A stretch of DNA of 64,000 bases from Salisapilia sapeloensis CBS 127946 (GCA_023334545.1 JAADVB010000033.1:1-64000); one strand, 5' to 3'; shown: positions 1 through 64,000, counted from the first letter of the stretch. A program made the numbers and translations. The notes: a model not told the origin generated them from the letters alone.

Positions 1-5
1 AACAT

Positions 6-344
6 TGTACCTCGCCTATTCCGAAATAATAGCGAAGAGCTCACTAGCGCAAGTAAATCGAAGAGCTTACCGAGCCTCTCGCGCGCTTTTTTAATTTGCA
101 CATGTCGAGCACCATGCATGCCTTGAAGGCTTCTCGAAGATCATTTCCTCCTGATTGCATCTAAAATAAAAGATCACTTGCTATTGAACTCCTCGTTTGA
201 TGAGAAAGCTATGTTAAAGTGTTTCACTAGGTTTCCAATGGCAAGTCGGAAAACAAATCGGCTATTCTCAGGGAACGTAGAATTGCCCAAGTTGGTTATC
301 ATGAATCGAACTACAAAAGGTGAATCCTCAGCTCTGCCGAATCG
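6..344. repeat. Dispersed repeat, copy 1 (probably a decayed transposable element; truncated by window edge)
   Basis: Aligns by eye with 25354-25662; the best block (95-161 vs 25419-25485) is 64/67 identical. No long intact frame. Confidence 0.85.
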
Positions 345-923
345 TTATTCAACGCAAATATGACCTATGTGTCAAGATATATTTATGTCATGAGTACAAG
401 TCGGCCAAGTAGCTTTATGCAAACCACCATCAATAAACAATGGTTTTACTATGGATGGATTCAAAAACACAAACATCCATCCATTCTATATGACTACTTT
501 CCTAACCCTGGCTGTAACAATGAGCGCACGGATTTTGTTGACTGCTAGTTTTGATCATTTCCTCTGATGTTAGAGATATTTATGCTTGGGTCTCGAGTAG
601 GCATCAAGTAAGGTTACATTTGGTCATTTCCATCTTGCATTAAGACTCTAGTGTATTTTAAAGCAAATAAATTCCCTCCAAATTCTCCAACGGCACGCAA
701 AATCTACTATCAGCACAAGAGAAGAGTGTCTTCTACGACTCCTTACAAAAAAGCGTACTTTAGTGTCAACTTACCAAGAGAATTCGATTGACAAAGTTTT
801 GTATCTTGTTCTTTTCTTTCATGTATGTAAATCTACCAGCTTGGAAGTATCAACATGCCTTCCATCGATGAGGAGGGCAAGTCAACATCCAATCTTTTGC
901 CGCAGAATCAATGCCACCACTCC

Positions 924-2426
924 TTAAGCCGAGTGTTCCCTTCCAAATGCTTGCTTCCAGTCTGCCATTTTCGTGTTCTGAGATCGAACGAGGTGTAGAG
1001 CACATGCGACTAAAAGTACAAAGACTATCAAGACCATAGCTGATGCTCCGAACGAAGACATGAACGGCGTCGATGCACCAAGTGTCTCCCCATATTTATC
1101 ATTTGCAGGCTCCCCATACACACTTATGATAAAGTTGGTGATTTCATCCGGATGGAAGGCAGCATCTTCCAACGATGGCTCCAAGACGCTCTCCGAGTAA
1201 CAGATACTACAATCTGTCATGGACGGCCAGATCTTCTTTCTCGTCACTCGATTCACCTTGTTGTGCATGCGCCAGAGCCAGACAACGACTGCTTCTGGAC
1301 CGAACTTGTCACTCTTTGCTAACTCACGCATGACCTTCGGTGGATTCGCTTGCAAAAAGTGTTTGACGCATTCTTCGCAAGCAAAGAAGTTAGCTACGAA
1401 GGATCGAATCGAGTTCGCCAGTTTGCTCGGAGGGTAGGACTCGGATTGGGAGCTGAGAGCATGGAACAACGACCATAAGCCACAGGTGAACGTGTTGCAG
1501 TGCTTCCACGTCTGTCGCTCACTCGGCGTCATGATCGTCTGTGGGAACGTTTCCGCCGCATGCTCCTGTTTCCACAACGCCACAGCGTTCTCCCAGTCTG
1601 CTTTACGCCATTGAGGTCGACTCTCAAGCAACTGCGCTAGACTACTAAATACTTTTCTATTCTGCTCCAGTGGGAAGCAACCGGCAATAGCTCTCACCCA
1701 AGCAACTGCTGCGTCATATCGCTCGCCTTCTAGCAACTGAGTACCTGTGAATAGTCCACTTTCGAGTGAGAACATGGCTGCAGCACCAGCATCATGCAGC
1801 CTCGCTTGCTTCATCTGCGCCGAGTTTTCACGAAGTTTATCGGAAGCTCCTGGCGATCCTGCTGCATCTGCGTCATAGTTGTTCTCGGCAACCTGCTTCA
1901 CTCGGTCACGTTGCAATGCACTAATACGCTCGATGAGATTATCCGTCGGTATCCCGGAGCTTAATCCAGCATCAGTCATGGCTTTTTCGACCCAATTAAT
2001 GACACCTTTTGTATTTCGGACGTGGTATCCCTTTAGAGGACGAGGCTCTGTTGCATCTGGGGGTGCATGGTAGAGGTAGATGGCTGGGAACTCTCGAATG
2101 CCTTCAATATCACATGGATCGTGGTGGAGCGTGCAGTCGACGGCTCCGATTTTCACGGTGCGACTTTCGGCGTAGAACGCTGCTACACGTTCAAGTTCAG
2201 GGGCAAATTGCCTGCAATGGGGGCACCACGGTGCATAGAAATCTACGACCCACACTTCGTCCGTCGAGTTGCGCACGCGCTCAAATTCATTCGAGTCGAG
2301 CGACCGGACATGAAACGAGTCTTGGAAGAGCGGCGTCGAGTCACGGAAGCGTGCTTCCACGAGTGAGTAGCATTGCAACGACAGGAGGAGAGGTAGGATG
2401 AAGATGTTCGTTTTAATGGAGGGCAT
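924..2426 (-). CDS. QSOX: Quiescin-type sulfhydryl oxidase (thioredoxin + Erv/ALR domains, signal peptide, C-terminal TM)
   Basis: FYAPWCPHC thioredoxin motif, FFACEECVKHF Erv motif, WLWRMHNKVN, distal WPSMTDCSIC CxxC, hydrophobic N- and C-termini. Start set at MPSIK (ATG 2426). Confidence 0.88.
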   Translation of the reverse strand: MPSIKTNIFILPLLLSLQCYSLVEARFRDSTPLFQDSFHVRSLDSNEFERVRNSTDEVWVVDFYAPWCPHCRQFAPELERVAAFYAESRTVKIGAVDCTLHHDPCDIEGIREFPAIYLYHAPPDATEPRPLKGYHVRNTKGVINWVEKAMTDAGLSSGIPTDNLIERISALQRDRVKQVAENNYDADAAGSPGASDKLRENSAQMKQARLHDAGAAAMFSLESGLFTGTQLLEGERYDAAVAWVRAIAGCFPLEQNRKVFSSLAQLLESRPQWRKADWENAVALWKQEHAAETFPQTIMTPSERQTWKHCNTFTCGLWSLFHALSSQSESYPPSKLANSIRSFVANFFACEECVKHFLQANPPKVMRELAKSDKFGPEAVVVWLWRMHNKVNRVTRKKIWPSMTDCSICYSESVLEPSLEDAAFHPDEITNFIISVYGEPANDKYGETLGASTPFMSSFGASAMVLIVFVLLVACALHLVRSQNTKMADWKQAFGREHSA

Positions 2427-2545
2427 CGTTAGGACGTAGATGAGGTATCGTAGTAGATACTCCTCCACCTTAACGCTAAAACTAACTGGGCTAAAGTATA
2501 CAGAGCGAGCTTTTATAGCACATATCTTGAAGAGGCATATGGATC

Positions 2546-4657
2546 TTATAGCTTTCGTTTCGCTTGGAGCTGTTGCTGCAGTGCATCAAGCTTCGAGTCT
2601 GACCATGGCGTATTAGCATCTTGCTCCCGTTGGGCTATCTTGGGCATGTTGAATCTGACCATCTTTGCAGTTTTCTCGATCGCCTCCACGTGGACATTTG
2701 GCGATGGTAACCTACTTTGCTCATCGTTATTGTCCTTGGCTTGCCTCCCTGCTTGAAGCAGCTTCGGCTCCGATCGGCTCTGAGCTAGAGGCTTTGATAA
2801 GACTTTCTTACCGAATGGTTTGGTTTTTGAAGAGGTAACCCAATCCGGAAGTTCGTTCAATGCACCAGCGTCACTGGCCATTTGCCACTTCATTCGCAAT
2901 ACACGTAGCTCATTTTCGAGCTTACGGTTCTCTTTCTGAGATGTTGCTCGAGTCCAATCGAGTTTATTGCGAACGTCTATAAACTTTTCGTCCATCAGAC
3001 GTAGTTGGTCCTCCAGTATCTGTGCACCACGCTCCAAATCCTGCACTTGCTGTTCCCTCGAAGCGTTCTTCTTCACAGTCACTGCCAGTTTCTCTCGGCA
3101 TTCCGTCAATTCCTTTTCTGTTCTCCTATTCGTGTCTATTGCTCGAGTCTTGGCAGCAGCCTCGTGCTTTAAATGAACCATCAACTTTTCAATATGTTCC
3201 GTTAAAGCGGCTATTTTCTCTCCATTCTCCTTGATCGTTGAATCACTCTTTGCTCGAAGCTCCTTCTCTACACGTTCTCGACTGACCATCTCGATCATCT
3301 TTGCTTTCATTGTCTGCAACTCAGCAATGCCTCGTCCAGCAACTTCCAGCTCTTCTTCCAAACGTTGGATGTGTATCTGTTGGCGCTTGTTACGACTACG
3401 AACGACGCGTAGTTCACGTTCAAGTTTCCCGACGCAACCGAGACTATCAATTGCTGAAAAGTTATCCACGCTTGGTAAATGCAATGACACCTCTGTTTCC
3501 TGAGTATCAGAGTTGAAATCTTGTTCATATGGCTCGTCATTACCCTCTAGCTCATCAAACTGCGACTTGGTTGGAGTCGCTGATGTGGCGTTTCCTGCTG
3601 CCGTCCACTCATGCTCTAGTGCACGCATGCGAAGTCGAAGCAACTCGTCCAATTTGATGTGCTTGTAAGCACTTATATCAACGTCGTCTCCAGCGACTGC
3701 CTTTAATAGAGATGCCCGAATCGAATGCACTTCATTTTGTAGCTCTTGATACTTCGTTTTAATTTTTGCTTTGCTTTGGTCTACTTGAAACATCTTCTCA
3801 CCGATTTTTACGAGTTCCTCTCCTTTGACATAAATCTGGTGTTCCAATCTCTCGATATTTTGCATGACGTCGCCAGTTACGAGTGAACGCAGTCGCTGGA
3901 TTTCAGCTTCCAAACCTTCTACTTGTGATCGTAGATGGCCATTTTCTTCCTCTTTCACTGTCAGTTCGCTTTCAATTTTCTTTATTTGGGCCTCCATATT
4001 CGTCTTTAGTACGATCGTATCCTGCTCCTTTGCTTTGATTGTCGTCTTCAGTGCTTCGGAATCTTGCTTCATCGCATTGATCGTAGACTTTAATGCTTCG
4101 GAATCTTGCTCCGCTTGCTGCATCTGCTGTTCATGTTGCTTTGCTATAACTAACCGAGTTCGTTCGGCTGCTGCTAATTCTTCCTTCAAGGAGTTATTCA
4201 AAGCACACATTTCATCGTAACTTTGACTCAGTCCATTCAGTCGCTCGGTTGTTTCGTTAAGCGCTCGTTCCAATTCATTGCTACGAGCTTGAATCTGTTG
4301 ATTTTCATTCTCTACACCGACTAAAGTGTTTGCTGCCTGCTCCAGTTGCTCTGACAAACTCGAGACTTTGTCGTTAAGATTTTGAATAACCTCCTCTAGC
4401 CCCTGTCTATCGTACGCAGCTTGTTCATCCGATGCTATTTTCGCTGCTTCAAGACCTTCATACGCTTGCCTCCATTGCTCATTTTCATTAGCATAAGCAT
4501 CTCGAGACTCTGTTAGCTCCTCTACAATCCTCTTTTCTTGCTCCAACGCAGCGTGGAGCGAGGCTTTTTCAGCTGCTTGATGGCGACGCAATTGATCGCA
4601 TTCATGTTGTAACTTTGTGAGCTCGTCTTCCGTCTTGGCTTCGTGCTCATCTGACAT
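2546..4657 (-). CDS. Long coiled-coil protein, function unknown
   Basis: 703-aa intronless ORF, E/K/Q/L-rich heptad character throughout. Confidence 0.8.
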   Translation of the reverse strand: MSDEHEAKTEDELTKLQHECDQLRRHQAAEKASLHAALEQEKRIVEELTESRDAYANENEQWRQAYEGLEAAKIASDEQAAYDRQGLEEVIQNLNDKVSSLSEQLEQAANTLVGVENENQQIQARSNELERALNETTERLNGLSQSYDEMCALNNSLKEELAAAERTRLVIAKQHEQQMQQAEQDSEALKSTINAMKQDSEALKTTIKAKEQDTIVLKTNMEAQIKKIESELTVKEEENGHLRSQVEGLEAEIQRLRSLVTGDVMQNIERLEHQIYVKGEELVKIGEKMFQVDQSKAKIKTKYQELQNEVHSIRASLLKAVAGDDVDISAYKHIKLDELLRLRMRALEHEWTAAGNATSATPTKSQFDELEGNDEPYEQDFNSDTQETEVSLHLPSVDNFSAIDSLGCVGKLERELRVVRSRNKRQQIHIQRLEEELEVAGRGIAELQTMKAKMIEMVSRERVEKELRAKSDSTIKENGEKIAALTEHIEKLMVHLKHEAAAKTRAIDTNRRTEKELTECREKLAVTVKKNASREQQVQDLERGAQILEDQLRLMDEKFIDVRNKLDWTRATSQKENRKLENELRVLRMKWQMASDAGALNELPDWVTSSKTKPFGKKVLSKPLAQSRSEPKLLQAGRQAKDNNDEQSRLPSPNVHVEAIEKTAKMVRFNMPKIAQREQDANTPWSDSKLDALQQQLQAKRKL
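3990..4112 (-). repeat. 42-bp (14-aa) coding tandem repeat, about 3 units
   Basis: tgcttcggaatcttgct recurs at 4052 and 4094; protein reads DSEALKSTINAMKQ / DSEALKTTIKAKEQ / DTIVLKTNMEA. Confidence 0.7.
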
Positions 4658-4756
4658 TGCTTAGGATATTGCGTACTGCCTTAGAGACTACGACGAACGC
4701 AAGTATATGCCTTTGTCGGTTAAAAATATCTTTCTAGTCATTGTTCATCATGCGTT

Positions 4757-6148
4757 TCAACTCTCATTACTATCTACCATCGCCGTCATCTCCGCTATGA
4801 TGCGGTCAATCTAAGCATATGTAAGAGATCCACTCATCCACTTTAAACACACAAGAAGGTACCTTGTCTACATGGTTATGAGCATATTGACTAGTATGAC
4901 TAGTTTTAAGTTCCTTGGATTTAGAGACAAGGATGGTTTGGAAATCATCAAAGTGCATGCCCACATTCGCTCGTAAGACGACCTGACACTGTCCTCTCCA
5001 ATCAGTAGCAGGCATCACTTCTTTGAGATCACTCAACTCTTTCTCCACAGCGTCAAGCTCTGTCCTTAAGTACTGCCAAATATCATCTAGACAAAAGCCA
5101 TTGAACCAATTGTGGTTGATCGAGATAGTGTTCTCGAGATTTTCCACTTGATGCAACCATCCGCTTGGAACAAAGATAGCTTCACCCTTTTCCTGAATGA
5201 CTTCGATAGGTTTGGCTAGATGTAGATGAGGAAATTGATTCATGTCTATACTAGACGAGGTCACGTCTGATACGAGGAAGCGATTGAATCTGTCTTTAAG
5301 TTTCCACTCGTCGTCCGGATGATAAAATATCCATCGCTTACGACCGGTAATGTTCACAGACCAGCTAGAGAAAATGGTTAGTCGGGATAATTAACAAGAG
5401 TAGGGAGAGTCACCTATAGGAACGAAAGACATCGTGGTGGAGAGGTGTCCAGCTACCAGTAGGACCTTCGGTGCGCATTGTATATGTCAGTCTGTGTCTT
5501 GACATGGATACAAGTATGCCATGCAATATACCTATGTAGACAAATCGGTAGTCCTCTTCGTCTTCCTTTTGATCCCACCACCTAATAACAGTCATATGTC
5601 CATAAATGTTCCTTTGCTTGTTTAAATAGCGACAACATACCAATTGAGCCAGTCGTCTTGGAAGAAGATAGGAGTACTAGCAGACACCGAGTAATTTATG
5701 AGTTTGAATTACCAAGAATCATGTATATCAAATAGATATACGTGTATGCGGGTTCTTCATCTTGAAATTCTCGAACAAAATGCCAGTCTTTCAGATATCT
5801 CTTCCCAGCTACACCTGACTCGAGCGAGTCTAAGTACTCTCCTAGATACAACAACATGAATATGCATACTGTAGACACATTATACTGCATATCAAATTTA
5901 CCAAAGTTCATTGTCGACCTTGATTCACTTCCGTATTCAGCAACAGCGCCATCAACGATCGGTACTTGGGCATGGCCGTAGCGCTGTCGAAGATAATTGT
6001 AATTTATCGATCCATCCGGCAATCCCCATTGCGTCGCTGCTCCAAACCACTTTTGTGTGATATTAACTAGCTTTACTGGTACATTTGCACACATGTAGCG
6101 ATCACAAAAGTCGCTATATGCTAGAGTTTCGGCATTGACCACGTCCAT
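4757..6148 (-). CDS. JMJD4: JmjC 2-oxoglutarate/Fe oxygenase, JMJD4-like (about 6 introns)
   Basis: Exons join as YLKDWHF..., DWLNWWWD...DYRFVYIG, PTGSWTPLHHDVFRSYSWSVNITGRKRW, and FVPSGWLHQVENLENTISINHNW, with the H-x-D...H iron ligands intact. GT-AG junctions are visible; the last intron (4862-4811) gives a stop at 4757. Confidence 0.85.
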
Positions 6149-6216
6149 CTTCGACCAAGTCCTGTTCGATAGATGAAACGTATCAAAACACTAAAAAGTG
6201 GACACAAATTGTCCAA

Positions 6217-7943
6217 ATGGAGTCGATCGCTATTATCGCTCGTACGCGAGGCTTAGAAGGCATTCGCAACTACTTGCAAGGTTTCTACTACTTCTACAGC
6301 TAATAAGCATGTTGGTATATGACTGAGAAAGATGAATGGTGTGCATGTAGATCATAAGATGGATATAACGAGAATGTTCGAGGATTTAGCCTCGTCCGTT
6401 GTTTTATACAGTGGGCAGCAGTCGACTGGTAGAGATCAAGAGATCGGAATCAAGATAGAAGCGCTTGATATGTACGCTCAGCGCCTGCTTTGGAGTGTGA
6501 TGCTGCAAGACTGCGACTTGATGCCAATGTCTGGGCTAAAGCAGCTTGTCACGCGATATCTCCGGTTTAGTGAACAACGATGCTCTGGTAGTGTGGATGG
6601 CGTCTGTCTATCTTTAGCACAAACACTAGCTTCCAAATTAGAACTTGAAAAGTATAAAGATGATCGAGAGCTAGATGACGAGACATCAGATACAGTATGG
6701 CAGGAGCTCCAGGGTTATCTATACATTCGTCCTATCCCTCATTCTACCACAGCGTCAGAGCAAATGCGTCTCCTTACTCGCTTTAATACAAAATCACAAG
6801 AGGTTATCATACCTGCAACTATTCCTAAAGCACAGACAAGGATGCAGGAGACTATTGAGGAAGAAGACGAAATCCATAAGACGAAATCTGAAGATGACAG
6901 CTCAATTGAAGAAACACCTCGAAAGAAGCAACGTACTGAAGACACCAACAACACAGCGCAACCTGAAACACCAGGCGTAGCTGTGAAAGAGGTAGCCATG
7001 GCCGTTTTGATTATGAATACTTCTTCTCATTCCTTTGCGCTAGCTGGAAGCAAAAGCAAGTTTACTTGCCAAGGAGCTCAGTCAGATCTCGAGTGCCGAA
7101 GCGCAATCGAATCGCGCTGAAATTGAGGATGTAACACAGCGTGTCGTAACCTTCCTCCAAAGCACAGTAGCTTCCGTCGACACGACGCAAGAAACGAACG
7201 AGCAGACGTTTTCAAGTTTATGCGAACGCCTGAAGCTCTATGACACAAGTGATGAAGTTCTGTACCAAGTTGCAAGGTACGTACATTTGTTTTCCTCCGC
7301 TCACATCATTTTTCTATTCGTATTTACGTTGTATTCTACCAAATCGGTCCAAAGTTCCCTGGTTCAGACCAACTGGAGTTCTCGCTATGCTGCTGTCTTT
7401 CTCCACACAAGCGTCTTACCCAAGATCAGAGCCGCTACTTCTGTCATCTCACGTGTGCTTCTTCAAACTGCCCTCCTCTTCGGACAGCAATATACTTCCA
7501 CATTGTTAAACGCGTTGCTGGTACCGCTCGCGATGACACCAGATATCGCATCGGCGCAAGGCGAAGCTGTCACCCGTATCTTGCGCAACGGAGTTCCTAT
7601 CGACCTCATCGACTCGTTCATCACTGCTTCCCTATCCGGAGATGGAACGACACCAGTCTTAGCCAACGAAGTCGTGGTTCTGTTTCTCCAGAATGCACTT
7701 AACAAGAAACCAGCATTGACATCATCCACCGTCGACAAGTTGGTAGACTCGATGGAAATGGCGTTAGAAGTGGACGCGACTAAAAAGTCTGCCAAGTTCG
7801 CAACACTCCTCTTCACGCTCGTATCCAAGTATCCGACGCAATGTGGTAGCCATAAAGAACCACTGGATAATATCGCTCAGCAGTTGACTTCGCTCATGGC
7901 CAAGTCAACGCTACGTGCGATCCAAAAACTCAAGACGCACTAG
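6217..7943 (+). CDS. FANCE: Fanconi anemia group E (FANCE)-like protein, spliced
   Basis: The C-terminal helical region (LFLQNALNKK...KKSAKFATLLFTLVSKY...LMAKSTLRAIQKL) resembles the FANCE C-terminal domain. ATG at 6217 is followed by a GT donor. Internal exon boundaries are uncertain. Confidence 0.6.
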
Positions 7944-8031
7944 CTACTTTATATCTACATCTTGCATATGGAGGGTTTTCATTCGTACGTGGTCACGTTT
8001 CCCCTGATGTGTCCACTATCTTTTACATGTT

Positions 8032-11000
8032 TTATTCATCGTCGGTAAACTTTTGACACGACGCAAAGTCACCGATACGGCATCTCTTGAGTATCTTTCG
8101 AGCTTCAGATGGAAGCTCTTTACAGGCCTCTCCACAATTCTTGTTAAGCTTGGATAAACGGAAGAGTCCGAGAGACCATGGATATATATCCAACAACGGC
8201 GTGATGTCATAGACGCTATGGAAAGCAACAATCCAACAAGATTCTTTTCTCAAGTGGCGTCGAACTTCACACGTCGAGTAGACACGTCCGAGACTCGTCT
8301 TCTCTCGACGAGAAATAATGCTCTCCAGTTCGATATCTCGATACTTGGACGGTGCACTCCTTGGCTGTTTGTTTTTCGGTTGTTCACATGATGCACGTAA
8401 GCGATACTCTTTCTCGCAGCAGAAGAAACAGCGTGGATTATCGCACACGTCATTACAATGGATACAAGCGTTGCAGTGATGAGCCGCGGTGCCTGTGCCG
8501 TTGCCATCAAACGATTTCGCTTGTAGTCGTCCAAGCTCTCGCTTGTGATTTTGCATCTCGCGCTTGATATCGAGCGACAGTCGAGGCTGTTGACTGCTCC
8601 GTGTAACGGGGCTAAAGTTCTGCAAAGCGTAGTCGAGGAAGAATTTGTCTTCTTCTTGGCTAGAAGAGTCAAGCGACATGTCTTCATCGTCCGACGAGCG
8701 CGTGCGGTCGGACTGTGGAGCTGCCATAAGCGTACGATGACTTGACGCTACCTCGGCGTAGTATCTCGCAAGAAAGGTTTCTAGCTGCTCGCTCTCACTC
8801 GGCTGTGGCATCCACCGACTGCTAGTTAATGCATCGATCGTCTTGTCTTCACAGTCCGGCACCGCTAACGCCAATTCAGATTCCGACATGGATCGTCGGT
8901 TGTCGTGGTGGAAAGCTGGTACGACGTCTCGACTCTCTTCTTTACTCTCTTCCTCTAGCTCAAACGGAAGCATCATACGCACTCTTTTCTCGTCATTCCC
9001 ATTCGCAACACGCGGGTGCTTGGTGCCGTTATTCTCGGACAAATCACTAAAAGATCGACGTCGCTTTGGATTTCGTTTCATGTCATCACTCCTCGACTGT
9101 TCTAGCAGCACTTTAATAAGCGAAATCGATCGACGACTACAACGTAGTAGTCGCATATCCGCCACAGAGTCCATGAGGAATTGGAATTTCTCCATCAAGT
9201 GCGATACGAACGCTCTTTTCGTTTGTGCCGCACGTTGTTCCTGATTATGGCATTCGTTCGTACGTTGGAGCATTTGCTGTCGTTCCTTTCTACTAGCATT
9301 CGCAGCTTTCTGCATCGAGTCTCGGATCTCTGACTGTGCTTCCTGCTGTAGATTATGCAGGAAGAGTACGATGTAGTGCAGTACGAGCAGCGTTTCGTAC
9401 CAAGCAATGCTCATCGTACGTTCGATCCTGGCTTCTTTCGAGAACAACATGTTCTGCAGCGTAGATGCACGTGTATCAGCGTCTGCATCTTCGGCAATAG
9501 CATCCAAGAGCCAGTATCCTGATGATCGAGGCATAGGATACGACGCGGAAGGTAGAATATGGATGAGCGAACGTAGTAAGACATCATCATGGACGATGCT
9601 TTGGGCTACTTGATCATCTAAGGACATGGATGCATCCGTTTTCAAGAAGCACTGGAGGAGCTTGAGACTCCAATAGCACGTCAACGTCTCTTTGCGTGCA
9701 AAGAGATCGCTCACAGCTTCTAGTAATTTGGGAATGTAAGCGTCTGCGACAGTGGCATGTGGGATATGGCATAAACGCACGAGTGCTTGCAACGTAGTAG
9801 CGATCTCGGGACTAGTCTCAGCTCGAGTGTGGACGCTAACGAGAACGGAGAGGTGAAGTACTAGGTTTTCAATGGCTTCGTTTACCACCGACACGTCGTA
9901 AGACTTACCAAACCCTCCTTTTACTGGAAAATTCGCATTAAACTCTTCCATGGCAACCTGAAGACTTTGCCCGGCGTTTATCAATGCACTGTCATCTTGG
10001 CCATCCTCTCCAGTGTACCTCTTTTCAGTCTTTCGTGTTTTCGACGTTTTTTTCTTTCCTTTCGATCGAAAAGATCGACGCTCTTGACTATGAGACTGGT
10101 TGTCTGTTCCTTCGAGAAGAGCTGGAAAGTCCTCTGACTCTGGTTCATCTGCAGGTACCTGTAGCAGTCGTTGTAAGTGGAACATTTGCATGACAGAACT
10201 TGCTGCTGCTTTAGCATTTTCAGACAAGTGTGGATGGAAGAGACGATTGCTCTTCACTGGCGTTGCGATAAGTTCGATGTGGTCGTATCCTCTTTCACTA
10301 CAGACGAGTAAGAGGAGTGACACGAAAGACTCGCATCCGTCCATCTTCACAGCCAAGTACTCGCCTTGCACAAACTCGAGTGTCGCAGCATCTTTCTTCC
10401 AATCTGAGTGAATAACTAGTCGGAGTTTCCTATACGGTCGAGAGATAACGTCGCGCTGATTCGGTAGCACTTCGACGATCGCCTTGGGCTGTAAAATGAT
10501 ACGAACGTCTGTTTCACAGGAACCGTCATGACTAATCTTACGTGCGTCGAAGCCTGCGACGGCTGTCCGATCTAACAGTTGGGAATGATGCGAGCGTAAC
10601 AACGGGACGCTCGTGGCCGACGTGCCGATTTGGATGGTCGTACCGATGGACCCGGCCGCCGTGACGATGTGGTCTAAGCAGTCTTCTCGTTGCGAACACC
10701 GAAAGAGCCGCTCGTGGAAGATGGTTGAGAGGACGAAGCCGTCGTTCTTGTAGCTCTTTTCACATCGAGCCAAGTTGTGCATGTGGATGTAATCGATGCT
10801 AGCAACTCGACGCGCTGCATCGTCCATTAATACGATACCAGAGATGCGAATCTGTAAGAGATATTCTTCACTCGATCCGTCGGCAAAGACTTGTGTGCAG
10901 GTGTAGTTGCCTGGTCGTTTTGCAAGGATTAAGCGACTCTGAACCGGTCGGAAGTCGAAGCTAGCTCGAAGCTGGTGTAATGTGGCGAGAATATGATTCC

Positions 11001-11346
11001 TCGCTGGACACTTGATGGTTAGAGTGGAGTGTATGAGTCGATTCTTAGTCAATCGAATTTGCATCTATGCCAGACACATCTTGGTTATCTCGAAGAAAAT
11101 ACAAGTTTATATGCATAGAAGTACCTCATCTCTCGTAGAAGTAGCTACAGCATCATCGATTTCATCGATTCGAATGCTACGAGAGCAATGGAGAGAATTG
11201 GCGTCATAGAAAGCGAGTCGAGTCGGTGAGATCGTAAGCAAGCGACGATGCGTGCCCCACCACGAATGCACTGTGACTAGATACTGAGCCTCGACATTGT
11301 CATTCTTGCCTACCTTGCCGGCATTTAATGAGAATGGTCGCGGCAT
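8032..11346 (-). CDS. RME-8/DNAJC13 N-terminal-like protein with helical middle, Cys cluster and degenerate cytochrome-b5-like C-terminal domain
   Basis: Exon 1 (11346-11125) QYLVTVHSWWGTHRRLLTISPTRLAFYD resembles the RME-8 N-terminus and joins the 1010-aa ORF in frame via a 60-nt GT-AG intron (11124-11065). The C-terminus reads YSTCEVRRH...SCWIVAFHSVYDITPLL...ARKILKRCRIG. Confidence 0.7.
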
Positions 11347-11945
11347 ACTTGGTAGTCAGTATCGACCTCCGAAAGGTGGAAGCTATGGGTTCTGAATCAA
11401 ATCGCGTTCTGACGTACTTTGAGACTGGGGTATATGTACATAAATCAGTTCGTAAAATAGCTGAAGGAAGTGCGTTTTAGTAGTGAATATAGTCAACGTA
11501 AATGAATGAACCGAGCGGATGGGAAAATAGTGATCTGTTGAAGTGCTATGGAAACCTGAAGCGATGCTGACATTCGAACAGATCGATCAGCTGAATGATG
11601 GATTTTATAGTCAGCTCAGTTTGGTGAGCATGTCTTTCATGTGCACATGAAACTCTTTCTCGACCTGTTTTCATGGACGTCCTGTGTCTGCTGCCGTACC
11701 AAGTTTTTCAACCTCGTTCGGACTCGAAAAAGAGAGTTAGAAAAATAGGACGAACGTGACATTCTACCAGTTGTGGAAGAGTGTACGCACGTCAGACGCA
11801 ACAGAAAGGACGACAGGCTGAGAAAGCTCCATGGAACTTTGCTGACAAACAACTTGGAACCTAGGAACGAAGAAAGTAGATTATTCGCTTTGATGGTATT
11901 AAATGAAAGATACTTGCTTCCCTACAAAATTGGTTGCGACGTCAC

Positions 11946-13448
11946 CTACATCCAATCGGCTCGACGACTGCCATCATTTGCCAAGGTAGAAGCATCGGCA
12001 ATACCAGTCTTTTGAATCTGTTCGATCAGCTCCTCCCATCCATCTACCGCCGACGCTTCCGAAATACTATCACTCATGGATCCATTCGTTGCGATTAAAC
12101 TATGATCGTCATCCGACTTGCCCATATCTAACATTGGTGTTGTATCGTTGGACATCATTGAGGCGCCACGTAGTGATATTAAGGACGCTGCTCGAGGGCT
12201 AAGCTCATAGGGTACCCCTTCGCATATGGCATCCTCAGGAAGCGATGTAATTCTGGTAGAAACCTCTTTCACGCGACTCGGGTCCACGAGTGTTGTTCCT
12301 GCCTTGGGATTCTCAAACCTACCTGCCAAAACTTCCTGCCGAGCTATTATAAATGTGTTTGTCTCTTTCACCTTCTTATCACATAGGGTGCATATCTCCA
12401 CTTTCGTACGAGATAAGCGAAGCTTTGGTAAGATATCAATGGTCTCCCATTGCAAAATGCAATATCGGCATGCGGAGACTCCACATAAGTCACATACGGT
12501 TGGTTGCTGGAAGAACGAAAAGGTTTTGAGACAGATTTGGCAGCGCGTAGGTAAAGCCGAATCAGGATCGGAGCCCGCTTTGTTAGAACGTCCCTGTGCA
12601 TGCTGGCCTTGGCATAACATCCAACTGAGCTTCTTCCGATTGGCGCAGTAAAGAGCGCGGTCGCTGATCATAAATGCATCTGCAACGAACAAGACAGCTA
12701 TTTTGTCTAAAAGGTTGTTGTAAACTTCATAGTAGCCTTTGATGAACACTTCCACCTCATTATTTGGAAGTTGTCGAAACAATGTGCAGCAGGAGGCTCG
12801 GGCACGTACAACATTTCGCTCCGTCAGACGCGGAATCGACGGCAGATCAATTGCGTGCACGAGTTTGTAACCCACCCTTTCGCCATTATCTCTCCGAAGA
12901 ATACCAGAAGCACAGAGATGCACGCTATCTCGTTTCTTGGCTATTTTGCTGAGGAGCGGTGGAGGACCTACGAGAGCCCATTGAATCTTTATCGATTGAA
13001 ATGGCTGGTCTGCGGTCGGACTCTCGATATAACTGACGACTTGCAAATCGTATATTATGTTGTGTGCTGAAACATTGGTCAGCATCATCCCTTGCTGCAT
13101 TGCAGCTTCATCGTGATAGGTCGCTCCGTACATCACTTCGTCAATCGTACCTTTATTCGTCCCGTGGCCTACGAGGACTCCGGGGTGTGCCACATCTTGG
13201 TCGTATAGATCTGGCATCCGCTCTCCTCGACGGCGAGGATGCCGCTCTTTGTACATTGTGATGTTATTTTGGCTCTTCACAGTTTTCCAGTGCTTTAAGT
13301 TTAACTCTCGTGAGCGAGAGGAGTTGAACCGGTCGTAGTCTTTCAGGGTCTCGTGGATGCAGACCATTGCAATATGTTTCTTTTCAGCTTTCTGTTGATC
13401 ATTCAACTCGAGCTGAGGGAATGTGTCCGCGTGTAAACGCTCAGCCAT
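11946..13448 (-). CDS. START-like + FYVE zinc finger protein (oomycete-expanded family)
   Basis: FPQLEL start typical of the family, HWKTVKSQNNITMYKER START-like region, and CQICLKTF...CDLCGVSACRYC...ICTLC finger. Start set at MAERL (ATG 13448). Confidence 0.85.
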   Translation of the reverse strand: MAERLHADTFPQLELNDQQKAEKKHIAMVCIHETLKDYDRFNSSRSRELNLKHWKTVKSQNNITMYKERHPRRRGERMPDLYDQDVAHPGVLVGHGTNKGTIDEVMYGATYHDEAAMQQGMMLTNVSAHNIIYDLQVVSYIESPTADQPFQSIKIQWALVGPPPLLSKIAKKRDSVHLCASGILRRDNGERVGYKLVHAIDLPSIPRLTERNVVRARASCCTLFRQLPNNEVEVFIKGYYEVYNNLLDKIAVLFVADAFMISDRALYCANRKKLSWMLCQGQHAQGRSNKAGSDPDSALPTRCQICLKTFSFFQQPTVCDLCGVSACRYCILQWETIDILPKLRLSRTKVEICTLCDKKVKETNTFIIARQEVLAGRFENPKAGTTLVDPSRVKEVSTRITSLPEDAICEGVPYELSPRAASLISLRGASMMSNDTTPMLDMGKSDDDHSLIATNGSMSDSISEASAVDGWEELIEQIQKTGIADASTLANDGSRRADWM

Positions 13449-15655
13449 GGCACTTGATGATTCTAGTGTGTCTTGAGAGAGACTTTGCGGAATGACAGGA
13501 AGAAAGGTTCTGCTCGAGAATGCCGAACGATAGACTGTGCAAAGAAGATACGAATACAAGATGAACTTGCGAGCAGATGATGGTAGCCTCAACTCATCAA
13601 GCATAGCGTATCCATAAACTGGGATCGTGGAAGCTTCGGGGGTCGTAAATGTTCGAACAGCCAGGTTCACTTCAAGAGATGGACTCCTTTTCTTACAAAT
13701 GGACAAAGCTTTCATCGCAGATTTGGAAAACCAAAGTTTAAAGTTTGCAGAAGGTCAGTCATCTGTGTCTGCGATGAACGTCGCCATCCTGTATATAGTG
13801 TACGTCCACGAGTTAAACCCTCACTGCTTTTATTGTAAAAATTCCTCTTGCACATAGATATATCATTCTTGGTAAATATATCAAACTTGATAAGACCCAC
13901 ATAGAGTACTTCTCTCACATTCTACATAAAACTGACCGGACGACAAGCATACTTGCCTGCAACCGAGCCCGTGCCTCGTCCTTTGCTATGCTTCCTTTGG
14001 CTGTTTTCTGACTATAGACATTTCAAGCATACGGTAATCGAAATCAGCTACTTACATAGGTAACTCGTTTCGAAATACCGCGTGCAAAATCGCATAGACC
14101 GAGAGCCGAAAAATAAAAGCCAGAGAGGTGAACTTCTAAAACGCTTTTTACCAATTTAGATACCGCCTAATCGCTGAAAATTGGATTTATTAATTCTTTT
14201 ATTAATTAATACAGTACATTATTTAATTATCTTACAAGGTTCACGTGATCGATACTATGCGTCTATCGCACAACCCTTGCAGGAAATTTGTATTATACAA
14301 ACCCATCGAATATGATGAGCTACCTTGTACTTAAATAATTCACACAAGGACGTTGATACACTAGAAAATGACAGCGACGATTCATTCCATGTTTTGTTTT
14401 ATGATCTATCCTATAAATGCATTGTCAAACTCGTTTGCAAATAAAGCAAAGAGCACAACTTTATTCATTAAGACGAAAAGCCCAAACAATCGCATCTTCT
14501 GTTTTGTTGCGTTAATGCACTATAATTTATTGATCATTTAAATTCCTGGTCACGAGGTCTGGATGGCTCCACTGTAAACGAGAGAGCTTGTGTATCCCTT
14601 CGAACTTTGCTCCCAAATAAAAAGAGTTGCATGGTTTAGACGCCAACAGTTATCCATCGTGTGTGCATAAGCTTGATTGACCTCATCTAGAGCAAATGAT
14701 CGATAGAGTTGGAAACATAAGAAGGCAAACAGTGGATTGATACGAAGAATTCATCGCCTTCGACCGATCGTGTGGATCCCTCGGTAACATTTTTATGAGC
14801 TCTGGCACTAAACCCCTCGTCGGTACTACTGTCTACATGTAGCTTCGTCAATATACTAGCTGTTAATACCGCAGTGATAAAGAATATCATTTTCGCGAGG
14901 ACTATTGTGTGGAGCGATAGGCTGCTAACAGGAATATAAAAAGATATAAGCAACTTGAGTTTCGGACACGAACGTGGATATGGAAACCTTCTATCTAAGT
15001 TTCTAGTACCTGCAGCTCAAGGCCAGAATCAGACAGCATAAAACTGTTAAATGGCCTCCAAATCCATGCTGTCTGCATTTGAAGGAACACAAGATGCAAT
15101 TACTTTTTCAAGTAAAGGTAGATCAAAGGTTTGGATACGTATAGAGGAGTTACAAGAGAAAATTATTGCTTCAAATCTTTATAAAGCTTAGAAATCCACC
15201 GCCAGGTCAAAACTGATTACGAGCAGTGTCACACTGGAGTGCATGCATGTACTGAATGGACATGAAACTCTAGCTGTTCACCCAGTTCCAATTATAATGA
15301 TGTAGTTACTGGACTAAGCACGTCTCCATTTTAGCACTAAGCTTTGACATGCAGAAGAAAAGAACTATTGAAGGTTTTATAAATGATGTAGAATTGTTGT
15401 GACATGCAAGCGGATGTCAACCCTACTTCGACAAGCCTAAAAGGAGATCTTTCCGCAGGCACAGAGGGAAATGCGATAAGCTATCAAACGAATATCATCA
15501 TGCATGATGCAACACAGTAGATTGGTTCATCTTTAACGTTTGTTGTATTCTCATCATGTTAAATTGTATCGAAGTATTTAAATTGTCTCCACGACAAGCA
15601 GCAATATATTCCACGATCAAGTCCAACCAATTGCCTATGTAAAATCATCCATGCT

Positions 15656-17378
15656 CTACACATGACCTACAACACCCGTCGGGTTTCCTAGAGACGGTCT
15701 CTCCTTGTATTTAAACCGTAGAAAAGCAAAATCATCTCCAGCACGGTCTCGGACACTCCGGTCTAGCCTCGGCAAATGAATGTTCAGCACGTCATCCAAG
15801 AAGCTCGATTGTTCACTTGAAAAGACCGGAATTTCTTCCAGCTCCATTGACTCCAGTGCTACTTCTAATCCAGGTCGCACTGCGTCCCATTCGTTCATCG
15901 TCTCCGTGCACACTTTATCCGACTTCCAAAGCACAGATGAGTACAGTCGACGGAATGTGTTCGGGAGCCACTGCAGCACATTTTCTCTCTTGCTTTCCAG
16001 ATTGAGCTGACTGGTACGCCACAAGGCGACGTTCCCCGAGCAGGATGTAAGCACGATCTTTGCGAATGTTGCCAGGCGGAAAGTAGATTTCGACTTTGCT
16101 ACCTGCTTCTCCCAACTACGTTCCCAAGCTGCCTTATTTTCGGTCGATGTCGTTTGGTCAACAGCATCTCTCGTCTCTATCGGCCCGTTGCCAAGTGTCT
16201 TGAAGAGATAGTAGGCAGTAACCGCGACTCCAGTCGCGATGCCTGCAATCTGTAATCTTTTCCAAAACGTTTTCGACTCCATGTACTCTTGTCGACACGC
16301 CTGCAGCACGGAAATGTGCATTTTTAAGCGAGAAGCAGTGGATTTTAGTAGACTCAAAGTATTATCCGTCGCACGGTCAGGTGCTCTCTGTACTTCTCGC
16401 ACGACTTCCCCGCGTATGCCATCGAACTCATGTTCAAAGATACGACGGACATCCAACGCACTCGTGGCATCAGATAGCTTCAGCTGTGGTTGGGGAACAT
16501 ACATGGTGTAGATGAACGGAAGGTCTTTTCGAGGGATCACTTTGCTTAGATTCCAGCATAACGCTCCATACGCTCGAGCTACGTGCGTTTATTAGTCTCT
16601 GTTTGAACGCATAGATAATTAGAATGTCCGTACCAAAGTCATGGACAGTCTGGAAGTCATCCACTTTGTTCAAAATAAGCAGCATCTTGCTTGATAGGCC
16701 TCGTAATGAACTTGTGAGGACATCGAGTGTCTCAAATGTCGTTCCTGGTTTATCCGGATCGAACATGACGAGGATAACATCAGCACGGTCTGCAAACCAA
16801 CGAACGACCTGCTTGAAGTCGTACCCACGGTCCGTATCCGACCTTCCCTCTGGGGAAGACGTGCCAGGAGGATCGATCATACCGGGCGAATCCACTAGCA
16901 TCAGGCCACCATCGTCCAGTAATGGACTTCCCTTGATCATTTTCAGCTCTACTTGAGAAACAAAGTCCGTTCCAAACAAGGAACGGATATCCTGGAAGCC
17001 ATACTTGTTGTGTCGAGCCATAGAGGCACCATCCATGCGCTCCGGTCGATCGCCGCCGACCATGATCGTAAACGTAGAGTCCGTCGGTGCTCTCCCTGTT
17101 TTCTGTACTTCCTGCCCTAGCATGTGATTGATAAAGGTACTTTTCCCAGAGCTGTGGTTGCCCAAGACAAGCACCATGGGCTGATTCACGGAGCTAAAGG
17201 ACGGGAATTTGGCATCTTGACGAGTACTGTCCATTATAGGTCATATTCAGCATTCCGAGTGTTATATATAAAAATTTAGCATTGCATCTTACTTTTCAAG
17301 ACGTTGGTAGATCGTATTGACCTCCGACTGGATCATGCGGTTGACCTCGCCGGCCACACGCACCTCAGATTCGCCCAT
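15656..17378 (-). CDS. EHD/sarcalumenin-type dynamin-like GTPase with a TM segment, no EH domain (at least 2 introns)
   Basis: G1 GNHSSGKST, G2 APTD, G3 DSPGMID, G4 NKVD. Upstream exon MGESEVRV at 17378; introns near 17291-17227 and 16641-16581; hydrophobic LQIAGIATGVAVTAYYLF. Confidence 0.82.
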
Positions 17379-17516
17379 CTCTCGCTCCCGTTGCTTGTCA
17401 AATTTTGAATTGTATCTGATCTACTCGGACATTTAACCTTTTTAAGATAGAGTTGTGTCCATGGATTATGGATCGTGTTGGCTGGTCAGCCATATTTGGT
17501 CATAACAATAGGAAGC

Positions 17517-18974
17517 ATGTCCACTCGTAAGCGTCGAGGTAGTGCCAAGCCAACATCGGTGTCGAAGCGGAAGAAGGCAGTCGGCGACGATGCATTCGAC
17601 TGGTCAGGAGGTAAAGACGATGAGGTGATTCCATCCGACAGTGATGCAAAGAGCCCTACGTCCGGTGAGAGCGAAGACGAGTCGGACGAAGAGGACCCAC
17701 AGGAGAAGCGTATTCGTCTTGCAAAGGGTTATTTGGATAATATCAAAGCCCAGGAAGGACAAGGCTCTGGTGACGAAGGTGACGAGTTGGATGAAAAAGT
17801 TAGCTCTCGTCTACAAGAGGATGCAATGGAAGCCATGGGCAAGACGTTTAAGCAGGTTGCTGATTACTTGGAAGAGTTCGAGTTTGACGAAGAGTCTACC
17901 AAGTTTTTAAAAGGCCATAGAGTACGTATATCCTACTGTTTAACCCGTATCAAGCTAACAGTTGCATAGCTCCCCGTGACGTCGGTATGCCTATCGGAAG
18001 ATGGCCGGACAGCGTTTTCGTCAGCCAAGGACGGATCTATTTTCAAATGGGACTTGGCGACATCCAAGAAATCCAAGTTGCAACTCCCAGCAGATGATGA
18101 AGCAGGCCAAAAAGCAATCACGGATCACGAACGAGCGGTCTATTCGTTGGCACTTAGCTCCGATGGCAAGTTCCTTGTCAGTGGTGGTGCCGATCGTCTC
18201 GTACGTGTGTGGGATCCTGTCTCGAATGAGCTGCAGGAAAGCTTTTCCGGTCACCGAGACACCGTTTCGTCTGTTGTTTTCCGTAAAAAGTCTCATGCGC
18301 TCTTTTCTGGTTCCTTCGATCGATCTGTGAAGCAGTGGAACTTGACCGACATGGGATACGTCGAGTCTCTATTCGGCCACCAGGCCGAAGTGCAATGTCT
18401 CGCGAGTCTTCACAAGGAACGTGTCGTCAGCTGCGGTCGTGATCGCTCCGTCCGCTTCTGGAAGATCCCGGAGGAAACCCAGCTTGTCTTCCATGGTAAC
18501 CAAGGCTGCTCCTTGGATTGCATTGCGATGGTCACGGAAGAAAGCTACGTCACGGGAGGTGACGATGGCAGTCTCACGCTCTGGTCGAACGGAAGGAAGA
18601 AGCCGTTGCATGTCGTTGAGAATGCGCATGGTGGAAAATGGATTAATAGCGTAGCTGTGTTGCCTCGATCGGACCTCGTGGCGTCTGGATCGAGTGACGG
18701 AGTGATCCGACTATGGAAGGCTGATCTTCAGGCTAGATCGTTGACACAAGTAGCTACGATTCCTATGACCGGTCATGTAAATGCACTGTGCTTTGATGAG
18801 AAAGCGAGGTTCCTCCTGGCTGGTGTAGGCAAGGAGCATCGATTCGGCCGATGGGAGTGTCTGAAAAAGGCACCGAACGGGCTAGCGATCGTGGCGCTAC
18901 CGTCCTTGTCAGACGACGCAGAGGCAGAAGAGGAGGAAGAGGATAGCGAGGTGAGTGAGAAGGAAGATGCATAG
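17517..18974 (+). CDS. RRP9: U3 snoRNP WD40 protein (U3-55K/Rrp9)
   Basis: Basic then acidic N-terminus (QEKRIRLAKGYL), WD40 repeats (GHRDTVSSV, GSFDRSVKQW, ESLFGHQ), GVGKEHRFGRW near the C-terminus. One intron near 17921-17969 gives GHR|LPVTSV. Confidence 0.88.
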
Positions 18975-19040
18975 GTAGAAGCGAAAACAATATACGATCG
19001 AAAGAAGTTGATATGCATTGGTTTATACCGTCGAGAACGA

Positions 19041-19433
19041 CTAGCCGAGGGAGAAAGACGAAGCTCCTCCTGGTGGAGCATGGATGCGAGTGATACGACG
19101 ATCTGTCAGTACGTTTCCATTGTTCTGACTTGCGCCCGAGGCGTACTGGTTTGACGATAGCTGCTGCTTATCTTGCTCTACGTCCTTATGGTTAGACTTA
19201 GTCTGGGTTTCCAGACCAGGAATGTCGGCTTTATTGTAGAATGGAGACTCGGGCGATTGCTGTGGCATAGGTCGTTGCGCTCGACGACTGACCCTCTCGA
19301 CAGGGGCCGTATCATCTCCACCACCAAAGATGAGCGAACCCATGCTAGACTGACCTCCAGGTGGACAATGCAGACGTGTGCTCGATCGACTCGAGATGAA
19401 GTTGTCGACGTTCTGCGACTTTGTGTGCGCCAT
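19041..19433 (-). CDS. Small microtubule-associated-type protein with two PPGG motifs (Jupiter/HN1- or SPIRAL1-like)
   Basis: SSTRLHCPPGGQSSMGSLIFGGG at the N-terminus and TRIHAPPGGASSFSLG at the C-terminus. Confidence 0.7.
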   Translation of the reverse strand: MAHTKSQNVDNFISSRSSTRLHCPPGGQSSMGSLIFGGGDDTAPVERVSRRAQRPMPQQSPESPFYNKADIPGLETQTKSNHKDVEQDKQQLSSNQYASGASQNNGNVLTDRRITRIHAPPGGASSFSLG

Positions 19434-19672
19434 CGTGAAGGATGATTTGTTGATCCGGGAGGTTTGAGTAGCAGCACCAAAGAAGAGAAGTGAGCGTCAT
19501 ATGAAGAGAGAGCTGTAGCCGGTAGAGTTACGAGCTCGAATTAGATTTCCATGAAACGAGAATTTTGGTGTATTTATACGATTCTTATCCATCGCTGGAC
19601 AAGAGCAAGTCTTATCTGCTTGTATCAGATCCATCTAGGGACTGATTTACTTGTCATGTACGCCTCGGCGTG

Positions 19673-20155
19673 TTATCTGTTGGAAGACAGTGCTTCCAGC
19701 AGGATGTTAAAATCTTCATCAGGGATACTTTCACTGGTGTTGTCGTCGATCTCGGGTAGATCGTTCAGGTCAAAGCTACTGATGAACTCGCCCAACGTCT
19801 TGACATCGTCCTCTGTCAGATCCACGGACGTGGTGCGTGGCACTCCTCGAACTGGGATCGTGACACCACCCTTTGTGGTCGCCATCGCTGGCTGCCCAGC
19901 AGCGATCCGCTGACGCTCCTTTTCCTCGTACTCTTGCTGCATCCGCTGGTCCTCTCGTCGTCGTCGCTCTAACCGGCGCTGATTGAAGTTCGCCTTAACA
20001 CGATGGTATTCACAAAACCGGTGCAGCTGCCCATCCTGCTTCACCGCTCGTTTGTTCGAGCAAGGCTTACTCGGATACTTGCATCGAGCATCCTCATTCT
20101 CAGCACTTGTCGAGATAAGCAAGTGCTGCGCGGCAGAAGCTGTTTGGGAAGTCAT
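19673..20155 (-). CDS. Oomycete Cys/His-domain protein (M96 mating-specific-like family)
   Basis: CKYPSKPCSNKRAVKQDGQLHRFCEYHRVKANFNQRR matches the C-x-Y-x-x-K-x-C-x-N-x-R...H-x-x-C-x-x-HR-x-KAN pattern common in oomycetes; acidic C-terminus. Confidence 0.75.
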   Translation of the reverse strand: MTSQTASAAQHLLISTSAENEDARCKYPSKPCSNKRAVKQDGQLHRFCEYHRVKANFNQRRLERRRREDQRMQQEYEEKERQRIAAGQPAMATTKGGVTIPVRGVPRTTSVDLTEDDVKTLGEFISSFDLNDLPEIDDNTSESIPDEDFNILLEALSSNR

Positions 20156-20170
20156 CTTGTTTCGATAGAA

Positions 20171-20229
20171 CGTGAAAAGAGCTTGTTTACTTGGCGTGAA
20201 AAGAGCTTGTTTACTTGGGGTGAAAAGCT
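20171..20229. repeat. 24-bp direct tandem repeat, 2 perfect units plus a partial third
   Basis: cgtgaaaagagcttgtttacttgg at 20171-20194 and 20195-20218, followed by ggtgaaaagc. Confidence 0.95.
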
Positions 20230-20716
20230 AGAGTGAGGTCAAGCGTTACGGAAGTACTAGCTCAGCAACATTCGATCTTCAGTGATGATCTAGTGTGATA
20301 AAGGGGAGCAGTCACATGGGTTTACCACATCCTGCGGGTTCACTTTGTAGTAATTTCGAGTAGAGAGATGTACATGGTAATCGAATCGCAGTATCCACTT
20401 CCATATGAACATTCGAACGAGGTCGCATGAGATATATAGTTATTGGAATGACAGCCAGATAGAACTATATTAGCCCACTCTTGTCGCTTCAGGAAAAGTA
20501 TCCTGCGATCTACCACATGGCTTCACCCATGTCATGACTTGACTCATCGCATATGTGCACCCGCAACGTCTGGCAGATAATCGACCGACCAAAGTATCCA
20601 GCTACAAGAGTCTTCTAAGAAACACGGGACATGTTCGTAGCCAAAGAAAGTTTTTTATTCCTGTTTTAGGTTTCTCGTAAAAAAAAGGAAAACGATGCCA
20701 TGTCCGACCAAGAGGT

Positions 20717-22099
20717 CTAATCGACCTCTGTCGTGTCCGCATTAATGTTCAAATCAAGCTCTTCTCCAGTAATGCGTTTGTACAAGTCCAGAACGTCATC
20801 TGCCGTTGTCTCAAAGTGGCTCGTCGCGTCATACGACGTACTGATAAAGCAATTGTCATCCTTCCCGTCTCCCTTCGGCTCGTACATGTCCGTGACAGAA
20901 TCAAAGCGGTCGACGTACTGTCCAAGGAGCTTGACGCCAGGTTCCAGTTCTTGCAACGGCTCGTTCGTCTCGACCAAAGTGCTCACGATCGCAACGTACA
21001 TGCCATTCGCGGCAACGCAGTGGGCGCTAGAGACGACGCAGACGTAAATGTCGTGCGAGCGATTCGCCTGTGCGGCAGGGATGATAATCTGGAGGCTCTC
21101 GGCGTCATTCGTGTTCGGGATCGGGTGGTCCAGTAGGAAGATACTGCGAACCGTCTTTCCGTTCTTCACGAGCTTGTCGTCGTTAAAGTAGGACGGGTCA
21201 CCGATGACCATCTTGGCTTTCGCCATCTCATTGTCGCACTTGATACCCCACGCCTTTCCATCCTCGTCCTTGAGGATCTCATCGACGCCACGGTTGAGCA
21301 TAAAGGTTCCGCCGTGGATAGCACACAGGCGCGAGAAACCTTCCGGGAGACCTCCAAGGCCGTAGATCGGGTAGATGTACGGAGACTTGCCGTATCTCTC
21401 GAGCGAGTACGCGTACAGCTTGATGGCACGCACGGTCTCAATGGCCGGACGCTGCATGTAGCTTTCGTCTCGCATGAGCGCCATGGCGTGTCCCATGAAG
21501 CTCTGAGTGTTCGCATCGACACCGTACTTTTCAAAGAGTTCACTCATGGGCTGCGTATGCAAATCCATGCCTTCATGCGTCTTCTTATCGTCTTCATCGT
21601 AGTTGTAGATAAAGATAAGCAACTTTCGGAATTTACGCTTTTCAAACATGCCCATTAAGGACGTACGCAAGGCTTCATCAGCCGTCGCAGGAACCTTATA
21701 CGTCTTACCACTCTTCACGACGTAACTCCCATCAACGTTCTTGAACTCAAGATAGCGCGTGACTTTGGTATGCAACAAGACTTTGACGAGTTTACCGCAC
21801 GCCATGATGAATTTCGGAATCAAATCGATATTGTAGTCCCTGTTGGAGCCTAAAAAGTCCGGAGGTGTCTCTCCTGGCTTGTACTTGGCGTACAAATTGG
21901 TCAGATTGAGCGAAGCACAGTCGCCGCCGTAGTATGGATTCCTGTCTAAATGCAAGACCTTCTTGCCATTGACAGCAAGGAGGCCACTGATGATACACTC
22001 CTTGAGCCCCGTGCCAAGGATGATGGCATCATACTCTCCGTCTGCGAGGGGGGCGCACCCGTCTTGCAGCCACGCAAAGTCTTGCTTACTTTCGCTCAT
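20717..22099 (-). CDS. GDI: Rab GDP-dissociation inhibitor
   Basis: YDAIILGTGLKECIISGLL, LHLDRNPYYGG, RDYNIDLIPKF, YIYPIYGLGGLPEGFSRLCAIHGGTFML. Intronless, with strong C/G-ending codon bias. Confidence 0.97.
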   Translation of the reverse strand: MSESKQDFAWLQDGCAPLADGEYDAIILGTGLKECIISGLLAVNGKKVLHLDRNPYYGGDCASLNLTNLYAKYKPGETPPDFLGSNRDYNIDLIPKFIMACGKLVKVLLHTKVTRYLEFKNVDGSYVVKSGKTYKVPATADEALRTSLMGMFEKRKFRKLLIFIYNYDEDDKKTHEGMDLHTQPMSELFEKYGVDANTQSFMGHAMALMRDESYMQRPAIETVRAIKLYAYSLERYGKSPYIYPIYGLGGLPEGFSRLCAIHGGTFMLNRGVDEILKDEDGKAWGIKCDNEMAKAKMVIGDPSYFNDDKLVKNGKTVRSIFLLDHPIPNTNDAESLQIIIPAAQANRSHDIYVCVVSSAHCVAANGMYVAIVSTLVETNEPLQELEPGVKLLGQYVDRFDSVTDMYEPKGDGKDDNCFISTSYDATSHFETTADDVLDLYKRITGEELDLNINADTTEVD

Positions 22100-22235
22100 T
22101 TTCAGATCTAATCCGTTTCTACCTCTCTCTCTCTTCTTTAAAATTTCGAATTATTACATCTATTTCCATGGAAATGTATATAAAATATAGAGCTAATATT
22201 CTAGACACCTGCCTTTTTAGTAGAATAAAAAGACC

Positions 22236-23393
22236 ATGTATTGTGGTGATGATGTCGAAGCGGTCGTGGGTGATGTCGGGTCGGGAATAAGTAAATTTGG
22301 ACTTGCTGGGGAAGATACACCCAAGGTCGTCATTCCGACTTTTGTGGGTAGACGTAAAGACGATTCAGTCGTTGTGAATGGTCTCGAAGCCGCGGAGCAA
22401 GTGGAGCTCACGTCTGGAGCGTCAGACTGGGATGCGATGGAAAAGCTTTGGTCGTATGCTTTCCACAATCTACACATCGAGCCAGCGTCTCATCCCGTCA
22501 TCGCGTCGTCTACGAACGATTTGCAACGCTATATGACGATGATGATGGAGACGTTCCAAGTGCCAGCTTTCTACGCTGCTCCAGACGCCGTTTTAAACGC
22601 CTTTGCCTTTGGTCGATCAACTGCCTTAATTGCAGACATTGGCTTCGGTTCCAGTCGTGTCACTCCAGTCGTCGATGGCTACGTCCTGCACCAGCCCAAG
22701 CAGACATCGAGCGTTGGATGCAATCGCTTAGATCAGTACTTGCAGGAAATAGTAGAAAAGAAATACCCAAACGCAGATACGAGTCCTCGTAGGTGCTTTA
22801 GTATATCGTACAATGCGAGTGAGGGTAAAGTCGCTACGCGACGGGAGCATAACATGACGTCAAGTCATCTAGACTACCTCAAGCGACAGCTATTCGCACA
22901 GACGAGAGAGTCCATTTGCTTTACAAGCGGATCACCAGTCGATAACGACGACACGGATGAGTCGCTCGACGAGTCCTTCGAGCTGCCGGACGGACAAGTC
23001 GTGAAGCTCGCGAAAGAGCGGTATCAAGTACCAGAACTCTTGCTCCAGCCTCCAGCTAGCGAAAGCAAGAAGGGATTAAGTAGCATGCTTTATGACGCTG
23101 TGGAAGGCTGCGACGCCGATTTGCGTCGAGACTTACTTTCCAACATCATTCTCTGTGGCGGTGGGAGTCTCACAACCGGTCTGACCGAACGTTTACATCA
23201 GGACTTGACAAGTCGTGTCCCGAGTACCTTTAAAGTCCGTTTCTTGAACGGCGTGCAGGTGGAACATCAGTTCAGTTGTTTCATCGGTGGCTCGATCTTA
23301 GCGTCCCTCGGTAGTTTCCAACAGCTTTGGATATCCAAGCAAGAGTATGAAGAAGTAGGTGTCGATCGACTTTGTCAAGAACGTTTGCAATAA
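22236..23393 (+). CDS. ARP4: Nuclear actin-related protein Arp4/BAF53-like
   Basis: MYCGDDVEAVVGDVGS...AGEDTPK start typical of Arp4; FELPDG, DADLRRDLLSNIILCGG, FIGGSILASLGSFQQLWISKQEYEE. Confidence 0.82.
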   Translation: MYCGDDVEAVVGDVGSGISKFGLAGEDTPKVVIPTFVGRRKDDSVVVNGLEAAEQVELTSGASDWDAMEKLWSYAFHNLHIEPASHPVIASSTNDLQRYMTMMMETFQVPAFYAAPDAVLNAFAFGRSTALIADIGFGSSRVTPVVDGYVLHQPKQTSSVGCNRLDQYLQEIVEKKYPNADTSPRRCFSISYNASEGKVATRREHNMTSSHLDYLKRQLFAQTRESICFTSGSPVDNDDTDESLDESFELPDGQVVKLAKERYQVPELLLQPPASESKKGLSSMLYDAVEGCDADLRRDLLSNIILCGGGSLTTGLTERLHQDLTSRVPSTFKVRFLNGVQVEHQFSCFIGGSILASLGSFQQLWISKQEYEEVGVDRLCQERLQ

Positions 23394-23421
23394 GAGTTGG
23401 AACAAGGAAACATATCTCTTT

Positions 23422-24660
23422 TCAATGTCGACTGGAAAACGTACTCGACTGATCGTCACGCACGACGGCGGTCATGTCGAGGAAATCACATAATGCAGTA
23501 CTTGTCTCTGGTGCCATCTCTTGATGCTGAAGGACGTTCGTCAAGTACCGTTCCAACTGGGACTTGCTAGATGATGTTGTCGGCGGTTCATCACATGGTA
23601 GTGGACAGTCCTTTTGTACTGGAGACGGGAGGCGTGTATGCAATGCCTCAAAGTCCTGGTACTGACGTCTGACGTCCCATTGGTCCTCTTCTGCCTGGAT
23701 GACTACCTGGTACGATCGGAAGACTTTCTTCCCCCAGACCGCAGATGACGCCGATGGGATCGAGACGTGGATGATCGCTCGATCGTCACTGTGGGATGCA
23801 TCTACCTCCGTCTCGGGCTGAGAGATTGTCGAGACGGAGTTGACGGGATACTTTTCAAAGAACGAACCGTAGTTGGAGCTGTGGTAATGCCAGTTGGGGT
23901 ACCTTCCTTTCTCTGCATAGTAAGCAGTGGGTGATGTGGGGACGCGTGAGCTTGGAAGCACTTCCTCTGAGACTGGTGTCGACGGCAGTAGCGCACTGAC
24001 GGCCATGACACAGGTGCAGACGTAGACTGGGATGCCGAGCATGATCTCTAAGAACGTAGTCCCGTTGTCGTTTATGGACATCTAGAAAAAATGCTGGTTG
24101 GAATCATACTTTTAAATACAAGATACAGAACGAACGTCACTGAAGAGGAAGAAGTAGGTTGAGAGGATCCATTGGCATCCCCAGAAGAGACGTACTAGGT
24201 GGGAAGGAGTACATCCTCGACGGAACTCTATCCAGAGCACACACGTAGCACCAGTCTACTTATACAGTTAGCTTTGGTGATTAATAAGTGGGGATGAATC
24301 GTACCCATAGGATGCATTGGACTAGTTCTCGACTCCGATGGAGCATTCGTACAGGCGAGTCACTTTTAAGGCACCAATCGCATCGTATCTCTCCAAACGT
24401 CCATTCCGAGAAATAGAGAAGAGAGAGGAAGAAACTGATGGCCAATTTCACACAAAGCTAGTGCAAATGTAAGTGAGGAATGAAGCATTGTAGATTGCAA
24501 GCGTAGATACATCGACGGGGAAGATGAATTCAGAGATACGGGTAGTTGCCTTCGGAAGGAGATGTTTGGCAACGTAGAAACCACCGGCAATGGCAAATAC
24601 GATATCGAGTGAAATCAACGTGCTTGTGGCAATCAGCAGCGACTCGGTCGAGGATTCCAT
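23422..24660 (-). CDS. Multi-pass membrane protein with C-terminal PX domain (3 introns)
   Basis: Hydrophobic exons from 24660 (LLIATSTLISLDIVFAIAGG; LCVKLAISFFLSLLYF; VLWIEFRRG...LVRLFWGCQWIL) splice in frame to the 24081 ORF, which has PX features (YQVVI...WDVRRQYQDFEALHTRL...LERYLTNVL...LCDFL). Confidence 0.68.
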
Positions 24661-24811
24661 GTCCCCCATCACTCGCGGGCGAGAGTTTAATGTCGAATGC
24701 GTTCCGGATGGCTGCAGATCACAAAGATGGGGCGAACCAATCAAGCCCAGTGTATCTTCAATGCATCTATTGACAATTTAAGTTAATGTATGCAATACTC
24801 AATACCATATA

Positions 24812-24884
24812 GCTCCTTTGGCTCAGTTGGTAGAGCGTCAGTCTCATAATCTGAAGGTCGCCAGTTCGAGCCTGGCAGGGAGCA
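24812..24884 (+). tRNA. tRNA-Met (CAT), elongator type
   Basis: Cloverleaf GCTCCTT/AGGGAGC, D arm GCTC/GAGC, anticodon loop CTCATAA with T-T at 31-39, T arm GCCAG-TTCGAGC-CTGGC; T-run terminator follows. Confidence 0.96.
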
Positions 24885-25353
24885 GCTTTTTTATTTTCTT
24901 ATGACATCGCCTTCCCTTTCATCGTTACAAAGGATGGACTTGAATATATATTTTACCTTTACAACAATAGCTTTATCACGCTCTATCGTCAGTATTCTGT
25001 TGTACCCATTATTTCGATAATTCGCTTAGGTTGTGTTCGTAGAGCAGATAATCGGGTATCATGCAAGCAGCATTATGCATTCTGAACAAACACGCAAAAG
25101 CTGTGATAGGAGTGAATACCCAAGTCTTTGGCGGCGCATCCTATGCTAACATCGCTTTCTACTTTTCCTTTTATATCCGCGTATATCGTTCGCTCTTCAG
25201 CCAGGCTTTGGTGAGGAGTGGTGTCGAGCATATCCTCAGAAGCCGTTCAGATTGAAGTGTCATTCGCTTTACTTGCAACATTGAGCTCCTCGTCAATTCA
25301 TTGGGACCGGTACAGTGTGCGTCGCAAATATCGCTCAATTATTTCATCTATAC

Positions 25354-25662
25354 TGTACTACGCCTGCTCCGAAATAATAGCGAAGAGCTCACCGAGTCTT
25401 TCGCGCGCTTTTTTTAAATTTGCACATGTCGAGCACCATACATGCCTTGAAGGCTTCTTGAAGATCATTTCCTCCTGATTTCATCGAAAACGAAAAATCA
25501 TTTGCTGTTGTACTTCTTGTTTGGCGAGAAAGTTATTTTGAAGTGTTTCGCTAGGTTTCTGATGGCAAGTGGCAAACGAAATCGACTATTCTCAGCGAAC
25601 GCGGAATTGCTCGTTTCGACTATCATGAATATAATTGCAAAATGTCCAATTTTACAGAATCG
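25354..25662. repeat. Dispersed repeat, copy 2 (decayed element; may extend about 25050-25760)
   Basis: Homologous to 6-344. One minus-strand frame gives FKKPSRHVWCSTCANLKKARERL amid several stops. Confidence 0.85.
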
Positions 25663-25944
25663 ACATGAGCAAAAACATAGTTTTGATGATTTTAATGAAA
25701 GTTTTTATACGTTATGCGAACCTCTACTAGAAGCTACCTACACTTTTTACAAATGGTAGAATGAAAAGCTAAAGTACAATTTTTACATTCCGAACTTCAT
25801 TTGAATCCAAACTCGGTGGGATAGATGACAGATGTAGCCAAAGAGTTGACCTCGTGAGCTTATTCAGTCATTCTATGGGTTGAAAATCCTTGTAGTGACT
25901 TGACTATCCTAATGAGTATTTACAAGTTGTCAACAAATAAAGTA

Positions 25945-25958
25945 TCATTTCCAATTTC
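25945..25958 (+). promoter_or_regulatory. Oomycete-type Inr + flanking core promoter element
   Basis: TCATTTCCAATTTC, 27 nt before the ATG at 25985; fits the TCATTYBNNNWTTY consensus as I recall it. Confidence 0.55.
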
Positions 25959-25984
25959 GATCGAACTTGCACAAGCTCTCTACA

Positions 25985-27736
25985 ATGGTCAAGCATGAGC
26001 ATACTTGCCAAATCTGCTTCGATTCGGAAGGTGAAGATCCAGCACTTGGTCTACGTTTCGCGACGAAGATATGCTGTGATGAGTGTCCTGCTGTCGTATG
26101 TGAGACTTGCTATGGCGCCTACTTGCTTTCGAGTATGGAAGTAGCATTTCCGGGTGCATTGCCAAGGATTCGCTGTCCAATTTGTCTAGTGCCGCTGGTC
26201 AAGGCTCGCTGGGCTGGGTTCATTGGAATGTGTGAAGAGACACAGTGGATGATAGCTACGTACGAAAATCTATGCAGTTTAAGCTGTTCTTTTCGTACTC
26301 CCTGCTGCGAAAACGCTTCGTATACTCATCTACCATCCGTGCCATATGAACAAGAGTCTGCCAATCAACCTTGGAGCTACGTCGCACTCTTCAATGATGA
26401 AGTGGATGTAGAAGATGTCCAGAAAGACAAGATAAAAGCTCAACTACATGATACGCTGGACAAGTTTTGTCATCATCAGTTGCCTGCACGAGACCTGGTC
26501 AACTTCTTAGACATCAATTTTAATCCAGACGAAAGAAAGCAGATGCTGAACAACGTCACAGGCGCTATGATAGACGATGAACGCCGAGCAGCTCTCCTTT
26601 TGGCTTACCACTACGTCAACAGGAAAGTGTATACTCACTGCTGCAATTATCCTGTATGCTTCAATTGCAAGCGGCGACGTCACAATGATAACCCGTGTCC
26701 ATGTGAAAAAGAGGACGAAGAAGAAGTCCGGGACACGGACATGATTGAATGCCGACAGTGCCACGTGCCACTCGTGAGAGTGGAAGGTTGTAATGACGTC
26801 TCATGTATATGTGGCTTCCGCATGCGGTGGGATACCGAAGTGGACATTGCACAACGAAATCGTCGCGGTATTATTCCTGTGGACGTCTTTGATCGAACGC
26901 TGTATGACCAGTGGAAGCATTGGCACGAAATGTTCCATGAAGAAATTGAACTTCCGCTCCGACAACTACAGTTGAAAATATTGACGACCATCATGGTGAA
27001 GAAGAGGATACCGTTTGCTCATTATATGCAGCGATGGCTGTATAAGCATTGTCTTGCGAGATTATTGACACAGCGGCGGATTGAGATCATCCTGATGAGC
27101 AAGAACGCGAAATCGTCAGCACTACTGGAATCTTTAGGAAGCCAAGTTTGGAAGAACCGCTGTACAGAACGTCTTCGACAGCAGTGTCCATCAATTGAGA
27201 GACTACGGCGATTCACGTGGCAATCCCGCTTCTCATACCATGTCCTCCGTCCGGATGAGCTGTGGCGAACGAGTACTCAACTTTTTCTACAGACAGAGCA
27301 GAAGCGATCATCTGCTTTGGTGGACGCCTTCCGTCGATATGTGTGGTCGTTTCGCTGTACACGAGTGATCGAAAGTCCTCCAGACTTGGGTTTGGAACGG
27401 ATGAACATGCTGCGTAGCATCAGTGAGAAGCCTTTGTTAATTTTTGTGCAGAGGACGATACGAAAGATGTGGCACCATCACTTTACGCTTACATGTCTGG
27501 AGGAAATGAAAATAGTTCGAATCTCAAGGATACAGTCGCTGATGAGTCAAGATACCAAGGATGTCATTCGCAATGGACTACAACGAGGTTTCTGGCGCAT
27601 ACGATTCAAGTGTCAAATCCTACCGGCAATCCGATCCTATCTGCTATTCAATTCATCAAAAATGGATGGTATGCCAGATGAGCTACATGAACTAAAAGAA
27701 TCGATCGCAAGTATGATGGCCATCGAGATCGAATAA
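25985..27736 (+). CDS. RBR (RING-IBR-RING)-type E3 ubiquitin ligase-like protein
   Basis: CQICFD...CCDECPAVVCETC...RCPIC RING; HCCNYPVCFNCKRRRHNDNPC; ECRQCHVPLVRVEGCNDVSCICG RING2-like. Confidence 0.8.
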   Translation: MVKHEHTCQICFDSEGEDPALGLRFATKICCDECPAVVCETCYGAYLLSSMEVAFPGALPRIRCPICLVPLVKARWAGFIGMCEETQWMIATYENLCSLSCSFRTPCCENASYTHLPSVPYEQESANQPWSYVALFNDEVDVEDVQKDKIKAQLHDTLDKFCHHQLPARDLVNFLDINFNPDERKQMLNNVTGAMIDDERRAALLLAYHYVNRKVYTHCCNYPVCFNCKRRRHNDNPCPCEKEDEEEVRDTDMIECRQCHVPLVRVEGCNDVSCICGFRMRWDTEVDIAQRNRRGIIPVDVFDRTLYDQWKHWHEMFHEEIELPLRQLQLKILTTIMVKKRIPFAHYMQRWLYKHCLARLLTQRRIEIILMSKNAKSSALLESLGSQVWKNRCTERLRQQCPSIERLRRFTWQSRFSYHVLRPDELWRTSTQLFLQTEQKRSSALVDAFRRYVWSFRCTRVIESPPDLGLERMNMLRSISEKPLLIFVQRTIRKMWHHHFTLTCLEEMKIVRISRIQSLMSQDTKDVIRNGLQRGFWRIRFKCQILPAIRSYLLFNSSKMDGMPDELHELKESIASMMAIEIE

Positions 27737-27831
27737 GATTTGTTAATTGAAATAGAGTGGTATTCGTCCAATTGTATTAAAAGATGGCAGTTTGTGTAGT
27801 TAAAACACAATTAACGATCTCATTTACGATC

Positions 27832-29048
27832 ATGGAGGTCTTTCGTGTGTCAGCACCGGCCAAGGTCCTTTTATTCGGAGAGCATGCAGTCGTCTATGGG
27901 CATACTTGCATTGCAGCAGCTTTGAGTGACTTGAGACTCATCACGGAACTGGTACGTCTCGATTGTCATTGGATATGATGTAAGCATCCTCATGCCGTCC
28001 CTAGGTGTGCACGTCTCACGGATCGGAGGGATTTACTTTAGAATTTGAGGAACCAGTATCTAAAACAAGTCCTACTCCATTACGACGTACGCTCTCGTTC
28101 GAGCAGTTGCGAGAAGCTTGCAAAGGCTTCGAGTCGGATGAGTTCTACCTCCCGGCCCCAAACCAAGACTTTTTGCGTCAAATGGACGGCCTTGTAGCTG
28201 ATGAAAGTCTAGAGGATGCCAACGCCCTTCGTCCATGCTTGTTTCTCATTTGTGCTCTCTTACGTCACTCTTCTATCTTCCAAGGACATCAGAAGCGTCA
28301 CAATGGCTTGCATCTGACGATCAAGTCGTCCAACTTTCCAATTGGTGCTGGTTTGGGCTCATCTGCTGCTCTCGGCGTGTCCATTACTGGTGCTTTAATC
28401 GAGTACTTACGTCAGTATGAAAAAACTGACCTCCAGAATGACTATGTGACGGTCAACAAGTATGCCTTTGCCTGTGAAGCCATCCTTCACGGCACTCCTT
28501 CTGGCGTAGACAACACTGTCTCGTGCTATGGAGGCGCCCTTAGCTTCACAAAGCTCCCAACACCTTCGTTCCATAGCTTTGCTTCCAATTTAAACGATTT
28601 TCGTTTCCTCATCGTTAACACCAACGTACCCAAGTCTACCAAGCAGCAAGTCGCAAACGTTCGTGCACTCTACGATTCTCAAAAGGAGGAAACGGAAGCC
28701 AAATTCAAAGACATTGATCACATCGGCCAACAGTTCATCGAGTACAGTGCATCTTCCAGCCTAACGGAATCGAAGCTCCAGCATCTTATCGAAACGAACC
28801 ATTCGATCCTATCGGCTCTAGGTGTCAGCCACCCTCGTATCGAAGAAGTCTTGTCAATCTGCCGCAAGTACGGCGTGTCGACGAAACTCACTGGAGCTGG
28901 CGGTGGCGGATGCACCGTCTCGCTACTCCCATCTTCCATCACAAGTGACCAACTAGATGCGATGCAAAAGGAACTACGTGAGCATGGGAACGACTGTTTC
29001 CTCACTAGTGTTGGTGGATCCGGTTACATGATCCACTCGAACGAATAA
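27832..29048 (+). CDS. MVK: Mevalonate kinase (1 intron, 27952-28004)
   Basis: SAPAKVLLFGEHAVVYG, PIGAGLGSSAA, LHGTPSGVDN, KLTGAGGGGC. Confidence 0.95.
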
Positions 29049-29090
29049 AACACCACGAGATAGTCCACAACGATACTTGTTCGTGTTCAT

Positions 29091-32032
29091 TTACTTGTAA
29101 GAAGGTAGAGCCACTTCACACGAATTCACAGTCTTAGCGAAGCGTAAAGAGTTCAGCGTTTCATCTCGGTGCTGAGGAAGTGGAGACAAGTTACAGATCA
29201 TCAACGTCTTGCTGTCTCCTCCAAGCGACGGACTAAGGAGGTGCGTGAGCTTCGAGTCTCGATATGGCACGTGGGATGACTTCTTCGCGAGAGCTGTGAT
29301 GACGTTTCCTAAAGCCGATAGACTCTTGTTAATCGCCTGTGCTTCCTTCAGGAGCTCTGGGTCATGATGACTGCCGCTCTTGGACAGACGCTCGGAGCCT
29401 GCGAGATCTACTAGATGCACTACACCTTGTCTCGTTTCCCCTGTCTCCTCATGTCGTCCTTTGAGACGGAGCGAGATGACGCAGTGACTACGAGACGATC
29501 GGTTATTCATGTTCGTCGTCTTCGTCGCACGTCGCGCCATCGCTCTTCGCATCAACTGCCATGCACCATCTAGTCCAGAGATACTCCGCACACAGTTCTT
29601 GGTCACGCCGACCATCCCTCTCGCATCGTATCGTAGATCCAGCCTCTCGCCATTACTTGACAGCAAGTCTCGAAGGCTTTCATTATAGATCTCAAGCATC
29701 TCCAACGACACATTAAACGTCCATCCACTCGCCTTATACTCCTCGACAGCATCAAAGATGTGGTCGATGGCACGTCCGACGATACCTAGGTTCTGTCCTT
29801 GCTTAGGTGGACTCGCAGAGCTCAAGGCACTTTCCTCTCCAAGCATCGTGTATGTTTTTCCAGATCCAGTCTGTCCATAAGCAAAGATACAGACGTTGTA
29901 GCCGTCAATGGCAGACTGGACGAGTGCTGAAACTTCGAGAAACACTTCTTCTTGACTACTGGCGCTTGGAAAGACCAGGTCGAATTCAAATGGATACTTT
30001 TTAGTAGAACTAGAAGAGGCTCGTTGGCCGTAACTCGGATGAGCAGATGCATCTGCTAGTAACTCTACTTTACGACGTTCACCCTTCCCATCTGGATACT
30101 TGAATATCTACATTGGATAGAGATAAGTAGATGCTCTTGGTAGATTAAGAGGAGAAATATACTTCATTCGTATGTGTCGCTGGTTCAGACGGTAGGACTG
30201 GACGTATACGGCAGAAGACTCGGATGTTACCTTTAAGCTCCATCACCTAGGCTTCTTATAAGTACATGAAACACTTGAGGGTACAAGAATAAATGTACCT
30301 TGTTGTGAAGACTACGACGGATCATCTCAGATATCTGTAGTTTCTCTTCCATGTCCTTGACATGGGATAATGTCGATTCTTTCGTACGTTCCACTTCCTC
30401 CTCTTTCTCACGTAGCTGCTGTGTCAATTGATTCGACGTCAAACCAGACCGTTCAATCGTCGATTGAGCGTCGGACAGTGCCTTGGACAAGTCCTGGATC
30501 TCTTTATCCTTTGTATCCATCTCCTTGAGTCTCTCCTGACATTTGGCTACTTCTTTTTCTGCCATTTGACATCGATGCTGCCACTCTGTAAGTTCTTGAC
30601 GAGCTCGAGACAGCTCTGATGTGAGTTCCTGACCACTAGATGCTTCCGTCTCCTTTGCTTCCAGTAGCTCTTGACAGCGTCTTTCGAGCTGCTCACACTC
30701 GTCCTTTAGCCTGGACACTTGTTCGTCACTGGAACAAGCAGAGGCTCGTAGATCTGCTTTCTCCTTTTCATATTTAGAACACTCAGACGTAAAGTTTGCT
30801 TTCTCTTGTCTTAGTTCGTCCTGGACTTGTGCATGACGACGTTGGATGTCTTGGTACGTGGATTGCAAATCCGCATACGATCGCTCTACTGTGTCTTTCT
30901 CCTTTGCCATGTCTTCCAAAACGGTGGACATGGTATCGACTTGAATCGATTGATCAGATGTAAGAGGTAAACATTGAACAGATTGATCTACGCTTTCTAC
31001 TGCGTCGGATGCTTGGATACCCATCTCAACAGTGTCCACTGTCACTTGTTTCTGACGTTTGGGAGAAGGTGCTTCTACTTCCTGCGACTCGAGAGTTCGG
31101 ATTTTGTTCTCTCGGTCTTGGAGCTGACGCGTGAGCTCATCAATGTGACGACCGAGAGCACTGATCTTTCGATGCTGCCTACCTCCTGTCCCGAGGTCCT
31201 CCTACAACCGTTTAGTCTGATGTGTTTGTACTTGTAGATTGTATAAACGTACATGTTCATCGCGAAGTGTCTCAATGATACGCTTCTGTGTATGCAACTG
31301 AGCTTCGAGTCTTGCTGTTTCATCAAAGTGCTGTCGTCTCCATTTTTCCAATCCCACGACTTGCTTTGCTAACGTCGTTCCGAGGTCAAAAGCTTCTTTG
31401 TATTGCTATCAAATGGATAAGAAAAAGGGTTTTTATATGTATATCGATAGATGATAACTTACTTGTCGATAGGTATGTGCCTGGTCTTCCAGTGATGCAT
31501 TCATGGGCACGGAAGCTGGCTCTTGACGTAAAAATTCTTGTGCCATACTGGATAAATGGGACGCTTTGCGCTTTGGAGCTCGATGCGGTGGCGATGGAAG
31601 AGGTTCATTCATATCTGGAGGTTCAGATGAAGCCGTCTGACCACGTCGAGGAGGTGATATACTCAAGGCAAACATAGAAGAAGGCTTGGAAGGTTTTTTC
31701 GGACGTGAGACGTCTCCTGAGACGGTGAAAAAGCCACCAGCTAAGGCTTCGGGTGGATGTTCTTTGCGTGCTGTAGAGTGAGCAGGTGGTATGTTTGTAT
31801 AGTCGTAGTACTGGTTTCTATCCTCTGCGAACGAGACATTAGATGAGCGTCGAATATTGCGTTGATTGGCGTCCTGCTCCTGTAAAAGAGTCGCCATTTG
31901 GCTGCTCTGTTGCTCGTCCCCTGACGTGCGTTGCTTCTGTGGAGCTCGCATACTTTGAAAATGTTCAAGTATATTGCCTTGCCCAGCTTCATACGACCTG
32001 TTTCCTGATGGAGGTCGATAGGCTCGGACCAT
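29091..32032 (-). CDS. Kinesin-14 (C-terminal motor, KAR3/NCD/KIFC1-like), multi-exon
   Basis: Motor motifs NVCIFAYGQTGSGKTYTM, NNRSSRSH, LVDLAGSER, HVPYRDSKLT. ORF pieces 31433-32050, 31075-31326 and 30233-31045 join through GT-AG introns (YRQ|QYKEAF, DEH|EDLGT). The 5' end may extend further. Confidence 0.88.
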
Positions 32033-32680
32033 TGCGTCTACTTCGTTCAAAGCTTTTTCCCGCCGAGTTCGTGTTTCAAAGGTGATGTACCATACGTGTA
32101 CCGGTACAGGGTATTAATTTAGTAATCAACAACGATGACAGGTATACTTCAACTATCGTTCGTCACACTTCAAGGAAACCTGTGGGGATCTTTCTTTATG
32201 GCTTGGAGCTACATATGCATTGCTTCGATTAAAGTATTGTTGTGTATGAGAGGTTTTGTTGGCAGTGGTGATTGGCAGTCTGTGCTTGCTGCTTGTGTTT
32301 GATGTCTGGTAACTTGGACATAGTATTCGATGGTATAATTGAAGCTCTATCTCTCCAAGAGAAAAACGAAGAGGGAATTAGCTGTTATTTTTAATTGTTA
32401 ATGCAGTAAAAGAAGGAATATTTCTAGTAGTCAGCATACATGTAGATTTTAGAAAGAAGGAATGATAGAAAGAAAGTTTGCAACTCATAAGATGACAAAC
32501 AAAACTTTCCATCTCCACAGCTTTCCATCCTTCCACCAGTCTTTAGGAAACGACAGTCGATGGCAACGGTACTAAAAGCATCAGAAAATCTATATAAACA
32601 GCTAGAAGATGATGATTATAAAAAAACAAGTCCATACATATCACTTAAAAAGCCAAAAGCATCGTTGTTTGCTGCTTTAT

Positions 32681-33664
32681 CTACTTGCGTTGGGGACGAG
32701 CAGCGGCATCCGTGCCGGTTAGACGCTTGTAGATGAGGTCCATCTGATCCGTCACGAGTTCGTACGATCCACTTGCTTCCAATCCACGGTGCACTTGTTC
32801 ATTCAGTCCACCTGGCGTCGCAGCCTCTTCAGCCATTTCGCCAAAAGCTTCTTGGGACTCGAATCCAGCCTGTGACAAGGCTTGGAAGAAGGACGCGACG
32901 TAGTCTCTCGCTGGTTTTTCATCTATATTCTCGAAAATTTAGCGTATATCCTACTTATACAATAAAAGAGTACATACCAACACCGTTGTTGACACACCAC
33001 TTTTGCGCATGATCGCAAGTGGCATACAAGAAGCTAATCAATGCCGTCATACTCGTCTAAAACCATCACTTAGTTCATGTCTAGAGATCAGGATAGTATA
33101 CAAATTACCATTGTCGTTATCTCTTCTTCCGTGTCAACCATGACAGGTGTGCCAATGTGAGATAGCAAATCCTTGACAGAGTCGTTGGGCGGGAAGGCGA
33201 TGATCGGACCAGCACGCTTGGAAGCGCTAGGCAGAGGCACACACCGGACGACATTTTCGCTGGGCAGCTGCACCAAGCGCAGAAGTTCGTCGTACGGGAT
33301 CGTCGCCATCATCGAGATGACGACTTTCGAAGGAGAGAAGCGGAGGGATGGCAAGAGCTATAGATGATACATGAGCTGGTGATGACCATGGATAGGATAC
33401 AGACAAACGTACGTCACGAGCGACATCAGGCAGGAGACCGATGAAGACCACGTCGCTCTGGTCAATGATCTCCTGGTTGTTCTCATTGATCGAGACACGG
33501 CCGGGGAACTTGGCAGCCAATGCGTCAGCCTTGGCTTTCGTGCGAGCGGATACAGTCACATGGCGTGGTTGCCATCCGCCTTCACTGCAGAAACCGGTCA
33601 TGACTGCATTGCCGATCTTGCCTGTACCGAGCAAACCGAGCGAAAGGTCCGAGTTGGAAGACAT
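32681..33664 (-). CDS. proC: Pyrroline-5-carboxylate reductase (3 introns)
   Basis: Rossmann LGLLGTGKIG, NQEIIDQSDVVFIGL, VISMMA, VVRCVPLP, C-terminal ATPGGLNEQV. Confidence 0.82.
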
Positions 33665-33886
33665 ATTTATGATTGTCGACGTGAGGTCTTGGAGGTGAAT
33701 GAATTAATGCTATCAAAAAATTCGAGTTGCGTGTACTTCGACATGGTACTTGTAGAAAAACTTACATTTCCATGGTATGATCAACCATTCTTTCTGTATG
33801 AAATATTTACAATATGTTTCTATGATAGAAAAATTACCAAATAGTACCGCAATGTTAAATACGTATGAATCTCAGTCTTTCTGCTC

Positions 33887-33919
33887 GATTGGACGAAAGT
33901 ATGAAAGTTTCTACCAATC
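33887..33919. promoter_or_regulatory. Inverted pair of extended CCAAT boxes in the proC/ABHD13 divergent promoter
   Basis: GATTGGACGAAA at 33887 (+) and GATTGGTAGAAA at 33919-33908 (-). Confidence 0.55.
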
Positions 33920-33958
33920 ATGAAACCGACGTAAAGTCGAGTATGTATCGAACAAAAC

Positions 33959-34987
33959 ATGGAGGAATGGAGCTCGAGTATGACCTCATGGCTGGTGAAT
34001 ACCGTCTATGCAGGTGGTTCATTAGTAGCTGGTGCAGTCTTTCTGCTCTATATGTACCAGGATAAACTCCTGTACATTCCAGACATGCCTCATCGTAGTT
34101 TAAAGGAGAATCCAGAGGGGTATCGTCACCCAGGTGAGATCGGCGTAGAGTATGACGATCTCAAGATCCCAACTGCCGACGGGACTAAAATCCACGCTTG
34201 GCTGTTAAAGCAGCCCGACCATACGGCGCAACCAACGCTCCTGTTTTTCCACGGTAATGCTGGCAACATTGGCTTTCGTTTGCCTAATGCCATGCTCTTG
34301 TATCGGCACCTTCGATGCAACATTCTTTTAGTCGAATATCGTGGCTTTGGCGACAGTCAAGGCACGCCAACGGAGCACGGTCTAAAGCTCGATGCAGAAG
34401 CTGCATTGGAGTATATGATACAGCGAAAAGACATGGACAAGTCGAAACTAGTGCTCTACGGACGATCTTTAGGTGGGGCTGTCGCTGCCCACTTGGCGTC
34501 CGTCGCACACGACAAGGTCGCTGGTGTGATTCTAGAAAATACGTTCCGAAGTATATCTTCCATGGTCGATTCGCTCATGCCGTTCCTACGGTATGTCAAG
34601 CCTCTCGTCCTGCGCATTGGATGGAACACGGAAGCGGCTGTGCCTCACTTGCCTCAGCCGATGTTGTTCCTGTCCGGTGCGTTGGACGAGATCGTCCCTC
34701 CTACTCACATGGACAAGCTTTATGCCTTGGCAAAGAACCGTCCTGGTCATCCCCTCACCCAATGGCATCGTGTCGCCAATGGAACACATAACGACACATG
34801 GCTTCGTGGTAAGAAGCCGTATCTCGAGTCCATTTCATCGTTCTTAGACGCCATCCAGGCGTCTAGCACATCGCCAACATGTCCTGAGACAGAGTACGTT
34901 GCATCCGAAGGCCATCATATCCCGACGACGCATAAACAACCTCTTTTAAACCCTTTCCATCAGATCAAATCAACCAAAACGGAATAA
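33959..34987 (+). CDS. ABHD13: Alpha/beta hydrolase ABHD13/BEM46 family
   Basis: N-terminal TM, LYMYQDKLLY, FFHGNAGNIG, VEYRGFGDSQGTPTE, YGRSLGG nucleophile, DEIVP, THND. Confidence 0.88.
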   Translation: MEEWSSSMTSWLVNTVYAGGSLVAGAVFLLYMYQDKLLYIPDMPHRSLKENPEGYRHPGEIGVEYDDLKIPTADGTKIHAWLLKQPDHTAQPTLLFFHGNAGNIGFRLPNAMLLYRHLRCNILLVEYRGFGDSQGTPTEHGLKLDAEAALEYMIQRKDMDKSKLVLYGRSLGGAVAAHLASVAHDKVAGVILENTFRSISSMVDSLMPFLRYVKPLVLRIGWNTEAAVPHLPQPMLFLSGALDEIVPPTHMDKLYALAKNRPGHPLTQWHRVANGTHNDTWLRGKKPYLESISSFLDAIQASSTSPTCPETEYVASEGHHIPTTHKQPLLNPFHQIKSTKTE

Positions 34988-35013
34988 AACATAAGCACTC
35001 GTTCCTTCTATTA

Positions 35014-36778
35014 TCAGACCTTATTGCTGATACTATCCTCTCCTTGTTTGTCCGACGACAGCATTGGCGCAACACCGTTCGCTCGATTGAGTTGGTCCAA
35101 AACATGCTCAAACGTCGGTCGAGCATCCGGTGGCATCTGCCAACAGTCCTGCATCAATTGCTCGAGCAAAGGTGGACAATTGTCTGGTATCACCGGTCGA
35201 AGCTTATTGTTTAAGACACCCAAAGCTGCTTGGATCTGACTTAAACCTTCATAAGGACATTGACGTGTAATCGTTTCCCATACGACGACACCAAAGGAGA
35301 AGACGTCTGCTTTCTCCGTATACTTTTCTGCCGCAAGGACTTCTGGTGCCATCCACTGTGTCGTACCACAGTTCCCAGTCATCGTCTGGAAATGCGCACG
35401 GACGCGTGCGAGGCCAAAGTCAGAGATTTTAATGGAAAAAGACGAACTAACGAGTAAATTCGGAGACTTGAGGTCTCGATGGAGGATCGGAGGATGGAAG
35501 GAATGGAGATAGTTCATGCCCAACGCTGTGTCTCGAGCGAATCTATAGGTACGTGTCAGAACAAGTAGGTAGAAGAGCAGTAGGTAGAGTGTACTGGAGC
35601 TGAAGCTTTTCATCGATGATATAATCCTGTCGGAGAACGTTCCATAACGATCCTTTCGGGAGGTACTCAATGACGAGGCATCGCGTCGGTGGCTGGAGGC
35701 ATGCGCCCATCATCAAACAAATATTCGGGTGTCTAGAGACAGCATGAGAATAGAGAATAGAATGATCTACGTGCTAACTGTACCGGAGGATGCTCATAAT
35801 CTGGACTTCGGCTTCAAACTCTTCCAAGATTTCGGCCGTCAGGTGCTGGCATACAAGTACTTTGACTGCGACTTCCGTGCCTCTCCATGCACCTCGATGG
35901 ACAGTACCAAAAGCGCCTTGTCCGATCATTTCACCGATCTGGAGCTCTGCATAATCAATCTGGAGACTACTCGTACTCCCTTTTCGTGGTACTTTCGACG
36001 CTTTTCGTTCCTTTGGACTAGATTTCTCCACGACAGCCGCCGGTTCTTCCATCAATGGTGCTGCAGACGTTCGAACGTACATGGGCGAGTGTAAGAATAA
36101 AGGAATTTGAGCCTTTTTCGCCATCTCTAATTGCATCTGAGCTGGTTGTGTGATCTGTGCATCTCGTGGAAAGTGCTTGCCACCGTCCGCTTCTTTCGTT
36201 GCGACAGACATGTCGGTAGGTGGATGAATAAGGTCACTTAGATCCTCCGATTTGTGACGTACGAGTCGCTTTCCACCTCCCTCTCTCGCCGGAGCTAATC
36301 GGCTTTCAAGGTCCGAATCACGAGATCGAACGCGACTATCGTCGTGCCTTTCACTGCCGCTGGACTCGACATCTCCGAGATTGATACGATGCTGTTGGCT
36401 TTGACCGCCAGAGCTTGGAGGCTGCTGCGTACGCGTGTCAGTCAGCTTATACTGCTCCACGGAGGCTTCGTCTTCTATTCGTACAGTAGCACTATGGGCT
36501 CTTCGACGCATCGGGGGCGACCGACGGAATCGACGTAGTGCCTGGGATGGACTATGTGCGGAAGTGACAGCGGCGTGCTCATCATCTGACGAAGACGATG
36601 GCGGTCGTGGCGACGCAGCGGGCTGGAGAAAAGGAATGCTATCCTCATGTGTACTCGGACTCGTCTTGCGCGTATGCCCTGTGTCATCATTAATCCACGG
36701 CTGTAGACGTACGAAGCGCACGTACAGCGCGATGGCGAGTACGAGGAAGCATAAGGAGCCCGTTAAAACCGGGTCCAT
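35014..36778 (-). CDS. TKL-group Ser/Thr kinase with N-terminal membrane anchor (2 introns)
   Basis: IGQGAFGTVH, VAVK, exon HPNICLMMGAC, HRDLKSPNLL, DFG, GTTQWMAPE; TM segment SLCFLVLAIALYV. Confidence 0.9.
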
Positions 36779-37002
36779 TTTCACTTGTACGTTACACTAG
36801 ACTACTGTTTTCCTCGTTTCCAAGCGGAAGTAGATAATATTCAAGCAACTAGTACGTGCTAGACTAGTACTTGTGACGAGTACTGCCTCCTGGGATGCTT
36901 AGGATGAAAATAGGTGTTCCTACCTTCAAGATGGTAAATCGACCGGAATGATAAGAGGAGCATGGACACTCGAGTATGGGTTTCCACCTTGTTTTTTTAT
37001 TA

Positions 37003-39164
37003 TTATCCACTCTCTTGATGTCCATTCATCTTCATTAAAGAGCCGGTCATCGTTGGTGGAAGTACTTGAGTCTGGTGGAATAACCAACTGAGCTTACTAC
37101 TGTCCGTGCCACCCGGGATCGAGTCCCACTCGACTTCAAGTACGTCCAATGGCGTCGTCAATCGGTTCTTGACGCTCGTGATAGCTAACTTGCCTGTTGG
37201 GACGGACTGCACGAGACATTTGACGGACAAAGTGCCATTTTCCTGGAAAAACGGTTCGAGGAAGATTGATCCAGACGCCTTGACACCAGACACGCGTCCT
37301 TCCCCAATGCAACTACCGTCCCATGGCTCGCCTGCAAACAGCCGGATGCTCGCACCGTCTAAATTTACCGATACTTGGTGCAAGCCTAAGGCCAAGATGT
37401 CTTTATGCAATGCAGACGCCATTTGTCGCTTCACCATGCGCTCGACAAACACCTTTAGACCGGACAATCCAGACACTTGGCGTACAAGCGACGGCGCTTC
37501 TTCAATCCGGATGCTCGTCCCACTCACAAGTACCTCTACATGGCATCTATCAGACTAAATATTATAAAGAATTCATGTACAAAAGTGTACCGGTGGTGAA
37601 TTGCTTGCCAATGCTCAAGTCGAAAGCAGATAAAGTCGACTCATTCGCACAAGTCTTCCATCGGACACTGACAAAGACACCTCGTTGGGTATCACAAATA
37701 GGTTGTCCCAAACCGTCTTCAAAGATACGCAAGGCAGTGGACGTGCCTTGCTTCTGTATCGCTAACGGAGCCGATAGACCGTCCAAGTAGCGAGCGATGT
37801 CGTCAACTAAGAGCGCGTGAGAGACGATCGCCAAGACCGTTGGCAACGTCTCGAGCGCTTCTTCATCCAATACAGTCGACGTCGTCGGCTGCAACTGGAT
37901 CCTCGACAGCTCTTTCCTGCCATGGCCATATCGTACTTCCTGCTGGAAGAGCAGGAGACAGTAGCGACTCATGTAGGCTAGATACGCCTCCTGTTGTTCT
38001 TTCGATCGAGGACCAATGACGTTGGCATCTAGCACTTGACTATTAGCGTTCGAGACACTCTCGGCGTCTACGAGTCGCACGAAGAGTCTGTAGTTGTCAC
38101 CAATGTCTAGCTGTAGTTCGTCATCTAGAACGTCAATGACATGAGACGCAGCCATGTTAGCTGGATCACGTAACGCGCCATTCAATAGTGTCTGGAAGAG
38201 CTCTTCACAAAAGACAGAAAACTGGACAGCTCGTAAGACACCAGCATTATGTTCCTGCAGGACTTTGACATCATCGTCTTTGTTCTCCATCTTTTCCAAC
38301 TCTTCTTTCGATAGTTTCGGAAGTGGTGGAGATGGAAGAGTGAATTGTCCCGAGACGTTCACATCGGTCGCGACGATCTGTGCTTGTAACGTACGAGGTG
38401 AGTACTCTTCCGGTTTCTTTACACGAACTAACCCTTTTTCCGTACGACCTAATTCGGCATACGAGAGCTCTGCGATACTACGTGTCTGTGGCTGGAACGT
38501 CGAACCAGAGCTTTGGAAGCTGCAGTCGACTGCGAGAGGTTCTCCGGCTCGAAATGGTTTTGGAATCGTACCGTGCAATGGAGCGCACACCTTCCATCGT
38601 TCTAGGAGATGTGAAAGGCCTTGGAAGAAGACGCTTTCTTTGCCAATAGTAGATGATAACGAGTCGACACCACGAAGGAGGATGCTGCTGGCGTCCTGCA
38701 CTTGTGTCGTCTTGCGTTCGATCAGGTACTCTAGATCCTCTGGCTTGGGCGCCGTATTCTCCCGAATGCAACGCATCTCTTCCAGGTACTCATGTCGACG
38801 TATGAGGTCGATGGAGTTAATGAGCTGATGTAATTCTGCCGTCGCAGCCTGTAGTTCATTCACCACTGGACGATAGTACACTCTCGGATCAATGACATCC
38901 TCTTCCTCCACACTCGCATCTTTCGTCCCCTCCTCCGACTCATCTTTCTTTTCATTACGCACACGTTCCAACTCTTGAATCGAGTGCATGAATAGCTGAG
39001 CATCCGTAAAGTCTCTACGAACGGAACATGAGGCCTCTATTCCAATAAAAACTACTTATATAAAGACCCTACGGCTGCAACACTTCTTCTCCTTGCTCCG
39101 TCACCATCTCGACGGGTTTAAAATCCGTCGGATACAGCGTCACGCCGACATCCTCCGAGCTCAT
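37003..39164 (-). CDS. MED17: Mediator subunit 17-like (2 introns)
   Basis: New exon MSSEDVGVTLYPTDFKPVEMVTEQGEEVLQP (ATG 39164) joins via a 58-nt intron; VVNELQAATAELHQLINSIDLI resembles Med17. A second intron links to the 37527 ORF (QFTT|EVLVSG). Confidence 0.68.
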
Positions 39165-39262
39165 CGTCCTCCTCTTCCTCTACGATCAAGTGGCTCGTGG
39201 GCTATTCGGTGGTACAATACTGGATCAAACGGTACAAATCGATCGTAACTTCATTTTCCATG

Positions 39263-41134
39263 TTAGCTCGAGCCGTACTTTAATTTCGCGACTTGGATGG
39301 CGCTTTTGACCATATTAATCGCTCGCACGCGATCCTGTCGCAATACACTGAACGATATCAAGCCTATTAACTGTCCTTTTCGATCCACGGCCGCACCGCC
39401 ACTAAAGCCATTATCGAGCTGCGCTGCCGTCCGTAGCATCGCCTTATCGATTTCTTCACCGTCAAATTCTTGGCTGTCCGTCCCAGAGCAAATTGCATGA
39501 TGCACCGTAATGGTATTATGGCCACTACTCGGGTACCCGAACATCCACATTTCGTCTCCAGGTTCAATATTATTCGAATTCCCGACGCCAACGGGTGTCA
39601 ATTTCTTCTCCAAATCCACGGCGCCGGCGATACGCGTGACGCTCCACTTCTTCGCAATCATCCGATCGGTCACGTCACCAATGTAGAGTCCACTGGGTGG
39701 ATCTGACACGACTTCAGCTTCAATCTGCAGCAATGCATAGTCCAATTCTTCATTACAACACTCTGGTATCGCACGTGCTTGGTACTTCCACAACGGAGGC
39801 AAAGACGTTGACTCCGTAGGTGCAACGAGGATCATAAAGTCTTGACTATAGACACAGTCAAAGGTTTCGCCTTGGAGAACATGATGTGCTGTCGCGATGA
39901 GGCCCTTTTCATGGATCACAATGCCACTCCCGACGTTACAGAGCTCACCGTCGTTTGTTAAGATAGCTACACGCACAGCAGACTGTTGTACTCGTCGTAC
40001 CAGATGTGCGCGATAGTGTTTCATCTGCGCTTTCTTCTGTTTAAACTTGGCGACAGGCGTCACGGGTGTCGTCTCACTTGCGCGTACTTCGTCGTCTTCA
40101 TCATCATTAAAGTCAGCAAGACATGCCGCGGCATTTAGGAGTTTCATACGAGGTCCAAACGGGATACCCAAGTCCCGCAAGTGTCCTGCGTTCATAAGAC
40201 AAAGCGATTCGATATCGATTTCCTCTTGTTCGAACAACGGAGCGTACTTGCTTAGACCGAGAGACGCAAGTAGATTCGACATGACTAGGAAACTCTTCTT
40301 CTTCTCGGCTGCTTTCCGAGCTGTCCATCGAATAGCGAATTTATTTTTCCAGGACAATCCGTCGAAGCCGACGCCATGGATTTCACGTTGGAAAGCTATG
40401 ACACTCTCTCGTTGCGGGTGATTCTCATCGTCCCCAAACTCGCGGACGTAGAGTGGACGCCAGATCACATCTAGCATCGCGCGCTTGTACCAGAATCGAC
40501 ATGCCATACTTGCTAGACACACGTCGACGTGGTTGAGGAAGCTGAGCATGTGGGCAAAGACACCTCGTGGCACCCAGACTTTAAGTGCAATGCTGTTCAT
40601 CGGAGGCTGGTTGCCCGCGAGGACCTTGGGAAAGCACGGCTCACACACGCGGGACTTATGGGCGTGTCCTGGTAGCGCAGCTTTGTACCGCGAGCAAGTC
40701 GCGCAGAAGAGGAGACCGCAGCGACGACATCTGTGAGATCGACGAAGGAGAGAGAACTTGGAGGAGCAGTGCGCGCATCGATTGCGACTCCCTGGCGTCC
40801 ATTTGTCCATCAAGTTATTCGATGCAGCAGACATGGTTGAGAGGACACTAGAGACGGTAGACGTACGAGCACTTCGGTTCATGATAGGATTGGGAAAAGC
40901 TTCATCTGCACTCAGGGGATACGTTGTCGATCCGACCGAGTTCTGTCGACTGCGTTCGTAGGACGAACCGACTGAGTGTTGACGAGACCGCTCGGTCGGA
41001 AGCGCTGCGTTGTTGTACTGGAGCGCATACGCTGATCCATTACGGCTTCGAGATGATGGCGTGGATGCCGTGGGCGTCCCGAGGCTCATGGACCGCAGGG
41101 CTTGCGGCGGCGGCGGCATCTGACCTTGGTCCAT
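39263..41134 (-). CDS. FYVE - F-box - SAM - trypsin-like serine protease multidomain protein
   Basis: FYVE (CAHCSSKFSLLRRSHRCRRCGLLFCATC), F-box (VPRGVFAHMLSFL...ASMACRFWY), SAM (LGLSKYAPLFEQEEID...LRDLGIPFGPRMKLL), protease (TAHHV / DYALL / GFSGG). Confidence 0.85.
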   Translation of the reverse strand: MDQGQMPPPPQALRSMSLGTPTASTPSSRSRNGSAYALQYNNAALPTERSRQHSVGSSYERSRQNSVGSTTYPLSADEAFPNPIMNRSARTSTVSSVLSTMSAASNNLMDKWTPGSRNRCAHCSSKFSLLRRSHRCRRCGLLFCATCSRYKAALPGHAHKSRVCEPCFPKVLAGNQPPMNSIALKVWVPRGVFAHMLSFLNHVDVCLASMACRFWYKRAMLDVIWRPLYVREFGDDENHPQRESVIAFQREIHGVGFDGLSWKNKFAIRWTARKAAEKKKSFLVMSNLLASLGLSKYAPLFEQEEIDIESLCLMNAGHLRDLGIPFGPRMKLLNAAACLADFNDDEDDEVRASETTPVTPVAKFKQKKAQMKHYRAHLVRRVQQSAVRVAILTNDGELCNVGSGIVIHEKGLIATAHHVLQGETFDCVYSQDFMILVAPTESTSLPPLWKYQARAIPECCNEELDYALLQIEAEVVSDPPSGLYIGDVTDRMIAKKWSVTRIAGAVDLEKKLTPVGVGNSNNIEPGDEMWMFGYPSSGHNTITVHHAICSGTDSQEFDGEEIDKAMLRTAAQLDNGFSGGAAVDRKGQLIGLISFSVLRQDRVRAINMVKSAIQVAKLKYGSS

Positions 41135-42339
41135 GGCTGGCTTTTTCAAAGTGTTTCGACAGGGAGTTTGTATGCGTCAAAAGTTTTCGCATCGAAAAGT
41201 CCGGAAGAGTTGACTTGCGACTTGATGGAGGCAGAGGCCATGGACGTTATCAACTCCACGTGTTGACTAGCCCGTTTTTACATGTCTATTGTCACGACCT
41301 TTGTCGAGATCTGCATGGATCTCTAGTTCAAAATGTAGGAATAAATGGGTACACTTGAAGTGTAAGGATTGGAGTACTTGATGTCTACTATTGCTACTCG
41401 ATTCTACTTTACCACGATACCTCATTGGATCTGTAGTAGCGAATGTGCCTAGTCTATACGAAAATCGAATGGGAATCCTTTCACTTTGTTTGTCAGGAGG
41501 TGTGCATGTCTTCTATAGGTAAAACTGTACGTAGAAGCCATGAAAAGGTGGTCGAAAAGAAAGAAAGTTGTGGTAGTGCAGGATGATGTAGAAAGCTTAT
41601 TAAAGATCCATGTACGGAAGCCTTCGATCGCTGTGAGTGCTATTGCGAACCTACGACTGATCAGATGTGGCGACGACTGTAAGGTCTCGCGCATATCCTG
41701 GATCGAACCCAGCTTTCGACGGATGCAATACCGCAGTCGATGGAACATCGAGTTGAAGCAAGAGATTCGCTTCGCAAACAAACTCGTTTATGACTACTTC
41801 AAGTAGATCCTAGTTACTGGTATCTTCACATTGGACGACAATGAAGAAAGAATCAAGGAATGATGTCGTGATTCCATGCTAACCAGACCATGATCCGATC
41901 GGAAATGCAAAGGAACGTCGATCACTCCGCTCACGATTCGATCGACGAGTATATATCAACCTCATGATTGAAACCAAGGTCCTTAAATTTGATTATATCC
42001 CACTATAATTCGAAACTCAAAACGAATGAGCACAAGATACACGCACATAGGATCCTCTAAAAGATTTTATGATAGATATGCACGCGCACGAGAGAGATAA
42101 AATCCAAAAATAGCAATCCACCCTCCTCACCTTATACGGAGCTCCTTGCCACGCGGCCACCCCCAACTTCAAATTGTCTCGTCGTAGGCATCTAATATTA
42201 CAGGTTCCTTGTCGCATACGCTCTATACATAAAACCTTTTATAAAGTATGATATATCACAGTTCCATCGTATTTCGAAATAGATCAGTGCCCTGGCTTCA
42301 GGCCCACAATTAAAAGTCCGGATCAGCGAGCAAGTAGAT

Positions 42340-42858
42340 ATGCCATCGCCCAACAAGGATGACGTCGAGCTATCGGAGAATGAGATCCGTTCCATGCTTC
42401 TAGGCCCGAACGGCAACTTGACGCGTGATTTCGAGGCCGTGCTCACGAAACTCTTCATCTCGTTCTTGGAGCAGCCGACGGATCGCAGTCTCACCCTCGA
42501 CAAGCTCCGTGAGTTCAGCAAAGTCTGCAACGACGGCAAGCAGTTCTCGGACGACGAGATCAAGGAGATCCAGACGTACTTCCAGTGCGATGACAAGCGC
42601 GGACTCACTTTGAAAGGGTTCAAAGACATGTACCATACGCAATCGAGCGCCGAGCCATTGGAGACGTGGCGTGACATGAAGAAGCTAGGCTACGCGCAAG
42701 ACCTGCTGGACCGACGGGAGAAGGCTCTTCACTGCCGTGTGTGTGACGCACCGTCGAACCTTGTTTGCTCTCGTTGCAAGACGGTGCGTTACTGTGGTGC
42801 GGAGTGTCAGAAGAAGGATTGGAAGAATGCGCATAAGAATGCTTGCAAACCTCTCTAA
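42340..42858 (+). CDS. EF-hand-like + MYND zinc finger protein
   Basis: CRVCDAPSNLVCSRCKTVRYCGAECQKKDWKNAHKNAC; N-terminal EF-hand-like helices (GLTLKGFKDMY...ETWRDMKKLGY). Confidence 0.82.
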   Translation: MPSPNKDDVELSENEIRSMLLGPNGNLTRDFEAVLTKLFISFLEQPTDRSLTLDKLREFSKVCNDGKQFSDDEIKEIQTYFQCDDKRGLTLKGFKDMYHTQSSAEPLETWRDMKKLGYAQDLLDRREKALHCRVCDAPSNLVCSRCKTVRYCGAECQKKDWKNAHKNACKPL

Positions 42859-42914
42859 CTAGCGTGGAGAATGTAGACTTTGTGAGAGGGAAATAAAGAC
42901 ACGTTTGTTTTTTT

Positions 42915-44855
42915 CTAGTCTAAAGATACGCCCGTGTACTTTTCAAAGTTACTTTGGCTCTCGAGTACTTGTGCTACTTGCAACATGGCATCTTCTCGTC
43001 CATGGCCGCTTAACACTTGTAGGCCGAGTGGAAGGTTGGAAGTCTTTGTTAAGGCAGTAGGGACGGAGAGAGCAGGGATGCCAGCCATGTTCGCCGGGAC
43101 GGTCATCACGTCGTTCAAGTACATAGCGACCGGGTCGTCAGACTCCTGCATCTCCTTCATATCGAGCGGACCTGATGGCGTTGTGGGTGTCAACAACGCG
43201 TCGACTTGTTCAAAGCACGACTCAAAGTCCTGTCGAATGCGTTGACGAAGGAGGACAGCGCGTTCGTAGTAGTCGCTCATGGCGCCAGCTGATAGGACGA
43301 ATGTACCGGACAAGATACGTCGCTGTACTTCGTCTCCAAAGCCTTCGGATCGAGTACGTTTGTACAGGTCATGGAGAGCATCAGACTGATCGTTAATCGA
43401 TTCCAACGGTATGTCCTTGGCTCTATATAATGTGTGAGATCAAGACGGCCGAAATGGAATGTAAAGTCTACCGATGGCCGTAGCGAACACCGTCATAACG
43501 AGATAGATTGGAGGATGCCTCTGCACAAGCGATGATGTAGTAGGCGGGGATACATGTCTTTGTCATGGGTAAGGAAACCTCGACGACCGTTGCTCCTATT
43601 CATAATTGTCAATATATCGTAGGCGTTATCCTATGTAACATGTAGTCGTACCTGCATCTTTCAGGTGTTTAATGCCTTGGTCCCAGACGTCGATAATCTC
43701 CTGTGGTAGTTCTTCGACAAAATATTCCTTTGGAACACCAATGCGTACACCTTCTAGCGACGTGACCTGACTCTTGCGAACGTCCGAACACTAGTGCACA
43801 TGGCATGAGCTAGAGTCACGAATGAAAGGAAGATGGTCGTACCCAATCGACAGGTAGTGGGGTTTGCATGCATGTCGAGTCTTTGTCGTCTGGACCGCTC
43901 ATGGCCTCTAGCACGACAGCAGCATCGGCCACTGTGCGTGTAAATACGCCTGGAGTGTCCAAGGAACTTGCGTACGAGATCATGCCATGGCGTGAAATAC
44001 GTCCATAGGAAGGTTTAGTGCCAACGACACCGCAGTACGCTGCTGGCTATAGCCATATATTCATCAGATAGATTCGTATACAAGGAAGAAAAGGAGCGTA
44101 CTTGTCGAACAGATCCACCAGTATCGGATCCAAGAGCAGCAAAGCAGCACCCAGAGGCAATGGCGGCGGCACTGCCACCAGAGCTACCACCAGCTACGAT
44201 CTGCTTGTCTTTGGGTGACCACGGATTGATTGTGGCTCCATGGTACGAGTAGACTGTTGCAGATCCCATGGCGAACTCATCCATGTTCAATTTGCCAAGC
44301 GGAATGGCTCCTTTATTCAACAGGTTGGCCGTCGCGGTGGATTCGTATGGAGCAACAAAGTCTAGCGAGTGGCATTAGCAGCGATAGACGATGGATCTAG
44401 TGTATCATGAATATCGTACTGCTGAGCATTTTGGACGAAGCAGTGGTCGGTGTGTCCTTCATGCAAAAGATGTCTTTAACACCGATGGGAATGCCATCTA
44501 AAGGACCGAATGCAGCGTTCTTGGCACGTCTGTCATCCGAATCCTGCGCAAGCGATCGAGCTCGATCAAAGTCTGTGTGGACAAACATGTTGAGCGACTT
44601 GGTTGCTTCAATCTGACGAATGCAAGCTTCCGTGAGCTCCATGGCAGTCGTTTGTCCACTTTGCAGTGCTTTGGATGCCTCCATTAAGCTCTTGCGAGTC
44701 CAGTCACTCGCATATCGCTGCTGTAGACTCGCCATACTAGATCTAGCGGAGCTCCATCTAGTTGCGTACACATTGCATATCACATACTTGTACTGGAAAG
44801 CATTTATTTCATTGCAAAAGTACCTTAGTCGTCTAGCAGAAGGTAGTACTCTCAT
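42915..44855 (-). CDS. gatA: Glutamyl-tRNA(Gln) amidotransferase subunit A, likely mitochondrial (several introns)
   Basis: [77 protein letters not shown]; Arg/Ser-rich presequence. Confidence 0.95.
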
Positions 44856-44963
44856 CCTGAGCTCAATCTCCACGTCAGGTCACTTGGATGTCCAAACGTC
44901 TCGTAATACATCGTTTATTTCGATACAAAGTCTCGTTCGTGATTGCATTTCGGACCTTTTTCT

Positions 44964-45004
44964 CATTGGTAGAAAATTTAAGTTTAAGCTTTGATTGGCT
45001 GAAA
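44964..45004. promoter_or_regulatory. Direct pair of extended CCAAT boxes in the gatA/RPL28 divergent promoter
   Basis: CATTGGTAGAAA at 44964 and GATTGGCTGAAA at 44993. Confidence 0.55.
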
Positions 45005-45147
45005 ACCCCTCTGATCGACGACTGGCGGAGGTGGACACCAAAAGCACGCATCGCTTCCATTCCCAAGCTAAAGCACCGACAATCAGGTATGTTCATGTCC
45101 ATGTATGGCCATGTAGATGCATTTTCATTTACAATTTGTCTATTAGA

Positions 45148-45622
45148 ATGGGTTCCGACACTCTCACGTGGCTCGTCACCAAGAAGACTTCTTCCTTCCG
45201 TGTGAAGCGCGACAAGGCCGAGTTCTCGGCTGAGCCGTTCAACCTCATGAACCGCAACTGCGAAAAGTTCTCCGGTTTCTCTGCTGTCAAGGGTGCTGAC
45301 ATTGCCCTTAAGGACGGCAAGATCAACTTGACCACCAAGAAGGTCAAGCACCCGCAGCAGCCTGCCAAGGCTCGTCACGTCGTCCCGCTCCGTAAGGGCG
45401 CTCGTGCTGGTGCCAAGACCATTGACGCCAACATCGCCAAGAACCACTACCGTGCGGACCTCCGTTCTGCTGCTTTGGCTCGCTGGTCGCGTCTCAGCAC
45501 CGTCTCCAAGATCGAGAAGGGTGCGTCCTGTCGTTGTTTCTACCTCATGATCCTCTTGTACTTACACGACTGTAGGTGTCCTGAAGAAGCGTGCTATCCG
45601 CAGCCGTCGCGTCAAGGCCTAA
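45148..45622 (+). CDS. RPL28: 60S ribosomal protein L28e (intron 45521-45575)
   Basis: LTWLVTKKTSSF...FSAEPFNLMNRN...NHYRADLRSAALAR; strong codon bias; spliced end KG|VLKKRAIRSRRVKA*. Confidence 0.93.
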
Positions 45623-45826
45623 GTATCTCTTGCCTGGGCAGTGTCCATGAGTACGAATCTACGAGACGTAGGTTTTGCTCGTGGCGTGAGGGGATAAGTA
45701 AAACAAGGGAAATACAGGGAACTACAGGTGCTTGTTTCTCTACTTTGGAACGGAATTGTTGTCAGTTGGATAGAAGCAGTTTTTACCTTGTTGTAACTTT
45801 CGTTGACCAGTCGCTTTCATTTGACC

Positions 45827-48678
45827 ATGCCTGGGTTACGCCTCCAATCGGAGCAACCAGACGCCTCGGTCGTGCATGACTTACGGTCGTCTCGAACGTT
45901 GCTTGGGAAAGGAGCGTCATGTGATGTGGTCGTAAATGGTAATGACGTCCAGGACGTACATGCGGTGATCCAATTGGACGCTGGAAAACATGCTCGGCTC
46001 GTTCCATTATCCGGTACGAATGGACCGTGCTATCTTAATGGGAACTTAGTGCATCCTGATGGGATGGTGATTGCCCATGGAGATCAAATTACTCTAGGAG
46101 ATACTTCCGAGCCGCTCTACTTTGATGACTATAAGAATGAACAACCATCGAGTACCACATCGCCTCATTACTCGGTGGACTCTACTCGGCAGTCGACATC
46201 ATTAAAAAGTGTCGAGTTCCGTCGAGCTTTAAATGCTTTACGAGGAGACAAATCCACAAAGGCACGTCGTTCAGTACTAGCGAATTCATCTTTTAATGCC
46301 AGGCGTAGACAGGAAGGTAGTTCAGCCTCAAGTTCCAAGGACCAACTAAATCGGTTTTTAGCAGAAGCTTCCTCGGACTCTGTCTTGAGTAACTTTGTAG
46401 ATAAGAAACTCGGTAGAAGTCAAGGAAAGGAATCTCGACGGAAATTGTCTGTCTTGGAACCTCCTCCGTCGCTATCGTCTTCAGCTGTCTCGTCGGTCAG
46501 ATCTTCTATTGAGAGTCAAAAGAATCGTGAGCAATTGAATGAGCCTAAGAGCTCAAGAATGCTGTCAACAAAAGAGCGAAACCAAGCTGAATTAGAAAAA
46601 CTACGACTCTCGCAGCAAGTTCGGGAAATCAACAAAGTATGAATGTTACATAGCTACCCGTCATCCATTGATTACTTTGATGACTCTTGCAGGTACTAAA
46701 CGGATCGCTCGACTTTAAATCAAGCTATCTCAGTGAAGACAAAATCAATCCATCCATCCAAAGCTCGATAAAAGATCAAAGCAGCATGGGATCACGCCAT
46801 GCAATTGGCAATGAATTCGTGCATTCGTCATCCATTTCCCAAGCCAAGTTTCTACAGCGACGGAAATCACTGGTAGACAGCACCAGCTCTCACAATCTGC
46901 ATAAAACTTTACTTCAAAGCACGGAGAGCCAAGATGATCTTGCCCACAAGGGCGACAAGAAAGATTGTGGCCCCACATTGGTAGATAAAGCTGTGGGATC
47001 ATCAAAACCAATGGAGTTACCACTTCCATCGGTCGATCCTAAAGATAAATCCCATCAACGCACTCGTTTGCATCAAATGGCGATTGATAAATTTATTCGA
47101 AACAAGCAGCGTGAAATTGTAAGCGATGCTTATGTGCAGTGGGTGCGTAGCGTTCGTATCTACAAAGAGCGGCAACATCATCTGCAAATACAACTTAAAA
47201 ACGTTTATACTCGATTGCAAAGATATAATCGAAAGGATACTTTTCATGCATGGCGAAATTTGATGGTACACCACGACACTCTTCTGGAGAATAGGCTCAC
47301 GACGATGAGAGCTCATGTGGATCGAAGGCGATTGTCAAATATGTGGCATGGATGGATGCATCATATCTCGGATATTAAACGAAAGCATTCAATTCTTCGG
47401 CTACTGATCCTTCAGCGAAGGAAAAATGTGTTACGTGGTGGGATGAAGAAGTGGCTATCTCTCGTAGCTCCTTCCTCTGACCCACATGTGAACGATGATG
47501 AACGGGATGAGCTAATGTGCCGCATAATTGATCAAAGCCTTCGAAAGAGAGTTGTCCAACGGTACTTAAGCCAATGGAAGGAATGTGTTCAAGCACATAG
47601 GAGACGTTCAAAGCAGTTAAAAGGTGTTTTGGCACTTCTCGCTGTTAAAAGGAAATTGAAGTGGTGGCACGTGTGGCGACAGAATGCTTACAATGTGAAG
47701 ATCTCTTTGGAGGTACAACAGGGAGCTAAGGAATACATGACACTGAAAGGAGAGTGGCAAAGACAGAAGCAGCGTGTTGAAGAAGGTGAACGTAAAATTC
47801 AAGCTCTGCATCAAAAGTTATCGATGGCAGAGCACCAGTGTGACGAGTTAAAGAGAAGTCACAACCAAGCTGAGCCACAAGAGGTACAAAAAGCTATACA
47901 CCTACTTTTATATCAGTAAGCCAACGCCATTATGTTTTGTACTAGAAAATAGACAAGAAGAATTGCAAGCGTATCAAGCAGTTTCTCGAAGAGACAGTGT
48001 CTCAGGTACAAATCCTCGTATTGATCCGAAAATAAGTATGAATACTAACGGTGTGCCCCAAAGACGGATAATCATATTTTCACACTCAGCTCGAAGCTGG
48101 AGGAACTAGTGGAGCTCTCTGACGTTGATGTAAAACGAGCTCAGCTTCAAGCTGCTTCTGTACGTAACGCATTCAGCCTAATTCTTGTAGATTATAATTT
48201 GAAATGTGCTGTAGTTCTTAGTGGAGACGATGGTCGACCAGAAAGTCAAGATCGCAGAAACAGAGGTACAAGAGCTCCACAGCATCCGAGATAGCCTCAT
48301 CAACAGAGCTGCCTTAGCAGAAGCTCCTGTACCCACGGATTTGGACATCAATGAATTTCTCGAGAACAGCAAAAGCGGGTACATGTTCGCTATCGTAAAG
48401 CAGGTACGAGAGCCTGTAGCATCACCCTGATGAAGTTGATTAAACAAGTATAAATTATTTAGCGTCTTAAGAGGTACACTCAATTGCTGCAAGGAATAGC
48501 AGAACTGGCGGCAATGGATGCAGATGGCGAAGCTGATGGAGGAAAACTACGACACGCCATGTACTTGGTTCAAACTGTCGGGCGACGGGCCTCGGCGCAT
48601 TTGACAACGATGGTTCAGTTACATTACAACAGTAGGATGGATAAGTCAGATCCACCGTCACTAGCTCGAAAGGCATAA
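45827..48678 (+). CDS. FHA-domain protein with Trp-containing helical repeats and coiled coil, multi-exon
   Basis: LLGKGASCDVVV...HAVI...YLNG...HGDQITLG FHA; ORF pieces 45803-46642, 46687-47919, 48221-48430 and 48484-48678 are flanked by GT/AG. Confidence 0.7.
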
Positions 48679-48686
48679 TACATCTA

Positions 48687-49028
48687 TTAAAAGTCAAGCA
48701 GTAACTGCGCTAGTATTTGCTCTACATGTCGTGGCTCGACGGTATCTGCGTCATCTACCATAGCCTCCACCTGTGCTCTATGCAAAGCTTCGATTACGAA
48801 AAGCTTGAGGTATTCACTACTAAGTTTCAGTGCATCCTGGTTAATCTTGGTAACTTGCGTAGCTGCTGATCGAATATCGTCCCTGGCATTCCTGTCACTC
48901 TCATCGTCGCTACCATCCACACTAATGATTTCCGTTGCGTTTTCTTTTTCCTCCGCAGTCACCGCATTTTCTTGTGCCTCCCAGACCTGTCGAAAGATGC
49001 GTTCAACGACACTCTTCTTCAGGCTCAT
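48687..49028 (-). CDS. CENPX: CENP-X / MHF2 histone-fold protein
   Basis: TKINQDALKLSSEYLKLFVIEALHRA...VEPRHVEQILAQLLLDF*. Confidence 0.85.
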   Translation of the reverse strand: MSLKKSVVERIFRQVWEAQENAVTAEEKENATEIISVDGSDDESDRNARDDIRSAATQVTKINQDALKLSSEYLKLFVIEALHRAQVEAMVDDADTVEPRHVEQILAQLLLDF

Positions 49029-49355
49029 CACTCGTCTGCTTAGCTTGTCTGATATGTTGTTTGGTAGTCATTTTATCCGGACAGACACCAACTATATGCA
49101 TTATTCTGAAATGGCATTTTCTCGTCTATCTACTTCGATATAATCGCTCTGCTCCTGCATACCTCAACTAGCCTTTTGCATGAGCTTCAATAAGATAGAC
49201 GTATGCAGATCGAACTCTTCTGCAATGCTCATGAGTTTACTTTTCAATCCCATAGTATATTCAAGTACATTGCATTGCGGGAGTCCCATATATTAATCAA
49301 GTTTAATTGTCGTGACGGATCCATATCCAAACGCACTTGAACATCAAGAGATAAG

Positions 49356-50312
49356 ATGAGCAAGAGAGTGATCGTAGTTGGCTCTGTGAACGCCGATATT
49401 GTCGTCGAGCTAGAACGTCTACCGCAGCGTGGTGAGACTGTGTCCTCAAGCAAACCGGACACAGGTCGTTTCTTCCCAGGGGGTAAAGGTGCAAACCAAG
49501 CTGCAGCCGCTGCCAACCTGATTTCGAGCGAATCCTCACTCGAAGGATGCTCCTTTGCTGGTCAATTCGGTCAAGATGTGCATGGGAATGCATTGCAAAA
49601 AGCACTTTCAGATGTAGGTGTCGATCTCTCACTGTCATCTACTCAAGACACTCCTTCCGGTCAAGCTTTCGTCTTCGTGTATCCAGATGGAGACAATTCC
49701 ATCGTCATTGTAGGCGGTGCAAATGCCCAATGGCCATCTCCTCTACCAGAAAAACTATCTAGAGCAATTCAAGATGCATCCATCGTTCTGCTCCAGACCG
49801 AAATCCCTGCTCAGGTCAATGCCGAAGTCGCCCGCGTCGCGTCCGAAGCTGGCGTATCGGTCATGTGGGATACGGGAGGAGAGGACCGTCCGATCGACGC
49901 ATCGCTACTTCCTTACATCACCTACCTCTGTCCGAACGAAAGTGAATTGGCTCGACTGTCTAACATGAAGGTCGAGACTAAGGACGATGCAATCGCTGCC
50001 GCGAGGTCCATGCAGTCTCAAGGCGCCAACCACTTCTTGGTGACGCTTGGATCGTCCGGATCGGTCTTCATCCCATCCGACTCCAACCAAGAAATCGTCT
50101 ACCAGCCTTGTTACAAAGTAGACAACGTCGTCGACACCACAGGCGCAGGTGACTGCTACCGAGCTGCATTTGCTGTCGCGATTGCCGAAGGCAAGTCGAT
50201 CCAAGTGAGCATGCAGCAGGCTGCTGCTGCAAGTGCTTTGTGCGTGCAGGTACAAGGTGCGATGCCGAGCATGCCGACTCCGTCTCAAGTCTCGACGTTC
50301 TTGAAAGAATAA
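49356..50312 (+). CDS. rbsK: Ribokinase (PfkB family)
   Basis: VVGSVNAD, PGGKGANQA, PNESE, VDTTGAGDCY. Confidence 0.93.
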   Translation: MSKRVIVVGSVNADIVVELERLPQRGETVSSSKPDTGRFFPGGKGANQAAAAANLISSESSLEGCSFAGQFGQDVHGNALQKALSDVGVDLSLSSTQDTPSGQAFVFVYPDGDNSIVIVGGANAQWPSPLPEKLSRAIQDASIVLLQTEIPAQVNAEVARVASEAGVSVMWDTGGEDRPIDASLLPYITYLCPNESELARLSNMKVETKDDAIAAARSMQSQGANHFLVTLGSSGSVFIPSDSNQEIVYQPCYKVDNVVDTTGAGDCYRAAFAVAIAEGKSIQVSMQQAAAASALCVQVQGAMPSMPTPSQVSTFLKE

Positions 50313-50374
50313 CAACAAGACAAAATAGTCTGCTCGTTCGTCTTTACTTATATGTTACACAATATAACGAACGC

Positions 50375-52201
50375 TCATGCTAGTTGGATCTCCGATGATT
50401 GCTCCGGATATGATATGACGCTGCTCGTTCTCGACTCGACTGGACTTTGATAGTTCTTCCAACGACTTTCAAAGTATGGACGACGAGCTTCTAATCCTTT
50501 GGGAGTTATCTGATAGACACTAAAGGATAAACGTAGCTGAGGCACGACGTGGTCACCTAGGAATGACACGGTGACAGGATGATTTAGCTCGCCTGTATTC
50601 GCACGGATCCAATCGGCGACACGGCGAGTGGCACAGATCTGACCACCAGTACCGACGTCTGTGACTTCACTTGCGAATACTTCCGACATGCCAGTGTACG
50701 TGACATTACCAGTGACCGAGTGTGTGCTACGTACGAGTACGCCGTCACTCGGATCTGCGGCGTGGATACCCATGCGGACACGTAAGCCATTGAACGTCCA
50801 CTTGATCGTCTTGTTTCGATCCATATACTTCACTTTTGCCTTCTCCCGCTTTGTCGCTGGGATGGCATTATGAAGTGCCTTGGGCCACTTGGCACACAAT
50901 AGTTCGAATTGAACGGCAGAACAATAGTCTACAGCTTCCTGGATTGTGTGGAAAGCGAGTTGGAAGGCATCACCCACAGTCGTGATCTCATATCCGTGAT
51001 GTAACGGAAGTAGTGCTCGTATCAATTCATCATGCAGTTCATTCGCGACAGACATAATTTCTCCGTCCTTGAGACCCCATAGAGCAGTGGAGGACTCAAT
51101 GTCTGTGTAGACAAAGACAGGGTAGGCACTTGGGGCGTCGTAGAGTGGGATGTCAATAGGTGGCATGATGGCGTTGTTCATATTCGTCGGTAGTCGATCT
51201 GCATACTTTTCAGGTAAATATCGTTGGAAGAGGTGGAAGACCCACTCTTGACTGCATCCGATGGCTATGGAGAGAGCTGTCCCAGAGTTGTTGAATAGAA
51301 GCGTGCTGATGCCAATGATAGGTGCTGGGATATCGACGTCGAAGTCGGACGAGACGAGGATGATCGTAATGACTTGATACTGGAGAGAGAAGAGTCCGTA
51401 GACGACCCTATGGGTAGATTATTAGGCAGAGAAGAGAGTAGTGGTCTAGTGACAGACTTACATGATCGCTCGAATGCGTTTGTAGAGAGGTGAGGCAACT
51501 TGGTCGCCTTGGATCGAAGCATATTTGCGTCCAGTGAGGTTGAGATTGATGAGGACAGAGCTGACGTAGACGAGTGCGACGGCTTGGACGGTGTTGCCAC
51601 TGACGATGACGCGCGTAAAATTGGCAAAGAAGCCTTTGTTCATGGCTGTGTACACCGTCTCGGCTGCGAAGAAGGCGATGATGGCGACATGTATCCAGAT
51701 GCAATAGTGACGAACCGTCCGGCGCTCACGCTGGATGCCACGGTCCATGGACCGACGTGCAAGCTTGGACAGTTCGTGCGTCATTGGTAGCATCCACAAG
51801 GAGGATGCCATGAGAGCTGTGTCACCCATGACGACAATGACGGACAGCCAAGGTCGACTTAGGTCGGTGAATAGAGCTGCGTCACTGAGTCCAATGGCGT
51901 CATGGTAGGTCGTGTGGGAGCCATCGCCTTGATTTGATTCGTCCGCCGTCGGTTCGTCTCCTTCAATTAACGAATTCAAGTAGAAGATGCCTCGGAACAG
52001 AGACCATAGGCATAAATAGAAGAAGAAGACGACGAGTAGGAATTGGACAGCCGAGGACCGGATGTGGGAATGGAGGTACAAGTGGAAAGTGACGGCGCCA
52101 GCAGAGAGACTGGAGATAATGAGTGAGATGGAATATAAGAGACTCCAGAACAGCATGATGCAAATAGAGTGAGCAGCCGTCCGGCAACGGTCGGCTTCCA
52201 C
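50375..52201 (-). CDS. 7TM receptor - class III nucleotidyl cyclase fusion (GPCR-AC), one internal intron
   Basis: A 54-nt intron (GTAAGT at 51461 to CATAG at 51408) joins the TM ORF to an open frame running without stop into the cyclase (VYTDIESST, GDAF, GLRVRMGIH). About seven hydrophobic segments. Start uncertain (ATG 52156 or upstream). Confidence 0.82.
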
Positions 52202-52496
52202 AGAGCTAAATGGAAAGGAGTCAGAGTTGGATAGGATTCGGCAACTGGAGTGACTCTCTTTCAGTATAGGAATGAATTGAGATGAGGTTGGATGGCCACA
52301 TTTCTTGCCGTTAGGTGTTACGATGGCACGAACCGTTTAAAACGAGTGCCGAGGCGACCGCAATCGCCGACCAAGCTTTGATTTGTGGCGAAAATTCTCA
52401 CCACAATGCAGCGAATACCTACACATTTCGAAGTTGGCCATTAGGGTAGCGCATTACTGCTCTCGTTAAAAAATCGTAGTGATGAATTTAAAAAAA

Positions 52497-52569
52497 TGGT
52501 CATGCAGGGGCTCGAACCCTGGACCGCAGCGTTATTAGCACTGTGCTCTACCGACTGAGCTACACGACC
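52497..52569 (-). tRNA. tRNA-Ile (AAT)
   Basis: GGTCGTG/CATGACC acceptor, anticodon loop CTAATAA, T arm CAGGG-TTCGAGC-CCCTG; T-run follows. Confidence 0.96.
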
Positions 52570-53136
52570 ATGTTGACCATGAGTACTAAATTACATTATA
52601 TAAATTAGTTTTTAAGATTTGAAGTTACTTCAATAATCGCCGTGGTACTTGAAGTAGAAAATGTATGACGGAATTTGACTAGGCTGGACGAATCAATCAG
52701 CTAGCTGTTGAGATAAGACTGGTAGGTAAAGAACGATGAGGATGTCTGGGCAATTTAAACTGATTTAATGCATTATCTAGTAGTCATGCAGTGTATGCGA
52801 GCAATGGCAAGAGTCTGGCATGTTTGTGATAGAAATTTCAGTTTAGTGGTGAAAGCGAATCGAGTTTTCCATTCAATGATAACGATTTTTAGTCTATAGG
52901 GAGATGCTACATCTCCTTTCATGTACCCAAGGTGTCTTTACTATCGGAGCAGGTATCCTACTAAAATTGGTGTCGGATCAGACTATCGCGACACGTTATT
53001 GAAGCTGAGCAACATAGTTTGAAGTAGCTCTACAGTACACATATCTTAAGGCGATACTATCCAGTGTAAACATGGCCATTGAACTTTGGGTTTTTGGTCT
53101 TCTCTTACAATAAAGTTGTCTCTAGCAAAAACTTAA

Positions 53137-53390
53137 GGGCGTGTTCGTGTTAGTTGGTATTCGATTTTAACTGGGCATTAGTTTGTTTTCAAAACCACAT
53201 CGTGTTCGCGTTGGGTAAAGTTTAATTGTATAAAAAATTTACTAAGTGTTGTTATTTTCTGAGATGCGTTTATCTTACTTCGTATGCCAGAAACTGGTCG
53301 CGATCAGTTTGTTGTAGAAAGTGGTTTTCAACCGGTTTAAATTAAATGTTACCACGAATCGGGCCAGTTTCAGCTCAAACAAACTCGGCC
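53137..53390. mobile_element. Probable PIF/Harbinger (Tourist-like) MITE, degenerate, 254 bp
   Basis: Left end TAA|GGGCGTGTTCGTGTTAGTTGG; right end reverse-complement GGCCGAGTTTGTTTGAGCTGA, flanked by TTA. 16/23 matches including flanks; AAAACCAC occurs in both arms; AT-rich, non-coding. Confidence 0.55.
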
Positions 53391-53464
53391 TTAGTTGTCT
53401 ATTAGCAACAACTGCATGCACAAATATATGTTTCTATATTTTAAATTATGTAGAAGAAATGTAT

Positions 53465-53537
53465 TCTCCTATAGCTCAGTTGGTAGAGCGTATGACTGTT
53501 AATCATAAGGTCGCTGGTTCAAGCCCAGCTGGGAGAG
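53465..53537 (+). tRNA. tRNA-Asn (GTT)
   Basis: TCTCCTA/TGGGAGA acceptor, TATGA-CTGTTAA-TCATA anticodon arm, GCTGG-TTCAAGC-CCAGC T arm; TTTTT follows. Confidence 0.96.
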
Positions 53538-54355
53538 TTACTTTTTCATCTTTTATACTTTGCAATTGAATTAGAAATTACTTTTATTTACAGTTGCAGG
53601 TGGATTGCACTCTTCTTTTTTACGCTGGCACATTCTGGCTTGTTCTGCCTCTTTGTATCTGTCCAAGAAATTATTTCAGATTAATATGAGTGAAATGATA
53701 AAGATGAAGATATACCGATCAACATTTAGTACGTCATCAGGGACAATTGGACCTTGGTCTATAATCGCTACAATAAAGTTTGTTATGCAAGTGAATTTAT
53801 GCTTCAGGCCGCACTACTCGGATGTATTGAAGCCGTCTTTGGGCATTTTATCTGGCGGTAAAGTGCCCATAAAGAAGCAAAGTCTATAGGGTTCTGCCCA
53901 TCGAGCATACCACGATCAATACTAATACTCTGGCTATCCCACTATCTTATAGCATATCTTAGGGGCAGACGGTACTCTACAAACGTGAAAGCTTAAATGC
54001 TCATGTATCCATAAGTAGATTTAACCGCGTTTCTTCGATTTAGCATAAAAAACGGAGTGTTTCCTAATTTCTAGCCTACAGTGGACGTCAGGGAAAAAAG
54101 TCACACCTACTTACTACTGATATATTCTCTGTAGTCTCCTCAGTCATCTAAAATCAGTGACAAAGATCACCGGTAGCCTCGCGCTTTTTAAATGAATCAA
54201 TGGCTTATTTTACATCTATTCACTTAGCAGGTTTTGCTTGAGATTGAAAAACCTACCTTCAGCCCGCGCAAGCAAGAGTTGTATCATAGACCCGAGTGCC
54301 TAGTTTCTCGCTAATTATTACTGCATCCAACCGATGCAAAAAGTAACAAAGAATT

Positions 54356-54426
54356 TGCGCCGTCCGGGAATCGAACCCGGGGCATCTCGATGGCAACGAG
54401 ATATTTTACCACTAAACCAACGGCGC
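54356..54426 (-). tRNA. tRNA-Gly (GCC)
   Basis: GCGCCGT/ACGGCGC acceptor, TCTCG-TTGCCAT-CGAGA anticodon arm, CCGGG-TTCGATT-CCCGG T arm. Confidence 0.96.
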
Positions 54427-54514
54427 TTGTTGAAACCCTGATGTACAAATAAATATAGAAAGTAATTATAGAAAACACATATAAAGCTGTTTGGACATCA
54501 ATTTTGTCAACGAA

Positions 54515-55224
54515 ATGGTCAACTCGAACGGCGGTCAGTGGGGCTCTACGAATGAACCACCACCACTAATGTATCACGTCGCCAGGTTTCTGGAGGAATC
54601 CAGAGAAGATTGTCTGAAGAAATCAGTCGTTGCATCCGTCGTCGGAGCCGGTATGGGTGTCGGCCTCGGCACTTTTCTTGGCACGTTCGAGGGTGCGCAT
54701 GGAGAGTTGGTAGGAAAGAATATGCGAGAGCAGGTAGGCTATCTTTGTTGCAATCATATAGTTTACATGAATGATCTGATGACATATAAACGAATCTACA
54801 GCTATACAATGGCTTTAGAACCTCCATCATTGCAAGCTTTAAGCGTAGTGTCTACTTTTCCAAGGTACGAGCTAGTCTACACGAAGTGTGCGAAATTTTC
54901 TTAATTTGACTTAATATGCAGGACTTTGCTGTTGTGGGTTTCATCTTCGCAGGACTTGAATGTGTCATTGAGCGTGAGCGTGCATCCCACGACATTTACA
55001 ATACGATCATTGCTGGCGGTACTGCTGGAGGAGCTATGGGCATCTGGGGCGCTCGCAAAGCTGGACGACAGAGTACACTTCCTCACACTTCTTTGAACCT
55101 GTACTTACCATCACCAACTCACTCCATTTGTGTCGTAGTGATGCTTCGTCAGTCCGCCAAGGGTGCGTTAGGATTTGCGGCCATTGGAGTAATTTTCGAG
55201 AAGGCGCTAGAGCACTATGCTTAA
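54515..55224 (+). CDS. TIM22: Mitochondrial inner membrane translocase, Tim17/22/23 family (Tim22-like; 3 introns)
   Basis: [18 protein letters not shown], |[37 protein letters not shown]; the paired Cys residues are typical of Tim22. Confidence 0.8.
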
Positions 55225-55314
55225 TAGATTTCAACATAGACTTTGTCAATTGTTTGAGCTGTATTAGCAATGCACTTCGTTCAAGTTGCCATGCAAATAG
55301 ACTGTTCGCATGCA

Positions 55315-57080
55315 CTAAGCAATTTCAAATAAAAGTTCATGATTGTATGTTTCGTCAGTCGAAGACTCGCCTGCTTGATCTGAGTCTTCTCCATTTTGAC
55401 GAGTGCATCGAAGCAAAATTACATTTCGTGGCGGAGAAGGAGGAGATACGTCATAAGCAGACACAGCATTCTTCACGTTGCCTTCTCCTTTTGTCGGTGA
55501 CTTGGTCCCTGTGCTCTTCAATTTACCCTTATCACCACTAATTGGATGAATAGGCATTTGCATGTCAGTATGCACGCCAGCTGGAGTGCACTTGACGGCG
55601 ATGGCATTCATTCCTCCCTATCATTGATCCAATTGTAGCGTTATGATCCATTTTAGTATACAGGATATAGGGACATTCGTACGGCTGAGATGAGGAAAGA
55701 TACATTTGATGGTTGGCTTTCAAGATCATTCGCTTGGGTATCGTCGTTTCCGGTCGGCTTTATGATACCTTTCGTAACGACAGTAATTTTGCCGGATTTG
55801 TCCACAAACTCGACGATCATCGGATCTGTTGTCAGATTTTGGACAAACATGTTGGCTGTCATGCTCGGGTCAATTGCCTGGATTATAAATTTGTTTACTA
55901 CGTGTGTATATGCAGTGTAGCAAGTGTGAACGAAAGACAAACCGTTGGAGATGGCTTGAATGTAAGGCAACTAGGAGTTATAGCAATAGGAGATGGCGTA
56001 GTTTCTTCTCCGATGCCTTTACCGTTTGCGTCAGCAGTGCCTTCGTCTAACTCTATATTTGCCTCTTCTTCATCATTCTCCTCAACGTATTCACCACTGT
56101 CCAAAATGTTCATGCGATTGCTTCGTTTGCGAGTTGGAGACATTGCAGTCATGTCTTCTGTGCTTAGTGGATACTTGCGATCAAATGCTGATGGCAAGGA
56201 TCCATGACTCCTTTTATAAGCTGACAAGTCTAGTGATTCTTTCGCAAAACCATCAATGTGCTGTACAACTTGCGTCCAAGCAGCACCTTCTATTGGTATA
56301 TTGAGGATCTGTTTCCATGAAACATGATAAGCTGTAGACTTTAGTTCCTTCAAATAAGCTACTTACCCTCCAGTCCACTCTCTCTGTCGAATGGATATCG
56401 TGGCTAAGTGGAAACCCAACGTAGAGTTTGCTCAATGAGTGACAGACACGCTGGTATTCGCGCTGGTAGTCCTGTACAAGCTCGCTTAAAGAGCTGTATT
56501 TAAGCTCTTTGTACATGAGCGTATCAACTCTACTAAGACCGAGAGCACCCCACACATTCTGCTTGTGGCGAACAGCCAAGACGATATGTCGATGTTCCGT
56601 CCCTCCAGCAACGGATTTAAAGCTAAGAGGAAAGCGTTCAAGGTCCTCAAAACTCGCGGTCAAATACGCTCCTAGAAACAAAGCTTCAAGACATTGTATC
56701 GGCAACCCATCGTTCATAATCTCCTTCGCAGTGTCGACAATGCTCTTGAAACTACGATTTTTACCTACATCAAAATACAAAGTACCAGTGTAGTTGTACC
56801 TACCAGTATAAGTTGCATAAGTGTCAAGTAAGATAAACAAGCGATAGAAGATTACTCTAATGAGCTAATAACATTCTGGATCTGATTCAATCTGGTCTTC
56901 ATCGATACTTTAGAAGTGAACGAAGGCATCTTGGGTTTCGGAGGCTACAATTATCAACAGACGTAACGCAACACAGAGCAAAAATGTATGGAAACTTGGG
57001 CACTCTACCTCAGACAAACTAGTCATGGCGCGTACTTGTTCCCAAGCATCCTCAATCTCTTGACGCGTAACACTAGCCAT
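55315..57080 (-). CDS. VASH: Vasohibin-family tubulin carboxypeptidase with C-terminal extension (multi-exon)
   Basis: Exons MASVTRQEIE... (ATG 57080) | PPKPKMP...ISSLE | YNYTG...LPIQCLEALFLG...RFPLSFKS...HRHIVL...GALGLSR...LMYK; catalytic Cys, His and Ser positions are present. Confidence 0.9.
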
Positions 57081-57202
57081 TTCAATTGCTCAATGCAAGC
57101 GTCCGAAATCAAGAATAGAAAACACGAATGGACAAATCATGAAAACTTTCTTTGCACAAGTTATATATAACCTCTGCACGTGGGAAACGCCCATCAACGC
57201 CA

Positions 57203-59460
57203 TCAGCCTGTCATGGTAAAGTTGATCGCGCCCTGCCTCTTGAGACGTGCAAGCACCGGGTTCTCTTCCTGGTCCTCCATCGGCTGCTGCGTCAGTTGAG
57301 CACGTAGTCCCAGTCGTCTCTCATATGTGCTTCTCGATGCATCCTCCTCCTCTTCCTCCTGATGACTTACAAACGAGTTGGACGTACGAGATCGAGGACG
57401 AGAGGAACTTGACACTGGTTGCTCGTCCTCACTCTCGGTCCAGTCGCTTTTGAAGGAAGAACAGTTCTGTGATCGAGTGCGATTACGACTCGACCAGTCG
57501 GCGCTACTCGCAGACGCCTGTCGGTCGAGAGAGAACGTCCGGTCTTGAAGTGCCGGATCGTCACCATGGTACTCAATCCCAGTGCTTCTTTGCTCCTCTG
57601 CTTTCGCTGTCTGTTCCTCAACGATCGGTTCTCCAAACAAGTTAAAGGACGAGCGATGTCGTAACTTGCGTCGTGGATCTTGCAATCCACCCATCGATGC
57701 TCGACGTCCTGCCTCTGTATCCTTCTCCACACCGTTCGTGTCCTCGAACATGGAGCTACGCATAGTGTTTTGTGGTATATCTGGAGCAGAGATATGATCG
57801 GATTGAGGACGTAGACGAGTGTTATCTTGCGGTACATTCGTCTGTCGTTGCTTTGGGAGGACACTTTCTGAAAACTGTTTCGAACGACGGCGTTGACGAC
57901 GTTTGACTCGACGTACGATGACGCTTCGAGCTTCCAATAGTTCCTCTCGTTTGTTCTCGATCGGGAGTAGTCTAGCCATGGACGGGATCAAGTAGCAGCA
58001 TTCGATCGCGCCTACACACCCTTGTAAGAAGGCACAGTACTCTGTCGCGTTGATTTTTCCACGACCAAAGTCTTTCGTCAAGTCTTGGAATTCACGCACA
58101 CGATCCTCGTCATCGGAGACGAGTTCACGTACTTTGGAGACGATCATCTTATGCAGTTTCTTTGCATCTTTCGAGTTTTCTATTGGATCGATATGTACGT
58201 CTTCCTCCAACTCCATGGCTTGGGAGATCGTCGTTCGACGGTCGGACGGTGCTATTGGGAACACTTCATCCGATTGGGAACTTCCGGAACGATCTTGCGG
58301 ATCGATGGAATGGTCTGATGGTGGTGTATCGATCAACTCAGTCTCATTACTCTTCGGATCACTCGACACGATCGGATCAATGTCCTCGTCTGTCGATACA
58401 TCCGTCACATCTTTATTTTCTCCAGATATGGTAAAGAAAAAGTCAAAATCTAGTAGATGTCGGACTTTGGAGACGAGCGACGTGTCGGATGACAAGTCTG
58501 GGATGGCAAAGATGTGTTCCATGTACTTGGCCACTTCTCGTTCGACTTCATCTCGTTTCACTTTTTTCCGGAAAAGTCCTTTGCGGTCTTTCGGAAATGG
58601 AATACGTTTCATCGTTGCAGCTGGAAGGAGAGACCGGATCGATCTGTGTAATGGATGAATAGACGTTGGTTATAGACAAAGAGCTAGATGTACGTACTCA
58701 TCAAACGCTTGTAATTGCGCTATTGTCTTCCACACTTTCCAACGAATACTAGGCTTATCTAGAGCTCGATTCGGAAGAACCAAGTGACAGGATACTTCCA
58801 ATTCCTACAGAAAGAATTAGCTACGTCGTGGTCATGTTTGCTGGTGGTACAATGGCGGTACAATTTCTTCCGTGGCTTCCTCCTCAAGGCTCGAGGTCAC
58901 CATGGCCGTGAATTTCGAATTGGCCATCTCCTCCGATGGAATGGATGTGCGTTCAAAGTCTGTAATGGCAGCATAGATAGCGTAGAACCAGGCATCCAGT
59001 GTACTCTGGTCTCGGTCTTGCAATTTAAATTTCTACTTAAACATTCAGCACGCGTTTCGTTCATCTCTCCCTGTAGTACATCAACAGTATACAAGTCATA
59101 CCTTTTCTCGGCCTGTATGCCCTGCTTCATGAATGATAAAACCATCCGGAACTTGTTCCAATCGAGCTGACCTCAAGTCCGCTCGTCCGACCACTTGCTC
59201 CATCTCCTGGTCTTCCTACAATTCCCCACTAAACTCCGCTGCAATTCACTACATCAAGACTCGTATATCACCTGCGCCGAATACAATAATTCTTGTTGCT
59301 GTGGATGTAATCTCGCATGCACTTTTCTCGCTACAGACAGCTTATCCTTTCGAGAAGACGACCTAGTCATGGCATCTCCACCTGCCGGAGGCCTCGACAA
59401 GAGCATCAGTCCTTCCATTTGCTTCACCTTGCGTCCCTTACGCTTATTCGCTTCCCCCAT
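57203..59460 (-). CDS. PH + PX + PAH-like helical domain protein (about 4 introns)
   Basis: Upstream exons give KFKLQDRDQSTLDAWFYAIYAAI (PH end) and RWKVWKTIAQLQAFDE|SIRSLLP...IPFPK...VAKYMEHIF (PX); downstream REFQDLTKDFGRGKINATEYC...LLPIENKREEL. Confidence 0.68.
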
Positions 59461-59742
59461 CCGTCCTGACACTTGAATTACTTCTAATTCCTGCCTATCT
59501 CGTCGTTTCTATCGATTGACGTCGAGAGTACTATAGCAGAGATGTTATACGAGACGCTAGCAATCCCACGACATCTCGAGCGAACTTTAGGCATTTGGCA
59601 TTCGGTGCGTACGCTCCTTAGACCGATCGTTCCGACGTCGAGTGTACGTACGACGAAGAGACAGGTCTAACAGATAGACAGATATCTACGTACTTCGTTT
59701 CATCTAGTAGCAAGACATTTTACAAGCTCGGGCAGCAAACGG

Positions 59743-62700
59743 ATGAGTGATTCGGATTCGAGGACGCTACCGATGCTATCATCACCCAAGACTTCTCAGG
59801 AGATGGAGGAGAGCTCGGCGTCGCATATGGAACAGCCAGAGTCACCGGCGTTGATTGAGCATGCTTCTCAGCTCCAGGAGCAGGAGGAACAGGGACCTGT
59901 GAGCCTGCAGCGCACGACTTCGGAAGCGTATAGCGATGACTCGAACGTCCCTCCTTTATCCACGACTGCTTCCATCGTATCCATTTCGCCTTCTGCCGGC
60001 GTGGAAATCGATGGACTCGGGGTTAAAGGGTACTTGAGTATGCGTGACGAAGGTGTGACGTATCATCGGATGAAGCGATCGTACTGCCGTTGCGTCGGTG
60101 TTAATTTCTTCCGTTTCTCTTCTTCTAGCAATGCCAATAACCTCATCGATGCGTCTTTCGGCTCTGAAATCACAAAAGTCGAAGAGTGGGACGGACGAGG
60201 ATTGCTCCATACGTATCGAAATTCATTCAAACTTTCTTTTCGGCATGGATTAGCTTTTAATGTCGACGCTGAGAGCGAAGATGATAAGCACAAGTGGATC
60301 GAGTACATCCGTAGTGCTTTACAAGGATCCACAAGTGCTTCGGCGATTTGGGAGAACCCGAATAAACGAGAGAGAAGTAATAGCGCATCGAATGTCGACG
60401 CATATCCCTTGTCTGCAGGTGGACTTGAATTCATGGGCGGGCGAAAGAAGTCTAGACCAAAGTTCCAGGATAAACCAGTGTGCGTCCATCCTGGATGCAA
60501 CGCTCGGTTCGACTCGACAGGTCGAAGGCAGCACCACTGCCGAAACTGCGGTGGCACTTGCTGCTCCAGTCACAGCAGTCGATTCGCCGTACTGCGTCAC
60601 TTCTTTTTCAACGAACCCGTTCGTCTTTGTGTTTCGTGTTCTCGCGTCCAGCGATTCGCGCTCTGGTTTTCCATGCTCGTCCAACGACTAGCAATCATCC
60701 AACGCACAAGAGGCGTTCTACGACCTCCTATGGAGGTAGGAGAAGAAGATGAGTTGGAAAAGCTCGAAGAACTACTTCATGAAGCTTCCTTTGGTGTCAC
60801 AGACATGATACAATTGCTACACATGCATCGCTTTGGCTACGACAGTACCTATGCACGTCTCGTCCACAAGCTCATGTCGTCCGCAGAGGACAATATGGCT
60901 GACTTTGAGTTCTTCCTACCGCAGCTCTTCCACCTATGGCTCACCATGGACTGGATTAGCAACAACGTCAAGGCTGCGCTGCTCTTCCGTGCCGTCTGCT
61001 TCGCCGCTAGCCTTCACATTCGTCTAGCAAGTAACATCTACTGGCTCGCACGTGCTGCGGTGGACGACAGTTGCGGATGGGGCTTTGGTCAGTCTGAGCT
61101 CTACGTCCCTTCATACCTGTACAATAAGTTTTCTATGTGCAAACTCCTGATGTTGAATCTCGAGATGCAGTTAGCAGGCGATACGTGGAGTTTCAAGCAA
61201 GATCAGGATCTACCTGCTCCATCACATCATCATCAGATGCTATCCGATCTTTTCGATCGATTGCAGACGCTGTTAAAAGAGATGAAACAAACTAGTAAAA
61301 GCTTTCCGTTCGGTCCGATCTGTGAAGCAGTGACGATCTCTTGTATCCCGGCAGAGTTCCTTGATCTATCCGCAGGTACTGAGCAACGACTGCAGCCTAC
61401 GCAGGACAATCGTCGTGTCTTTTACTCGCACATTGGCTTTGTCCAACAGTTGTGTGAAATGACGGAACGACTGCGCTTTATCGAAGTGACAGGGAGGAAG
61501 GCAGCGTTAAAGCAAGAGCTGCTGCAGATGAGTCCACCAGTAGATGCTTTTAATCCTCTCGGTTCATGTCTTGATCCGATGGAAAGCTTCTTATCGATTG
61601 CCAAGTCGGAAGGAACGGTCTTTACTACTCGTGCAAGAGCACCGACGTTGCTCATGTTCGAAGTCCATGCACAGGACGCATTGTCGAATGAAAGCAAGTG
61701 GCTACAGGTCGTGTCTCCTCCTGAAGAAGCAGTCGAAACGTTGCCTGAGGACGCAGAGTATGGTGCAACGACTGTGCTGGATGATACACGCTCTTCGTCT
61801 TCTTCAAATGACGTCATGGCGTCTTCCACAGCCATCGAGATGGCGGCCAAAAGTGACATTGCGCAAGCCTTGTCCATGAGCAACCTAACAGACGCTGGTG
61901 GCGACCAGAGTCATGCTATGGACACATCGGGAGACTGGGGAGGAGACGATGAAGATAAGGATCCTGCTAGCACAACCAACGACAACGATCGTGACGGTCC
62001 TGCCCCCGTAAGTGTCACGATCGTATCTCCGACTCGAGGCAACAAGTCTCGACGTCGAGATCGGTCAGGATCGCTCATGAACTCGGCGACAGACTCGCTC
62101 GAGTCCATGTTAGCTGGATGGAAGGCTGCGTCCTATAAGAATCGACGCAAACGATCGGCAAGTGAAGGCTCTGAAGCTCCGAATGATGCAGACAACCTAG
62201 CTGCTGGCGTCAAGTTTAATGAAGTAGAAAAGTTCCGACAAGATCAGTTCGTGTCGATGGCACAGAATCTTGAACGGAGCTTGATGGAAAGCAATCCGGA
62301 GAGTCGAGGCGTTTTCTCTGGGAAAGAAGCCGTCTCGTGGATGCGACGAAATGAACTTGTGTTGGATCGAGAGCATGCAGTGTGGCTCGGTGGTGAGCTG
62401 CTTGCGAGTGGTGCGTTGGAAATCGTTACTGCTAATCATGAAGGCTTTGAGCCCAGTAGCGACGTCATGTATCGCGTCGCGACGGAGTTCTCTCGACTCG
62501 AGTGTCAAGAGAATGCTCATGGACAGATGTCCAAGTCGTTTAAGAACTCTCGTCCGTTCTCGATGGACATGGAGCATCGACAGACGTCTCTGTCTGCTAC
62601 CTTTTCATCGAACAGACTTTTGAGTCCACATGTACAGCATGAAAAGACAGGAATGGATAAGAGTCAACTCACGGCAGTAGTCGATAGTAAGCTTACAGGT

Positions 62701-63876
62701 ACTCGTGCGACGAATCTATCGAATGCGATTGAAGAAGTGGAAGAAGACGATAATGCTTCGAGTGTGTTTTCACAACCTTCGCATGCGATTTTAGATAACT
62801 TTTCGCCTGATATAACGCTTGCTGCGATGGAATCGATTGAAATCGCGACGCAAGAACAGATTAAAGTGCATGCTGGGTCACCAGAAGGGGAGAGGTTGCA
62901 AGAAGACTTGGCGACGTTGAAAGATCAGGTCGAAGTCGTATGTGAGTACGTTCGGAGCAAACGAAAGAAACGACATAACGCGGTCGAATCTGCTTTTGGT
63001 GAAAGTTTCGAAAACAAGAAAGAGCGCTTGAGAGAGAACTCGCAGCACGTACAGTGGAGCCATACGCCTCGATGGGACTGCACGGCGTTCGTCGTGAAAT
63101 CCAATGATGATTTGCGACAGGAAGTGCTGTGCATGCAACTCATTCGACAGATCCAGGACATCTTCCAAGCTGAGCAATTGCCTCTACGCCTGTTACCGTA
63201 CTCGATCATCGCAACCTCTGGCTCGACCGGTGTCATCGAGTACATCAAGAATGCTACTTCGTTGGATCGACTGAAGAAACGGAGAGGGTACACGTCCTTA
63301 CGCGACCATTTTCTCAAGACGTATGGTAACGTCGAGACACTGGCGTTCAAGACAGCCATGGGGAACTTTGTCCAGAGTATGGCAGCCTACTCTCTCGTGT
63401 GCTACATCCTTCGCATCAAGGACCGACACAATGGAAACATCATGATCGACAGTGACGGACATATTGTCCACATTGACTTTGGTTTCATCCTCGGGATTGC
63501 GCCTGGAGGTCGCTGGAGTCTCGAAACAGCTCCGTTTAAACTCACGGCCGAGATGGTGGAAGCCATGGGCGGCACGCAGTCTGAGTACTTCAAAGCATAC
63601 GTCATCTTCCTCATCCAAGGCTTTGCAGCGTTGCAACGAAACGCCAAGACGTTGCTGCTCATGATCGGTATCATGGCCCAGCAGTCATCTTGTCCGTGCT
63701 TCTTGTCGCAACAACCACAAGCAGTCTTGCGTGATACGGAGAATCTTTTTCGAATGGACGACACGCAAGAAGAGATCGTACAGTACGTCATTGACCTCGT
63801 TCGACGTAGTCATAACAGCTACCGCACGAGGCAGTACGATACATTCCAACGCATGACGAATGGCATTTTGCCATAA
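59743..63876 (+). CDS. PI4K: Type III phosphatidylinositol 4-kinase with PH, FYVE and DEP-like domains
   Basis: Intronless 1377 aa: PH (KGYL...DAESEDDKHKWIEYI), FYVE (RRQHHCRNCG), FEFFLPQL helical region, VKSNDDLRQE, IKDRHNGNIM, HIDFGFILG. Confidence 0.92.
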   Translation: MSDSDSRTLPMLSSPKTSQEMEESSASHMEQPESPALIEHASQLQEQEEQGPVSLQRTTSEAYSDDSNVPPLSTTASIVSISPSAGVEIDGLGVKGYLSMRDEGVTYHRMKRSYCRCVGVNFFRFSSSSNANNLIDASFGSEITKVEEWDGRGLLHTYRNSFKLSFRHGLAFNVDAESEDDKHKWIEYIRSALQGSTSASAIWENPNKRERSNSASNVDAYPLSAGGLEFMGGRKKSRPKFQDKPVCVHPGCNARFDSTGRRQHHCRNCGGTCCSSHSSRFAVLRHFFFNEPVRLCVSCSRVQRFALWFSMLVQRLAIIQRTRGVLRPPMEVGEEDELEKLEELLHEASFGVTDMIQLLHMHRFGYDSTYARLVHKLMSSAEDNMADFEFFLPQLFHLWLTMDWISNNVKAALLFRAVCFAASLHIRLASNIYWLARAAVDDSCGWGFGQSELYVPSYLYNKFSMCKLLMLNLEMQLAGDTWSFKQDQDLPAPSHHHQMLSDLFDRLQTLLKEMKQTSKSFPFGPICEAVTISCIPAEFLDLSAGTEQRLQPTQDNRRVFYSHIGFVQQLCEMTERLRFIEVTGRKAALKQELLQMSPPVDAFNPLGSCLDPMESFLSIAKSEGTVFTTRARAPTLLMFEVHAQDALSNESKWLQVVSPPEEAVETLPEDAEYGATTVLDDTRSSSSSNDVMASSTAIEMAAKSDIAQALSMSNLTDAGGDQSHAMDTSGDWGGDDEDKDPASTTNDNDRDGPAPVSVTIVSPTRGNKSRRRDRSGSLMNSATDSLESMLAGWKAASYKNRRKRSASEGSEAPNDADNLAAGVKFNEVEKFRQDQFVSMAQNLERSLMESNPESRGVFSGKEAVSWMRRNELVLDREHAVWLGGELLASGALEIVTANHEGFEPSSDVMYRVATEFSRLECQENAHGQMSKSFKNSRPFSMDMEHRQTSLSATFSSNRLLSPHVQHEKTGMDKSQLTAVVDSKLTGTRATNLSNAIEEVEEDDNASSVFSQPSHAILDNFSPDITLAAMESIEIATQEQIKVHAGSPEGERLQEDLATLKDQVEVVCEYVRSKRKKRHNAVESAFGESFENKKERLRENSQHVQWSHTPRWDCTAFVVKSNDDLRQEVLCMQLIRQIQDIFQAEQLPLRLLPYSIIATSGSTGVIEYIKNATSLDRLKKRRGYTSLRDHFLKTYGNVETLAFKTAMGNFVQSMAAYSLVCYILRIKDRHNGNIMIDSDGHIVHIDFGFILGIAPGGRWSLETAPFKLTAEMVEAMGGTQSEYFKAYVIFLIQGFAALQRNAKTLLLMIGIMAQQSSCPCFLSQQPQAVLRDTENLFRMDDTQEEIVQYVIDLVRRSHNSYRTRQYDTFQRMTNGILP

Positions 63877-64000
63877 ATGATAAAAAGTAGAGGCAAGAGA
63901 TACCCAGCAACATGTTTCTTTGTTTACACTTTAAACGTCGCACGTCGTGTCTTTAAACGGGTTCTTGCTCGACTTCTTTAGCTTGGCGACAGGCATCTTA

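Follow-up and report, generated by a model that had tools for sequence, protein, structure and literature searches.

A single-exon gene in the analysed DNA of the oomycete Salisapilia sapeloensis CBS 127946 (64,000 nucleotides, GCA_023334545.1 JAADVB010000033.1:1-64000; hereafter the window) is proposed to encode an oomycete-specific, cytosolic, HtrA-like protease, predicted to be active, which has the layout of an F-box protein and would couple proteolysis to ubiquitin tagging. We hold this reading tentatively, as one that falls just short of probable. According to the original prediction, a FYVE finger, an F-box, a SAM domain and a trypsin-like protease were encoded in one intronless ORF, and this was borne out by a single frame of 623 codons without an internal stop, in which the recomputed nucleotide ranges of the domains agree with the predicted ones to within a few codons (Table 1). 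The FYVE, SAM and protease domains were found above their Pfam thresholds, whereas the F-box is sub-threshold in this protein and is backed at the level of the family.

Table 1. Features of the S. sapeloensis gene and its predicted product, listed from the N-terminus
Feature	Residues	Position (strand)	Remarks
CDS	623 aa + stop	39263..41134 (-)	Complete, single exon, first ATG at 41134
N-terminal region	1-104	40823..41134 (-)	Ser/Ala/Pro/Arg/Thr-rich, poorly conserved; three RxRxxS motifs at aa 29, 49 and 61
FYVE-type zinc finger	112-171	40622..40801 (-)	Pfam PF01363, 49.7 bits (cut-off 27.8)
F-box	187-231	40442..40576 (-)	Pro189 invariant; family-level profile support
Linker between F-box and SAM	232-283	40286..40441 (-)	Mostly helical (low-confidence model); mean identity 53%
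SAM domain	284-339	40118..40285 (-)	SAM_1 38.8 bits (cut-off 23), SAM_2 30.7 bits (cut-off 20.5)
Acidic variable linker	340-359	40058..40117 (-)	From alignment and composition
HtrA-like chymotrypsin-fold protease domain	371-605	39320..40024 (-)	N-terminal helix, no PDZ
Codon of predicted catalytic His418	418	39881..39883 (-)	Second His of TAHHV; invariant in 16 oomycete sequences
Codon of predicted catalytic Asp465	465	39740..39742 (-)	In ELDYAL; invariant in 16 and 35 sequences
Subfamily-specific insertion	476-517	39584..39709 (-)	After the Asp strand; opens V-S-D-P-P-S-G-L; pLDDT 81-95
Codon of predicted catalytic Ser578	578	39401..39403 (-)	DNGFSGG motif; invariant in 16 and 35 sequences

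The ORF itself extends over 39263..41149 (-) and opens at an upstream TTG, with no internal stop; the 'MD' with which the protein begins at the first ATG was also present in the orthologues upon alignment. A single exon makes up the gene in each of the orders in which it was found (Peronosporales, Pythiales, Albuginales, and Saprolegniales), the orthologues of P. fragariae and A. invadans being single-exon gene calls with lengths that match the window gene, and microsynteny with a divergent zf-MYND neighbour gene is kept between the window and P. fragariae. Neither a signal peptide nor a membrane segment was detected by a hydropathy scan of the whole 623-residue protein, as had been predicted for the signal peptide: residues 1-30 are hydrophilic (Kyte-Doolittle average, -0.78), and the highest 19-residue mean (1.29) is located within the F-box. 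With a hydrophilic N-terminus and no 19-residue window of membrane grade, the protein is most simply read as cytosolic.

The protease domain was matched by the Pfam model Trypsin_2 at residues 402-592 (66.1 bits; cut-off, 27.6). The catalytic His, Asp, and Ser named in the original prediction are all there (His418, Asp465, and Ser578, each invariant in 16 sequences), and in a 35-sequence alignment that includes distant relatives His418 is nearly invariant (at least 90%). An AF2 model of residues 371-623, calculated with the 35-sequence alignment, reached a pLDDT of 93.1 and a pTM of 0.91. A Foldseek search with this model returned HTRA1, Deg1, DegQ, DegP, and DegS first (E about 1e-13, TM 0.6-0.8), and sequence searches with the domain returned Deg5 (5e-7) and HTRA1. 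The NCBIfam HtrA models all scored far under their cut-offs (e.g., 39.7 against 416 bits), and no PDZ domain was found in a Pfam scan of the whole protein, whose C-terminus lies 18 residues past the protease domain. For these two reasons the domain is regarded as HtrA-like and the protein not as a member of the HtrA family; by sequence and predicted fold, the protease is S1C-like and not a canonical HtrA. The MEROPS label S1B (glutamyl-endopeptidases, V8-type), which several orthologues carry, was rejected because the leading matches by sequence and by fold are without exception of the S1C/HtrA type; one JGI orthologue has already been labelled S1-C. Mean pairwise identity is 74% in the first barrel; in the C-terminal barrel it reaches 87% (60 of 88 columns invariant) over a span of orders that runs from Saprolegniales to Peronosporales. 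Together with the 79% mean identity of the SAM domain, in which 29 of 56 columns are invariant, the latter value points to strong purifying selection on what is predicted to be a functional protease.

The nearest relatives of the protease outside the oomycetes (P0043, P0045, P0048, P0051, P0059, P0060, P0064, P0075, P0085, P0127, and P0133) are environmental eukaryotic Trypsin_2 proteins, with scores of 75-121 bits over the entire domain. All have the insertion of about 40 residues, which is absent from the length of the Pfam model, and most of them also have the DNGFSGG motif; their N-terminal parts differ from that of the oomycete protein in having no FYVE, F-box, or SAM domain. These sequences lie on contigs of about 1.3-3.5 kb, and the one contig examined carries that gene alone and is transcript-like. 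In a quick maximum-likelihood tree of the protease domain, in which the root position was assumed and HtrA proteases were sparsely sampled, the oomycete sequences formed one group (SH-aLRT 99), and a branch with SH-aLRT 99 parted the oomycete and environmental sequences from the ten HtrA-like matches; the S. sapeloensis branch was longer than those of the other oomycetes.

Some of these relatives carry modules of their own ahead of the protease. A WW domain was found in P0064 and P0127, and a candidate CUE segment in P0064, P0085, and P0174. CUE is a ubiquitin-binding domain. When a profile of the three CUE segments was run against PDB sequences, CUEDC1 (3.6e-3) and Tollip (1.2e-2) were the sole sensible matches, both aligned so that the Phe-Pro and C-terminal Leu motifs coincide, and the Pfam CUE model matched below its threshold (E 0.056); a CUE domain in these three relatives is probable, on moderate evidence. 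When the sequence N-terminal to the protease was scanned with Pfam at E <= 1 in eight relatives, nothing beyond WW and a weak CUE appeared. A degenerate F-box ahead of the protease in the environmental relatives was also considered and found no support, since hhalign of the F-box profile aligned the expected helices with an E value of 0.18 and a probability of 0.3%. Taken together, the relatives with WW and CUE modules would provide a second and independent link of the protease clade to ubiquitin, and they delimit a previously unnamed eukaryotic Trypsin_2 sub-clade that is repeatedly found beside ubiquitin-related modules.

The F-box required support from the orthologues. In the window protein, the Pfam F-box-like model matched residues 192-230 at 19.4 bits (E 9e-4), under the cut-off of 24.3, while among 16 orthologues the same model matched 15 at E <= 0.01 (best, 3.5e-7) and PF00646 matched five. 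A profile of residues 180-282 was built from 14 orthologues and run against all PDB sequences. FBXW7 (1.2e-4) and then beta-TrCP (2e-3) were placed at the top, followed by KDM2A/B, FBXW12/19/21, FBXO4, Skp2, and FBXL2/5, with all of these F-boxes in register over profile positions 7-62; ribosomal eL24 was also matched, further down, at E about 0.1-0.7. Eleven of the 45 columns, including Pro189, are invariant, and the mean identity of 66% is above that of the FYVE finger, with a minimum pairwise identity (29%) that is the lowest among the folded domains. For the family as a whole we take an F-box to be present, given that the orthologues match and the family profile aligns in register with solved F-boxes; its Skp1-docking role is putative. 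In a full-length AF2 model built from 16 orthologues, the pLDDT was 48 overall and under 50 at the F-box, and this model, which is confident at the FYVE and SAM domains only, is uninformative on F-box packing and inter-domain geometry.

The FYVE finger retains the eight zinc-ligand cysteines with canonical spacing (residues 120, 123, 136, 139, 144, 147, 164, and 167) and aligned residue by residue with RUFY1 (3e-11) and EEA1 (8e-11) in the PDB, with a pLDDT of about 80 in the full-length model. Of its three signature motifs, RVC is present as S-R-V-C at 161-164 and is nearly invariant. The WxxD motif reads W-T-P-G in the window protein, with Asp at that column in no orthologue, and R(R/K)HHCR, which is RRHHCR in EEA1 and RKHHCR in RUFY1, reads R-S-H-R-C-R, with R132, H134, R135, C136, and R137 invariant and S, A, or P at position 133. 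Both altered positions lie in the head-group pocket for PI3P. FYVE domains bind PI3P, F-boxes bind Skp1, and SAM domains oligomerise; the first of these established roles, which the original prediction had carried over to this protein, is not simply transferable, as the Asp of WxxD is gone, the basic motif is RSHRCR, and only RVC is retained. With two of three signature motifs altered, PI3P specificity appears doubtful. The positions aligned with the membrane-insertion loop of EEA1 are occupied by Leu-Leu, and the pocket region is more basic than usual, which makes binding to an acidic lipid membrane likely.

Proteins with the FYVE–F-box pair in another setting were also found. P0117, from the amoebozoan Vermistella antarctica, is a RhoGEF-PH-FYVE-F-box-WD40 protein, and a contiguous alignment over its FYVE–F-box part gave 31% identity over 134 residues (E 4e-19). 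The environmental fragment P0162 also aligns over FYVE–F-box, the range including P0117 being 28-31% over about 135 residues; its WD40 match is weak (Pfam E 2e-4, below the cut-off). P0106 has FYVE, WD40, and RhoGEF and no F-box among the Pfam matches listed. In P0117, at least, the F-box precedes a classical substrate-binding propeller, and the corresponding slot is taken up by SAM and protease in the oomycete protein. Unlike the oomycete protein, FYVE–F-box–WD40 proteins have the canonical RRHHCR motif, a WD40 propeller, and neither SAM nor protease, and RhoGEF is present in P0117 and P0106. The protease relatives and the FYVE–F-box–WD40 cassette both fit a ubiquitin-linked, membrane-associated protease.

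In PDB comparisons, the SAM domain was closest to that of Sans (4e-8), followed by ANKS6, BICC1, ANKS3, and tankyrase; its pLDDT was about 76-84 in the full-length model. As these nearest solved SAM domains are of polymer-forming or adaptor types, the SAM-driven clustering that had been envisaged is plausible. The region N-terminal to the FYVE finger is variable (mean pairwise identity, 27%; pLDDT about 30 in the full-length model), with an R-x-R-Q-x-S core kept in most orthologues and RSRNGS at residue 29 as the third RxRxxS site of the window protein. RxRxxS fits the basophilic AGC-kinase consensus, and these motifs suggest phospho-regulation.

A word-index search gave 23 relatives with 52-81% identity, all from oomycetes (Phytophthora, Pythium, Globisporangium, Aphanomyces, Saprolegnia, Achlya, Thraustotheca, and Albugo), and the closest database match to the S. 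sapeloensis protein, which was itself absent from the collection, was 79% identical. The same uninterrupted domain order was found in at least 20 proteins of the four oomycete orders, the full-length relatives all having it; they bear automatic names such as 'serine protease family S01B', 'FYVE-type domain-containing protein', and, in one case, 'E3 ubiquitin-protein ligase znrf1'. In a profile scan of 1.84 billion representative proteins, the complete architecture was restricted to the oomycete family, with two full-length representatives and short fragments, and the other matches were to single domains. When the protease region was used for the word-index search, scores dropped from the 347 bits of an oomycete match to the 56 bits of a bacterial S1C protein with no close relatives between, and a protein-atlas search with the protease part gave generic Trypsin_2 clusters of bacteria and phages only. 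A QPX thraustochytrid transcript labelled S01B has its best match in P. infestans, and labyrinthulids may own a related protease. The statement that no characterised protein has this combination of domains held up, both in the literature searched and among the 1.84 billion representatives; the architecture was not described in that literature, which included papers on oomycete FYVE proteins, AF proteins, and QPX peptidases, and a mention in a survey table elsewhere is conceivable. The further suggestion of an undescribed system stands for the function and not for the family, which public databases already list as an orthologue group conserved in oomycetes.

The protein resembles known systems in parts. 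With HtrA/DegP proteases (S1C: HTRA1-3, DegP/Q/S, and plant Deg1/5/8) it shares the chymotrypsin fold, the triad, and a leading helix and strand, but it differs from them in lacking PDZ as well as any signal or transit peptide, in DNGFSGG instead of GNSGGP, in the insertion and the N-terminal FYVE, F-box, and SAM domains, and in an identity of only about 18-24%. With the F-box receptors of SCF ligases (FBXW7, beta-TrCP, Skp2, and KDM2A/B) it shares, at the level of the family, the in-register F-box with its leading Pro and hydrophobic helices and a helical linker thereafter, whereas the slot after the F-box is filled by SAM and an intact protease, not by WD40, LRR, or another binding domain, and Skp1 binding is putative. 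Proteases with a ubiquitin-system module are represented by DDI1/DDI2 (UBL and retropepsin) and RHBDL4 (rhomboid and UIM); the analogy with these is functional, as they belong to other catalytic classes and use other coupling modules, and no homology is claimed. To our knowledge, F-box proteins are known with binding domains and not with active proteases.

From these parts, the following course of action is proposed. The variant FYVE finger, through its Leu-Leu loop and basic pocket, would bring the protein to an acidic phosphoinositide membrane, probably an endosomal one. The F-box, as its motif suggests, would recruit Skp1 and thereby an SCF-type ubiquitin ligase, and SAM, in place of the classical PDZ of HtrA, may control assembly and activation of the protease by self-association. 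The protease, located in the slot usually held by the WD40 or LRR substrate-binding domain, would bind and cut clients, its catalysis being predicted from the triad and the fold. The net result would be limited proteolysis at a membrane site, tied to ubiquitin tagging of the clients, of the protease itself, or of both. Domain shuffling is prolific in oomycetes, and for this reason the architecture alone is no proof of a coupled mechanism. A bolder version, which we consider decidedly speculative and improbable, has the whole DNGFSGG clade as a protist endoprotease family devoted to ubiquitin-dependent processes, with the oomycete protein as a SAM-switched SCF 'cut-and-tag' machine on phosphoinositide membranes; if this were true, a client would be cleaved and its fragment ubiquitylated inside one complex.

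Several other explanations account for the same domains. Auto-ubiquitylation commonly makes F-box proteins short-lived, and the F-box may do no more than shorten the life of the protease via SCF, as a safety handle on a cytosolic enzyme that could be dangerous, so that substrates are cut and not ubiquitylated. This is unlikely, yet it draws on the same domain evidence as the coupled protease and takes account of a protease that is intact and has no PDZ gate of the HtrA kind; it leaves unexplained the WW and CUE modules of the related protease clade and the occurrence of the FYVE–F-box cassette ahead of a substrate-binding WD40. Rather unlikely is a membrane-associated quality-control protease in which the F-box is vestigial or structural and does not connect the protein functionally with Skp1 or ubiquitin. 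The fold match to HtrA-type enzymes, which are classical protein-quality-control enzymes, speaks for it, as does the standing of the F-box as the weakest Pfam match (19.4 bits) with the lowest minimum identity (29%); a vestigial F-box is at odds with Pro189 and the hydrophobic core being kept across all orders, with 11 of 45 columns invariant and 66% mean identity, and with the top of the PDB profile list consisting of F-boxes only.

The F-box might also serve outside SCF, as in yeast Rcy1, whose F-box binds Skp1 without cullin in endosome recycling; the oomycete protein would then form a cullin-free Skp1 complex in membrane traffic and the protease would process a trafficking component. The FYVE finger adjoining the F-box suggests an endomembrane site of this kind, but beyond the F-box no specific similarity to Rcy1 was found, and this possibility is considered very unlikely, with the data not separating SCF from non-SCF use of Skp1. 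An annotation artefact, in which neighbouring genes were fused by chance or a pseudogene is decaying, has almost no probability left and is effectively excluded by sequence comparison: the same domain order recurs in at least 20 proteins of four orders, the single-exon lengths match, no internal stop is present, and the zf-MYND microsynteny is kept with P. fragariae. The coupling of an HtrA-like protease to ubiquitin tagging is the best explanation, at the tentative strength given at the outset.

If this coupling is real, limited proteolysis and membrane ubiquitylation would be combined in one polypeptide, which would constitute a new logic of regulated turnover. As the catalytic half is 87% identical across orders and the complete architecture was met only in oomycetes among the 1.84 billion representatives, the protein probably matters in the cell biology of oomycetes, and it may offer a lineage-specific handle for the study of plant- and animal-pathogenic oomycetes.

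In the window, as in Phytophthora fragariae, the gene for the FYVE–F-box–SAM–protease is preceded by a divergent zf-MYND gene, with an intergenic gap of ~1.2 kb, and this pair is a conserved microsynteny between the two. In Aphanomyces invadans, the orthologue lies immediately 3′ of a myotubularin-related gene, a family that includes PI3P phosphatases. No myotubularin-related neighbour was seen in the window, and the adjacency in Aphanomyces invadans may be a coincidence. The downstream neighbour in the window is a homologue of Mediator subunit 17 (Med17). A protein-kinase domain is also encoded there, its N-lobe beginning in the upstream and its C-lobe in the downstream of two adjacent ORFs, so that a short intron probably lies between them.

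Features of the window and of related loci and proteins (window coordinates unless a locus or protein is named)
Feature	Position	Strand	Basis or remark
Split protein-kinase domain	35014-35670 and 35774-36784	-	Two adjacent ORFs
Med17 homologue	37562-38989	-	Pfam, 32.5 bits, E 5e-8
Val419 directly after catalytic His	39878-39880 (aa 419)	-	Orthologue alignment
FYVE, altered PI3P signature	40724-40741 and 40790-40804	-	Alignment to oomycete orthologues
Three RxRxxS motifs	40940-41050 (aa 29-66)	-	Window protein sequence
zf-MYND gene	42340-42858	+	Divergent, upstream
Relatives with a probable CUE and a protease, P0064, P0085, P0174	L001 1-1908		Environmental
zf-MYND gene, Phytophthora fragariae	L002 4087-4711
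Orthologue and myotubularin-related gene, Aphanomyces invadans	L003 2819-5386
RhoGEF-PH-FYVE-F-box-WD40, Vermistella antarctica	P0117 aa 319-1308

Outside the oomycetes, the protease domain has its closest relatives in environmental proteins; among these, P0064, P0085 and P0174 have a probable CUE domain upstream of the protease, together with a WW domain in P0064; no name for this architecture was found in the sources. The query profile also matched P0117, P0106 and the environmental fragment P0162, in all three cases across the FYVE–F-box region. In P0117, a Rho exchange factor is joined to an F-box/WD40 receptor that is targeted to membranes. RhoGEF, FYVE and WD40 are present in P0106, with no F-box among the Pfam matches listed. 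In the fragment P0162, FYVE and F-box are accompanied by a weak match to WD40.

Among the oomycete orthologues, the gene model of P0013 (Globisporangium splendens) is corrupted over the end of FYVE and the F-box, and P0018 (Aphanomyces cochlioides) is automatically labelled 'E3 ubiquitin-protein ligase znrf1', a name that finds no support in this analysis. The window protein reads TAHHV, with Val after the catalytic His, where every other aligned orthologue has Cys (TA-x-HC), and its tree branch is longer (0.19 vs 0.04-0.08). Two of its three RxRxxS motifs are held by a tandem duplicated unit, ERSRQ(H/N)SVGS; a single RxRQxS occurs at the corresponding N-terminal region in most orthologues and is a candidate basophilic-kinase site.

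In the alignment of oomycete orthologues, the basic motif of FYVE is RSHRCR in place of R(R/K)HHCR, and the WxxD motif is without its Asp. This alteration of the PI3P signature is invariant in all oomycete orthologues and points to a lipid specificity of FYVE that would be different or relaxed.
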